From assembly GCA_964016885.1 (NCBI GenBank), contig OZ024741.1:213342001-213406000 (forward strand): 64,000 nt of DNA, given 5' to 3'. The notes beneath the pieces are model-generated. The model was not told the DNA's origin. It did no database searches and saw only the letters and a program-made list of their open reading frames with translations. How positions within the stretch are numbered: the first letter of the stretch is position 1; each line of letters opens with the position of its first letter. The stretch comes from Eledone cirrhosa (lineage: Eukaryota). This document shows, piece after piece, positions 1 through 64,000 of this stretch. The position numbers and the translations under genes were made by a program.

Positions 1-47
1 AAAAAGAACGAATTTCTACAAATTTCATATCTGACGACCGAATACTA

Positions 48-459
48 ACATACATACATACATACATGCATACTTACACACATACACATACATACATACA
101 TACATACATACATACATACATACATACATACATACATACATACATACGTACATACTTACAATGGTAGCTCAAAACAATTAGACGATACATACCAAAGATA
201 ATATGCGGTGAGATCGAACCGACGGAAGAGATATTGTTAACAATCTATCGTTATTGTATCCATAAGGAAACTGTTAATGTACATCGAAATCATGTTGAAA
301 TTTCACACACACAACACGAACAGAAATACACACACACAGAGACACACACACACACACTCTCACACTGACACAAACACAAACAAAATTAAACACATGCACG
401 CACACGCACATACACACAAACACGCAGAGACACGCACACAGAGAGACACACGCAAAAAC

Positions 460-495
<36 letters not shown>

Positions 496-653
496 CCACA
501 CTCACACACACACACACACACTAACACAAACACGAACAAAACTAAACAGATGCACGCACACGCACACGCACACAAACACACACACGCAGAGACACACACA
601 CACGCAAAAACACGCACACACACACACAGACACCCACACTCACACACACACAC

Positions 654-725
<72 letters not shown>
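48..725. repeat. (TACA)n and degenerate (CA)n microsatellites
   Basis: Direct reading; HT/CV-rich ORFs here are artefacts. Confidence 0.95.
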
Positions 726-974
726 CACACGTGCGCATGATATGAAATTATATTAAGCTTTTATAAATTCAATATCCACAAAATATTACCCTTCCTAAAT
801 GAAGGTCGAAACAGTCCCTCAGCCAATTAAACGCGAATTAATGATAAATAAATATTCATGGCGCGCACACATCTCTCTTTTTATATACATAAATATACAT
901 ATATATATTTATATTTATATTTTTGAAACACCCACACACACGCATGTATATATATAATATATATGTGTGTGTGT

Positions 975-1198
975 AAACGGTAAACAGAAATAACAACACA
1001 ATCGGTACATTATATGGAAGGTATAATGTATGTATAACGAAGGAAATGTGGTAAAGAACCAGGTGGACCATAACGCACCAGAGTACTCGATACTTTGGAT
1101 AGTAGAGTGGGTAATAGGAATATGTTCAGGACCCCGACGGCAGAAATAGCCGTCGAAACGGCTTGAGCTCTGCTGTCGGGGTCCTGATCATTTTCCTA
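975..1198 (-). mobile_element. PLE terminal-repeat fragments (family F end plus PLE2-type terminal fold-back)
   Basis: 975-1021 matches 61518-61563; 1027-1120 is the reverse complement of about 49275-49353; inverted arms caggaccccgacggcaga / tctgctgtcggggtcctg. Confidence 0.7.
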
Positions 1199-1849
1199 TG
1201 AATGTATATATATGAATGTATGTATATTGTATTCACACTTATATGCTTGCTTATTTTATTATCCCTACCGTACATGTTTCTCAGAATATGCCCATATTCC
1301 CCCAACTCTCTCTTTCCAAATATATATACATGCGTGTGTGTACGCATCTATGTCTCTATTATCTGCAACATATATTCCTAATATGAAAGTACAGAGTCTT
1401 AACTCTCGATGAAATCTTAGGGTCGCCGTCGTTATACACATATTTTATTCATCGACTACGAAGGCACAAAATACAAAGTCACCCTCACCGTGAATTGAAC
1501 CGAAAAAAGTTGCCAGGTTTTTTTTTATTCATTTGACGTCCAAAACCCTATAGCAATTCACCGCCATATTCTTCATTATAACTAATATAACTATTGAAAC
1601 TTCCAACGTATGTTCACTAATTATGTCATGAAAGGATAGCTCCATAACTTCCGATTAAGTCGTTAGGGCGTCGTTATGAAATATTTTACATATGGTGGAT
1701 AGAAAAAAAAGGAAGAGATAGAGAGAGGGGCAGTGTGAGTGAACGGCAAAGAGACAGATAAACAAACCGGGAAATAGAGGGAGAAAAGGGAGAGAGAGAA
1801 AGGGGGTGAGGAGGAGAGAGAGAGAAAGAGAGGCAGAGAAGAATTGGCC

Positions 1850-1985
1850 CAAAATAATGTTGTGGTACTCTAAATAAATGAAAGGCAAAGTTGACTTCGA
1901 CAGGATGTGAACTGAGAGAGCAGTGAGTCGGAACAAATACCTAGACATTTTAGCCTACGCCATAACAACTTCGCCAATTCGCCGC
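1850..1985 (-). mobile_element. Degenerate tRNA-derived SINE
   Basis: atgaaaggcaaagttgac is the reverse complement of the SINE core; ttcgccaattcgccg marks the head. Confidence 0.6.
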
Positions 1986-3354
1986 AGGGTTGTTTAGGCA
2001 AATTCATAAATTGTTCTCAATATTTCTAAGAGCTTTTTTTTTCCTCTGTATACTCTAATCATTGACACTTGAGTGCTTTCAATCTTAATTCCTCTCAACA
2101 AAAGATGTTCCATCTTGTGATCTAATCGGTAAATTCACAACCATTAACTTTCATACTAGAATTAAATGCTGATGCTACCATAAAAACGATCACTAACATA
2201 TATACTAATAATAACACTTCGTTCTAGTGTATTAAAAAGTTTGTTTTGAACTCATATTTCTGGACAGTATTTGCAGAAAACGTTATGTCGATTTTGTCCA
2301 TAAAATTATTAGCACACCATAATTCTCAGTTCAAAAGCGGTTTATCAAAGCTATTTTTTCCTATGTGCTATGTAGGAAAACCACATAATATCATAGGATT
2401 TTGTCATTCCATTAAAGCAAAACCACATGAATCCGAGCTAATATATTTCATTGCAAATTTTTATAATTCTGTTTTGAATTTCATGGTGTGAGAAATAACC
2501 ATCAAGCATATTTTTAAGCGAAGTTTTTATTAAATAAAACATCGCTTATTACACTATTCAAAGTCACACCGTAACGAATGTACCGCAGTGTAAAACGTTA
2601 AACAGCCTGTAAACTGAGATGGTGAGGCGGTTTCAACGTACGTTAGAAGCCATTTCTGTGTGGTCTAGTGGTTAAGGGTGTTGGACTAACGATCATAAGG
2701 GAATGGGTTCACTTTATTGATCGAGTGTTTCGTTCTGTTATTAAACAATATACTATCACCTTTATTCTTCCCCTAGGAGTTGCGAGCAGAAGATATTATC
2801 AGCAATATTATCGCCATTGCTTCCTTTGTCTGATATGACGGTCGGCTCGGTTCCTTTACTATGTTTAAAGCCATTTACGGGAAGTATTTGGGGGATAATA
2901 ATGTCTTTGGGGATAGCAACTAGCACTTTCCACTTTCTGTCTCACTGCGGAAAATGAGCTTTAATCTCTACACAAACTAGAAACTACTCAAATACCACTC
3001 TACCATTTCCCTGAGTATTGTATGCCCACACACAACCCACAACCCCCCAATAAATAATAATAATAATAAATTCGGAAAAAAGTTACCTTCTTGGTCTTGG
3101 AGGACGAACTTATGTTAATGATTATCCAACACTTTTTTTCCAAAATTAAGCGAGTCAAAATGGTTGGAGGGGACGTTGTGTTGACGAAGTCGAAGTACTT
3201 TCGACGCCGGACAAATACTGTGATTAATTGAAAGACGTGACTATTTTATTTCTGTCTGTCCTAGCGTTTATCTCGCTTCGGTGCAGCTTCACATCCATGT
3301 GTATTGATGCGATTGAGATGTTCCTCCAATCAATAGGCTTGAGGTTTGATTTGG

Positions 3355-3492
3355 GAAGGTGGCCGTCTGGCAAAGTCGTTAAGGTGTCAGATTAAAAATA
3401 TTTCGAAGTTTCTTCCGGCTCTGAGTTCAATTAGAGCCGAGTTCAACTTTGGCATTCATAAATTCGAGGTCGATAAAATAAAGTATCAGTCA
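3355..3492 (+). mobile_element. tRNA-derived SINE
   Basis: B-box-like gagttcaatt and core gtcgataaaataaagtatcag. Confidence 0.75.
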
Positions 3493-3675
3493 ATTCTTTC
3501 ACTGGAAGATATCAGATGTGTTCTGAACTGTTGAGAGATGGACTCCACCACCGGGTTTAAAACTCACAATTCATTGTTGTGTGCTAAAACGGCGCCACTA
3601 CGACTCCATTAGGAGTTAAGGGACATCTACCCACTCCCACAATGAGAACTCTCCAGTATATCAATAGAAATGCTG

Positions 3676-3770
3676 TGCCTGGTGCTTAGGGTGTTGGACT
3701 CGCGATCATAAGATCGTTGGTTCAATTCCTGGACCGGACAACGCGTTGTTCTTGAGCATGACGCTTCATG
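3676..3770 (+). mobile_element. Second tRNA-derived SINE family (related heads near 2657-2712 + and 59630-59690 -)
   Basis: tRNA-like head with B box ggttcaattcc followed by tgttcttgagca. Confidence 0.55.
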
Positions 3771-3877
3771 TAACACTACAGTAAACATCCTGTGTTGGTA
3801 TACTCCTAGGGCGGTGAGGATGCTGTAGGGTGGAGCAATGTATTACTTAACTTAATTCACCACTATCACAGCATTTA

Positions 3878-4430
3878 CCTCGATGGTCGTGGTATTCCTG
3901 CCGGATGGAGCAATTTACCCTTCCTTCCATCCATTATTCTCAGGAAGTCTTCATCTCAAGGGAGGTAAGGTCGCAGCAGGGTGGGGCAATGAACCCTCTT
4001 TTCTCCATTCATTATTCCCACGAATTCTTCACCCCGAAGTTCACGAGGTCTCTGCATGGTGGATGAATGAACCCTTCTCCCTCCATCCCTTAATCTCAGA
4101 AAGTCTTCACCTTGAGGGTCGTGGTATTCTTGCAGGATGGAGCAATTTAGTCTTCCTTCCATTCCTTAATCGCAGAAAGACTTCATCTTGAGGGTCATGA
4201 TATTACTGCAGGATGGAACAATTTACCCTTCCTTCCATCCCTTAATCTCAGAAAGTCTTCACCTCGAGGGTCGTAAAGTCGCTGCAGGATGGAACAATGT
4301 AACGTTCGCTCCATCCATCCTTGTCTCGAAGTAACAACAGGGTAATCTACGAAGACCTGTGTGTTAACCACTGTAAATAAAATGTCGTAAGGTCGTTGCA
4401 GAGATTGAAGCAATGTACCACCATTTTCCA
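3878..4430. repeat. ~77-bp minisatellite, about 6-7 degenerate units
   Basis: gagggtcgtggtattc..gcaggatggagcaatttaccc..cttccatccc recurs near 3881, 3959, 4036, 4114, 4190 and 4266. Confidence 0.75.
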
Positions 4431-4837
4431 TCTATCTCTGTCGCGGATCATGACTTGGGCTGCCACTAAGAGATTACTGATTAATTTAGTGAGGTTATCT
4501 ACCCGCCTTTGTCATTCCTGTCGTCTTTTTTAATTGATTTGTTCCTCGAAAGATGGTCGCGGTCATTCCATATAATTTTCCTTTATTTACAGTGGTTAGC
4601 AAGCAGGACTCGGTAGCTACTCTCATATTCACTGATTTCCGAGTGAAGGCTTTTGTTCTGTATGTATTGAGGTAGGAGCTGCCCATGGATATTTTGTGTG
4701 TTGTAAAATGTATTATAATGTTGAGTTATACACCATTATTTTGATTATTATAATAGAATCCGTAAATCAGTCACACCAGAGGAATGTCAGCGACATAAAA
4801 CATACTTGTATAAGCATGATAGATTATTGTGAGCGTA

Positions 4838-6990
<2,153 letters not shown>

Positions 6991-7422
6991 CTGTGTAGGT
7001 GATGGTTATTAATTGTTGATTTTGTTCGCTCTTCTCACTCGTGTTAGGTCTACCAATCATTCAATCTATTCATTCATCCTTATCATTTGAAGAGAGGTTA
7101 ACGGTGTAGGGGGAGGGGGGGTATATCGATGCATGTGTGTGTGTGTGTGTGTGTGTGTGTCGCCAGTATCCATTTTTTTTTCAGGGTATGATACGCCTGT
7201 GAGGTTGGTTTTCTTTTCGGATAATGGTGCTACCTCTCTTTTGTTCTTGATTATATATTTGGGTCTTTAGTCTTTGCTCTTAATTGTATTACTACTCTGA
7301 TAAAATACTTTGCTGTGTCCCTTCTCGCTCTCTATGCTATGAATTCAAATCTCTTCCAAGTTAACATTGCCTTTCATCCTTTCGAATTCGATAAAGAAAG
7401 TTCTAATACAATACGTGGGTAG

Positions 7423-7529
<107 letters not shown>

Positions 7530-7823
7530 CTTTCTTTGTCTCTCTCTCGCTCTCTCTCGCTCTTATTCACTTTCGCTGTCGCGTTGGTGTCCTCTATATT
7601 TCGCTGGAAGAAATCGGCTGTGCATAGAATTGAAGATGGATGAGCTCTCCCATGCTTACAACTCCAACAGAAGCTACAGGTTCGCGATCTGATTGTTTTG
7701 TTCTCCTGCATCAATGAGGTTGTTCACAGTCTGATTGTGGTAAGTAGGGAATACCACCTGTATTAGCAAAACTAGAAAGGTCTAACAACAATTTGGCCCT
7801 TTTATATATTTTCTTCTCTTTAG

Positions 7824-7860
<37 letters not shown>

Positions 7861-8164
7861 ATTGATATTATACTCCAGAAGAAACTTGTAGAGTGTTTCT
7901 AATCTGTTATAAACTAAATTTGTTGAATAACCAATAAATTAAATAACTTATTGCTTATATATATATATTTCAATGACCGCGTTCAGTATGAATCCGGTGA
8001 CAACATCAGGTATTCCGAAATTTATCCAACAAAGGAATATAATAGACACAATACAAGGGGCTGAAAAGCAGAGAGAGATACCAAGACGAGAAGGCGGCAA
8101 AAAATTAACAGTTGCTAGTCCGGGTGGCCACCTTCCAGGAATTAAACCAGTCCAGCCTCCTGTT

Positions 8165-11075
8165 ATTTTATAATAATTAACTCCCATGCTAATCTGATCT
8201 CCTAGGTACCGGAATCTATCCACAACTTCTATAGCACCCAACTGCATTTGAAAAATGTGTCTATCAATGCGACTTCTACTGTCTAATTTCCCTGTATATC
8301 TACTGCATACGTATTTCTCCCTACCTGTTAGTTTGCCTGCTATCCCACTACATCTCTTGTGTACCCAGGATCTGCATTGTGTGCATTTTATAGAATCATG
8401 CAGGTTCCTTTTCTACATATCGAAAATGGCCATTTCCCTGACGGAATCAGAGTGTCGACCTCTTTTCTACTCATCAACACTTTTGTCTTAGCTAGGTTCA
8501 CTCTCAGTCCTCTTGCTTCCAACTGCTGTTTCCATAGCCAGAATTTATTCTCTAGCTCCTCTACTGATTCTGCTATAAGAACCAGATCGTCAGCATAGAG
8601 AATTTCCCATGGACAGCCAGTCTTAAACTCCTCTGTTATGGCTCGGAGGACTATAATGAACAAGAACTCCATCACTTGCTTACTGAGATATCACAAACGA
8701 CTTACCTATGCTGTGGGGTACATTCTTCCTCGGTATTTGACAGCATCTGCCTGTTCCGCTGCCTAACTAGTAAGAAGTCAATCTGGCATATGTGCTCGCC
8801 TGATTTGTAGGTTATTAGGTGGTTGGTAGGTTTCTGGAATTTCCCATGGACAGCCAGTCTTAAACTCCTCTGTTATGGCTTGGAGGACTATAATGAACAA
8901 GAGCGGGCTGAGGACCGAACCTTCATGTACTCTTACTTGTATCTGTAATTCCTCACTAAACTCCATTCCTACCCTGACTTTACTGACAGCACCTCTGTAC
9001 AAAGTTTGCAATATCCTCACAAGCCATTCTTCAACACCTAGTTTCCATAGGGACCACCAGATGACAGATCGGGGTACCCTATCAAAGGCCTTCTCTAGGT
9101 CAAAAAAGGCTAAGTATAGTGGCTTATTCTTTTCTAAGAACCTCTCTTCTAATTGTCTCACCAAGAAGAGGGCATCTGTTGTACTTTTCCCAGGCACAAA
9201 ACCGAACTGAATCTCATCTAGTTTGACCCTTTCCCTAATTAGTTGTGCTAATATCCTTTCTACCACTTTCATAACCTGATCCATCAGTTTCATACCCCTA
9301 TAATTGCTCCTCTCCAGAGCATTCCCTTTAACTTTGTAGCAATTTATGAGAATATTGCTGCACCAGTCTTTGGTTATGACACCACCATATTTAGCCTGAT
9401 TGATGATGCGTGCAACCAGTTTAGTGCCTACGTCCCCTTATGCCTTCAGCATTACAGCAACTATCCCCGATGGTCCAGCAGCCTTACCATTTTTCATTTC
9501 CTTAACCGCATTTTGGACACTATATTCGTCAATCTCAATAGCTGGTCCCTCTGTCGGATCTATTGAGGGTAATTTCTCTCTCTCCCATTCGTTCTCCACA
9601 TTCATCAGTCTCTCATAATGACATTTCCAGGCCTCCTTTTTCTGACCATTCGTGACACTAAATACACCGGCATCATTCCGGACACATTTATCTCCAACAA
9701 CATCCTGATTTGCATTGACACACTACCTTGCAATGTGAAACACCGCACGCCTCGGATCTTCCCGTCGCAGAACATTGGCAAACCTCCTTCTCTCAGCCTA
9801 CCTGCGTGCTAAGTACACCTGACGTCTATCTTCTCTCTTAGCGGCTGTATATCCTTCTCTACTCCCACCCTTTTCCCAAGCCTTCCATGCTAGTCTTTTG
9901 TCTCTAATGGCCTTATCTACTGTGCTGTTCCACCACCAGGTCACTGCCTGTCTGGTTGGAGCTCTGCTCCAGCCACAAGTTTCATCAGTAGCCTGCAGTA
10001 AGTTGTCACGTAAGAAATTCCAGTTATTATCTGTCATACGTCTCTAAATCGTCTTCTTTTTCGTCATACACTTCTTGAAGGGCTTTCCTAAATTTGTATT
10101 TTAGTGAAAGGTCTTTTAGCTTCAAGACCTTTCTTATCCACACCTCCCTGTATGACTCATTCCATCTCTTGCTTACTGAGATATCACTAACGACTTACCT
10201 ATGCTGTGGGTACATTCTTCCCCAGGGTATGCCTTGGTATTAGACACTATCTGCCTGTGCCGCTGCCTAACTAGTAAAACGTCAATCTGGCTTATGTGCT
10301 CGCCTGATTTGTAGGTTATTAGGTGGTTGGCAGGTTTCTGGAAGTTAGTGTTGCAAAGAGTCAGTGTACTTGCATCACAAAATTCAAGAAGTCTCACTCT
10401 TTCATCATTTCTTGAGCCGTAACTGTGCTCACCATGTACCCCAGTGTAACCATCCTGGAGCTGTCCAACATGACCATTGAAGTCCCCTGCTAGCATAATG
10501 ATGTCTCCGTCCTCTGTCATTGCGGCTGTTTGTAAAAGTTGCTCGTAAAAGCAGTCTTTCTCTTCTTTGCCTAGGCCTGCTTGGGGAGCATAGATAGCGA
10601 TGATTGTCAGTAGTCTCCTGCCTACAACTAATCTAGGCTTAATTATTCGATTATTAACTCGAACTTCCTCTATTGTCTTATTAATCCATCTCTCAGCCAG
10701 GAAAATGCCTACTCCCCCTAACCCATCATCCTTATCTACCCAGAAAAGCTTATAGCTAAGATGTTTGCCTGCGACTAGTCTTGCAGAGGCACCTCTCCAT
10801 CTCACCTCTTGCACGCAGCACACATCCACATGCCTTCTCTCCAGCATCTCCGCTATTTCAGCAGATCTACCTGTGAGAGTGCCAACATTAAGTGTTGCAA
10901 CTCTGAGATGCGACGTCTTCATATTTTTTTTGTTGTTGTTGTTCCTATATACTTGTTGCTGTGCTTGTAGTTGTTTTTGTATTGATACACTGGTTGGATG
11001 CCCTTCCTAACACGAGTGCCACTTTACAGCATGGACTGGGTGCTTTTATTCGTGCCACCAGCACTAGAGAGGATG
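8165..11075 (-). mobile_element. RTE-clade LINE, APE endonuclease + RT, frameshifted and internally rearranged
   Basis: ORF 10173-10922 has APE motifs (TLNVGTL, CVQEVRW, GDFNGHVG, QID); 8778-9293 and 8388-8675 have RT motifs (QFGF, DLEKAFD, GSVLSPLLF, YADD); FRYLG at about 8200. Confidence 0.93.
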
Positions 11076-11509
11076 TCTTACTGGACTCATGGGCCCTCTC
11101 TACCCCTCCATTTTACAGCATGGTCATAAAAAGAAAAAAAACATTACTTATTGACACTCACGGCACACACACACACACACACACACACATTCACACTCAC
11201 TCACACACCAACACTCATGCATACAAACACACCCGCCACTCACACACCAACACTCATGCATACAAACACACACACGTACATATATTACCGTCAGTACTGA
11301 TACAAAATCATGTCAACTGTTGAATTTTCCAGTTCAGTTTTATATAATAATAATAATTGTTTGCATTACAGCAAAGAGCAACGGCTCTCCACTCTCCGGG
11401 CCCCAAAACAAGGCATCAGCAATGCGCTGGGACAATCGCTGCCCCGTGCCAAGAACAGAATAGTTATTTAGTATCATATTTGTTTTCTTCTTCTTAAGGC
11501 CTGATCGCT

Positions 11510-11659
11510 GGTGATGGTGGTGGTGGTGGATGGTGGTGGTGGTGGTGGTGGTGGTGGTGGATGGTGCCAGTGATGGTGGTGGTGGTGAAGGAGGTAGATA
11601 ATGTCAGTGATGGTTATGGTGGTGGTGGTGGATGGTGTCAGTGATGGTAGTGGCAGTTA

Positions 11660-11703
<44 letters not shown>

Positions 11704-12060
11704 GCTGCTGCTGCTACCGTTGTTGTTGTTCATTTCACTGCTGCGGCTGCTGCTGCTGCTGCTGCTGCTGCTGCAGACAATTGTGTTGTTGCTGCTGTTG
11801 TTGTTGTTGCTGATGTTGTAGTCGCTGGGTTGAAATTTTGAAATTTGGTCGCTTCGCGTGTGTGATATATACACATACATATATATACATACACATATAT
11901 ATATACATACACACACACATTCAACACAGACAATGGTGTTGTTGCTGTTGTTGTTGTTGCTGTTGCTGTTGTTGTAGTTGATGTTGTTGTTGTAGTTGGT
12001 GTTGTTGCTGTTGCTGTTGTTGTAGTTGATGTTGTTGTTGTAGTTGTTGCTGTTGCTGTA
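11510..12060. repeat. (GGT)n/(GTT)n/(GCT)n trinucleotide repeats
   Basis: Direct reading. Confidence 0.9.
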
Positions 12061-12099
12061 TTTAAATCTGGACGCATCGACTGAGATATATATATATAT

Positions 12100-12135
12100 A
12101 CTAGCAATGTATCCCGGCGTTGCACGGGTAAGAAC
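12100..12135 (-). mobile_element. Helitron-like 3' end
   Basis: Reverse complement cccgtgcaacgccggg..ctag, same as the end at 37818-37844. Confidence 0.6.
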
Positions 12136-12197
12136 ATTGGTAATATCACCTTCAATGAGAAACGTTTATTTGTGAGTGCCTGTTAAAAACTCACGAA

Positions 12198-12420
12198 CTG
12201 GACATGCTCACCGACATCCAGAGTTGACACTGCACTCAGTGCTCCTGTGGAAGCCCCTGCGTGGACACACTGGAAGAGGAATACCGAAGTAAACATGTTG
12301 ATGCCCTAAGGACAGACACTGGTCTGTTGGAGACGCAGGACATGGCAGCGATAATGAGGGACAGAAACCGCTGGAGAGAACTCATCCATGGATCTCGGTA
12401 ATTTTACCCGCCCTAGATAG
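12198..12420 (+). mobile_element. 3' fragment of a second RTE-type LINE
   Basis: Encodes GHAHRHPELTLHSVLLW..; homologous to 23670-23890 (-). Confidence 0.8.
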
Positions 12421-12453
12421 GTAGATATATTTTTGTGTATATTTATATATATG

Positions 12454-12555
<102 letters not shown>

Positions 12556-12639
12556 TATGTGTTTGTATATGTATGTATATCTATCCATATATATAAAAGT
12601 GAAGTTGTCTGTGTGTGTGTGTGTGTGTCCTCATTTTTG

Positions 12640-13165
12640 CACCGCCAAGGAAGCACCAGAGATGTCGCAGCCCCAGCGCGTGTTTGCGTGCGCATTATCA
12701 CCCACGGCATGCCCAGCCCTCCAGGCAACAGGTGTTGACAGCAGATGGATCCTCTGACCTGGGAGTACGTCCCTTCCATAAAAAGCGGAAGAGGAGGCGC
12801 TTCATTTTTGTCAGAAATGGGCCGGGGCAAGGCACAACGGTTAGGCGGTAGCAGATGACGGTTGCGATGAACGCATTCGCCAACTCTGCCCGACCTTTCA
12901 GGGACAGCTTTCTCTCAGCCCATTTCTGGGTGAGAGAGGCCTCCCTGTTCGTCACCTCGCTCCAGTTTTTCTCCATCTGGAGGTCCGGACCGAACCAGAT
13001 CCCGAGCAATTTAACCGGTCCTTCCGTCCAGCGCCCCACGACGCTCTCGGGCGGCATGGACTTGCCTCTGCAGGTGCTGAGCTGCAAGCCCACTGACTTT
13101 TCCTGGTTTAACTTTGCTCCTGTCACTGCTTCATATTCCTTGAGAGCGTTGCCGAGCATCTGGAC
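12640..13165 (-). pseudogene. L1/Tx1-clade LINE ORF2 fragment (RT thumb region)
   Basis: GAKLNQEKS, KLLGIWF, LSLKGRA, FRFLWKG, GGLGMP. Confidence 0.85.
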
Positions 13166-13453
13166 ATTTCCGGCACGTGACCGGGCCGCTCTGATTATGC
13201 GCCTGTAGACTGAGGAGTGTAAAACTGAGAGAGGGTGCTTGCCCTGGTGGTAAAGGTGGACGTGGTCTTTTGTGTGCTTTTCGCCACCAGTGACACTCGG
13301 AATTGTCCCCCTTATTGCGGAATTTTTGAATTTTTTTTTATTTCTATCTTCTTGTTATAACCTTTATTATACGGCCAAATCCCACCCTGGAGAGAACTCG
13401 TCCATGGATCTCGGGAATTTTACCCGCCCTAGATAGATTTTTATGTGTATATT

Positions 13454-13518
<65 letters not shown>

Positions 13519-13571
13519 ATATATATATATATGTGTATATGTGTTTGTATATGTATGTATATATATATATA

Positions 13572-13628
13572 TGTAAGTATGTATGTATACGTACATACAT
13601 ATATGTATACAGACGTACAGTAGCATGC

Positions 13629-13659
<31 letters not shown>

Positions 13660-14087
13660 CAGGTACACATACATATATGTACGTATCAGTTTAGCGGACG
13701 CTTATTATAACGCCCGCTTTGTCGTTTGTAAACAAACTGACAGCCTGAATTTATGCCGTACGGTGTTAAGGCAACCACGTCACCGTTTTGTTCAACACTG
13801 ACACAGGAACGATGTACTAGTTTCAAGCTTGTTAGCTATCATCAGCACCGTATGCCCTTCTACCAGATGGTTGAACGTTCGAAAGTATATACTTTCCTTA
13901 TGAAAATTAACGGCTGAGCAGACTAATTTGCATATCGAGTGAGTTCAGTCGGCCAGGCGCACCCAAAAAGATAAGTTGTAATAAAATGAAAACGAAATTT
14001 CATTTCTCACTCTTAATACGGCACTTACTTAAATGTAAGTATGTATGTATACGTACATACATATATGTATACAGACGTACAGTAGCA

Positions 14088-14092
<5 letters not shown>
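13572..14092 (-). repeat. Family A HHR repeat, about 1.2 units
   Basis: Homologous to the unit at 21391-22953; starts and ends in (TA)n. Confidence 0.9.
13809..13851 (-). ncRNA. Type I hammerhead ribozyme (family A)
   Basis: acggtg CUGAUGA uagcu-aaca-agcuu GAAA cuag UA caucgu. Confidence 0.88.
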
Positions 14093-14166
<74 letters not shown>

Positions 14167-14287
14167 TATTTTCCGTTGTATAAATATTACACACAGTAAT
14201 ATATAAATATTACACACAGTAGATTGACAGCTCACGTAGAGTTTGCTCGACGGTTCCAGTTGTAGTTCCAAAAGTAATCCGGAGAAA

Positions 14288-14751
14288 AATAGAAAGATTT
14301 GAATGGATACAGTTTAGTTAAAGCTTTTCCAGGAGCCAAAATTTCTGCAAATTATGTAATCTTGAGATTTATTACATAATCACACACAAGAAGAAATTGC
14401 TGAATAACAGAATTGAACGAACATTATTCTGCCGTCACAGAACTAAAACCCTTTTTTCCCACTACAAGCCGAATATTACATAAAAGAGGGACATCCCCCC
14501 AACTATATAAACCTCATTCTAGTTAGAAAAATATAAAAACAATCTCTTCTCAACATATATTAATAACCTTAAATTACCACACTAATAATGGAAAGATATG
14601 CTGATGAAAATAGGTGCAAATATGCGATAATGAATGTGTCTAAAAACGTCCATAAGTATGTATATATATGTGAAAATGTATATAAATAAGTAAATATATA
14701 TATATGTTTGATGTGTATAGTAGGATGTAAGTGTATTCATGTATTAAAGTG

Positions 14752-14796
<45 letters not shown>

Positions 14797-15510
14797 ATAT
14801 ATATATGTGTGTATAGATGTGTATGTATATGTGTACACATAGACTAGAGTATGTATGTATATATGTGTGTGTCTATGCGAGTGTATATAAAGATAAGTTG
14901 AGTATGAAAATGTATACACATGAACGCGTATGTATGTACATGAATACATGTGTGTATATATATATGTATGCATGTGTATATGTATGTAAGTATGAATATG
15001 TGAATGTGAGTATATGTATTTTGTAGAGGTGTGCAAATATATTTGTGTGTGAATGCGTGGGTGAAAGGATACGTACACTTGAAAGAAAAATTTAAGTCTG
15101 AATGTTAATTAAGTGCAAACACAAAACCAACCACGCATATCTTTACTATCTCTAATCCTTCTATAAATTTAGAAAAATAACCAATAATATATTCTATAAA
15201 AATGTCAAAACAACAGATGGGAATCTAATTACTCACTGCCACCAAAAATTCTCACTGCTATCAACAAACCACTCCCTCAACTATTCTTCTAACAACTTCA
15301 CCCCTCCCTCCTAATATTCTCTATAAAAACCAAATAGGTCCCCAGTAATATTATTCTGATGAAATGACAGTAAATAATAACATTGAAATATTGAATGTCT
15401 GCATAACTAAAACTTTGTAGATAGCAGCTGTTTTCAGGTTATGTAACTGTTATAGAAACACGTGTCAATAAATTCCTTTCAACTAAACTGTATCCATTCA
15501 AATCTTTCTA
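14288..15510 (+). mobile_element. Degraded fold-back element, possible PLE relic, with a degenerate HHR-like motif at about 15350-15400
   Basis: Inverted ends 14288-14322 / 15478-15510; CTGATGA aatg..catt GAAA but weak stem I and cleavage site. Confidence 0.4.
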
Positions 15511-15731
15511 TATATATTTTACATTCATTTAAATTATTGATTTATTGATATTTTTTATCTGATTGTCCCGAATCTTCTGTTATCGATTTTTTATCGTGCG
15601 GTTGATTTTAGACTTGTTCTATGTGTGACGATAGTTATAGCTCTGAGTTATCTGAATTATTGAGCCCTCTGCCGCTCATTTCGAATTTTGTTTATCGTGA
15701 ACTCGTGCGCCGATTTTTCGATACTCGATCA

Positions 15732-15776
<45 letters not shown>

Positions 15777-15793
15777 ACAGACGTACAGTAGCA

Positions 15794-15869
<76 letters not shown>

Positions 15870-16119
15870 CTGGTACATACCTATTTGAATTGAAGGCCAT
15901 TTTGTAATAGGGGACAGGTAAGCGTAAAATTTAAAATTTAAATAGAGATTGCTCTGGAAAAATATATGGAATATTTCTGTAGCTTCCACAGCTTCTGTCA
16001 GAACATTTGCCCGGAGTTCAATCAACAAAAAGTTTGTTGTTGTATTTTGATCTTTCAAAATACGAAAATTACTAACACTTACCTCCTCTAAAAACAGTGT
16101 GTTGTCCTATCTATGAGCT

Positions 16120-16194
<75 letters not shown>

Positions 16195-16306
16195 GTAGAA
16201 AAGATAAGACACCTGAGAGAGAGACAGTTCGCCATCAGTCAAACAGGGAAAAAGCACCACATTAATGACAGGGAATAGCGAGAGTCTAGGCTCCGTTAAT
16301 TTATCG

Positions 16307-16362
<56 letters not shown>

Positions 16363-16593
16363 CGTTTCTGAATTTGTTTAGCAAGATTCTTTATCTGAAA
16401 TCGTGTGTTGAAACCGATATTGTTATACTTTGGGAGGTTCATGTTGCCAATAAGAAACACACGCACCAGTTGCTTTCACTTCAATTTATTATATATTTAT
16501 AAATTTATAAATTTACAAATTTACAAATCTACAAACTTATAAATTTCTGGTTGGTTGGTTGGTTCCACAACCAGATAGTTGTTTATATATATA

Positions 16594-16636
16594 GTCATAG
16601 TCCTTTCGTCACACACTCTGTGACCTCTTCAGTGAC
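16594..16636 (-). ncRNA. Minimal type I hammerhead (family B) in the PLE1 3' terminal repeat
   Basis: guca CUGAAGA g gucac-agagugu-gugac GAAA ggac UA ugac. Confidence 0.85.
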
Positions 16637-16871
16637 AGGGGATTCCTTTCTTCGTTTCTCTGCCTTTCCTTTCTTCTATCCTACGCCATTTTGTTTCTGT
16701 GTGTGTGTTGTGTGCTCAGTTTGCGCATGCGCCACATCCGGGTGTCTGTGTGTGTTTGTGTTCATTTTTCTATTTTTCTATTTATATTTTTTTTTCTATT
16801 TGTTTATTTATTTATTTATTTATTGTTGGTTGGTTGTTTGTTCTATGTGTGTGTGTGTTTTCATTTTGTCC

Positions 16872-19546
16872 TTAATTGTAAGTTGTGATGTTGCTGTTCC
16901 ACTCATATTTTCTATTTAATTTTGGTTTTAATTCTTTTATGCTTACTGCCTCTGTAATTTGCCTAAACATTGCATCTTTTCTGTGTGTGGATTCTATTTT
17001 TATTTCTATGCTCTCTAATCTACCCCTGTGTTCTATCTTAGCATGTTGGTAGAGCATAGATGATTCTTTATTATCTTGGAGGTCTCGCCAGTGTTCATTT
17101 ATTCGTTCCCCTATACTACGAGCTGTCTCACCTATGTACACTATATTTTTGTTTCTACATTGTCCTTCAGTACATCTTATGCTATACACTACATTTCTAG
17201 TTTTACAGTTAATATGGGGGCTTATTTTACAGGTTATACATTTCTTATCTATACATGAGGGTCTTTGGAACGGGTATGTCTTGCTAATAAGTGTTTTTAC
17301 GGAGGTACCAGGTCTTTCTACTATCTTAATATTGAGATTATGTTTATTTAGGGCCCTTCTAAATTTGTAGGCTAGTTCGCCTCTAGGGGTTGTATTGATG
17401 AACATTACACTCTGGTATTTATTGCTATCATACCATGAGTTTATTCTATTGGCCTTGTTCCTAGTTCTTTCTATTCTATTCCAAAATTTGCTCCTATACA
17501 AGGGGCAGGTCCCATTTATGTCATTATTTACCATTTTTTCCCATTTGGTTCTGGCTCCTTTATACACTCTGATTCTATCTCTCTGATTGTAGCCAGAGAA
17601 CTGCATACGGTGGATGAAGTGTTGTATGTGTCTCTCTAGTTCTTCGGGGTTGCACATGCGGGACACATTTCTCATACCCGTACCAAATCCGCAATCAGTA
17701 TGTTGATTTTGGTATGGTCCGAAATGGCCGAGATCCGGTGGATCAGATGTTTGGAAGTCATGGGTTTGGCATAATGGGAATGGAGGATTTGTTTTTGGTT
17801 GTTAATGGTATCTAACCAGAGCTCTGTGTCTAGTACAGGTAATCGATGGTTGGGGTGTCTACTTGGGTAGTCTATAGTAACTCTAATGCTCTGGTGGATG
17901 GAGTTTGCTATTTGCTGGATGCTTTCCATTGTGTTTTTCTCTAGTTCCTGACTGTTCTTTAGAGGGGGTGTCTTAACTACGATGTTTATATCATCTACGT
18001 AGCGGGAGTACATTATCAGGGTTAAGCTGTCTTCTAATTGTTCATTAAGTTTTTGTTTAAATCTACTGTCCCACCATACCATGAATAAGTTAGCTATGTC
18101 GCCTGCAATGCTAACACCAATGGCTGCTCCTTTCTCTTGGGCATATGTTTTACCATTAAATTTGAACATATGTTCCTTAAGGGTTAATTTTATGCTGGCC
18201 CCTACCGCATGTGCAATCATTTTCTTCAGTTCATCGTGGTTTTCGGGTGTCCGTATGGCTCTGGTCCACCCGTTCCATCTATCTGTGTGGGTTTTCTTGG
18301 CCATTGAGGTAATGGTAGGTGGTCTGCCTCTTGCTGGTCTTGTAGGGCACAGGTTGCTAAGGTCATAAGTGTCTAGGTAACTATTACTATGGGTAAGCCT
18401 AAGTAGAAGTCCCAGCTCACAGGTATCAATCCCACGGAACTCAACCTTGCTCTCGCTGATCATTTCTACGCATTTCTCCACAGCAAAATCCACGTCAATA
18501 GATGGATACAGGGACACAACATCCATACTGCCTATTATGCAGTTTGTTAGGTCCCCAGATCGGTTACCCGCGCCGATTCTGCTGAGGAGGTCCTCCGTGC
18601 TGTCACACACATCTGGGGACATCTCAATGATGGGGCGTATGATCAGGGAGAGGAAGTAGGACAGTCTGTAGTTACTAGCAATGTTAGCCCCACAGACTGG
18701 CCGTGTTGGTGGTCCCGCGACAGGGTCCCAGCCCGTTTTATCGTCTTTTCGAAGCCCATACAACGCCGGCACGTCATTGTTCCAGGCCTAGAAGTTGTTG
18801 GCAGTCCTTTTGTTGGGCTGCATTATATTCGTCCACATCACCATATGGGCATTGAGGGCTTTTTCTCTATCCTCATGCTCCTGTGTGGGTTGCATTGCCT
18901 GGATGTAGTTTGGCAGGCTGTCAACCGACATTCTGCCAGACTTGTCTGTTGGAAAACATGCTATCTCTCCATTACGCGAGCGCTGCATGAGCTTACGCAA
19001 GCCATTTGCAGATTCTTCTCCCAGTTGCTGGGCCTCTATTCTATTATGCTTCTTGCTATACTCTTCTATAATATTTCTAAGTTCGGATTTAGCTATACTA
19101 AATTGCGCTTCTGTTTGTTCATCGACCTGAGACGGCAACTGCGTGCGTTTGTTAAATGGCAAAGTCGTGGCGTGGACTCGTCGTAGGTCGAATGATTTAT
19201 CGGAGGGGTTATAAAACGGAGAGTTCCAGGCTGCTGCTTTATGTGTACTAGTGCTATTATTATTGTTAGTTGTGTTGTTTCTATTTCCACCAACAGCCTC
19301 AGCTTCATGGTTGTTTCTATGTCTCTCATAATTACTCCTGTCTCTTTCCACTGGCTCAATGTTGTTATCTACCCTATTTTGTGTGTCTGTGTGTTCGTCT
19401 TGGTTATTCTCTTTGTCCTTAGTCTCCCATCTCCTTTTCCTTTTAATCCTATTACTTTCTCTTATTTCTCTGATTTCTGTGCTACTGTCATTACTTGTTT
19501 TCTGTGTCTGTGTGTTTGTTAAGATTGTGGTGGTGGTGAGAGGCAT
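16872..19546 (-). pseudogene. PLE1 polyprotein (RT + C-terminal GIY-YIG); in-frame TAG at 18788 and frameshift at about 17675
   Basis: TDKSG, LYGLRK, SMDVVSLYPSI, QEKGAAIG, RYVDDI, LPVLD; CxxxxCxxC linker; NVVY..YIGETAR..RINEH..EA..PKLN. Confidence 0.92.
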
Positions 19547-19962
19547 TGAATGCGTGTGTGTTGTTGTTGTTGATGTGTGTTGTTGTTGATGTGTGTTGTT
19601 GTTGTCTCCGTGTGTGTGTGTGTGTTATCGTTGTTGTGTGTGTTGTTATTGTTGTTTGTGTCTGCGTGTCTGTTGTTGTTGTATCTGGGTATGTTGCTAT
19701 TGTTGTTGTTGTTGATGTGTGTGTTGTTGTTATTGTTGTCTCCGTGTGTGTTATCGTTGTTGTGTGTGTTGTTATTGTTGTTTGTGTCTGCGTGTCTGTT
19801 GTTGTTGTATCTGGGTATGTTGCTATTGTTGTTGTTGTTGTATTGTTGTTTGTGTCTGTGTGTCTGTTGTTGTTGGGATGTGTGTTGTATATGTGTGTGC
19901 GTATATTGTTGCTTTTGTTTTTGATGCTCCAGCGTAGTTTTGAAACGAAGAAAGGAATCCCC

Positions 19963-20007
19963 AGTCACTGAAGAGGTCACAGAGTGTGTGACGAAAGGAC
20001 TATGACT
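19963..20007 (+). ncRNA. Minimal type I hammerhead (family B) in the inverted 5' repeat
   Basis: aguca CUGAAGA g gucac..gugac GAAA ggac UA ugacu. Confidence 0.87.
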
Positions 20008-20237
20008 ATATATATAAACAACTATCTGGTTGTGGAACCAACCAACCAACCAGAAATTTATAAGTTTGTAGATTTGTAAATTTGTAAATTTATAAATTTA
20101 TAAATATATAATAAATTGAAGTGAAAGCAACTGGTGCGTGTGTTTCTTATTGGCAACATGACCCTCCCAAAGTATAACAATATCGGTTTCAACACACGAT
20201 TTCAGATAAAGAATCTTGCTAAACAAATTCAGAAACG

Positions 20238-20275
<38 letters not shown>

Positions 20276-20387
20276 CGATAAATTAACGGAGCCTAGACTC
20301 TCGCTATTCCCTGTCATTAATGTGGTGCTTTTTCCCTGTTTGACTGATGGCGAACTGTCTCTCTCTCAGGTGTCTTATCTTTTCTAC

Positions 20388-20466
<79 letters not shown>

Positions 20467-20849
20467 AGCTCATAGATAGGACAACACACTGTTTTTAGAG
20501 GAGGTAAGTTTTAGTAATTTTCGTATTTTGAAAGATCAAAATACAACAACAAACTTTTTGTTGATTGAACTCCGGGCAAATGTTCTGACAGAAGCTGTGG
20601 AAGCTACAGAAATATTCCATATATTTTTCCAGAGCAATCTCTATTTAAATTTTAAATTTTACGCTTACCTGTCCCCTATTACAAAATGGCCTTCAATTCA
20701 AATTTTAAAAAGAGAGGTGAAGGGACAAGTGAACTATGAACTTGTTACAGCTCACTGCCCCCCCCCCCCTCCGGCACCACAATAACGTCTACACTCGCTA
20801 GCAATAATGATAGCCTTTCCGTGGGAATTAGAAGGAACCGCGACATAAA

Positions 20850-21245
20850 TTGCAACTGCCGCGATAGCGGACGCGGGCCCCCTTAGAGGATACTGCTTGA
20901 CTGATAGGTTATAAATAGGTGCACTGTAACTAGCCACAATAGCGTTAAACATTATATAGGGGCTACCTCTGGTCCGTTCAAAATAAGATTTCGAACACAT
21001 CTCCACTCTTTCACAAATAAGAAATTAACGCACTCCACTTCGCTCGCGGACTACATCACATCATTAAAAAACTTAAACCTTAGCTTCTCCACGCACTGGG
21101 ATATTGTCGGCAGGGCTGCACCGTACAACTTCGGGAGGAGGTGCGATCTTTGCCTCATGGAGCTCTACCACATCATAAGAGCACCCCACGAGCAGTGGTG
21201 AAGCGACGATAAGCTGTACACATCGCTTAAAAATATCCTTCTTCA
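20850..21245 (+). pseudogene. GIY-YIG C-terminal fragment of a third PLE (absent from the ORF track)
   Basis: Hand translation CNCRD..VINRC..HYIGATSGPFKIRFRTHLHSF..STSLADYI..WDIV..CDLCLME..CTHR parallels ORF 48079-48564 and its continuation. Confidence 0.85.
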
Positions 21246-21390
21246 GATGTGATAAGGATGAGGAGTGAAACCGTATACCGAGTCTCCCTGCAACAAGTTT
21301 TAATACCCCGACGAGCAGGCGCTGCAAAAAACATCCGGAAACTAACCATACATCCCAGACCCACCTTCAAATGACCCAGGCGGGCAGGTG

Positions 21391-22953
21391 CAGCGTTCCT
21401 TTGTCAGGGTTGAACAAATGAGCAACGATGGTTGCTAGACACTGTACGGCTTAATTCGTGATGTTTGTTTACCGAGCATTATAATAAATATTCGGTGAAT
21501 CCATACGTACATATATATATGTGTGCATGTATATATATATATATACATACTACTGTACGTCTGTATACATATATGTATGTACGTATACATACTTATATTT
21601 AAGTAACAGCCGTACTAAGAGTGAGAAATGAAATTTCGTTTCATTTTTTCCGTTTATCGTTTTCGGTACCCCGGCCGATTAACTCACTCGATATGCAAAT
21701 TAGGCTGCTCATCCGTTAATATGCATAAGGAAAGTATATACTTTCAGACGTTCAATCATCTGGCAGGAAGGTATACGTTGCTGACGATAGCTAATAATCT
21801 TGAAACTAGTACAGCGTTCCTTTGTCAGTGTTGAACAAATGAGCAACGATGGTTGCTAGACACTGTACGGCTTAATTCGGGATGTTTGTTTACAAACACA
21901 CCGAGCATTATAATAAATGTTCGGTGAATCCATACGTACATATATATATGTGTGCATGTATGTATATATATATATACATACTACTGTACGTCTGTATACA
22001 TATATGTATGTACGTATACATACTTATATTTAAGTAACAGCCATACAAAGAATGGGAAATGAAATTTCGTTTCATTTTTTTCGTTTACCGCTTTCGGTAC
22101 CCCGGCCGATTAACTCACTCGATATGCAAATTAGGCTGCTCATCCGTTAATATGCATAAGGAAAGTATCTACTTTCAGACGTTCAATCATCTGGCAGGAA
22201 GGTATACGTTGCTGACGATAGCTAATAAGCTTGAAACTAGTACAGCGTTCCTTTGTCAGTGTTGAACAAATGAGCAACGATGGTTACTAGACACTGTAGG
22301 GCTTAATTCGGGATGTTTGTTTACATACACACATAGCATTATAATAAATATTTGGTGAATCCATACGTGCATATATATATATGTGTGCATGTATGTATAT
22401 ATATATATACCTACTACTTTACGTCTGTATACATATATGTATGTACGTATACATTATTATATTTAAGTAACAGCCGTACTAAGAGTGGGAAATGAAATTT
22501 CGTTTCATTTTTTCCGTTTATCGTTTTCGGTACCCCGGCTGATTAACTCACTCGATATGCAAATTAGGCTGCTCAGCCGTTAATATGCATAAGGAAAGTA
22601 TATACTTTCAGACGTTCAGTCATCTGGCAGAAAGGTATACGTTGCTGACGATAGCTAATAAGCTTGAAACTAGTACATCGTTCCTTTGTCAGGGTTGAAC
22701 AAATGAGCAACGATGGTTGCTAGACACTGTACGGCTTAATTCGGGATGTTTGTTTACAAACACACCGAGCATTATAATAAATGTTCGGTGAATCCATACG
22801 TACATATATATATATATGTGTGCATGTATGTATATATATATACATACTACTGTACGTCTGTATACATATATGTATGTACGTATACATACGTATATTTAAG
22901 TAACAGCCGTACTAAGAGTGAGAAATGAAATTTCGTTTCATTTTTTCCGTTTA
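21391..22953 (+). repeat. Family A tandem array (3.6 units of ~431 bp), HHRs at 21775-21817, 22206-22248 and 22639-22681
   Basis: CTGACGA at 21781, 22212 and 22645 (periods 431, 433), each acgttg CUGACGA uagcu-aaua-agcuu GAAA cuag UA cagcgu or a near variant. Confidence 0.93.
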
Positions 22954-23664
22954 TATTAATATATATTCTATTAGAATTGACCTAGAGCTAATAATATAAC
23001 CTTTATACTCATTTCTGTGACGTGTTAAAATTACCAACAGTCACATAAGGAAAGACAACTATATGCTATATAACACTCTATCTATTTCCACCATCAATTA
23101 GAGACTATATTTCTGTCATTCTACATGTCAGCTGAAGGAATACCAAAATAAGTCATCTTTGTCTATATTAGCAAATTTTATTTTCTACTTCTTTTAATAT
23201 ATTCTTCATTTTATTTTTATTTATTTATTTTATTATGTATTTGTTTATTTATTTTTTCCTTTCTCAGTTATTGATCTTCGGCCGTCATATCTACCTTCCA
23301 TTCCACTCTTTCTCTCACATGTTGTTAGTCTATTAACTTCATCTCAGAAAGTATACTAGAATTTTTATTTTTGGTCGACCCCGCAGCGGTAAAGCTGACC
23401 TGTGGAAAATTTTGATTAATGTATAAAGAGCTTAGAATTAGAGTTATAGTTTTAAGTTTGCTGTTCCATGCCTGCACACGAGTTTGACGAATTTCGGATA
23501 TTATCTTGGTTCTATGGACATTAAGTGACTGGGTGTACAAATCTTCCCCCTTCCGACCTCTTGATGGTATTTAAGTTCATTACAGGGTGATTTCGTATTT
23601 TTCTAAAACTTAGTTTCGATAAACGTGTTCTCCGGTGGTATTAGATCTCATACTAAAATATACC

Positions 23665-24305
23665 TAAGTCTAGGGCGGGTAAAATTCCCGATATCCATGG
23701 ATGAGTTTTCTCCAGCGGTCTCTGTCCTTCATTAACGCTGCCATGTCCTGCGTCTCCAAGAGACCAGTGTCTGTCCTTAGGGCATCAACATATGTTAACC
23801 TCGGTTTTCCTCTTCCAGTGTGTCCATGCAGGGGCTCCCACAGGAGCACTGAGTGCAGTGTCAACTCTGGATGTCGGTGAGCATGTCCAGCTAACCTCAG
23901 TCTCCTCTGTGCTATTCTCGAGCTGACCTTTGGTAGAGAATATTAAGAAGCCAGAGAAGATTACTAATGTAGGGGGGAAGACGTTAGAATTGTTTGAGGA
24001 CTTCCTGTATTTGGGAGCAAAGATTGGGAATACGGAAGATGATGTGGTCGAGAGGAAGAGCAAAGCCTGGGCGGCGTGCCACAGCTTGAGATCGATGTGG
24101 AAGTCGGACCTTCGTAAAGACCTGAAGATCCGTCTCTTCGTTGCTACAGTGGAGTTTGTGTTACTGTACGGGTCTGAGACTAGGACACTGACCAAGAAAC
24201 TCACCCAGATGGTGGATGGGTGCTACACGAGAATGCTGAGGATGGCTTTGAACATTAATCAGTATACACTGAGGATGAAGAGCTCAGAGCTGTACGGCAA
24301 CCTCC
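23665..24305. mobile_element. RTE-type LINE 3' part with a 5' inversion
   Basis: + strand FLYLG..LLYGSET..YGNL; - strand from 23936 LPKVSSRIAQRRLRLAGH..GRGKPR..W. Confidence 0.85.
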
Positions 24306-24782
24306 AAAAATACCTATATATCTACCAAAATATACCACTCCACTGACCTGAAGATTGTAACGAACCCCAACTTTTTCTTTCGTTTTAACGTTTCTGATAC
24401 CATCCTAGTCAAAACTTCTCCTTTTAACCTGCGAAATAAAGACAACCATTTTAAAGGTTTATTACTTAAATTAAAGGGTGGTAAATTTGCAAAGAGCGGT
24501 GGATTGTCAGTATCGGTAGAGGGTCGGACACCATGCTTTGCAGCAAACAGTTACGGTCTTTTATGGCCAGAGTAATATAGAAACAATTATTTAGATTAAA
24601 TTCAACCGGAATTTGTTTCCTCTATAGAACTATTTTACCCTCTTTTCTAAATTATTATTTATAGCAATCGACTGTAGTTACAGATATTTTCTGCGTTTGA
24701 GATTTGTACATTTTCTAAGAATTTAAATTAAAATCGCTTGATATAATTGTATATAAAACGCATAATGTTATGTTTAATACCA

Positions 24783-24975
24783 GAGGGCGGTGGATTGGCA
24801 GTATCGGTAGAGGGTCGGACGCCATGCTTTCCAGCATAGTTACGTCCCTTTACGATCTGAGTTCAAATCCCGCCGAGGTTGACTTTGCCTTTCATCCTTA
24901 CGGGGTCGATAAAATAAAGTACCAGTAATGCACTGGGTAACTGCTGGCCTTGTCCCTAAAGTAGAAACAGTTATG
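24783..24975 (+). mobile_element. tRNA-derived SINE (main family; partial copy at 24495-24570)
   Basis: A box tggcagtatcgg, B box gagttcaaatcc, core gcctttcatcc..gtcgataaaataaagtacc. Confidence 0.88.
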
Positions 24976-25122
24976 TTTAATACCAGAATGCTACGTTACT
25001 ATCTTATCAATGAAATAATTAATTAACTCTAGCATATTCCTCAAACTTCTTTATAAATCGAAGTGTGTTTCATTATAAATATGTTACGGAAGGGTTAATA
25101 AATCAAAATTGTAGTTTGAATG

Positions 25123-25153
<31 letters not shown>

Positions 25154-25462
25154 TTTTCAAAAAAAGAAAAAGTTCATTCATATATTCGAAAAGTTTTAGT
25201 AAGAATAGAAAAGTAAACATCGTAGTCTCGGGGGAGAGTCAGGTTAAAACATAAATTTTATTTCTAAATAGTGAACTAGTCTGAGGAATATGTAACTGGT
25301 GTTAAATCTAAAGAAATGGAATAGGAAAAAAATATTCATCATTTTTGACAGCATGGACAAAATAAAACTTTTAACTTTCTTGCTATTCCCTGAGAGTTAT
25401 GTATTGTTTAATCACATTCACACCCATGTGACACATTTTATTCATTATATATGTAGATTGAC

Positions 25463-25665
25463 ACTATCGGTAGAGCGCCGGACACCAGACTTTGCAGCAT
25501 AGAATTGCGGCCCTTTACGGTCTGAGTTCAAATTCCACCGACGTCAGCGTTGCATTTCATCCTTCCGGGGTCGATAAAATCAAGCACCAGTAATACACTG
25601 GGATCGATTTAATCGACTTTCCGCTTTCCCCAAATTGCTGGCCTTGTGCCTGTAATAGGAATCAT
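25463..25665 (+). mobile_element. tRNA-derived SINE
   Basis: Same B box and core. Confidence 0.85.
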
Positions 25666-26054
25666 TATATATAACTACAGCCGTCTCTCACAATGGTGTT
25701 TGACTGGGTTTACAGTACTAACATTTCGACAAGGGTTTTAGCAAGCCATGCAGTACCAAGGAAACAGAGCCACCATCTAGATTTTTCCTCGCCTGATGCA
25801 ATGAAACACAGAGGATGTGAAAAACTGAAGGAGAAGGCCTGCATTATCGGTGCTACGGTTATTACTTTATCCATACCGAAAGAATGAAAAGCAAAGTGCA
25901 TTTCGGCATGATTTGAACTCAGAACGCCATACGCAGAACATATATATGTATAACCAGTTCTTTGAGAAAACAATACTTCGGGACAGGGCATATTAAAGGA
26001 CCGAAATAACGGAGGTAAACTTTGTGTTTCTGCTTTCTTTCTGTTCGAGTTCTA

Positions 26055-26113
26055 GCTGCCTGATGAGGTCATAGCTGTTGAATAATGATTATCACCGAAA
26101 TATATATTACAGT
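26055..26113 (+). ncRNA. HHR-like motif (family H)
   Basis: gcugc CUGAUGA ggu..acc GAAA uauaua UU acagu; first stem I pair mismatched. Confidence 0.55.
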
Positions 26114-26272
26114 GAATATGAATAATTGAAGTTAATTTTAACATGTTGACTTACACTTCTTGTTTTTAATTACTCCGGAGTAAAGAGACCCACCTGCGCA
26201 CTTCGTTGAGTGCTCTACGCTGCAACCTAAAGTGGTCGGTAACCAACAAACACATAGTAAAATTTATATATA

Positions 26273-26309
<37 letters not shown>

Positions 26310-26988
26310 TCATCATCATTTTACGTACCCTTTTTCCCTGTTTGCAAGGGTGGGACGGGTTCTATTCAGTACAATATCTCACCACTTGTCACGGTCCTCT
26401 CTTCCGTGAGCTTCAGCGATCTGAGGTCTGCTCTCACCACCTCCGCCCATGTCTTTCGTTGTGTTCCTCTACTGCGTCTTCCTTCTTAATTACATATATA
26501 TATGTAATTAAGAGACAAAGCATGCCGAATAGACGGGTATAGCTTCGATAGTTTCATCTCTCACTCAATGACCAATGAAGTTAGTATTATTAAAATTCGA
26601 ATCCTGGTGACTAGAGTGCAAACTTTCGTTAATCAATAAGAAAGACTACTTCGTGTGGGTAAGAATGTTAAGGTACCCTGACTTCTTTAACAGTTTCTGC
26701 AGTCCCGATCTGCTGGCAGGGTTCTGAAAGGAACAGTCATGTGCAGAATATTAAGTAATGTAGTACACATTACGTAGACATTGGGTTGGTTTGTCAGCGG
26801 GAGTTAGCCTCCCTGTGATAGAAAGACAATAATGGCATGCTACCAGCTTCAGTTACTACTGGCAAGTCACTGTAGTAGTAAACCCATCATTATATGAAGC
26901 ATGCATATATGTATATGTATATATATTTATATATACTGTATATATGTATACATACATACATATACACACACACACACACACATGCACG

Positions 26989-27019
<31 letters not shown>

Positions 27020-27196
27020 GTATGTATATATATATATACATATATATACATACACACACACATATATATGTATTTATACAATTGTATATACATATATATA
27101 TATATATAAATATAAGTATGTGTGTGTATATATATATACTTATATATACATACACACACACATATATATGTATTTATACATATGTATATACATATA

Positions 27197-29042
<1,846 letters not shown>

Positions 29043-29627
29043 TATATATATATATATATTCTTCATTTATTATATTTATCCTATATGCAACAACACAGCT
29101 CGCCATTATTCATTCTTATATGCTTTCCCCTTCGCTGTGACCTGTCTTTTTCTCTTCCCTTACTGCTCTCCTCTTTCTCTCTCTTTGCCCCTCTTACTTT
29201 CACTCACCCCCTATGCTAGTTACCCTCTCTCGGCTAGCCTTTTCTTCACACTTTCACTCTCTGCTACTCACCTCTGTATCACTTCCTCCATCATCCCACA
29301 CCGTATGATATTCTTTCTTCGCTCACATCCGCACGGCCAAGATGTGTCTTTGCCTTCTCGCCAATATTCGCAAGTTCTTATGTTCAAAATGAATTATTGA
29401 CTTGATTTTCTCATTTTTTCCTCTCTTTACGTTGCCTAACCATTCGTGTTTGTTTACCTGTCTCTCTTTCTCCACCCAACTCCTTTTATCCCAATAACTT
29501 AATTTAGTTATTGCATTGTCCTAGCCGGAAGTATATTGTCTGTAATGCGAAGAAATACCTATGATGACTAGTAGACCACTGATGACGGATATTCCTGGCT
29601 TCTATTTCTAATTCTTCATTTATTATG

Positions 29628-29722
<95 letters not shown>

Positions 29723-29865
29723 ATATATACATATATATATATATATTTATGTTTAGTGGTTTACTACTGGTTTGAACTAGTTATTCCGTTTAGTAACCAT
29801 AATGTAAATCACTCTACGTTATGCAACTCATCATGTTATTTTAATTAAACCTATATATATATATA

Positions 29866-30160
29866 AGATGGCGTAAGCATACAATGCAACGGGAGGAAAC
29901 ATAATAACACCACTGGCGATGTTGCAGATGTGCAACGAAAGAACTTTGATAGACTATATATATGTGTTTGTGTCTATATTGTATCTGTATTTTTGACCGT
30001 TGGTCAGTCAATGGCAACATTGAGGACCGAATAAATTAAATTAACCGATATAAAAGACACAGAAGCGAAAAGCGAAAACCAACCAAACAGTGAGTGTGTT
30101 CTGTTATTAATTCTGGCAATACTATTACACAAATATGACCCTCCCCAAGTATAACAATAA
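29866..30160 (+). mobile_element. Solo PLE terminal repeat (family B'), HHR core mutated (CTGGCGA at 29913)
   Basis: Homologous to 43786-44075; shares atgaccctc..aagtataacaat with the PLE1 repeat. Confidence 0.7.
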
Positions 30161-30169
30161 TTATATATA

Positions 30170-30212
<43 letters not shown>

Positions 30213-31163
30213 CTGACTTCTACACCATTTTCCGTCAACGGAATTCTACTTAGAAAGCAATAACCAACTCGAAGCTATAGTAGTCGAGTTGCTACTACGC
30301 AATGGGACTAAACCTGAACACGAAAGCATGTTAATTTAAAATGACCTCTTTAAACACACAGCCATGCCTGTACCATCGATAACCTGGCGTAACACCCGGC
30401 AATGTTGCATTAACACTATTAATTCATTTCCTCACAATTTGCCAACAAAGACGTAATTTGAGTTTTAAGAGAAATACCGTCTTTGATGAAACGAAATGCG
30501 ACAAGTTCTATAATCGTAATTCTTTCGCCTGAATTAAATATTTCCTACTCAATCCATTTTAATATTTCATTTAAATTAGATTATTTAAAAGCTATTTTGT
30601 TTTTATATTTAAGAAAGAAAAAAGTTAAAATAGCCGTATTTTTTCCTGTTCCAAGACAAATAACATCAGTTACATCAAGATCAATTTAAACCAGTGTGCA
30701 TTACAACTGATAGCTGCCGGATTTTATAAAAAAGAAATCCCTTCCTTCCGAAGGAATCGCTCACCTTTGTTTAATTAATGCCTTTCTGAATATGATTACA
30801 GCCTATATCTAAGGATTTCATGGACACTCACACACACACATACATACATACACACACAGCAGCCATCATTTTGTTTTAACTAATAATGATAGTAATGTGG
30901 GCACAAAGTTTATAAAACAGATGATGGACAATAACAACAACAAAACAAAACAATAATAATAATTTTGATATTAGTGGAATATTTTAGCAAATAAAGAACA
31001 AGAAAGAACAAACCAGCTTTCGACAAACCGGAGAAAATTGGTCACAAAAGCCCCTGCATGGTGAATAACTTAACGGAGCCAGCGATCCTTACCCATCTGT
31101 GGTGAGGGGTATATTATTGCTGCCAAGATCAGTGCCTTCCAACCAGAAATTATAAGTGCCACG

Positions 31164-31300
31164 TCTTCTTCTTCTTCTTCTTCTTCTTCTTCTTCTTCTT
31201 CTTCTTCTTCTTCTTCTTCTTTTTCTTCTTCTTCTTCTTCTTCTTCTTCTTCTTCTTCTTCTTCTTCTTCTTCTTCTTCTTCTTCTTCTTCTTCTTCTTC
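31164..31300. repeat. (CTT)n microsatellite
   Basis: Direct reading. Confidence 0.97.
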
Positions 31301-31339
31301 TGCCCATTGGTTTTGCCAGTAAAATCTGCCAAGCTATTC

Positions 31340-31870
31340 TTACCTGAGACATTCTAACGACATGTCACATTTAAAAAAAAATGACCCCGACCCATTGTGA
31401 TGTATATGTCAAGAAAAGTGGGAGATAATAAATCACATTAGATCTGGATGTGGTCGAATGCCACTGACTGTGTACCTGCAACTACGTAGGATGACATACC
31501 GCACGTTTATTCTCTCTTATAAAGAGAATTGGTTACACTAAATACTGAAGTCACAATCTAAACAGGGAAATCGAAGGCAATCGGCAAGTTATTGTTGTTA
31601 AGACTTTTGTTTTATAGATGTCACAGCCCCAACTGACAAGAACATTTCTCTATAAATAATCGAGAAATTCACTAAATATAAGGACCTTGAAATAGAAGTT
31701 AGCAGAATGTGGCATCTCAAAATAATTACATTACCTGTAGACACTAGGAATGATACCCAAGGTTATGGACAATTCTATAGTTCAAATTCTTGGCTGCCCT
31801 AAAAATAGTGAGTTGCAAAAATATCATTTTCATGGGTACTTCACTCATTTGGCGCAAGTTTCTCTCCTTG
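31340..31870 (+). pseudogene. C-terminal zinc-finger / restriction-like endonuclease fragment of an R4/Dong-type LINE
   Basis: Hand translation INHI.SGC, IDVTAPTD, EKFTKYKDLEIEVSRMW. Confidence 0.7.
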
Positions 31871-32012
31871 TAGGCACAAAGTTTCTACATACATATAGAT
31901 ACAATGTTGATACAGATGAACTAGACGTGGTCTCCTGGCCTGACTTGTCTCATAACTTGACCCTAACCCGTCTAACTTATTCAAGCGTAGAAAATGGACC
32001 TTAAGCGATGAC

Positions 32013-32076
<64 letters not shown>

Positions 32077-32139
32077 CGGAGGAGGAGGAGGAGGACAAGA
32101 ATAATAATTATGAATATTGTGATGATGATGATGGTAATA

Positions 32140-32330
32140 ATTGTTTCTACTTTTGGCACAAGGCCAGCAATTATCCCAGCGCATTACTGGTACTTTATGT
32201 TATCGACCCCGTAAGGATGAAAGGCAAAGTTAACCTCGGCGGGATTTGAACTGAGAATGGCAAGGGCCGTAACTCTATGCGTCAAAGCATTATCTCCGAC
32301 CCTCTACCGATACTGCCACTCCACCGCCGT
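32140..32330 (-). mobile_element. tRNA-derived SINE
   Basis: Reverse complement of the main SINE consensus. Confidence 0.85.
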
Positions 32331-32539
32331 GAATGATGATGATGATAATAATACATGCACTCAATACACACACTCACAGGTTGTAGACAGAAACTTCTGG
32401 ATTATTTGACCAAACCCACAACTGCATGATATATCACCTCTTAAGACTGGCTAAACTGTTGGCTCTTGACGCATCTGGTTGAGACGTGGGAGCAACGCGT
32501 ACAATCTAATCTAATCTGATTAACACTCGCAAATAAGAA

Positions 32540-32958
32540 GAACCAGGGTCGCCCCTAGGAGAATTGGATTTGGTGTACTTCAAATTTGTTTCAGTTGTTG
32601 AATACAATCAGGGGTCGCTGCTTCTGCTGAAGGTCAATAGTTCTCTCCTAACGCCAGTGGGAGCGCCTTTCCATTGTCAATTTGCATTGATCATCTGCAA
32701 AGCAGCATTGTTCTCAGAACCACTACACCAGTCTTTCGATGCATGCAGTTGGAACTACTGCCACTCATTGATTTGGCAGGATTTTTTTTTCTTTAGATGG
32801 CCGTTGACTCTTATGAGTTCAACCGCTCTTTGTCAGGTTTTGTTTTTTGTAGTGCAGAGTGTCCAAAATCACCCTCCTTGGTCGGGTTGCCGATTTAGTC
32901 GCCGACGACCCGACCATGCGACAGGCTGTACTGGGTTACATGCTACGAGTAGCACTCA
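32540..32958. repeat. Dispersed repeat of unknown class (second, deleted copy at 55868-56168)
   Basis: aagaaccagggtcgcccctagg...gccgacgacccgaccatgcgacagg shared by both copies. Confidence 0.75.
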
Positions 32959-33059
32959 AACAAAAGCAAAAGCAAAATAATAAACAACTGCAGTCAGTTG
33001 TTTATGGAAAAAACCCACTCTCTTTCCCAGCAAATACCCCAAAGCTACAAGCCCATAAC

Positions 33060-34410
33060 ATGCTTTCTTACTACATAAAAAAAACTTTAACTGTAAATGT
33101 ATCGCAGAAACTGAACAAGTGCCTGGAATAAAACAACCTGCTTCCAGAAGAACAGAAACAAAGCTGTAAAGACTCATATGGCTTTAAATACCAGTTGCTA
33201 ATCAATAAAAGCAAAACCGAGAACTGCAGAAAAAAAACAAAAACGACCACTTCGGCGTGGCATGGATTAACTACCAGAAGGCGTTTGACAGTGTTCCCTA
33301 TACAAGGATACTGAATATATTAGCTATGAATAAAGTAAGACCGACAATAAAAACATTTATCAAGCATGCACAAACGAAGGATAGAACAATAAAAACTGAG
33401 CCCATAACAATCAGGAAAAGGATATTTATTTCAAAGGGACCCCCTATAAACATTGCTTTTCTATCTAACACTAACACCATTACCTGAGACACTAAGCAGA
33501 ACTGGAATTAGGCATAAATGCTGCAAGAAAATTAATCATTTCCTATATACGAATGATCCAAAGCTGTATGCTACAAACGAGGAACAATTTGAAATATGCT
33601 GCATGAGTACATGGATTCACAAAGGTATAAGGCATCAAATTTGGACTAGAAAAATGCGCCAAAGCACCGCTGAAAAGAAGCAACTTAATGAAAAACACTA
33701 CAATGCTCGATACAGAAACTGAGATAAGAGAATTAGATCAAACAAAGATATACAAATACTTAGGAAACAAAGAACTAGACAGGGTTTGATAGCATACAGA
33801 AGATGGAAAAGATTAGAAAAGAATACTATAGACGGATTATATTGCTATTTCATACAGAACCAAATACAAATAACTGGCATCAATACTCTAGCGATCCCAG
33901 TAATATGCTATATTTTAAATATTCTGAACTGATCGGTAAATGAAATAGCAGGAATGGAAAGAAAAGCAAGTAAAATAATGACTACATTTGCAATACACCA
34001 TCTCAAATGAAATGTAGAAATATTATAGGCAAGGAGGAAAGGATCTTATGAAACTAAAACAACTATTATAAAATAACCGCTGTAGGACCACACAAATATC
34101 TAATGAAGAAGAAATGAAAATTAAAACAAATAGCCACGAAGCATGAACAAACAAAAACGTGTTTTCTGTCTTTAAGGAAGCCATGACATTCTACACAGAA
34201 AACGGATTCAGAGATAATTGTAAGGAAAATAAAATGAAAGAAAAATTAACCACAGAAATTGTGAAAAACTTAAAATCTAAAATGAAAGCAGATCTCTAGA
34301 AGGCCATGCTAAAACTATGGCAAGGAAAATCCTTACATGATCAGTACCTGCAAAAGCTGAATAGAGTATAATTAGACAACCAAAACTCACAATACTTGCT
34401 ACGAAGCACT
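33060..34410 (+). pseudogene. Degraded RT of an R4/Dong-type LINE
   Basis: LLPEEQK, AWINYQKAFDSVP, INHFLYTND, FGLEKC, YKYLG, INTLAIPV across frames. Confidence 0.8.
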
Positions 34411-34639
34411 AGAGAAAAAGCCGAGATTTTTTGGACAAGGCCAGCAATATGTAGGGAAGAGGACAGTGGATTAAATTGACACCAGTGCGTTACTCTACTT
34501 ACTCCGTACTGATAAGGATAATAAGGATAATAAGGATAAGGTATTGATAAGTTGTTTATTTGCTACAAGGACTCAGAGATAATAGGGACGATGTTATTAG
34601 GACAAGATACAAACGCAAAAATATTAAGAGAAGATAAAT

Positions 34640-34640
34640 T

Positions 34641-34692
<52 letters not shown>

Positions 34693-34711
34693 CAGCAGCA
34701 GCAACATCAGC

Positions 34712-34757
<46 letters not shown>

Positions 34758-34789
34758 ATAGTAGCAGCAGCAACAGTAGTAGTAGTTGT

Positions 34790-34880
<91 letters not shown>
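34640..34880. repeat. (TAG)n/(CAG)n microsatellite
   Basis: Direct reading. Confidence 0.95.
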
Positions 34881-36027
34881 TCAACAACAGCAGTAATAGT
34901 AGTAAAAATAGTAATTTTTTTCTTAAAATTTCTCCTGCTATTACTTTTCGATATCAAAGAAAAAATGTTCTTCCTTTCTGTTTGTGTATTTCTAGTCGAT
35001 ATTAACAACCTTGTGACTGAATCAAATCCCGGTCTGTTACTATAAATATTTAACATCCTTGCCATCCTTCTCCACTGGATATCGATACCCGGGGCTGTGG
35101 GGAGGCCATCACCTGGAACCCCATTTGCTCACCATACGGATTAACCACACTGTTTGACATGCATTTTTCTTTAAATATTTTTAGAAGTAAATACCATACC
35201 CAGAAAATAACTACTACTACTAGCGTAAACATTGGTTTCTTTTAAAGCGTGACACCCAAAATCAACAAAACAAACGAAAAAATGTGCTATCCTCCGCCAA
35301 ATTTAGCATCCGATGGAATCATTGAAGAAATAAGAGAAATACAAAAGGGGGAGTGAAGCAGTTCAGAATGTTCTATAGCAGAACCTTCAAAATGGCTGAC
35401 TATATAATGCAGGATGGCCGAGGATGGTCGGTTTTGGGGTTGAGTTCGTGAAAGTTTTATGGAGCATGGCGAGAGGGATTGTGATGCCGTGATGACGTAA
35501 TGGTGTGAGGGCTTAAGGATGTTGTACCTTCTTGTAACTGTGGGATTGTGTGGTTGTGAGGCTGAAAAAGTGAGTTATCATATTCATCATCACACTCAAC
35601 ATCATCATTTTCATCGGTAACGTTGTCATTATCATTAATGTCATCATCACCACTCATTACATCATCAATGACCATCATGGTGATGTTGGTGGTGATTCAG
35701 TTCTACTTTTTCTGTCCACGGAAATATTAATAAGCAATCATTTGATAACATTTGTCACAGTGTATTCATTACACATAGATTGACAAACGGAAGACAAGGT
35801 AAACACAAGTAAAAACAAAATTAGTTTCGCTCTAACATAGCGGACACATAAAGGCATTCGTGTGTTTTATATCAAATGATAGTAACATTCGATTCATTTG
35901 CAAGCAAACAGCCTCATACAATATGTGTTTTAGACAATTATCGTCATCCTTTTGTTCTAACAGATGACGATAGTCGTCTAAAAGACACAGCGTAATGAGG
36001 ATGTTAGCTTGCAAACGAATGGAATAT

Positions 36028-36415
36028 TAAGGGCGGTGAATTGGCAGTATCGGTAGAGGGTCAGACACCATGCTTTCCAGCATAGTTACGTCCCTTACGG
36101 TCTGAGTTCAAACCCCGTCGAGGTTAACTTTGCCTTTCATCCTTACGGGGGTCGTTAAAATAAAGTATCAGTAATACACTGGTATAATTGCTGGCCTTGT
36201 GCCAAAAGTAGAAACAATTATATTCGGTGGATTGGCAGTATCGGTAGAGGGTCGGACGCCATGCTTTGCAGCAAAGAGTTACGGCCATTTTACATTCTGA
36301 GTTCAAATCCCGCCGAGGTTAACTTTGCCTTTCATCCTTACGAGGTCGATAAAATAAAGTACCAGTAATGCACTGGATAATTGCTGGCTTTGTGCCAAAA
36401 GTAGAAACAATTATT
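36028..36415 (+). mobile_element. Two head-to-tail SINEs
   Basis: A/B boxes and core present twice. Confidence 0.88.
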
Positions 36416-36416
36416 A

Positions 36417-37339
36417 TCTACTTATATATATAACCAGCAATTTCTCTGTCTGCCTGTCCGACAGTGGAAACACGTGCGTAGAGAGAGAGTGAAAGTGAAA
36501 GAAAGAGACAGACTACGAGAGGGGGATAGCGGGAGGGAGAGAGAGAGAGAGAATAGACGCTAAAACACGTGCTACAGAAATATTACCTTCCCCTTCCTTT
36601 ATAGAAACATTACCTTCCCCTCTCCACTGACTTTGGTCACTGAGGCCGAGGGAATCGCTGGTTGCTATAGAGACACCTTGCACAAGCCAGAAGTAACCAG
36701 TTCGAGGCGGTTCTGACTCGACACCATGCGAAGAAGGTTGCCATTGAATTTGTGGTTGTTGCTGCTGATAATAAGGACCATTTGAAGAAGGTTGCTGCTG
36801 ATGAGGTAATTTATTAATCAGATTGCGCAGTTCCATAACCTACGTTTGATTTGTTCAATTTTTTTCTTCAATTTTTTTTTTTTTTTTTTTCTTATTGAAA
36901 AAACATAAATAATAAAATAAGGTTAGAAATTTAAATACAATTAAATACGATTTAATTTCCATTTCCAGCAGCCAATGTCCAGTGTTCAATTTCATGAAAA
37001 AATTGGAAATAATTCAAAAAATTGAAGTTTAACTTTTGAACATTTGTTTTGACAATAAAAAAATATTTCCTTATTCACACCTAATGGTATGATTAAAATT
37101 TCATAGGAATATTTTTTTCTAACCGCCAGTTATTTATTTTCTCCTTTTTCGTTTTAACATATATTTATTTCAAAGATTTCACTGTATAGAAAACATATAT
37201 ATTTATACATGCATAAAAGACACACCGAGAGACGGTGAACATGTGGTGCCGAAAACATTTCTCATCCAAATCTCAACAATATCAGTATATACACTAGATT
37301 TGCTAACAGAAAACCGCCCACCGGGTGGTTTTCTGCTAG
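36417..37339 (+). mobile_element. Non-autonomous Helitron-like element
   Basis: A|TC start; 3' hairpin agaaaaccgccc-acc-gggtggttttct then CTAG|T. Confidence 0.7.
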
Positions 37340-37844
37340 TCTATATATACAAAACTGAGGATGTCTGTCTGTGTGTGTCTGAGTTTGAATCCCTAAACCT
37401 AGAGAACCGAGTGTTTTCAAACTTTACACATGTAATACTTGTTTCAGGAAGTGTTCTGAGCAAAATCTTTTTCGAATTTTCAATGCCCTAGGGACCGCAT
37501 TAAGCGATTTAGCGATCTCTCTCTGTAATTCTTAGTCTTTCTCTTTTTACATAGATACATACATATAACGTCGCGCCCTTATAATATCTGTCTGTATGTC
37601 TGGCTGTCTACTGCATCGTGTTATTCTGCCACCCTTGCTCAAGACAAATCTCACACTCATTCCCCAAACAGTTGGTAAGTGCATACAACTTCTTCCTCAA
37701 GTTTTAAGCCACAGTGTTGCTTACTTACGTACCACCAGACCCTTACTTCTTTGCCAGCCGTGGTTGTGGCAATACTAAGCTTAGCTAAGGCGGTTATATA
37801 TTTCACAATACCTTATTCCGTGCAACGCCGGGTACCACTGCTAG
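37340..37844 (+). mobile_element. Second non-autonomous Helitron-like element
   Basis: TCTATATA start; ccgtgcaacgccggg then CTAG|T. Confidence 0.7.
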
Positions 37845-38016
37845 TTCAATATAAAACTGAGGAATGCATAAACACAAGTAGTTTTATGTTGACGCCATAG
37901 AAATCTAAACTGAAACATTTGGGGCGTTTAGAGCTTAAACATGTGACCGGCAAAGGAAAGTGAGAGAAAGACATAGAAATAAGAGAAGAAAGGAATGAGT
38001 CGTGGGATCGTTTACT

Positions 38017-39025
38017 TTCTGAGTTCAAATCCCGCCGAGGTTAACTTTGCCTTTCATCCTTACAGGATCGATAAAATAAAATAGCAGTAATACGCTGGGA
38101 TAATTGCTGGCCTTGTGCCAAAAGTAGAAACAATTATATTCATTTACGCCAGGACGGCCAAATTGGGAGTATCGGTAGAAGATCGGACACCATGTTTTGA
38201 CACATAGAGTTACGGCCCTTACCATTCTGAGTTCAAATATCGCCGAGGTTAATTTTGCCTTTTATCCTTACGGGGTCGATAAAATATTGTACCAGTAATG
38301 TACTGGGGTAGATTTAATCGACTTTCCTCTCTCCCCAAATTACTGTCCTTGTGCCTACAGTAGAAAACATTATATTGAAATACATAAGGGCGGTTGATTG
38401 GCAGTAACGGTAGAGCATCGGACAACATGTTTGTGGCATATAGTTACGTCCCTTTACGTTCTTATTTCAAATCGCGCGGAGGTTAGCTTAGCCTTTCATC
38501 CTAACGGGGTCGACACAATAAAGTACCAGTAACGCACTGGGGTATATTTAATCGACTTTCTCATACTCCTAATTTGTTGGCCTTTTGCCTAAATCAACTG
38601 CCAATATTAGGGCGTTGGATTAGCTGTATCTGTAAAGCGTTGGACACCATGTTTCGTGACCCTTTACGTTCATATTTCAAATCCCGCCAAGATTAGCTTT
38701 GCATTTCATCCTTATGGGATTAATAAAATAAAGTACCAGTCACGCACTGGTGTCGATTTAATCAACGTTTCACTTCTAAAATGGTGTCCTTGTGCCTAAA
38801 AGAGAAACCATTATGTATGATTTATATAAGGGCGTTGGATTGGTAGTTTAGATAGAGCGTCGGACACTGTGCTTCTCATCATGTTATGCCCGTTTACCTT
38901 CTTATTATAGATTCATCCTTACGGGGGTCGATATAATAAAGTTCCAATAACTCACTGCGGTGAATTTAATTGAATTTACCCTGCTTCAAATTTGGTGGCC
39001 TTATGCCTAAATCAGAAACGATTAT
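38017..39025 (+). mobile_element. Five head-to-tail SINEs
   Basis: SINE core recurs about every 210-230 bp. Confidence 0.85.
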
Positions 39026-39968
39026 ATTGAAATATATTATTGTAACTTTCTTTTACTAGCTTCAGTCAGAGAACGGGGTTCATGTTGGAGCATTGATCTT
39101 GCTTTACAATTTAAGGATTTGTATTTTGTTTTCACCAGTGTTTAGATGCAGGAAGTTAACTTCACTCAGTAAAATTGACAACGGCTTTCTTAGTATCTCT
39201 CTTACTGTAACCCGTTCCTTACCATATTTCTAATGAAATGCATTCTATTTCAATTAATTAAGGAACAAATGTGAGGGATTTAATAAAATTATTAATTATT
39301 TCATTACTAAGATTCTAACTTAGTTTATGGTGCATATATAAAATTATGTTGGAAGATTTAATTTAAAGACGAACCTTTAAAATTAGGGAGCTTTGTTTCA
39401 TAGAAGCAGCACCGGTTTTGTCGAGTTTGTTTTTAAAGGAGTAGAAATTCACAATGAAAATAGATGTTGTATTACGTTGGTTCCGAGATTCGCTATATCC
39501 GTGTATTGTTGTTGCATCAGCTATTAAATTTTACAATTAAATTAAAACCGAATGTAATTTGCTAAATATTTACAGGCAAATAAATGCTTCGATATATATA
39601 CAGTGTATGTATTTTTTTTATAAATTAACATTCTATTTCTTTTCCTCTTCATGTTTAGAATTAATATAAAATTCCTTTTAAAGATTCACATTGAAATTAA
39701 AACACAGATATTGTTTACTAAATAAAATAGCTTTTGTAAAAGTTTAAAATGAAATTGAAGCAATATTTGTGATAATATTGAACACAAATTTTTTTATGCG
39801 ATACATGAGAAGACGAATATTTCATTTTTGCTCAGTATTGCCTGTTCACACACACACACAAACACTCACACTCACACAACCACATACATATATATATATA
39901 TATATATGCATAAATACATAAATATATAAATGTACATATATTATACATATATGTATATATATATGTTT

Positions 39969-40030
<62 letters not shown>

Positions 40031-40049
40031 CACACACACACACACACAT

Positions 40050-40101
<52 letters not shown>

Positions 40102-40411
40102 TTATACAGACATATATATATATATATAATACATATATATCTGTTTATCCTTTGAAAGGGAAAGCAAGAGAAATGTTTGTTTACGTTGTGATTCATTTCA
40201 TTATTTGCCTTGAATTTTAAATTTCAAACCATGTGATGGAGGAGAAATTGTTATTCAATGTTATTTTTTAAAATAAATGCCAACATTTTCTTGCAATCTG
40301 TTAAAGTTTCTATTCAACAAATGTTAACACTTTAATTCTCTGCAACAATCTAATAATTCATTATAAAAACAAAATATATACTCCACTATATTGTAAATCT
40401 GAAAAAAAAAA

Positions 40412-40446
<35 letters not shown>

Positions 40447-40894
40447 CCTACTTAGATTTTCAGTAGTAATATTTTTAATGGAAACTACAAAAATATCTTT
40501 AAATAAATTATTGAAATATTAAATATAATTAATGTAATTGCATATTATTATACTATTTGTGTATGATAAAATAGAGGTGTCCATTTGAAAAACCAACAGC
40601 ACCAAGTGGAATGTTCCAGCACAGACAAGAATATGGAAAAAGCATTACAACGAGAAGACCTGTGGAACAAACAGACGCTATAAACTTCTGAATGGCGGAA
40701 GCGCTTTCCATGAGGAAACGAGACCCGGCCCTGAACCATTGGAGTGATGTGAACATATGGAAACATCTGCACATATACTCAAAAATGAACGACCGAGTCT
40801 GAATAAGGATTTTAGATCCGAAAGCAGCACTCGCTAAGTATCAACTCTTGCATGCTACATTCACTCCCTCTTGCTGTTATTAATGGTGACTGGA

Positions 40895-41115
40895 GGACGG
40901 CGGATTGGCAGTATCGGTAGAGCGTCGGACCCCATGCTTTGCAGCATAGAGTTATGGCCCTTTACATTCAGAGTTCAAATCCCACCGTGGTCAGATTTGC
41001 TTTTCATCCTAACGGTGTCGATAAAATAAACACAAGTAATACACGAGGGTCGATTTCATCGACTTTTCTTTCCCCTTCAATTTGCTGCCCTTGTGCCTAA
41101 AGTTGAAACAGTTAT
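40895..41115 (+). mobile_element. tRNA-derived SINE
   Basis: A/B boxes and core. Confidence 0.85.
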
Positions 41116-41519
41116 TATCGATGAATGTACTTTGAACTTTCACCAATGATATAGTAGTAGTGGTGGTTATAGTTGTAATATACATGTGAATGTGTGACTG
41201 TGACACATCTACATACATACCTGGTCCAACACAAAGAAACGAAACTCCAACTGTCCGTGGCTCCATCTCTCCCGCTCTCCCAATCACTCACTATTATGAC
41301 CAAATGGTGGGCCAACGCGCTGGCAAAATGTCGGCCCTAGCCATCCCTTGGGGCCAAGGATACCTAGACTGTAACTCTGTATCCGTTCACGATGACTATA
41401 CTAATCCTAATTTCAATTCCAATCTGTATTTTTTATCTTTTTCCATTTTTTATTCAAACCCTGACTCAAACAAACATGCCTATCAACACCTGTATCCTCA
41501 CCTAAACGAGCAATAAAAC

Positions 41520-41809
41520 CAAGGGACTTGTTTCAGGGGGTTCCAGGGAACAAGTCCCCCCCCCCCAACACACTCACACTTTTTCAAACGTCTATATTTT
41601 ATTTTTTGTTTATTTGATATAATACATTCTTTTTAAGCTTATTTTTTTTTTATATCTGAACTTCATTTGAATATATAAAATTTAATTAGCGTAAAATATT
41701 ACTTACGTGATACGGTCCGAGAAAGACACCATAAGCAATTTATGCTCCTTTAAGAATCAACAAATATTGGTTAGTCCCCTTCACATTTTTAAGGCAAACG
41801 AGGCCCCTG
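41520..41809. mobile_element. hAT-type MITE
   Basis: Imperfect TIRs caagggacttgttt / aaacgaggcccctg; flanks aataaaac / aataaatt match 6 of 8. Confidence 0.5.
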
Positions 41810-42067
41810 AATAAATTAATATATGTTTACCGCTTTAAACAAGTTTTATCTCGCTTATTTAATCCAATTATTTCCACCTCTTATCTTCTCTTACCTCACG
41901 TCTAGCTCCACCCTCATTCCTCTCTTATGTAACACTTCCTGGACAGAGATGCAACCACAATGACTACAATATTCACTATACATGAGAATTTATAGTCTGT
42001 TTAGTTACAAGTGTCTTCATCTTCACTTTGTTTTATTGCGACCGTTGTATGCAGAGAGTTGCCAAAA

Positions 42068-42101
42068 GGTGTTAGCTTCAGTACTTGTGTATTTGTGCGT
42101 A

Positions 42102-42152
<51 letters not shown>

Positions 42153-42580
42153 ATACTTTGGGAGGGTCATGTTGCCAATAAGAAACACACGCACCAGTTG
42201 CTTTCACTTCAATTTATTATATATTTATAAATTTATAAATTTACAAATCTACAAACTTATAAATTTCTGGTTGGTTGGTTGGTTCCACAACCAGATAGTT
42301 GTTTATATATAGTCGTAGTCCTTTCGTCACACACTCTGTGACCTCTTCAGTGACTGGCGATTCCTTTCTTTGTTTCTGTGCCTTTCCTTTCTTCTGTCCT
42401 ACGCCATTTTGTAGGTTTGTAGATTTGTAAATTTATAAATTTATAAATATATAATAAATTGAAGTGAAAGCAACTGGTGCGTGTGTTTCTTATTGGCAAC
42501 ATGACCCTCCCAAAGTATAACAATATCGGTTTCAACACACGATTTCAGATAAAGAATCTTGCTAAACAAATTCAGAAACG

Positions 42581-42656
<76 letters not shown>

Positions 42657-42693
42657 GCATACGCACAAATACACAAGTACTGAAGCTAACACC
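42068..42693. mobile_element. Fold-back solo PLE1 terminal repeat with a family B HHR (42311-42355, -)
   Basis: Arms near-identical to the PLE1 repeats; flank 42068-42110 duplicated inverted at 42650-42693. Confidence 0.88.
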
Positions 42694-42696
42694 TTA

Positions 42697-42755
<59 letters not shown>

Positions 42756-43177
42756 TTTTTTTTTTTCTTTTTTTTTTTTTTCTTTCTAAATTATTATTCC
42801 ATTTTTATAAATATATCGAGATTGATACTTTCCTTTAATTATTACACTCCCTTACCTCTTTTACTTCCACATCTAAGTGTACGTGTGTGTAGGTGTGTTT
42901 ATGCGCGTGCCTTCATATTCTTATGATGTATTTATTCTGTCTGTAGTTTACAGACACACAGATACATTTGCCCTAAAATATATATTTACGCACACTTTTT
43001 CACTATACGTATATATTTTTGCATACACATATATACACATCTGTGAGCGTATGTACATACATATACACACACCTAACTTGAAAGATTTTTATATATTTCA
43101 TATTGTAATTCATTTGTCTATATATTTCTTTTTGCTTTTCTTGATGAGTCTTTCCAAGTATTTACCCATGTTTAATA

Positions 43178-43253
43178 TTGCCTCGTCTGACGAACGAATA
43201 AAGACGTTTCTTTCGTATTCGCCTCATTCGGGAAACATCTGGTAATGAGGTAA
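43178..43253 (+). ncRNA. Type I hammerhead (family D), long stem II
   Basis: uugccucgu CUGACGA a cgaau..auucg g GAAA c-aucug-g UA augagguaa; 9-bp stem I. Confidence 0.75.
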
Positions 43254-43351
43254 TTATACTATATTGATTTTTATACATTAAATTTTGCTCTGGTACTTAC
43301 ATAGAGCACTCTTCACTTCTATGACCTTTTCTGTTTTCAACGGAAATTTCA

Positions 43352-43385
<34 letters not shown>

Positions 43386-43389
<4 letters not shown>

Positions 43390-43575
43390 GGAAAAAATGA
43401 AACGAAATTTCATTTCTCACTCTTAGTACGGCTGTTACTTAAATATAAGTATGTATACATTATAATAAATATTCGGTGAATCCATACGTACATATATATG
43501 TGTGCATGTATGTATATATATATACATACTACTGTACGTCTGTATACATATATGTATGTACGTATACATACTTAT
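43386..43575. repeat. Family A fold-back fragment without HHR
   Basis: - piece 43386-43458 followed by + piece 43458-43575. Confidence 0.8.
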
Positions 43576-43598
43576 ATATATATATATATATATATATA

Positions 43599-43763
43599 TG
43601 AACGAGTAGGACCCCGACGGCTGAGCTCAAACCGTTTCGACGGCTAATTCTGGACTCAGCCGTCGGCGTCCTACTCGTTCCTATTACTCACTCTACTACC
43701 CTAAGTATTGAGTACTTTAGTGCGTTATGGTCCACCTGGTTCTTAACCACATTTCCTTCGTTA
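43599..43763 (+). mobile_element. Solo fold-back PLE2-type terminal repeat
   Basis: Arms gaacgagtaggac.ccgacggctgag / ctcagccgtcggcgtcctactcgttc; tail matches 49275-49353. Confidence 0.8.
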
Positions 43764-43785
43764 TATATATAAATATATAAATATA

Positions 43786-44120
43786 AGATGGCGTAGACAT
43801 ACAATACAACATAATAGGGACATAATAGCACCACTGATGATGTTGCAAATGTGCAACGAAAGAACTTTGTTAGACTATATATATGTGTTTACATCAATAT
43901 TATATCTGTATTTTTGACCGTTGGTCAGTCAATGATAAACATTGAGGACGAAATGAATTAACTGTGGAGATATAAAAGATACAGAAGCGAAAACCAACCA
44001 AACAGTGAGTGTATTTTGTTATTAATTCTGGCAATATTATTACAACAATATGACCCTCCTCAAATATAACAATATTTCTTTCTACACACGATTTCATATC
44101 AAAAACCTCGCAAAACAAAT
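43786..44120 (+). mobile_element. Solo PLE terminal repeat (family B') with HHR at 43832-43869
   Basis: CUGAUGA u guugca-aaug-ugcaac GAAA gaac UU; stem I weak. Confidence 0.72.
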
Positions 44121-44265
44121 TCATCGCCATCATTCCTTGCCATTCTGATTTCAAATCCCGCCGAGGTTAACTTTGCCTTTCATCCTTACGGGGTCGATAA
44201 AATAAAGTATCAGTAATACATTGGGTAATTGCTGGCCTTGTGCCAAATGGAGAAACAATTACATA

Positions 44266-44505
<240 letters not shown>

Positions 44506-44616
44506 CTTTAATTTCTTTTGTCAAAATACGGCGATAGCTTACATTTCTAATAATTTCAAACCCACTCGCTGTCTGTTTCGAAAATATTCTTATTTGATAT
44601 ATATATATATATATAT

Positions 44617-44661
<45 letters not shown>

Positions 44662-45135
44662 CCAGGTGATTATTATGTGTACGTATGTGTGTGTGCGTGC
44701 TACACATCTGTGTGTGTATGCGTGGTGTGTTAAGTAAACGAAAAGCAGTAAGATTAACGAAGATAATCTGTGTAAACGAGGGATTTGGATTGAAGCGCTA
44801 ATGATGTTTCCCAGAGGATTAAGCGTTCAAGACAATGTTTAGCCCCGAGTCTCTGTGTGCTGTTGGTAGAGAACTTATTTTTAGTCCCAACACTATTTAA
44901 ACACAGCTTCAATACTGTCAACGTTTGATCCGTCTATCAGAGTAATGTAAACATTGACTTTTGAAGAATGTTAACACCGGCGCCAGAACTCGTTAGCATG
45001 TCGATACAATAAGCGGAAGTATTCTTCTTTTAAGAGGATTACACACGCACACACACACACACACAAGTGCACGTATATATAAATACATATATATAAAAAT
45101 ACATATATAAAACTTCGGGAATTATTTATTGTTTG

Positions 45136-45197
<62 letters not shown>

Positions 45198-45277
45198 TAA
45201 TATATATATACATATATATAAATATACATATATATATATGTGTATATATATGTATACATATATATATATGTATATAC

Positions 45278-45341
<64 letters not shown>

Positions 45342-45487
45342 CGTAAAACAATTTCTCAGAGGTTAAGGTCGTAGAGGTCTTCGTAACGGCACTTAACATA
45401 AGAAGATAGAGGGGTATAAGCACAGGTGAATGTATATATATATATATATATATGTTTTATGTGTTACTATATATATATATATATATA

Positions 45488-45965
45488 TATTGTTATACTT
45501 TGGGAGGGTCATGTTGCCAATAAGAAACACACGCACCAGTTGCTTTCACTTCAATTTATTATAAATTTATTATATAAATAAATGAACATAAACACACACA
45601 GACACCCGGATGTGGCGCATGCGCAGACTGAGCACACAACACACACACAGAAACAAAATGGCGTAGGACAGAACAAAGGAGAGGCACAGAAACAAAGAAA
45701 GGAATCCCCAGTCACTGAAGAGGTCACAGAGTGTGTGACGAAAGAACTATGGCTATATATAAACAACTATCTGGTTGTGGAACCAACCAACCAACCAGAA
45801 ATTTATAAATTTGTAAATTTATAAATTTATAAATATATAATAAATTGAAGTGAAAGCAACTGGTGCGTGTGTTTCTTATTGGCAGCATGACCCTCCAAAG
45901 TATAACAATATCGGTTTCAACACACGATTTCAGATAAAGAATCTTGCTAAACAAATTCAGAAACG

Positions 45966-45968
<3 letters not shown>
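45488..45968 (+). mobile_element. Fold-back solo PLE1 terminal repeat with a family B HHR (45710-45754)
   Basis: aguca CUGAAGA g gucac..gugac GAAA gaac UA uggcu; inserted in (TA)n. Confidence 0.88.
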
Positions 45969-46027
<59 letters not shown>

Positions 46028-46100
46028 GTATATATATATATATGTGTATATATATATATGTATATATATATATGTATATATATATGTATATATATATATG

Positions 46101-46199
46101 TATGGTGTCCCCAAAAAATGTATACACACTTAACTGCATTCTAATAAATATTGACTGTACAATCAAAGTGTGTATACATTTTTTGGCTCACCCTCTATA
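46101..46199. mobile_element. ~100-bp Tc1/mariner-like MITE (inverted copy at 49383-49483)
   Basis: TIRs ggtg..ccaaaaaatgtatacacac at both ends, TA flanks. Confidence 0.65.
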
Positions 46200-46212
46200 T
46201 ACAAGCGCAGGC

Positions 46213-46295
<83 letters not shown>

Positions 46296-46432
46296 AAGTT
46301 ATATTTAAAATTGTTGGGTTACAACTAGTAAATATTTATAACTGATATAAAAGCACTCGACAAATATTTGGAGTATATTTTTTTTCTCTATATATATCTC
46401 TCTATATATCTCCCTTACATTAATACTTGAGC

Positions 46433-46467
<35 letters not shown>

Positions 46468-46940
46468 ATGTATCATTGATACACTTACTCAAAATGACCT
46501 CCCACTACCTAATTTTCTCTATATATATATATGTATCTATCTCTATTTCCTCTCTCTATATATATATGTATCTCTTTCTGTCTCTTTACATGAAGCTCTT
46601 CGCTTTATCTATTTTTCCATCTCTCTATTTTGTTCCATGCATTTCTTCTTTTCCTTTTTCTTCTTTTTCTTCCTTTTCTTCGTTTTGTCTTTCTTTCTTT
46701 CTTTTTTTTTTCCCTCTTTTCTTTCTCTCTTTCTTTCTCTCTGTATTTTCACTGCTAGCGTAAACCTCTTCAAATGAAGTTGATGTTTATTACGGTATGT
46801 CGAATATATTTATCTATAAAACTGTTTATATAGTATTTTGTCTGATGAAGGCATAGCATATTGTTAATATGATATCCCCGAAATATATATAATGAAATAA
46901 ATATGGTTTTATAAATATAGTTTTCCATTTATTTAATATT
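46296..46940 (+). mobile_element. Family E element with HHR at 46834-46899 and an inverted 5' piece
   Basis: uauuuugu CUGAUGA ag..cc GAAA uauaua UA augaaaua; 46830-46940 matches 59005-59115; 46296-46372 is the reverse complement of 59121-59200. Confidence 0.72.
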
Positions 46941-46970
46941 GTATATATATATATATATATATTATGCAAA

Positions 46971-47082
46971 GACGAAACACTCAGCAAATAAAGATTAATT
47001 GATGATGTAAGCGTATATATATGGAACAAAATCAAAGAGCGCTTACATCATCAATTAATCTTTATTTGCTGAGTGTTTCGTC
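46971..47082. repeat. 43-bp perfect inverted repeat in (TA)n
   Basis: 46971-47013 / 47040-47082. Confidence 0.9.
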
Positions 47083-47106
47083 CTTGAATAATATATATAT
47101 ATATAG

Positions 47107-49355
47107 TAAAAAGTATGACCCCGACGGCAGAGCTCCAGCCGTTTCGACGGCTATTTCTGGACTAAATTAGAATTTTTAGCCTGGTGAATAAATCGCTGAA
47201 CTTTTCAAGGGGGTACTTCCTTATATGGGAAGATTGTAGTTGTGAAGAGGATTGGTTAAAATTTGTTGTAAACACAAATAAGTCTATCATGGCATTTGGT
47301 GGGAGGTAGGGGTGGCTGAACTTGCCTGTAGAACAATAGGGGTGTGAGTGGTGCGGTCAAGCGTTGAAAGTGATATGTATACAGCAGATTCTAAGTGTAT
47401 GAAGTGGGAGAGGGAGGTTATAGAATAGGTAAATCGAATGAGAGTAGGAGACAATAAAAGATAATAGAAATAAATAAAAATATATATAAAATTAGATAGT
47501 GAGAAATGAATAAAAATAAATCACAATGCTATCTTACAATTACAGGTTAATAAGTTGAGAATAGAAAACACTTGTAGTAAAAACTTGTAGTACCAGAACT
47601 GATAGAGAATTAAAGGGGTTTAACACGTCTGCTATAAGTAGTTAGTAAAACGTATTATGCCTATTCTATCTTTAAATTAAAGGGGTGGGGGAACTGATGC
47701 TACAGAAGCCCAATGGGCTGCATCAGGGTAGGCGAAGAGGAAAAGCAGTGGAGGAAGAAAATAGGGGGTGGAAGGAAGTGATAGGATGAGATAGGGGGAG
47801 GAAGAAGACAAAGAGGAAAAGAAAAGGAAAGAGATACATCTACCTAAGTAAGCTGAGGTTTCCCATAACTTATTCCGCAAGTAGGGAGTCTCAGCCTTTG
47901 TCTACCCACCCGGGTCGTTATGGGGTTTGAGGGCGAGGTAAGTCCTACGCAATCTGTGTTTGCATGCGGTTACCAGTTCCTCTTTCTTGTTTAGGAGTTG
48001 GTCCTTCGAAAACAGCATTTGTAATGTTTCCTCCGAGCATAAGTTACACGGACGGCGTCCTCCCGTGTAAGAGTTAGCTTAGGACAGTAAGCTCCAAGTG
48101 AGATTGTAAGTTATATTATTATCTTGGAGGTCCCAGATGTGGCCCGAAAGTGTAGTGGCATATCGCCGGGCCGGCTTTCGGAAAGTATGTCGGTGTTGGT
48201 AGAGCCGGGTCTTGAAGTCACACGCGGTTAATCCTATATAAGCTTTGTTGGAGGTATCCGTCCTCACGTTGCACTGGTAGATGACGTTACGTTCTCGGCA
48301 TTTGTTGTTGAGGGGGCACGTAGATCTATCAGGGCAGTTAGACCTCCTGGTCGGCTCTCCACTGATGTCTAGGTTATTTCTTCCATAGAGGTTGAGTTTT
48401 TTGATGTTTGAGGAGACGACGTTTTGTGCGAAGTTAGGTGTGGCTCTGTAGGAGAGTTTGATGGTGTTTTTGTTGATTATGTTGTGGTAGCGGTGTTGTA
48501 GTGGGAAGTGTTTTTCGAGGAGTCTAAAGAAGATTTTTCCCGATAGGTGTTGCCATCCCGGCATTATGGGGAGGATTGAACCACGTTACGTTGCGTGAGC
48601 GGCGGTGTCGCCTGCTGGTTACGCTAAGGGAAGCTGGATACAAGGATATTTCCTCCCGGAAGCCACTCCGATTGAGGGCCTGGTTGTAATGTGGCGCGTG
48701 TTCGTCGAATATCTGCTCATTAGCGGACAAACGAGATATGCGGAGGGAGATGTTTTTAACCAGGTTATTGGTGATGTTTCTAGGATGGTTAGAGCGGCGG
48801 TGGATGGAGTGAAGGTTGTCGTTTGGTTTCCTGTATGGGTAGTACAGATCATTTTCGAGGTTACGGGTAACGTCCAGGAAATTTACTCGGGTTAGGGACG
48901 TTTGTAGGGTGATTTTATATCCCCAGTCCCGGAAGAAGTTGATTAGTTGTTTACGGACCCGGTCTGTACTACTGAGGTTGTACCCTTTGAGGGTGGGGAG
49001 CAGATCATCCCAGTACAATCCACCGCCGAATGCAGGAAATATTTCGGTGAGTTTAAATAGTAGGAATAATCCTATAAGATCAGTGACCTCGGCCGAATCC
49101 GTCGCGCCCATACTGACGTCGAAGGGGGAGTCGGGAGCTCTCTTTATCCACTTAGAGTTGTCGAAAAGTAGGACTGTCTTCCTGGCGTGGAGAATGACAT
49201 TTCTTTCCTGCTCAGTGATGGGTGTGAGTGTTTCGGCAAATTCCAAGGCGGCCGTCGGGGTCATACTTTTTCCCATTTCCCACTCTACTGCCCTAAGTAT
49301 TGAGTACTCTGGTGCGTTATGGTCCATCTGGTTCCTTACCACAATTCCTTTGTTA
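47107..49355 (-). mobile_element. 5'-truncated Penelope-like element PLE2 with an inverted terminal repeat at its 5' end
   Basis: FDVSMGATDSAEV, GLYWDDL, VNFLDV, SNHP, WFNPP, NVIY..YIG..R..H, CNLC, CKHR; gccgtcggggtcatactttt at 49250 is inverted at 47110-47130. Confidence 0.92.
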
Positions 49356-49482
49356 TATATATATATTCGCCTGCGCTTGTATATAGAGGGTGAACCAAAA
49401 AATGTATACACACATTGATTACTTGTACAGGCTATATTTATTAGAATGCAGTTGAAGTGTGTATACATTTTTGGGGGACACC

Positions 49483-49565
<83 letters not shown>

Positions 49566-49572
<7 letters not shown>

Positions 49573-50792
49573 AATTTATATCTAGTAACATTTATATACA
49601 CAGATGCATATCAATGCTAGCAAATATATAGGTTTTATCTTATTAACATTGTGGTTCAATGCATGGGGTTGCAGAACAATAATATGAGAGACGTAAAATA
49701 AGAAAATTATAAATTTAACTTACTTACTAAAAAATCACTTCCAACTAATTAGTTTCTTGTATGGAGTAAATATATTTTCCGAAGAAACATATAGAAAATC
49801 ATTCCGTCATCAGGAAAGTCTTTTTCCGTGTAAGTCTCCAGGCATAGCGAGGACTCTGGAAACTTATTAAAAAGATAATTCAGTGGAAAGGAAATAGCGA
49901 AGCGAGGACTGGATTCCTAGCCATTGAGAAAGTCACTGCCTCTTCGTCTGTGGCAAATTCAAAAAGAATCAATCACGTGACATCGAGGTCAATCAGTGGA
50001 AAGCGAATGGTTAATAAGACAGCGGCCAGCCTACTACCATAGTAGCAGTCATGGCCAAATATTGCTCGACAAATGAATTGGAGATAATTATAAGGAATTT
50101 ATATCTAGTAACATTTATATACACACAGATGCATATCAATGCTAGCAAATATATAGGTTTTGTCTTATTAACATTGTGGTTCAATGCATGGGGTTGCAGA
50201 ACAATAATATGAGAGACGTAAAATAAGAAAATTATAAAATTAACTTACTTACTAAAAAATCACTTCCAACTAATTAGTTTCTGGAATGGAGTAAATATAT
50301 TTTCCGAAGAAACATATGGAAAATCATTCCGTCATCAGGAAAGTCTTTTTACGTGTAAGTCTCCAGGCATAGCGAGGACTCTGGAAACTTATTAAAAAAA
50401 TAATTCAGTGGAAAGGAAATAGCGAAGCGAGGACTGGATTCCTAGCCATTGAGAAAGTCCGCTGTCTTATTAACCATTCGCTTTCCACTGATTGACCTCG
50501 ATGTCACGTGATTGATTCTTTTTGAATTTGCCACAGACGAAGAGGCAGTGACTTTCTCAATGGCTAGGAATCCAGTCCTCGCTTCGCTATTTCCTTTCCA
50601 CTGAATTATTTTTTTAATAAGTTTCCAGAGTCCTCGCTATGCCTGGAGACTTACGCGGAAAAAGACTTTCCTGATAACGGAATGATTTTCTGTATGTTTC
50701 CTCCGAAAATATATTTACTCCATTCCAGAAACTAATTAGTTGGAAGTGATTTTTTAGTAAGTAAGTTAAATTTATAATTTTCTTATTTTACG

Positions 50793-50800
<8 letters not shown>
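49566..50800. repeat. Family C 525-bp HHR repeat: 1.7 direct units (-) plus an inverted partial unit
   Basis: 49566-49935 matches 50089-50459; 50460-50800 is the reverse complement of 49683-50023; HHRs at 49737-49819 (-), 50262-50344 (-) and 50665-50747 (+, CUGAUAA). Confidence 0.88.
50262..50344 (-). ncRNA. Type I hammerhead (family C), intact
   Basis: acuuuc CUGAUGA c ggaaug..cauucc a GAAA cuaauuag UU ggaagu. Confidence 0.82.
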
Positions 50801-50872
<72 letters not shown>

Positions 50873-50875
<3 letters not shown>

Positions 50876-50989
50876 TTGAAAAAAATGAAAACGAAATTTC
50901 ATTTCTCACTCTTAGTATGGCACTTACTTAAACGTAAGTATGTATGTATACGTACATATACATATGTATACAGACGTACAGTAGCACGC

Positions 50990-51066
<77 letters not shown>

Positions 51067-51933
51067 TACACATATGCATACAGGTACACATACATATATG
51101 CACGCATCAGTTTAGCCAACGTTTATTATAACGCCGGCCGCTTTGTTCGTTTGTTTGTCAACAAAGCGAACAGCCTGAATTTATGCCATACGGTGTTAAG
51201 GCAACCACGTCACCTTTTTGTTCAACACTGACACAGGAACGATGTACTAGTTTCAAGCTTGTTAGCTATCATCAGCACCGTTTACCCATTTGCATATTGA
51301 GTGAGTTAAATCGGTCAGGCATACCGAAAACGATAAGTTGAAAAAAATGAAAACGAAATTTCATTTCTCACTCTTAGTATGACACTTACTTAAACGTAAG
51401 TATGTATGTATACGTACATACACATATGTATACAGACGTACAGTAGCACGCATATATATATACATATATATATACATATATACACATATGCATACAGGTA
51501 CACATACATATATGCACGCATCAGTTTAGCCGACGTTTATTATAACGCCGGCCGCTTTGTTCGTTTGTTTGTCAACAAAGCGAACATCCTGAATTTATGC
51601 CATACGGTGTTAAGGCAACCACGTCACCTTTTTGTTCAACACTGACACAGGAACGATGTACTAGTTTCAAGCTTGTTAGCTATCATCATCACCGTTTACC
51701 CATCTGCCAGATAGTTGAACGTTCGAAAGTATATACTTTCCTTATGAAAATTAACGGCTGAGCAGCCTAATTTGCATATTGAGTGAGTTAAATCGGTCAG
51801 GCATACCGAAAACGATAAGTTGAAAAAAATGAAAACGAAATTTCATTTCTCACTCTTAGTATGGCACTTACTTAAACGTAAGTATGTATGTATACGTACA
51901 TACACATATGTATACAGACGTACAGTAGCACGC

Positions 51934-51968
<35 letters not shown>

Positions 51969-52392
51969 CATATATACACATATGCATACAGGTACACATA
52001 CATATATGCACGTATCAGTTTAGCCGACGTTTTTTTTCAACTCATCGTTTTCGGTATGCCTGACCGATTTAACTCACTCAATATGCAAATTAGGCTGCTC
52101 AGCCGTTAATTTTCATATGGAAAGTATATACTTACGAACGTTCAACTATCTGGCAGATGGGTAAACGGTGCTGATGATAGCTAACAAGCTTGAAACTAGT
52201 ACATCGTTCCTGTGTCAGTGTTGAACAAAAAGGTGACGTGGTTGCCTTAACACCGTATGGCATAAATTCAGGCTGTTCGCTTTGTTGACAAACAAACGAA
52301 CAAAGCGGCCGGCGTTATAATAAACGTCGGCTAAACTGATGCGTGCATATATGTATGTGTACCTGTATGCATATGTGTATATATGTATATAT

Positions 52393-52424
<32 letters not shown>

Positions 52425-52488
52425 GTATATATATATGCGTGCTACTGTACGTCTGTATACATATGTGTATGTACGTATACATACATAC
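50873..52488. repeat. Family A array: about 2.5 units (-) then 1 inverted unit (+); HHRs at 51239-51281, 51653-51695 (AUGAUGA) and 52165-52207
   Basis: Homology to the other arrays; strand switch at about 52030. Confidence 0.92.
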
Positions 52489-52489
52489 C

Positions 52490-52565
<76 letters not shown>

Positions 52566-52793
52566 ATGGAATACTGTTAGCCTCTCGGCACAAAAATTTC
52601 TATACTTTTCATTTATATATATATATATATAAATCAGGAAAGAACATAGGAATTACAGCGTACTCGCAGCATCACTATGAAAACGCCTTGTTGAGTCAAA
52701 CTTAGCCAAGCGTTGATATCATCCACTACCCGGAATACCATAACTGGACTACACCTAAGTGGACTGCATATAACTATTATTTGTTACCCCGTT

Positions 52794-52855
<62 letters not shown>

Positions 52856-53135
52856 GATTGATTTAGAGGGGTTATCGTGAGGTTACTTACAATATGCTGG
52901 TAGATGTGCCTAACTAGTTCAAATAAGGATATATTGAAATATATTCTACACTTAGTTATTGTGTTTTGGTGTAGAGATCTTATACCTCACATTCCATGAA
53001 GTATATATTCGGGCTAAGAAAGATTCTCAGCGTTTCTTTACCGTGTATCTAATTAAAAACATTGTCATGTTTGTAAAATATATTTAGAAAATAATCGTGA
53101 ACAAGTTTGTTCCATACAATCAACTAAAAAGTAAC

Positions 53136-53205
<70 letters not shown>

Positions 53206-53394
53206 TGAATGTGTGTGTGGGGGTTAAATTGGGGGTAACCACAGTAAGTAAGGTACTCAATACATAGCAGAGTATAAATATTTAATATAGAAATGGCTTC
53301 TACAGGACTAGAACAGTTCATTTGAAGGAAATCATCAGCAAAGCCGACTGTATAGTAAGTATAGTTTTTTTCAAAGAATCCACATTCTTTAAAC

Positions 53395-54273
53395 CAAAGG
53401 TTCTCAACCCATTTCGGCCAAACGCCCCCGTTTGCCTCTCAAAATCACAAAACGCCCCTACCCTATTTTTCCATTTTTTCAATATACTACTGATTTTAAC
53501 ATCAGTAGATTACTGGGCCAAATCAAGTTATGTTAGCATTTTAAAAAAGATCTTTAAAAAATACTCGTACGAATTAAATACAAAAAAGTATCAGTCCAAA
53601 ACAAAAGCAAGCTATTTCAAATTATATATTTAAAAAAAAGACGTGAATGTTCTCAAAGATTTGATCTCAGTCGAGAAAACTTTTTTTTTTAAATTCTATA
53701 TTTCACTGTTAGCTGTTGCAATATTTTGAGTGGATAGACAATTCTACAATTCAAATTGTAAAGTCAAAATAGTACCTTGCCAAATAAAGTGCCTCGATCA
53801 CAAACTAAGTTGCAACGAATGAATTGAAATGCTTGGTGACAGTGAACAAACATACGTACGTATGCATCTGTGTGTATGATTGTATGTATGTATATGTATA
53901 CAGCCACACCTTTCATCACCATTGCTTCTTTTTCTTGTCGTTTCCGTTGTTCTTATAACTGTTGTCAAAGTTGAAGTTGTCCTTATTTTCCTTTTCTTTG
54001 ATTTCTTTCGTTTTTCATTTATCTCCCTGGAGAATTCGTTGACAAGCTTCTATTATTTCTTCATTTTCTTCATTCAAATGCATTCACACTGCCTGTCTCA
54101 GAGACGTACAAATATGGCTTATAAAACCTAAGTAAATAGCCTTCCAGTGACCCCCTAGCGCCCTCAAAGTTTCAAACGCCCTCCAAACACCCCCTTGCTC
54201 CAAAACGCCACCTTGGAGCTCCGAAAATCCCCCCCCCCCCCGGGGAGCATATGCTCCCCTTTGAGAACCTTTG
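53395..54273. mobile_element. Non-autonomous hAT (Charlie-like) element
   Basis: TIRs caaaggttctcaa / ttgagaacctttg; flanks ctttaaac / gtttaaat match 6 of 8. Confidence 0.78.
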
Positions 54274-54440
54274 GTTTAAATCCATCAGCGTATGACGTCC
54301 ACCCATCCCAACCACCACCTTCCCCTACCACCAGAAAATGTATGAATACCACCATATTACATTGACAGTGGGCTTTCCTGGTGATTTCCTTCGAATTAAA
54401 CAGTTCTAGTCCCGTAGAAGCCATTTATATATATACAAAT

Positions 54441-54491
54441 AGTTTCTGAAGATCCCGTTAACGGCGAAAGCAGCGTTTCTGTGCTGAAACT
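54441..54491 (+). ncRNA. HHR-like motif (family J) with a non-cleavable-type UG site
   Basis: aguuu CUGAAGA uc ccg-uuaa-cgg c GAAA gca..ugc UG aaacu. Confidence 0.6.
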
Positions 54492-54502
54492 TTAATCTGT
54501 TC

Positions 54503-54609
<107 letters not shown>

Positions 54610-54671
54610 AAAAAAGATGAAATCGAAAATGAAACTGGAGTCTTTTTTTTTTAAATATACTTATTTGATTC

Positions 54672-54769
54672 CTTTACCGGTTTCGCAGTTCTTGTGCTTT
54701 TCAGAAGTAGAATTGAGATGGAGGGTTTGTGGTTTTTCACACCACAAACCCTCCATCTCAATTCTACTT
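54672..54769 (-). ncRNA. Degenerate HHR (family K, 54672-54707) joined to a 29-bp hairpin
   Basis: cuu CUGAAAA gca-caagaac-ugc GAAA ccgg UA aag; inverted repeat 54705-54733 / 54741-54769. Confidence 0.55.
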
Positions 54770-55189
54770 GTTTTATTCCATTTGTATTCCCATTTCAGGG
54801 TCAACTTCCTTTCAAACTATTTTCCCATTATGCACCCCTCTGGCTGTATTACATTATAGATAAGTAAGTAAGCAAGCAATCACAGAGTTTTAGTAGTATA
54901 TAGATAGATGAACACTTTCATCCCGTCTGCCTTGTATACAAGAGGCCCCGCAGTTTCATATGGTTTGGCATCAGAAGTGTTAATATGTTTTGCCTAGTTT
55001 AGCTGATGCTTTTTATAGATGCCTTTTGTTTACAATAGCGCCGTAAGTTATGGAATTATGGAAGTCCAACAGGTCAATCAACGGTTTACCGCATATGTGT
55101 ACAATAAACAGAATAAATAAATGTTGTTATATACAAATGCAATCATTTATCGTTTATTTAACTTTTTCTGCTTATGTGTATATCACAAA

Positions 55190-56275
55190 GCTGGTGAATT
55201 GACGGAGATGATAGAACGTCGCATAGAATGTTTAGTCTATATGTTTCGTCCTTAGGACACAGTGCACAAACCACGCCGAGGTTAACTTTCCCTTTCATCC
55301 TTCTGAAGTCGATACAAAGGTACCAATGATACATTGATGTCGATATAAGCGATTTTCCTTTCTCCAAAATTGCTGGTCTTGTTCCAAAAATAGGGGATTT
55401 AGCTGTAATGTAGTGCATCTGCCCAAATACTTTGCGCTCTTTAGTTACGACTTACCTTTTGAGTTCAAATCCTACTGTTGTCAACTTTTTTTTCCTTCCG
55501 AATTCGTTAAAATAAAGTACCAGTTAAGTATTGAGGGCGATAGTACCGACTTTCCCATTCCTCCAAATTGCTTGTATTGTGTCGATGTTTAGAAACTAGT
55601 TTTATTGTCATTTGGCAGTATTGGTAGAGCGTCGTACACCATGTTTTGTGGCATAGAGCTACGTCCCTTTACGTTCTGGGTTCAAACCATGCCGAAGTTA
55701 GCCTTGTATTTTATCCTTACGAGGTTGTTTCCTTGCGTTATTTGACAGCAGTGTTAGAGTATTGGGACTAAATGTCTTGCAATATTGCAGCTCTTTACCT
55801 TCTGAGTTCAAATCCCGCTGATGCTAGTTTTGCCTTTCCTCTTTATTCCTCTAATCTATTCTATCTAAAAAGAACCAGGGTCGCCCCTAGGAGCATTGGA
55901 TTTGGTGTACTTCATATTTTTGTTTCGGTTGCTGAATACAATCAGGAGTCGCTGCTTCTCCTGAAGGTCAATAGTTCTCTTCTAACTCAAGCGGGATTTT
56001 TTTTTTCTTGTAGATGGCTGTTGACTCTTATGAGGTTTTGTTTTTTATCCTGCAGGGTATCCAAAATTACCCTCCTCACCAAGTAAGCTTGGTGGAGTTT
56101 CCGGTTTAATCGCCGACGACCCGACCATGCGACAGGTACTGGGTTACACGCCACCAGTAGCACTCAAGAGTGACCTGACAGTTAACAAAATAAAGTACGA
56201 GTAATACACTGGGGTTGATTTAATCGACTTTTCTCTCCCCCAGAATTGTTGGTCTTGTGTCTAGATCAGAAACCA
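55190..56275 (+). mobile_element. Cluster of about 4 old SINEs interrupted by a dispersed repeat
   Basis: Degenerate B boxes and cores. Confidence 0.7.
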
Positions 56276-57112
56276 TTAGATAGAATTACAAATTAGTGTA
56301 TCTAGCACTATATCGTCTACAGTTTAACGAACGAATATGAAATATCCTTGCTCACAATTTGATAAATAGTTGAAGATAGCAACAAATGACAGAAGCAATG
56401 TTGTAACATTTAATGAGCTGCAATTCTCATGACATATTACACCCCCCCCCCCCGCTCACACCACCACCATAAAAAAAATATATATTAATAACACAAGGCG
56501 AGGTTACTAAAGTGCGACCGTGCTGTTGTCGTAGTGAAAAATACATATATTTTATCAAATTTGTCCTGGCGGCTAAATTCAGTTGTTTAAGTTTATTGGT
56601 AAAACACTACACGCTATTAAATGAATATAGTGAGGTATAGGTGGTTAGGGAAGTAGGCAGAATAATAATTAATTCCAAAAATATCTGGTAATTAATTATC
56701 AATAAATAAATATCTGTCTTGAATCAAGTGATTTATATATATTTTTTATCATTTCTAAGTATGTTGTATTTATGGCTATCAGATTTAGTTGTTCACTAGA
56801 CTGTAGTACAGATCTCCTCTCATCATTTATAGTATTCATATATTCATATTTTCTGCGAGATTATATCTAGTTTATTTATTTCTGAAATATAGAAGGAAGA
56901 TATAGTCTTTTTTGCTTGTTTCAGTCAATGGTCTTCGGCCATGCTGTGACACAATCTTGGTTTAGTCGATCATATTGAGACCAGTACTTAATGTTTCAAC
57001 CCTGGTTCTTATTTTAACGATCGTTTTTTTACGAATCGGTAAGATATGGGATATAAACGCACACCCAAAGGTAAACACTGGCAAACATACACACCTACAC
57101 GCATAGGCACAT

Positions 57113-57187
<75 letters not shown>

Positions 57188-57361
57188 GGTGTGGGATGCT
57201 TAAAGCGTCCGTAAGTGGTAGGCCGTTTGAGCACTCGATGCTGTTACAGAGCAGAGTATGATATCGCATAAGATTATCGGTTCCTTATGTGATATATAAA
57301 TATATATATATATATATATAAGAGAGTATTGAAGTTTGCTTGAAGCATTGTGGAATAATAA

Positions 57362-57872
57362 GATATATTTTCTTTAGGCTGTTTTGGAAGCCTCAACAAT
57401 GCAGTGTAACAAGATCCGGTGGTGAAGAGAGAGATGTAAGTGAATGTAGAATGAGATGTATAGTGTGTAGAAGAATGTAGGAAAGAGCGTAAAAAATAAA
57501 AATAATAACACGAGATAGAGTTATCTTGGGAGAGATTTAATTGTCCCTATATTTCGCATTCACATCCATCAACTGAAAAACAACGAACAGCGGAGGACAC
57601 GTGTCGCTCCGATCCGACAGAAAAGCCCCGCCCCCGGAAAACCCCCCAGTTGATGGATGTGAATCCGAAATATAGGGACAATTAAATCTCTCCCAAGGTA
57701 ACTCTATCTCGTGTTATTATTTTTATTTTTTACGCTCTTTCCTATGTTCTACACACTATACATCTCATTCTACATTCACTTACATCTCTCTCTTCACCAC
57801 CGGATCTTGTTACCCCGAGAATTACCCATCTGCATTGTTGAGGCTTCTAAAACGATTTAAAGAAAATATATC
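57362..57872. repeat. ~215-bp-arm fold-back element with a variant HHR-like motif (family G, 57644-57677)
   Basis: 57362-57575 is the reverse complement of 57647-57872; ccc CAGUUGA u ggau-guga-aucc GAAA ua UA ggg. Confidence 0.8.
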
Positions 57873-58184
57873 ATATATATATATATATATATATACAGGG
57901 TCTCCTTAAATAGTTTATTGATAGCATTGTTGTAATAATTGTTGTTGTTATTGTTCTAATTGAATGCCATAACTACTCCATATTTTCTTTTATTTTCTTG
58001 CCTGTGTATTTTCTTCATTCTCGCATGCTCCGAAGATCTGACTGGTTGTAATTCTGTATTGGCGATCGAGTGACGCAAAATTAGGCGGATAGCGATCTCT
58101 AGACATACCAGCTCAGTGAAACAAATGTAAGCTATGTGATTAAAAACTTTTTTGTATAGCAAACCATGTAAACCTTCTTTCCTG

Positions 58185-58252
<68 letters not shown>

Positions 58253-58255
<3 letters not shown>

Positions 58256-58428
58256 AAAAGAGTCACAACTCCGACGGCAGAGCTATTTCTGGACTGAAAT
58301 AGCTGTCGAAACGGCTTGAGCTCTGCCGTGGGGGTTCTCACTCTTTTCCTATTACCCACTCTACTACCCATAGTATCGAGTACGCTGGTGCGTAATGGTC
58401 CACCTGGTTCCTTACCATACTTCTTTCG

Positions 58429-58431
<3 letters not shown>
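58253..58431 (+). mobile_element. Solo fold-back PLE2-type terminal repeat in (TA)n
   Basis: Homologous to 43599-43763 and 49250-49353. Confidence 0.8.
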
Positions 58432-58463
<32 letters not shown>

Positions 58464-58819
58464 TAGTTCCACAATAGTTAATTCATCAGCTCGGTTTAAA
58501 TGAGATTATTCGTTTATTGATCATTTTATGTCTACTATTAATGATGTGAAGTGTCTCTGTAGTACAGAGTTCACAGCCCCTAGATATAGATCCATATATA
58601 TATGGAAAAACATGTGAGAGTTTTGACCAAGGGAGAATTTTGGACATATGCTTTCTGTTCTGTGAAGGGAATAACACGTATGACCGGTAATATATCAATG
58701 GATATTTACATCTCGTTTGGATTTTTGTCTGAAGAGAATACAAAGGACAGTTGTTATACAATTGCCTTATGTCTTTGAAATACGTATAAATAGGGATGTA
58801 CAAATGAAATAGCTTTCTT

Positions 58820-59200
58820 GGAGATGTCAACATGAATGGATCTGTTATTTTTATCTAAAGACATTTTTTTCCAATTCCAACCCACCCGTCCTCTGAATCT
58901 ATCTTATTTCTCATTCTTTCTTCTGATGAAGGAGTAGCGTCCGACACGTTAAGACCCATTTCCTGCTATTTCAAGCATTAACCTAATATATCTCTTCCAT
59001 ATACTGTGTATTCTGTCTGATGAAGGCATACCATGATTTAACTTGGTATCCTTGAAATATATATAATGAAATAAATATGGTTTTATAAATATAGTTTCCA
59101 TTTATTAATACTGTATATCTCCTCCAAATATTTGTCGAGTGCTTTATATCAGTTATAATAATATTTGCTTGTTGTATCCCAACAATTTAAATTGAACTTT
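58820..59200 (+). mobile_element. Composite of family F (HHR 58919-58954, GACA variant) and family E (HHR 59009-59073)
   Basis: 58820-59005 is the reverse complement of 61552-61735; 59005-59115 matches 46830-46940. Confidence 0.78.
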
Positions 59201-59231
<31 letters not shown>

Positions 59232-60142
59232 GGGGGTACATACCTTCCCCCCATTTACTTTCATTATCAATACTCTGTAACTTAGGATTTCGACAAAATG
59301 AGGTCTATAATATAAGTAATTAATGTGGTCGATATGATCGATTAGTTCCCTTTGTACAAAATGTAGGGAACAAGTTTTCCGTTTCAAATATTCCTTAATT
59401 CCAGTTTTAGTTTTGGTAAATTCTTTTTTCTCCGTTTTCACTTCTTATTAATTCCATATTTTCCATTTCGTTGTATTTCCTGTGTTAACTGCAGTACCTT
59501 GTGTTATGAATTTTATTAAAACGGACAAATTACCAAGTTTTAGGAAAATATTAGTCCCTAAATTTGTACTAGTGAGGATCATAGTGAAGTAGATATCAGG
59601 CCACGGGATAGTGACCTCTGTGCTATATACAAAATAGTATCGAACTTGTGACCTTATGATTGCGAAACCAACATATTTAACCATTAAACCAGGCTTTGCT
59701 TGCTTTCACATTTAACCATGTTTACTCTTTATTCTATCCATTGCTCGATGGTGTTACCACTTATCAATGACTACCTAGATGTATACATTAATATACTCCT
59801 ATAAAATCCATTGTGAAGGTATTGTTGACAATATTACTATCGATCGGCTTATCCAATCTGCTTACCAGTCAATAATTATCTCGCTTTACGACCTCATCTC
59901 TTTCCATATAGAGAAAGAGAGAGGAGGAAGAGAATGATAGAAAGAAACCTGTCCCAACAAGTTTTGGCCATTAATTTCGCCTCTTTATTTTTCCATTGCA
60001 GTCCTCCGTCAATAAACTCGTTCTTCAAGGACACCACACACAACACACACTGCAGCAAAATAACATTTGAACAGAATTAGTACAGCATAATGTTTTATGA
60101 GTTTTCTGGCCATCTTTTATCATACGTAGATGAAAGAGATAG

Positions 60143-60239
<97 letters not shown>

Positions 60240-60390
60240 TGGTAGTGATGATGGCAAAGGAGAGAATGAATGTGTGAGAGTGATATAGATAAGCATAAAG
60301 ACAGACAGATATGTAGATAGATAGGTATATATGTATGTATATATATGTATATATATATATATATGTGTGTGTGTGTATGTGTGTGTGTAT

Positions 60391-60482
<92 letters not shown>

Positions 60483-60503
60483 TAGAGAGATAGATAGATA
60501 GAT

Positions 60504-60566
<63 letters not shown>

Positions 60567-61601
60567 GAGAGAGGGATGGTAAGAGAGAAATAGAGAGAGC
60601 GCAAAGAAACAAATGGTTGAAGCTTATCATCAAATTGTTTTATTCAGTAAAATCCACTTCAATAGATATATGATGCAGGTATACATAAGACGACATATCT
60701 TGCTATAACCTAGTTTTAATATAAAGCCGTTAGGAAACAAGAAGCTCGTTTTACCACTTTACACCTCTCACACGCAGTCACCTTCTTCAATCTATCGGAT
60801 AAAATATGCACATTATTGCCATGCTGCAACACCAAATCGCCATTTTAAGGAAAGCATCGAGGGAACTAATTGCTATTAGTGACAAAAATATATAAGATAC
60901 TGGAATAATTGTAGCTCCAATCTTCAGTGACATAGTAATTCTAGTGTGTGCATGTACGTGTGTTCATATATGTGTGTGTATATATGTGTGTGTATATGTG
61001 TATATGCATGGATGCATGTGTATGTATATGCGCGGGGACATAGAAATAGTCGGGCTGTAAACCCGATCGCGCAGTTAAACCACTGGGAGTGAAGCGCCCC
61101 TAGCCTTTCTCAGGTCATTCTTCTCGGAGAAGGCAACTCAGGAAACTGGGATAACTCCGATATAAAACCTGTGGCTCAGTAGTTACCGATGGTGTTGATC
61201 TTTTCTTCTTTTTGGGTTATAGCTATTGTCGTTCAGAGAGTGGGATTGGCTCAGTGCACAGTCTTTCCTCACTTTAAAAAATATCTTCACGCACAGGCAT
61301 TGCACGATAGAATTAATTAATTATTATTAATAATGGTATATCATGCAATGGGCATACTCGATAACGAGGGGGCAGCCATCATATGTATATATATATATAT
61401 ATATATATATTTATCCTTTGAGCCCTCTTTGGATTTTAGTCTTCGCATTTACTATTATTATTATTACTATATATATACATATGTGTATGTAAGTATATAT
61501 ATATGTGTATGTATGCAAATGGTAAACAGAAATAACGACACAATCGGTACAGTATATGGAAGGGATATATTAGGTTAACGCTTGATATAGCAGGAAGAGG
61601 G

Positions 61602-61637
61602 TCTTAACGTTTCGGACGCTAGTCCTTCATCAGAAGA
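61602..61637 (-). ncRNA. Minimal type I hammerhead (family F)
   Basis: ucuu CUGAUGA a gga-cuagcg-ucc GAAA cg UU aaga. Confidence 0.75.
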
Positions 61638-62049
61638 AAGAATGAGAAATAAGATATGTTGAGGGGACGGGCGGGTTGGAATTGGAAGAAATGTCTTTAG
61701 ATAAAAATAACAGGTCCATTCATGTTGACATCTCTTGTGTGTGTATGTGTAGAAAATATCCGTAGGCGTGAAAATGAAAAAAGGGAAAACAGTGCTCAAC
61801 CAGGGAAGAGAGCTGTTACATTATATTATTTATCTTCATACACAGAAGAAAAGCGTTAACTAAGGTTTCAAGGCCCAATATTGTCCATATCTCCAGATTG
61901 TAAGAGAGATCAAAATTTTGACCTAATCTTTCGGCACATAGACCTCTAAACTCCTGAAGGTCACAATTTTTATCCCTCTTACAATGAGGAGATATGGTCA
62001 GTATTAGGCAATGAAATATTAGGTAGCGCTTTTCTTCCATGTATGAAGA

Positions 62050-63427
62050 TTAGGGTGTTCCATAATCCCACATTTTACACAAAAGTGTTTTTTTTTCTTA
62101 GATCTCTATGCATTTTCTCATGCCATTTTGTATAGTATGCTTTATAATGTAATTGTGATTATTTCAGAGTAATTTAAGCCTTGCCTAATAGTTGCAAATT
62201 GGCAGAATAATGGCAGAAACCATTGGGCCTAGTTGTAGCTACTCGCTCCGTTGTGATGATCGAGAAATATGGCTCCTGGGGCAATATGTTACATCCTTTT
62301 CACCAAACAAAATACCCATAAAGAGGGATGTTCTAAGATATTTCTTCAACCTGAAAGATGGTCCTATGAAACAGGAAAAGCATGTGAGCTTCAATGGTGC
62401 TATTGCGGATAGACTTGTGATGGAAGTAGTTAGTCAGTGGGAAAAAGTTTGGTGGTGCGACTCAACGAAAAGACAAAGTGAAACTGAAAATTATGAACAT
62501 GTACAGTGAATACAGAAATTTACAAAAAAACAAAGGTTCTAAGTCAAACAAAGAAAAGGAAGCACTATTTATTTCTGAATTGGATTCGTATTTCTACATT
62601 GCAAATACTGATGCTGAAAAGAAAATTTTGAAAGACCGTCTTCGTAATAATGAACAGAAAATGGAAGATGCTGCATTTCTCGAGACCCTGCGTTACCAGA
62701 CAAAAGTATCTCTGGGTGCTGAAGACAAGGTTTACCAGAAAAAGGTATCTTCAAAGTTTAAGCGTGATCAGGTTTCTGTGGCTCGTCGAGAGTCAGAGAA
62801 CCATAGAGAGAGTTTGTCAGGATCTGTAGCAGCACAACTTCCACGTAATGAACTGAGTGATTCAAGTTCAACCAATGATGAAACTGAAGATGAACAGGAT
62901 CCTGAATTTCAGGCCTCAAACCCACCCAGAGACAGCTCAAAGTCAGACAAAAAACGAAAAATCGAGCTGGAACTCCCAAAGAATCCATTTCAAAGTCCAA
63001 ATATTTCTCTAATGGCTGATCGTTTAAACCTGACACTGGGCCAGAGAACAGTATTTATAGCATCGATTATTTCTGAGGGTGGGACTGACATAGACGCCAC
63101 AACTCTCTCCAAGAATAGTAGCAGACGTGCAGCTAAGAAGATCAGAACTGTGGGGGCTGAACACATAGAAGGAACAATTTGCTGTACCAGACTTTGTTAC
63201 CTTACATTGGGATGGAAAAATAATTCCTGGTGACCCATATAGGCTATGTGTGCGAGCTGCTGGAACTCCGGACTTCAGAGAAGGTAAAATCCTCGGTGTT
63301 CCCATAATTTCTGATGGCACTGGAACCACCCAAGCCAAAGTATCATTTGATCTTGTTAAAGATTGGAATGTTGATGGGTCTGTGGTGGGTTTGGTCTTCG
63401 ACACAACTGCTTCGAATCTGGATGGAA
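62050..63427 (+). mobile_element. DNA transposon with a frameshifted, 3'-truncated DDE transposase, probably hAT superfamily (hATm-like)
   Basis: Starts TTAGGGTGTTCC; frames give LHWDGK, ILGVP..GTG and FDTTASN; cut off at (TA)n. Confidence 0.72.
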
Positions 63428-63729
63428 ATATATATATACATATACATATATATATGTATATATTGAAAGAGAGAAGAATAACATGGTCAACAGTACAAAA
63501 GAGGGTTTTGTTTACAGTATTAACAATTGTTAATATATATGTGTATATATATATATATGTATATATATGTATATATGTATATATATAATGGTATTAGAAT
63601 CAAATAGTATGGTAGAATATTAAATGTTAAGTGTTAATTGAACAAGTACTTTCATGCTTTCGCAATCTTCAGGTTCATATTGTGTGGTGACAGTCAAGTT
63701 TACAATTTTCAACTATATATAGATGTATG

Positions 63730-63771
<42 letters not shown>

Positions 63772-63802
63772 TATATTTATATATATATATATATATATAT
63801 GC

Positions 63803-63926
<124 letters not shown>

Positions 63927-63965
63927 ATGCATATATGTAAATATATATATACATATATACATATA

Positions 63966-64000
63966 TGTTGAACAAACGAGTAACGATGGTTGCTGGACAC
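63966..64000 (+). repeat. Start of another family A copy at the window edge
   Basis: tgttgaacaaacgagtaacgatggttgctggacac matches 21830-21863. Confidence 0.75.

Follow-up and report, generated by a model that had tools for sequence, protein, structure and literature searches.

A non-coding tandem hammerhead ribozyme repeat in Eledone cirrhosa with the insertion footprint of a Penelope-type retroelement

Non-LTR retrozymes of metazoans have been defined as tandem non-coding units of the 150- to 450-bp class with a GC content below 50%, each with one canonical type I hammerhead ribozyme (HHR) and a short palindromic stem III; they reach thousands of copies and co-occur with Penelope-like elements (PLEs), and newt satellite 2 and the schistosome repeats, as cited there, belong with them (Cervera & de la Pena 2020, PMC7229834). 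These retrozymes have been seen as linear and circular RNAs, the circular form in coral, mussel, and axolotl; PLEs were proposed as candidate mobilizers (PMC7229834), a hypothesis restated in PMC7761336. Vertebrate retrozymes likewise occur as monomers, dimers, and multimers alongside PLEs, and their proposed dependence on PLEs was argued from co-distribution and pLTR homology; in Xenopus, cleavage was found in only one of nine dimers tested (Li, Clavereau & Pollet 2026, bioRxiv 10.64898/2026.07.22.740005). PLEs leave partial tandems, inverted truncated arms, and a tail at one end in (TA)n targets (Craig et al. 2021, PMC8557442). In vitro, reverse transcriptase (RT) starts at two internal sites whose separation defines the PLE tail, both target strands are cut and extended, and insertion did not require HHR cleavage (Frangieh et al. 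2024, PMC11167929).

We analyzed a window of 64,000 nucleotides (C2:213342001-213406000 of a 3.0-Gb genome) in which an earlier note had described a non-coding tandem repeat of ~431 bp with one HHR per unit, here called family A (Table 1). That description was borne out: Tandem Repeats Finder placed the array at 21391-22954 (period 433, 3.6 copies, 93% matches), its complete units measure 421, 431, and 433 bp, and frames in a doubled unit reach at most 75 codons from stop to stop and 68 when counted from an ATG. GC content is 35 to 36%. The predicted GUA cleavage triplets do end at 21811, 22242, and 22675, and the ten HHR copies reported on both strands were all recovered (13.8k, three in the array, 27.5k, 28.0k, 28.7k, 51.2k, 51.7k, and 52.2k); nine carry CUGANGA with N = C, U, or A, and the tenth reads AUGAUGA. 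In these genomic features family A fits the non-LTR retrozymes of PMC7229834. The right flank of the array does not continue the PLE fragment on its left, and inspection of the flanks revealed no target-site duplication. Nor is an LTR/PBS/PPT layout apparent: among 120 arms, no terminal repeats were seen, and the arrays end inside a unit. Contigs assembled from four sequencing runs over 21995-22355 contain the repeat, and some break off at 22087, where their loose ends lead into (TA)n.

Table 1. Location of family A, its ribozymes, and related elements in the window (positions counted from its first letter) and elsewhere in the genome
Feature	Location	Strand	Remarks
Family A array	21391..22953	+	Terminal partial unit ends at the "long" 3' end
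Family A unit 1	21391-21811 (421 bp)	+	Numbering starts at cleavage site
Family A unit 2	21812-22242 (431 bp)	+	Numbering starts at cleavage site
Family A unit 3	22243-22675 (433 bp)	+	Numbering starts at cleavage site
Family A partial unit 4	22676-22953 (276 bp)	+	Closes at the "long" end
Extended type I hammerhead 1	21760..21828	+	Core 21781-21811; predicted cleavage after 21811
Extended type I hammerhead 2	22191..22259	+	Core 22212-22242; GUA
Extended type I hammerhead 3	22624..22692	+	Core 22645-22675
Long AT-rich hairpin, one per unit (unit 2 given)	21930..22018	+	3' strand stops just before the short 3' end
"Short" insertion end, putative RT start site 1 (unit 2 given)	22025..22032	+	Unit position ~214-221; UAUA register
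~60-nt tail to the "long" insertion end	22891..22953	+	Hairpin 22913-22953; unit position ~276; UAU register
Conserved hairpin with ATGCAAAT, downstream of the long end	22123..22158	+	Common to families A and B
ATGCAAAT octamer-like motif	22124-22131, 21693-21700, 22557-22564	+	
Older PLE endonuclease/3' fragment, unrelated	20879..21390	+	Left flank of array; meets it via CA(G) microhomology
Family A2 arm, one HHR	13568..14160	-	Core 13815-13845; short end
Family A2 inverted insertion	27261..28404	.	HHRs 27519-27549 and 28004-28034 both in minus arm; none in plus arm
Family A arm, one HHR	28420..28771	-	HHR 28639-28669; short end
Family A2 tail-out inverted insertion	50871..52497	.	Long end on minus arm, which has two HHRs (one reading AUGAUGA); short end on plus arm, which has a single HHR
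Neptune-type PLE copy, interrupted; candidate mobilizer family	16351..20240	-	RT, CX4CXXC linker, C-terminal GIY-YIG; own HHR 16597-16632, inverted HHR 19968-20003; 60-nt tail into (TA)n
Intact Neptune-type PLE frames	L121 (G000:C6:65214500-65224400), L122		
Satellite-like family A arrays	G000:C1:51769001-51789000; C2:315394001-315412000; C3:72261001-72270500		13 to at least 39 units
Sister family B loci	L131:120-755; L165:1110-1975; G000:C1:5738327-5752443		
Zero-divergence family B lineage	G000:C1:30.83 Mb, C18:30.95 Mb, C1:322.55 Mb, C6:54.09 Mb, C744, C410, C1:85.31 Mb		

Only the second of the three array hammerheads is clean: its 6-bp proximal stem I is followed by an internal loop and a distal stem I, its stem II consists of a U·U plus 4 bp with an AAUA loop, and its stem III is a 2-bp palindrome. 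The first has one stem II mismatch, and the third carries a U·U in stem I. With its long stem I and internal loop the ribozyme is a canonical type I HHR, fitting the "canonical" metazoan form described in PMC4209133 rather than the minimal PLE type. The core (C3 U4 G5 A6 N7 G8 A9, G12 A13 A14, A15.1-U16.1, and H17) is complete in nine of the ten window copies. The Rfam comparison that the earlier note proposed did return Hammerhead_HH9 in a 151-base local scan, but at 19.7 bits (E = 0.0086), under the gathering threshold of 52; among the 150 of 284 rows listed from a whole-window scan there was no hammerhead, only TA-repeat miRNA artifacts. Rfam hammerhead models expect a longer stem III than families A and B possess.

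To assess conservation, we used 110 locus-haplotypes drawn from the 142 ungapped copies among 145 full copies. Pairing was scored on 72 of the 80 haplotypes that were distinct: 95.6% of stem cells were paired, compared with 33 to 48% in slid registers, and none of 500 shuffles reached 95.6%. The stem I pair −34/+3 was G·U in 51 locus-haplotypes, U·G in 44, A-U in 10, U·U in 3, and C-G and G-C in 1 each, and changes on both sides were found in only 2 of 22 pairs, each probably reflecting one or two events. H17 was A in 91 and U in 19 of the 110. Lineage-level polymorphism affected 0 of 11 core positions, 2 of 31 core-plus-stem positions, and 77 of 327 elsewhere (Fisher p = 0.024), in a sample biased by the choice of many loci through core patterns. 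In a genome search free of this bias, with ten core bases left free, all ten were kept in 23,763 of 26,373 copies (90%), and since core loss amounts to ~1% per site, no large core-dead lineage has spread. Folding z-scores of single HHR copies were not significant (−0.05 to −0.75). As judged from variation among the copies, the hammerhead structure has been kept under selection. Its weak point is position 10.1-11.1, which is U·U in 91 and C·A in 19 of the 110 locus-haplotypes and never Watson-Crick, a difference from the metazoan retrozymes of PMC7229834; U·U is described as a natural variant and the best-tolerated mispair (PMC3088659), and either mispair would lower activity. Outside the ribozyme, the 3' strand of the AT-rich hairpin is also poorly polymorphic (1 of 42 positions in the anchored region).

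Genome-wide copy number, which the earlier note had proposed to determine, came to 24,749 exact matches of a 31-base core pattern, compared with 0 for the reversed pattern, so that chance is excluded as their origin; an older subfamily adds a further 1,054 core matches. Family A has been copied ~25,000 times into TA microsatellites.

The ends of these insertions were mapped in the first-listed matches on contig C1 together with the window (82 sequences, 167 cleavage-site copies), comprising 120 arms, 93 with one cleavage site and 27 with two to seven. The short site followed by (TA)n closed 54 arms, a class that is lenient because the region is itself TA-rich, and the long site followed by (TA)n closed 43; five arms stopped at either site without TA, and 18 had other ends. 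The two fixed 3' ends lie ~60 nt apart, the long one at unit position ~276 marking a probable second RT start site, and 5' ends are scattered. A hairpin precedes each start site, and the UAU(A) register matches the (TA)n target. Among 29 tail-out inverted pairs, 19 joined a long to a short end, none joined two long ends, one joined a short to a tail-truncated end, and nine had an unclassified arm. Long plus short hence accounts for 19 of 20 classifiable pairs (one insertion seems to have been counted twice, as a duplicate, among the 19), and random pairing would give 19 discordant pairs with a chance of roughly 0.49^19. In all 26 pairs that could be measured, the two arms differed less from one another than from the median other locus, and in 12 they were as close as to the best other locus. 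With 3' ends that are fixed and 5' ends that vary, a (TA)n target, and long-plus-short pairs, these insertions bear the footprint of target-primed reverse transcription (TPRT). The reinsertion by a PLE RT that the earlier note had put forward gains support from the two fixed ends, the tail, the target, and the inverted pairs, with the enzyme itself deduced. Neptune-clade PLEs and PAc Poseidon share with family A the partial tandems, inverted 5'-truncated arms, one-end tail, (TA)n or AT-rich targets, and two internal RT start sites (PMC8557442, PMC11167929); family A differs in having no open reading frame (ORF), a canonical rather than minimal HHR, a longer tail (~60 nt, and 68 nt in its sister family B, versus 30 to 40), and strict one-long-one-short pairing, whereas in vitro the strands were not seen to differ in their start sites (PMC11167929).

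Autonomous PLEs co-occur with family A in this genome. The Neptune-type copy in the window was assigned by the motif definition of PMC8557442, in which Nematis has the same linker; its RVT_1 and GIY-YIG domains score under the Pfam cut-offs, and the CX4CXXC linker was located in a 1,281-aa frame. Intact frames of 1,280 to 1,281 codons exist elsewhere in the genome, as do 4,276-bp head-to-tail tandems, and identity among the best 150 of 38,925 endonuclease candidates is 98 to 100%, which marks the family as young. Its arms (n = 33; short 18, long 11, unassigned 4) use two sites 60 nt apart in (TA)n, and four of five two-arm loci are long plus short, the fifth being long plus long with duplicated flanks. 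Since it matches family A in having two such ends, in the length of its tail, and in its target, we infer, by footprint only, that this family is the partner of family A. Between family A and the 3' regions of two Neptune families there was no sequence homology beyond TA runs, and recognition would be structural, through the hairpin and the UAU(A) register at each start site. Here family A, with footprint identity and no pLTR homology to these two families, departs from the vertebrate retrozymes, for which pLTR homology was reported (bioRxiv 10.64898/2026.07.22.740005). It departs likewise from the Chlamys MRC1-type elements, which are also non-autonomous PLE passengers inserted as multicopy head-to-tail arrays into microsatellites but have 3' sequence in common with autonomous families and mostly lack a canonical HHR (PMC8557442). 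The intact frames (L121, L122) begin within the pLTR/tail and include a large N-terminal low-complexity Asn/Thr/His insert. The window copy as a whole (15729-20785) is long plus long with both flanks duplicated, which suggests a later rearrangement. The second Neptune-type family (L050:24-1260, L059, L123, L104, L162) is ~57% identical in the endonuclease region and has its own HHR, found also at window 43834-43882, and a 59- to 60-nt tail into (TA)n.

The ends also bear on the template. A 5' end lay within 3 nt of the cleavage site in only 1 of 120 arms, all 158 cleavage-site junctions were free of indels, and the post-cleavage anchor is about as frequent genome-wide as the core region (26,289 versus 26,373 copies); these three observations exclude the cleaved linear monomer as the main template. 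Reverse transcription crosses the cleavage site, the template being a circle or an uncleaved multimer. The single arm that starts at the cleavage site is the window array itself, and we rejected this start as proof of cleavage in vivo, given its rarity and the CA(G) microhomology at the junction. Of the cycle that the earlier note had described, in which self-cleaved monomers circularize and are reinserted, the tandem type I HHR retroelement and its PLE mobilization are supported. On balance we lean slightly toward an RNA circle as the family A template. A circular monomer is predicted to fold at −132 kcal/mol, compared with −93 ± 6 for 25 shuffles, in part owing to the AT-rich hairpin; this favors a circle, as do the low divergence of units within loci, the homogeneous arms, and the long run of identical units in one insertion of the sister family, all described below.

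Divergence between full units is 1.1% when they come from one locus (48 pairs) and 11.3% when they come from different loci (898 pairs, all subfamilies). Among 22 multi-unit arms, 12 were homogeneous (≤1.5%) and 10 heterogeneous (2.3 to 7.5%), and in only 6 were units closer within the arm than to the nearest unit elsewhere. Long arrays, taken as the best 40 of 5,080 candidates by similarity to the window array, reach at least 39 units and show periods of 2, 3, 4, 6, and 8 as well as mosaic units. DNA-level array expansion occurs in family A. The heterogeneous arms, higher-order periods, mosaic units, and a 4-nt insertion common to three of five adjacent units argue against a circle as the sole source of units. 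Period-2 and period-3 arrays (ABABA at L062; A-B-C-A' in the window array, whose units 1 and 4 are both near one common haplotype) were rejected as proof of multimeric circles because long arrays show periods of 2 to 8. Inspection across 67 polymorphic sites gave no haplotype switching at the cleavage site, as ligation of different monomers would produce, and singletons showed no general A-to-G excess from RNA editing (15 A>G versus 19 T>C).

A sister family, B, aligns end to end with family A, has units of 466 to 470 bp, and is represented by 9,448 exact cores genome-wide. Its stems I and II differ from those of family A yet are fully paired around the same core, with G-C at 10.1-11.1, and it scores 38.9 bits against HH9 (gathering, 52). 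All seven of its pairs are long plus short. Family B arrays reach 31 units with an inverted arm, and one insertion has arms of 13 and 7 HHRs with 18 units identical. A variant in those 18 units proved not to be private to the locus, since it belongs to a lineage of 70 copies at seven places; these copies differ only by indels in homopolymers, a single deletion, and a single chimeric unit, and their octamer-like motif carries three clustered A-to-G changes within the hairpin. An edited founder RNA is a possible source of these changes. By its zero divergence the lineage would reflect very recent activity, or else a polished assembly; it is no proof of a circle. The ATGCAAAT hairpin common to both families is a candidate RNA element or snRNA-type octamer, and a newt satellite 2 octamer precedent is mentioned at second hand in PMC2220036. 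A role as an essential snRNA-type promoter octamer is weakened by loss of the motif in the youngest lineage, where the hairpin is kept.

Several accounts of family A have to be weighed. Ordinary satellite or minisatellite DNA, spread at the DNA level with the hammerhead as an inert relic, would accord with the real DNA-level expansion and with a core decay of ~1% per site per copy, like that of neutral DNA; it is opposed by the TPRT footprint, with its 3' ends fixed, its 5' ends scattered, its (TA)n targets, and its long-plus-short inverted pairs, and by stems compensated across subfamilies and in family B, and we consider it very improbable, the end analysis having already largely refuted it. 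A SINE-like passenger of a LINE strikes us as just as hard to credit. RTE-type copies are present in the window, LINE RT/endonuclease fragments lie at 8.8 to 11.0 kb, and any TPRT yields fixed 3' and variable 5' ends, but two-site internal priming, the tail, and tail-out inverted pairs are a PLE signature matched by the Neptune-type family, and, short of an alignment, no 3' end common with the LINE was noticed. Descent is a finer question. Family A might be an internal-deletion derivative of an autonomous PLE parent with a homologous pLTR, recognized by sequence rather than by structural mimicry: its unit has the layout of a PLE circular permutation (HHR, short end, tail, [ORF], HHR) minus the ORF, 24 of 57 Xenopus retrozyme families match transposable element termini, nearly all of PLEs (bioRxiv 10.64898/2026.07.22.740005), and our comparison covered the best 150 of the 38,925 Neptune endonuclease candidates. 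Such a homologous parent was not found in the two Neptune families, which have unrelated pLTRs and minimal-type HHRs; across 101 sequences totaling 513 kb, the linker upstream of the family A ribozyme was nowhere replaced by a PLE frame, and searches for relatives with an ACUAGU stem III returned only the non-coding family B or scattered matches. We regard this derivation as unlikely.

A closer competitor keeps the same PLE mobilization and changes the template to a linear multimer that stays uncleaved after transcription of long arrays, which DNA-level unequal exchange would replenish; the HHR would be kept for another purpose, such as late cleavage or freeing transcripts from read-through RNA, with circles as a by-product. 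Two consecutive divergent units were never found in the same order at two loci (0 cases), the sampled long family A arrays are heterogeneous whereas many young insertions are homogeneous, and arms of up to 18 identical units occur in both orientations, all of which weighs against it, together with the array start at the cleavage site, which only one of the 120 arms shows and which 2 to 3 nt of microhomology blur. We view the linear-multimer template as a real possibility, if on the whole a doubtful one.

Family A is probably a non-autonomous, non-coding Penelope-type retroelement (a non-LTR retrozyme) mobilized by a PLE. In the cycle we favor, tandem units would be transcribed, and the type I hammerhead would cut at GUA, with the ACUAGU palindrome probably letting it act as a dimer; by homology with related systems, monomers and sometimes multimers would then be ligated into circles. 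An RT-endonuclease, presumably of the Neptune-type PLE, would cut both strands of (TA)n DNA, as the footprint shows, and prime internally at two sites ~60 nt apart, just 3' of the hairpins, one per strand. Each cDNA would cross the intact ribozyme junction in the 5' direction, covering anything from part of a unit to many units before a random stop, and two cDNAs joined by their 5' ends would give a tail-out inverted insertion with one long and one short end; both features are evident in the arms. Expansion, recombination, and decay then follow at the DNA level and are seen in the arrays themselves. A fuller version, which we advance tentatively and with some doubt, holds that a Neptune-type PLE dimer recognizes a non-homologous, ribozyme-made circle of ~430 to 470 nt by structure alone, primes it in staggered fashion with one subunit per start site and strand, and rolls around it to produce two inverted arms in which as many as 18 units are identical, in a system still active and rebuildable in vitro from the 1,281-codon frame. 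Activity at present is suggested by the zero-divergence family B lineage, and the three A-to-G changes of its founder fit an edited template.

The element class and the cycle of the earlier note are already published, the latter in PMC7229834 and bioRxiv 10.64898/2026.07.22.740005, and family A is a further non-LTR retrozyme. Literature searches yielded no description of family A, of which a prior annotation may exist, and no end-mapping evidence for retrozyme mobilization. What appears new is an unusually clean genomic end-mapping of PLE-driven insertion and the one-long-one-short rule, which constrains the PLE mechanism. The footprint ties mobilization of family A to PLE machinery, as PMC7229834 proposes, and together with that of the Neptune-type PLE it supports, from genomic sequence, the published hypothesis on how retrozymes move. 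Two questions in the literature are touched, namely which enzyme moves animal retrozymes and what role the hammerhead has in the PLE cycle. From the ends of tens of thousands of insertions in this genome, RT start sites can be read at single-base resolution; together with the pairing rule, a candidate partner that has intact frames, and an extremely young sister lineage, this makes it straightforward to reconstitute the system directly from PLE protein, (TA)n DNA, and retrozyme RNA in circular or linear form.

Other elements in the window include a PLE of a different clade at 48079-49591 (minus strand), with tandem HHRs 525 bp apart upstream; it is interrupted by a small palindromic, TA-flanked insert that recurs in many loci. 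Further hammerhead families were noted at 26060, 46842, 59017, 49761-49813, 50285-50338, 61589-61633, and 63629-63672 and at loci L068 (a ~310-bp tandem) and L048; they include a PLE-type ribozyme with a long stem II and several with U·U closing stem II. LINE-type RT/endonuclease fragments lie at 7948-11006 (minus strand), 12698-13354 (minus strand), and 23927-24346 (plus strand), with RVT_1 and Exo_endo_phos in two of them. At 62430-63588 (plus strand), ORF fragments resemble a DNA transposase, the first of them having no informative Pfam match.

Follow-up and report, generated by a model that had tools for sequence, protein, structure and literature searches.

Results

A hammerhead-bearing tandem repeat in Eledone cirrhosa

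The sequence considered here, referred to as the window, is a stretch of 64,000 nucleotides of the Eledone cirrhosa genome (GenBank assembly GCA_964016885.1, contig OZ024741.1, positions 213,342,001 to 213,406,000 of the forward strand). At 21.4-22.9 kb it harbors a tandem array of a repeat denoted family A, with a hammerhead core in every unit and no open reading frame of at least 100 aa. Within the hammerhead copy listed in Table 1, cleavage is predicted after position 21811, and stem II carries a G-to-T change at 21798. The hairpin H3 had been proposed to occur in three copies with the same ATAATA loop and differing stems, and all three are found as described; the variants of stem I (ACGTTG/CAGCGT in the 21.4-22.9 kb array, ACGGTG/CATCGT in the remaining copies) and of the hairpin H2 (AGCAAC/GTTGCT or GGTGAC/GTTGCC) likewise agree with the original prediction. 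The number of subfamilies was given as three and is actually larger: 208 unique copies form 25 clusters of at least two copies, with intermediates present.

Table 1. Family A copies and structural elements in the window (hairpin energies and pairings are predicted)
Feature	Position	Strand	Remarks
Family A tandem array	21388..22954	+	period 433 bp, about 3.6 units; 5'-truncated, stops at the fixed 3' end of the family
Promoter-like block	21693..21744	+	ATGCAAAT (21693-21700) and TATATA (21735-21740), 42 nt apart
Long extension of stem I	21750..21836	+	21750-21756 with 21830-21836; 21760-21765 with 21823-21828
Type I hammerhead	21775..21817	+	stem I 21775-21780/21812-21817; core CTGACGA and GAAA; palindromic helix III
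H2 hairpin, AGCAAC/GTTGCT	21842..21857	+	outer pair G-C, G-U or A-U by subfamily
YAYRRC word, weak helix H2a, hairpin H2b	21866..21898	+	H2b: TGTTTG/CAAACA
H3 hairpin	21899..21926	+	stem 11 bp, -14.7 kcal/mol; loop ATAATA at 21910-21915
Terminal hairpin H5 and fixed 3' end	22923..22954	+	YTTAT abuts AT-rich target; putative start site of reverse transcription
H3 of subfamily A2 copy	13693..13718	-	stem 10 bp, -15.3 kcal/mol; loop ATAATA; element at about 13560-14010
Two A2c copies	27386..28070	-	H3 5' arm lacks one G (bulged intermediate)
Family A copy	28520..28771	-	stem I in G-U state; H2 and H3 A1-like
H3 of subfamily A3 copy	52308..52331	+	stem 9 bp, -13.7 kcal/mol; loop ATAATA; inverted arm of the 50880-52440 insertion; CGGC duplication in 5' arm versus subfamily A2c

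A Penelope-like element at 16872-18787 (-) extends over two frames with weak Pfam matches to a reverse transcriptase and a GIY-YIG endonuclease; a C-x4-C-x2-C linker is recognised by eye, its repeat carries a hammerhead, and inverted flanks lie at 15883-16658 and 19942-20703. A second Penelope-like reverse transcriptase/endonuclease region lies at 48079-49471 (-), and an endonuclease-like fragment at 20788-21108 (+) directly precedes the family A array. In a tblastn comparison of two elements from the window with 290 loci, each with flanks of about 1.5 kb, neighbours were found but no sense-oriented open reading frame fused to the upstream side of a family A unit. The window further contains LINE-type endonuclease and reverse transcriptase fragments at 7948-11006 (-) and 12698-13354 (-), an open frame of 267 aa without a Pfam match at 62430-63233 (+), and hammerhead-like motifs of other repeat families at about 61600-61641 (-) and 63630-63680 (+/-).

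Copy number and insertion pattern

The genome searched comprises 3.0 Gb in 1,796 contigs. The exact hammerhead pattern has 24,873 matches; the hammerhead core followed by TTATAATAA 85-115 nt downstream has 25,268 matches versus 36 for the reversed pattern, so this arrangement is not due to chance. Monomers have lengths of 431, 465 and 502 nt, a GC content of 0.36-0.37 and one type I hammerhead per unit. As read from the sequence, the latter matches the canonical animal design (PMC4209133), with a helix I of 6 bp, a helix II of 4 bp and a palindromic helix III of 1-2 bp. An Rfam scan gives no hammerhead family among the best 150 of 284 matches, which consist only of sub-threshold microRNA matches on (AT)n. 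By these sequence features the repeat fits the definition of a non-LTR retrozyme (PMC7229834, main text).

The copies are arranged as tandem arrays with inverted arms, and inversions are frequent among the insertions. Among the 148 internal 3' ends mapped in family A, two neighbouring positions account for 83, almost always at a junction with (AT)n, and 110 lie within 21 nt; in family D, 13 of 15 ends map to the equivalent place. The 5' ends of family A are scattered, with never more than 4 per position. Since a fixed 3' end joined to (AT)n is combined with scattered 5' ends, the repeat is assigned a Penelope-like mode of insertion, with fixed 3' end, 5' truncation, tandem and inverted arms and a microsatellite target. 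The scatter also led us to reject the idea that arrays start at the cleavage site, as the array of the window does.

Very young arrays of family D (466 bp) are 100% identical on several chromosomes (L161-L185), with one further array just past the end of the window (L157). Family E (L186-L210) has an end about 20 nt after an H3-like hairpin and a second end about 26 nt further, similar to a Penelope tail. At four loci (L323, L267, L276, L029), insertions show clusters of A-to-G changes on the hammerhead strand, some of them common to both arms; these likely represent edited RNA that was copied into DNA.

Predicted fold of the unit

The predicted order of elements is a hairpin with ATGCAAAT, a second one with TATATA, the extended stem I around the ribozyme, H2, H2a/H2b, H3, a long AT-rich stem, H5, and the fixed end. 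The YAYRRC word and the TGTTT..AAACA hairpin are found again in distant families (partly read by eye). An alternative in which the segment 3' of the cut pairs over long range with the one following H2 was rejected, as the folds preferred the extended stem I. For one unit of the window the predicted folding energy is -136.3 kcal/mol (z = -6.4), compared with -118.1 kcal/mol (z = -6.3) for the reverse strand; the z-scores being similar, energy alone cannot choose the strand. The sense fold is more stable in 11 of 11 young consensuses, and in only 4 of 8 old single copies.

The words ATGCAAAT and TATATA, both located within predicted hairpins, form a promoter-like block that resembles the upstream region of U6 in the same genome. 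Two of the six U6 loci viewed (L296, L297) have ATGCAAAT at -76/-77 and TATA at -30, and one U6 cluster carries a one-mismatch form of the octamer; the exact word is absent within 200 nt of 3 U2 loci. Among the retrozymes, ATGCAAAT(N)AG precedes a TATA-like word by 41-46 nt in families A, D, E and older ones. Families D and E were found independently of the octamer word and have the same layout as family A. Older families, found via the word (11,091 and 304 pattern matches, with mutated A copies making up most of the 304), share it too; both layouts were compared by eye. One retrozyme subfamily lacks 8 nt just past the TATA word. The U6 and U2 genes occur in tandem clusters (C19:31.78-31.84 Mb and C3:307.35-307.45 Mb).

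Inherited changes tend to preserve base pairing

The RNAalifold check suggested with the original prediction, applied to 14 family A copies, returns 47 pairs, of which 5 are changed on both sides, but the underlying MAFFT alignment misplaced H2 and the outer part of H3. We therefore extracted the stems by anchors and mapped changes at 57 base pairs on a tree of copies. Changes common to at least three separate loci are denoted inherited and those confined to one locus private; the former have passed through a source element, the latter mostly represent decay. The cleanest set consists of 234 of 292 copies (137 loci, midpoint root), the other 58 being dropped because their loci are pattern-biased or A-to-G-rich.

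In this set, pairing (Watson-Crick or G-U) is kept by 22 of 28 inherited changes versus 99 of 277 private changes (p = 2e-5). The difference holds outside the ribozyme (15/21 versus 58/160, p = 0.004), for H2 and H3 together (14/16 versus 31/80, p = 6e-4), and for H3 alone (10/12 versus 21/49, p = 0.02). An earlier set of 208 copies gives 24/32 versus 195/488; a set of 292 A and 36 D copies, rooted on the locus L276 that is itself A-to-G rich, gives 31/41 versus 196/526. Inherited breaks of pairs also exist (6 of 28 in family A).

Individual positions exhibit stepwise paths. The outer pair of H2 follows the subfamily series G-C to G-U to A-U; pair 3 of H3 follows A-U to G-U to G-C, and pair 9 passes from C-G via G/G to G-C. 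One stem I position occurs as A-U, G-U, U-G and rarely U/U. A bulged H3 was later mended, either by a duplication of 4 nt (A3) or by a deletion in the opposite arm. Family D has double changes of its own in stem II, H2 and H3.

Given this excess of pair-keeping among inherited over private changes, we take the pairing to be under selection, including outside the ribozyme, and the target of that selection is probably the folded RNA. The claim that selection extends beyond the ribozyme is thereby borne out, with stepwise G-U paths and double transversions. Against an explanation by structural RNA stand the small number of independent events (only 28 inherited ones in family A), the choice of helices and anchors after inspection of the sequences, a tree built from only 275 nt with mosaic copies included, a reverse strand that folds as well as the sense strand, and a non-significant blind scan of G-T and A-C pairs (see below).

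RNA strand, editing and DNA-level explanations

That the constraint acts on the hammerhead-sense RNA, as the original prediction had it, is supported more weakly. Inherited steps from Watson-Crick to G-U outnumber those to A-C by 10 to 1, versus 71:66 for private steps (p = 0.012; 234 copies), and in the source lineages C-to-T changes (G-U-making) and G-to-A changes (A-C-making) stand at 3:0. Outside the ribozyme, however, the inherited ratio is 7:1 (p = 0.06), and a strand-symmetric scan that treats G-T and A-C alike gives 28:19 (p = 0.24; control 41:35). Moreover, A-to-G changes make up 7 of the 10 inherited steps to G-U, so that editing could supply most of them. The G-U pattern might then be a mutational footprint, in which ADAR converts A to I in double-stranded RNA before reverse transcription and the edits hitchhike in the absence of selection on structure. 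Locus L276 carries 8-11 A-to-G changes, most of those in L323 and L276 are common to both arms of one insertion, and 3 of 170 loci are A-to-G-dominated outliers versus none for T-to-C, two of the three having been fetched with patterns that demand one stem II change. We nevertheless consider this explanation improbable. Editing cannot yield the double changes C-G to G-C, G-C to C-G, A-U to U-A or C-G to U-A, and the pairing bias survives removal of single A-to-G events (14/20 inherited versus 85/262 private, p = 0.001). The private excess of A-to-G in pairs (53:13) falls to 14:7 (A-to-G versus T-to-C, p = 0.19) once biased loci are dropped. The footprint also requires identical sense-strand helices in vivo; readings by editing and by selection alike therefore imply helices in the sense-strand RNA. 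As a source of G-U steps, A-to-I editing is possible.

Somewhat less probable still is that the stems are kept at the level of DNA, by template switching or conversion between the arms of a palindrome, or as cruciforms or protein-binding palindromes. In its favour, both strands fold well, inversions are frequent in the insertions, and some double changes (H3 pair 7; family D) fall on one branch without a sampled intermediate. Copying one arm onto the other would, however, erase G-T pairs, and these persist: the G-T at H3 pair 5 is retained in 168 of 196 copies, which disfavours conversion between arms. G-T intermediates form distinct subfamilies, and inherited A-C is rare (10:1), which likewise speaks against an origin at the DNA level.

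The AUAAUA loop

The loop of H3 had been taken as conserved, possibly as a tertiary contact or a recognition site for reverse transcriptase or another protein. The 9 nt word TTATAATAA is indeed invariant in 19 multi-locus subfamily consensuses while the stem varies, and a Penelope-like element of Anolis starts reverse transcription in a stem-loop about 85-92 nt past the hammerhead cut, near the position of H3 here (PMC11167929). An invariant run of 9 nt is unremarkable, since 66% of columns are invariant and 250 columns contain six such runs of at least 9 nt. One subfamily, first met in a single sampled array, lacks exactly the six loop bases; its loop-less form of 26 nt has 4,530 exact genome matches (control 0), in many arrays and on both strands. 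In a sample of 65 copies from 17 loci, 35 are identical and 58 have a standard hammerhead, and 10 of 11 array ends viewed lie at the usual (AT)n junction. Judged by these features, the loop-less copies are a young subfamily still inserting normally. Their H3 retains a four-base loop and an A-C mismatch at a predicted -5.8 kcal/mol only, so even the H3 stem appears weakly constrained. Families D and E carry other loops at this place, four monomers contain no complement of the loop, and the 3' ends of insertions map past H5, about 170 nt from the loop, rather than at H3. Because the loop is deleted in thousands of copies, AUAAUA is very unlikely to be a needed recognition site, and a required role is largely refuted for mobilisation; the loop may have a modulating role.

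Discussion

Proposed mechanism

The hairpins belong to a non-coding hammerhead retrozyme with an RNA that is predicted to form a series of stems, and we think it likely that the lineages that keep these stems are those still copied by a Penelope-like reverse transcriptase. Transcription of the hammerhead strand would yield multimers of the unit, which would be cut and might then be circularised. An autonomous element would provide the enzyme, which would nick (TA)n, prime at UUAU just 3' of H5, and copy one to many units. H3 would serve as a paired structural element that renders the RNA compact and nuclease-resistant and stops neighbouring segments from misfolding the ribozyme, its loop sequence not being read. 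If RNAs with a compact, paired fold survive better and are copied more readily, the stems would be kept while the AUAAUA loop is free. Editing of A to I likely feeds some A-U to G-U steps, with a later U-to-C change locking G-C.

A bolder reading, which we regard as doubtful, takes the ladder of subfamilies as a natural mutational scan of the RNA cargo of a Penelope reverse transcriptase. The parts common to divergent families, rather than the AUAAUA loop, might then form a cis signal bound by the enzyme, with ADAR editing feeding the G-U intermediates. The common fold would consist of the long stem I, H2, the YAYRRC word, the UGUUU/AAACA hairpin, and the terminal hairpin before UUAU.

In the literature compared here, the cis needs of animal retrozymes for borrowing a Penelope-like reverse transcriptase are unsettled. 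The family offers ready-made natural variants, in which paired stems are favoured, one loop is deletable and copying proceeds from one fixed site; fewer candidate parts therefore need to be tested. Self-paired retrozyme RNA is already known, as are compensatory changes in the hammerhead stems of such repeats (PMC2837043). The present analysis adds the quantified pairing bias and the loop-less subfamily; it defines no new kind of element.

Comparison with known systems

Metazoan non-LTR retrozymes have been described (PMC7229834, Cervera and de la Pena 2020; Li et al. 2026, 10.64898/2026.07.22.740005) and, according to a recent argument, descend from Penelope-like elements (bioRxiv 10.64898/2026.07.22.740005). 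The repeat shares with them short non-coding tandem and dispersed units of low GC, one type I hammerhead with a weak palindromic helix III, tens of thousands of copies, a highly self-paired predicted RNA, and co-occurring Penelope-like elements; its units (431-502 bp) are slightly above the quoted 150-450 bp. The sections of these papers compared here contain neither a pair-by-pair test of helices outside the ribozyme nor a mapped fixed 3' end, and PMC7229834 does not mention octopus in its main text. A wider literature search, covering the main texts of freely accessible papers, found no pair-level covariation test outside the hammerhead in animal retrozymes. The main text of the Octopus vulgaris repeat annotation (PMC13282606) does not contain the word ribozyme; its supplements may list these families.

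Like Penelope-like elements (PAc of Anolis, PMC11167929; Neptune/Naiad, PMC8557442), the repeat has a fixed internal 3' start, is truncated at the 5' end, forms tandem and inverted arms, occurs at (TA)n or AT-rich targets, and carries a hammerhead. It differs in that it has no open reading frame and a canonical hammerhead, theirs being minimal; no autonomous element sharing its pLTR turned up among the 290 loci searched. Reverse transcription here would start at least about 275 nt beyond the cut, on the far side of H5, whereas the PAc stem-loop lies about 90 nt past it (PMC11167929).

In the pDo500 satellite of cave crickets, compensatory changes in the hammerhead stems were taken as evidence of constraint (PMC2837043). 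Family A is likewise a hammerhead-bearing tandem repeat with compensatory stem changes; here the compensations reach hairpins outside the hammerhead, whereas those described for pDo500 are located in the hammerhead stems. Finally, the combination of a hammerhead repeat with an internal snRNA-type promoter, putative in our case, is known from newt satellite 2 (Coats 1994 as cited in PMC2220036; Green 1993). The newt promoter is cited as Pol II (PMC2220036), whereas the block found here resembles the upstream region of U6 rather than that of U2.

Follow-up and report, generated by a model that had tools for sequence, protein, structure and literature searches.

Which mobile element leaves hammerhead ribozymes in tandem, together with an inverted partial copy, in the middle of a (TA)n run? 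The question is posed by a locus in the window, i.e. the whole 64,000-nt stretch of Eledone cirrhosa DNA that we analysed (contig OZ024741.1). The initial annotation had inferred a second retrozyme-like family, separate from the other hammerhead repeat of the window, and had named the solo terminal repeat of an autonomous PLE as the alternative.

Anatomy of the locus

The element occupies positions 49566–50802 as a single insertion (Table 1). It had been described as lying in (TA)n, and TA runs indeed adjoin it on both sides; as both element ends are inside these runs, any target-site duplication is masked. We chose one full 525-nt unit as the reference and number it along the minus strand, unit position 1 being window position 50264, which puts the predicted cut of the 50262–50344 hammerhead after unit position 522. 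As previously noticed, two minus-strand hammerheads lie exactly 525 nt apart, with 36 nt within a 6-bp stem II and with the palindrome CUAAUUAG as stem III. The weakened stem II of the 49737 copy is borne out by a core-constrained fold of −5.7 kcal/mol as compared to −11.1 kcal/mol, with two substitutions in the 3′ strand, and this copy scored below the stem II filter of our motif scan. The CUGAUAA core of the inverted partial unit, also seen earlier, is found in 2 of the 126 distinct copies. Only the 50262–50344 ribozyme is thus intact, i.e. one of the three at the locus and one of the two in the tandem pair.

The inverted unit is the second arm of one insertion and not an incidental neighbour: it is joined 5′-to-5′ with the long arm, with an overlap of 1 nt. 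The repeat is without an ORF, as annotated, the longest stop-free frame in the doubled 525-nt unit being 77 codons. The E-box-like CACGTG block might conceivably act as a promoter.

Table 1. Features of the element and of its flanks (positions in the window).
Feature	Positions	Strand	Remarks
(TA)n target run, left side	49483–49569		flanks element
(TA)n target run, right side	50799–50873		flanks element
Long arm, 896 nt = 1.7 units	49566–50459	−	unit position 331 to site B (position 176)
Full 525-nt unit, reference	49740–50264	−	family consensus 35% G+C, no ORF
Intact type I hammerhead	50262–50344	−	predicted cut between 50268 and 50267
Second hammerhead	49737–49819	−	stem II damaged, two substitutions
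'Tail', site A (about 58) to site B (about 176)	49566–49681	−	one insertion end only
Inverted arm, 344 nt	50459–50802	+	unit position 240 to site A; 97–98% alike
Third hammerhead	50665–50747	+	core CUGAUAA (G8A), predicted inactive
E-box-like palindrome (CACGTG) block	49967–49981	−	almost unvarying across subfamilies
Second E-box-like (CACGTG) block copy	50503–50517	+	

A dispersed superfamily of hammerhead repeats

A DNA search of the genome returned 2406 first-look candidates, 40 of which were scored and found to be 96–100% identical. Exact matches in the genome number 473 for a 26-mer from the ribozyme of the window subfamily, 2338 for a 23-mer of a sister subfamily (530 nt, 79% alike), 5688 for a common 23-mer near site A and 12,089 for a ribozyme 19-mer containing stem III; the places among those listed lie on the first chromosomes only. 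As the reversed control patterns for all four motifs gave 0 matches, these counts are not due to chance. A further, young sister subfamily has a unit of 558 nt and is 69% alike, and the superfamily as a whole consists of dispersed units of 520–558 nt that are 69–100% alike. For the comparisons below, loci were taken in rounds: 30 on the strength of their match, then 70 that carry the ribozyme motif, and later sets drawn with other motifs.

The repeats have the traits of hammerhead retrozymes: a type I motif in each tandem unit, dispersed tandems, no ORF and a G+C content below 50%, with consecutive tandem ribozymes found in dispersed loci. The claim that the monomer is longer than typical metazoan ones depends on the yardstick: it holds against the 150–450 bp reported for metazoan retrozyme units by Cervera and de la Pena 2020 (PMC7229834) and fails against the 51–972 bp of Li, Clavereau and Pollet 2026 (bioRxiv 10.64898/2026.07.22.740005). 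Rfam gave no hammerhead match on 49570–50800, and the 150 of 284 matches listed from a scan of the whole window are all below gathering scores and mostly to microRNA models. The flanks of loci L002–L124 contain at least six more hammerhead families, the genome being very rich in hammerheads, and the window also holds a diverged 76-nt tandem repeat of 5.7 copies at 3877–4320.

Independence from family A, which we took to be the 433-nt hammerhead repeat (21391–22954 and 50875–52500), stands at the level of sequence, the best match being a 19-nt low-complexity word (E 0.047), but not at the level of insertions, as one locus (L223, see below) joins both families head to head. The 50875–52500 copy is itself a two-armed insertion that abuts our element across the TA run, with ends about 60 nt apart by eye.

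An unusual hammerhead with covarying helices

The 50262–50344 ribozyme is made up of a 6-bp stem I, CUGAUGA, a C·A mismatch, a 6-bp stem II, GAAA, the palindromic stem III and GUU, and hence has three helices and an NUH site; the GUU cleavage triplet is conserved, although it was fixed by the search pattern, which left C·A free. Among 177 distinct copies selected with a relaxed core pattern, 170 have the CUGANGA core, and stem II pairs 1–4 and 6 are kept in 172–175 and pair 5 in 152. Compensatory changes are found at pairs 2 and 5, pair 2 being G-C in 92 copies, A-U in 78, C-G in 3 and U-A in 1, counts that represent only a few independent events. Pairs 1–4 of stem I are kept in 121–124 of 126 copies, and pairing survives several changes. 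The closing position of stem II is C·A in 167 of the 177 copies, A·A in 6 and U·A in 4, in place of the canonical G10.1-C11.1 pair, and one step beyond it lies a G-C pair in 174. Both the C·A mismatch and the GUU site may lower hammerhead activity.

Beyond its six pairs stem II continues into an internal loop of about 7 by 7 nt and a distal hairpin that is often UUCG-capped. The inner segments fold as a hairpin in 127 of 128 cases, and in the 558-nt subfamily the sequence of the distal hairpin is wholly changed while its fold is kept. The conserved internal loop may supply the loop 1-loop 2 tertiary contact. Left unconstrained, the intact ribozyme takes a minimum-energy fold (−14.2) other than the hammerhead (−11.1), and folding the consensus as a circle (z −4.4, 40 shuffles) yields stem II without stem I. 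The palindromic stem III suggests, by analogy with PLE and amphibian hammerheads, that cleavage would be dimeric; related ribozymes in print often show weak activity, with 8 of 9 Xenopus retrozyme dimers failing to cleave. The family provides a natural hammerhead variant that has been kept, with covarying helices, in about 12,000 copies.

Two fixed 3′ ends, one on each arm

Copies are mostly dispersed two-armed insertions of 0.1–3 laps, with a mean arm length of about 410 nt, which is under one unit. While the 5′ ends of arms are scattered, their 3′ ends are fixed: among 147 arms from 88 insertions of the window subfamily, 70 end at site A (unit position about 58), 69 at site B (about 176, i.e. 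118 nt away) and 8 elsewhere. These ends run into TA in 66 of 70 cases for site A and 67 of 69 for site B. Where head-to-head arms have both ends fixed, an A end is paired with a B end in 46 of 48 insertions (p 4e-12 against random pairing). The figure is 22 of 23 among loci retrieved with a site-A motif and 18 of 18 in the 558-nt subfamily, from which two pairs were omitted as one of their ends was off-site; over the three sets this makes 86 of 89. The window copy obeys the rule, with its long arm ending at site B and its inverted arm at site A. Loose ends in TA at 50089 and 50207, which are the two sites, are also seen in contigs from public data (three runs of a single sample, from which the assembly may derive). 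The 5′-to-5′ joints of opposed arms overlap by 1–9 nt in 39 of 54 cases, to which BLAST ends may add a base or two; 5 joints are blunt and 10 have 1–41 extra bases.

One template haplotype for both arms and all laps

Each insertion, with its two arms and every lap in them, derives from a single template haplotype. At 14 polymorphic sites, insertions differ from one another by 45%, laps by 4.4% and opposite arms by 4.2%. Laps have rare variants in common in 56 of 295 cases (19%) and arms in 38 of 316 (12%), as compared to 320 of 79,772 (0.4%) for different insertions, and a set of mixed subfamilies gives distances of 10.9% between insertions, 2.8% between laps and 3.4% between opposite arms. 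Copying reads through the ribozyme: in a set not selected by ribozyme, 6 of 73 arms have a stop close to the first cut site, where the background rate is 4.4%. A pile-up of six 5′ ends at the cut site had looked suggestive in the first set, but the 6 of 73 in the unselected set compare with about 3 expected, and we discarded the idea. The two arms often cover the same unit positions, which means that copying must pass the other priming site; as arms pass both the ribozyme site and the other priming site, the template was either circular or uncleaved.

The best material for the question of a circle is the young 558-nt subfamily (L317–L322), with arms of up to 12.3 laps. Its insertions reach 12.3, 7.1 and 5.3 + 3.5 laps, and in L318 (3.5 + 5.3 laps) three rare variants are present in every lap of both arms. 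In five insertions of this set, 7 rare variants are found in all covering segments of both arms; 7 variants of the young set are confined to a subset of one arm and 1 to a subset of both arms. In the older window subfamily, 8 private variants from 6 insertions are found in both arms yet are absent from one lap, alongside 9 that are present in all segments. For the former, the chance expectation is 0.38 and none of 200 permutations reaches 8; the window locus supplies one case, at unit position 26. The mixed set contains 7 such variants after we dropped L261, the third arm of which is a separate insertion. Given these variants, a pure monomer circle is insufficient unless gene conversion came later, and their lower number in the youngest set (1 vs 7) leans towards such conversion.

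Subset patterns in long arms, together with the nested shared variants of locus L191, show that arrays change after insertion, so that lap number alone proves nothing. L191 (427–8831) is a two-armed insertion of 15.7 units of 521 nt with most ribozymes intact; its nested variants rule out a single 16-lap event, and it has grown by later unequal exchange and is a possible source locus. RNA editing proved a weak lead: while A>G changes account for 13 of the 57 shared variants and for 26 of the 279 that are unshared (Fisher p 0.011), the asymmetry between strands reaches p 0.07 and 4 of the 13 shared changes are one site. The young copies favour a circular template, and we give a monomer circle slightly better than even odds of being the main one.

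Relationship to PLEs

The insertions have several traits of PLEs, namely a partial tandem, an inverted 5′-truncated copy, a one-sided tail and a microsatellite target. Arms longer than one unit, however, continue into another unit and never into an ORF. Among free 5′ ends (60 + 27), 30 + 16 abut TA and the others have no shared flank leading to an ORF, and when 151 + 65 loci were searched by tblastn with four PLE frames from the window, a single direct joint came up, at a 3′ end (L223). As a continuation into a PLE ORF is absent from about 200 sampled insertions, the unit is not a solo terminal repeat, and the annotation as a second, ORF-less retrozyme-like family gains support.

Two loci combine our repeat with other families. 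In L223 (1954–2910) the site-B end enters, via a 5-nt microhomology, the RT frame of the PLE family of 16300–19600, and the 5′ end of the arm is joined to an inverted family-A arm, so that three families stand in one stretch. Its outer ends are the upstream site of the PLE and the downstream site of family A, the latter judged by eye, as a pattern for the family-A downstream end matched nothing. L033 (1270–1700) combines a site-B arm head to head with the inverted hammerhead end of a different PLE, at the upstream site of the latter. One of the two chimeras follows the same site rule. Together they suggest shared machinery, although they could be deletions between neighbouring insertions. A third apparent chimera, L086, proved to have inserted where a small PLE remnant ends. 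Beyond a TA spacer, the 5′ flanks common to L031 and L078 and to L147 and L148 consist of a different repeat or of duplicated DNA.

The neighbouring PLE (47100–49350, minus strand) is a 5′-truncated element of Hydra type with a short inverted arm of its own (about 49251–49350) and two 3′ ends. As a parent of the repeat it was rejected: in 25 loci it has only AT-rich word similarity, and another element and a TA run separate the two. The separating element (49363–49482) is short and MITE-like, with inverted ends, and is seemingly also present near 45850–46290. While hammerheads have been reported throughout the Hydra clade (Craig et al., PMC8557442), a hammerhead scan of 25 loci of the neighbour's family found no associated motif. 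A protein search for a partner returned only this family (48,867 first-look candidates), Pfam did not recognise the Hydra-type ORF, and no autonomous partner with shared sequence was found in the loci compared. As judged by their motifs, candidate helpers are Hydra-type PLEs, such as the neighbour's family with its CxCX5C linker and DKT and RWR motifs, and a family with a CX4CX2C linker that would be of 'Neptune/Nematis-type' by Craig's description alone.

Two other PLEs of the window also have two ends each. That at 16300–19600 (minus strand) combines a CX4CX2C linker with a C-terminal GIY-YIG; about 60 nt separate its two 3′ ends, both of which run into TA (9 and 10 cases). The other, for which L130 shows a Hydra-like endonuclease further upstream, carries a hammerhead at its 3′ end (43177–43254, plus strand). 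The stem II of this hammerhead resembles ours in its 6-bp core, closing mismatch and long insert, and the distance between the two ends is about 75 nt.

Discussion

Our reading, to which we assign a probability of roughly 0.7, is that the locus is an insertion of an ORF-less hammerhead repeat, likely a non-LTR retrozyme, in which two arms were copied from one RNA, probably a circle, by a borrowed PLE RT that primed on both sides of a (TA)n break. We are highly confident in PLE-driven twin priming, because the layout of the arms matches the habits of PLEs: the purified anole PLE protein, a predicted dimer, acts on both target strands by nicking and extension and initiates at two internal RNA sites downstream of the hammerhead (Frangieh et al. 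2024, PMC11167929), and a layout of tandem, inverted copy, tail and (TA)n is characteristic of these elements (Craig et al. 2021, PMC8557442). Tandem copies would be transcribed and would self-cleave, probably as dimers via the palindromic stem III, and the products would be ligated into monomer circles. A dimeric PLE protein would nick both (TA)n strands and start copying from one of them at site A and from its opposite at site B. The two enzymes would then travel along the template, displacing cDNA, and stop at random, after which the two cDNA ends would be joined. Circular templates have been proposed before for PLE copying beyond one unit (Cervera and de la Pena 2014, PMC4209133). A bolder version, for which we would offer somewhat less than even odds, has an asymmetric two-site integration in which the PLE dimer always uses A with B, makes up to a dozen laps round a single circle and occasionally loads RNAs of two unrelated families with the A+B rule kept, the ribozyme being a working hammerhead variant with a long, two-part stem II.

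Twin priming would also operate, with a different template, if the PLE copied an uncleaved multi-unit read-through transcript, the ribozyme being a passenger or acting elsewhere and array growth renewing the multimers. We regard this as possible but distinctly the weaker account. It would explain the variants shared by both arms and missing from a lap (8 in the window subfamily, 7 in the mixed set), several of which, in L072, L186 and L260, fit one unit register per insertion; the anole PLE mainly uses unprocessed RNA, its own ribozyme being dispensable in vitro (PMC11167929), and the 15.7-unit array with mostly intact ribozymes exists. On the other hand, the scarcity of such variants in the youngest set is what later conversion predicts, linear copying alone would shorten copies in each generation, given that the mean arm is shorter than a unit, and the structure of the ribozyme covaries across subfamilies.

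That the unit is the pseudo-LTR of an autonomous PLE, with the copies as truncated solo forms, is improbable: while all features of the insertions are PLE-like and the true PLE 3′ end at 43177–43254 resembles ours in its long stem II, arms extending beyond one unit enter another unit and never an ORF, 46 of 87 free 5′ ends abut TA and the remainder lack a common flank leading to an ORF, and the single direct PLE joint in 151 + 65 loci is at a 3′ end, in a sample of about 200 of thousands of insertions. We give least credence of all to a DNA-level minisatellite or fold-back repeat spread by recombination, or to an assembly artefact of TA runs. L191 grew by unequal exchange, and the region is dense in TA runs and inverted repeats, but recombination would not be expected to leave the 3′ ends fixed and the 5′ ends random, nor to pair A strictly with B, and the loose ends at 50089 and 50207 in contigs from the public runs, with the reservation about their source made above, also count against this account.

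Mobilisation of retrozymes by PLEs has been proposed from co-occurrence and pLTR similarity (PMC7229834; bioRxiv 10.64898/2026.07.22.740005), and its route via circular RNA is, in the cited papers, proposed rather than demonstrated. The family described here defines the priming sites exactly, with an obligate rule for their pairing, and adds candidate driver proteins and young insertions of several laps, with which the helper and the circle step become directly testable. It also accounts for the PLE 'tail', which becomes the interval separating two priming sites that are used at opposite ends. In a literature search, neither paired fixed ends in retrozymes nor a cephalopod retrozyme came up, although supplements may list related families; one squid genome paper gives 235 Rfam hammerheads.

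The repeat behaves as a PLE terminal repeat freed from its ORF and has the testable features of a non-LTR retrozyme; to what is known it adds an unusual covarying ribozyme, cross-family chimeras and evidence that complicates a simple circle reading. Like metazoan non-LTR retrozymes it forms tandem non-coding units with low G+C, one type I hammerhead each and a short palindromic stem III, in thousands of copies with PLEs alongside, and its basal mismatch of helix II has a precedent among retrozymes in axolotl HHR_Amex2 (U·U). It departs from them in its 520–558-nt unit, extended stem II domain, GUU site and dispersed two-armed insertions, and in its fixed paired ends, the last of which the accounts of metazoan retrozymes drawn on here (PMC7229834; bioRxiv 10.64898/2026.07.22.740005) do not describe. 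With PLE insertions and anole Poseidon PAc it shares partial tandems, an inverted 5′-truncated copy and AT-rich or (TA)n targets, and, as in Poseidon PAc, two initiation sites downstream of the hammerhead define a one-sided tail. Unlike PLEs and PAc, it has no ORF, and its tail is 118 nt long as compared to their 30–40; moreover, it uses its two sites as an obligate pair, one at either end, whereas the start site of PAc did not differ between strands in vitro. Finally, its ribozyme resembles the minimal hammerheads of PLEs (PMC4209133) in a helix II of more than 4 bp, an unpaired base after CUGANGA and a palindromic helix III for dimeric cleavage, and differs from them in an extra A also before GAAA, a helix III of 2–3 bp and a second hairpin on helix II.
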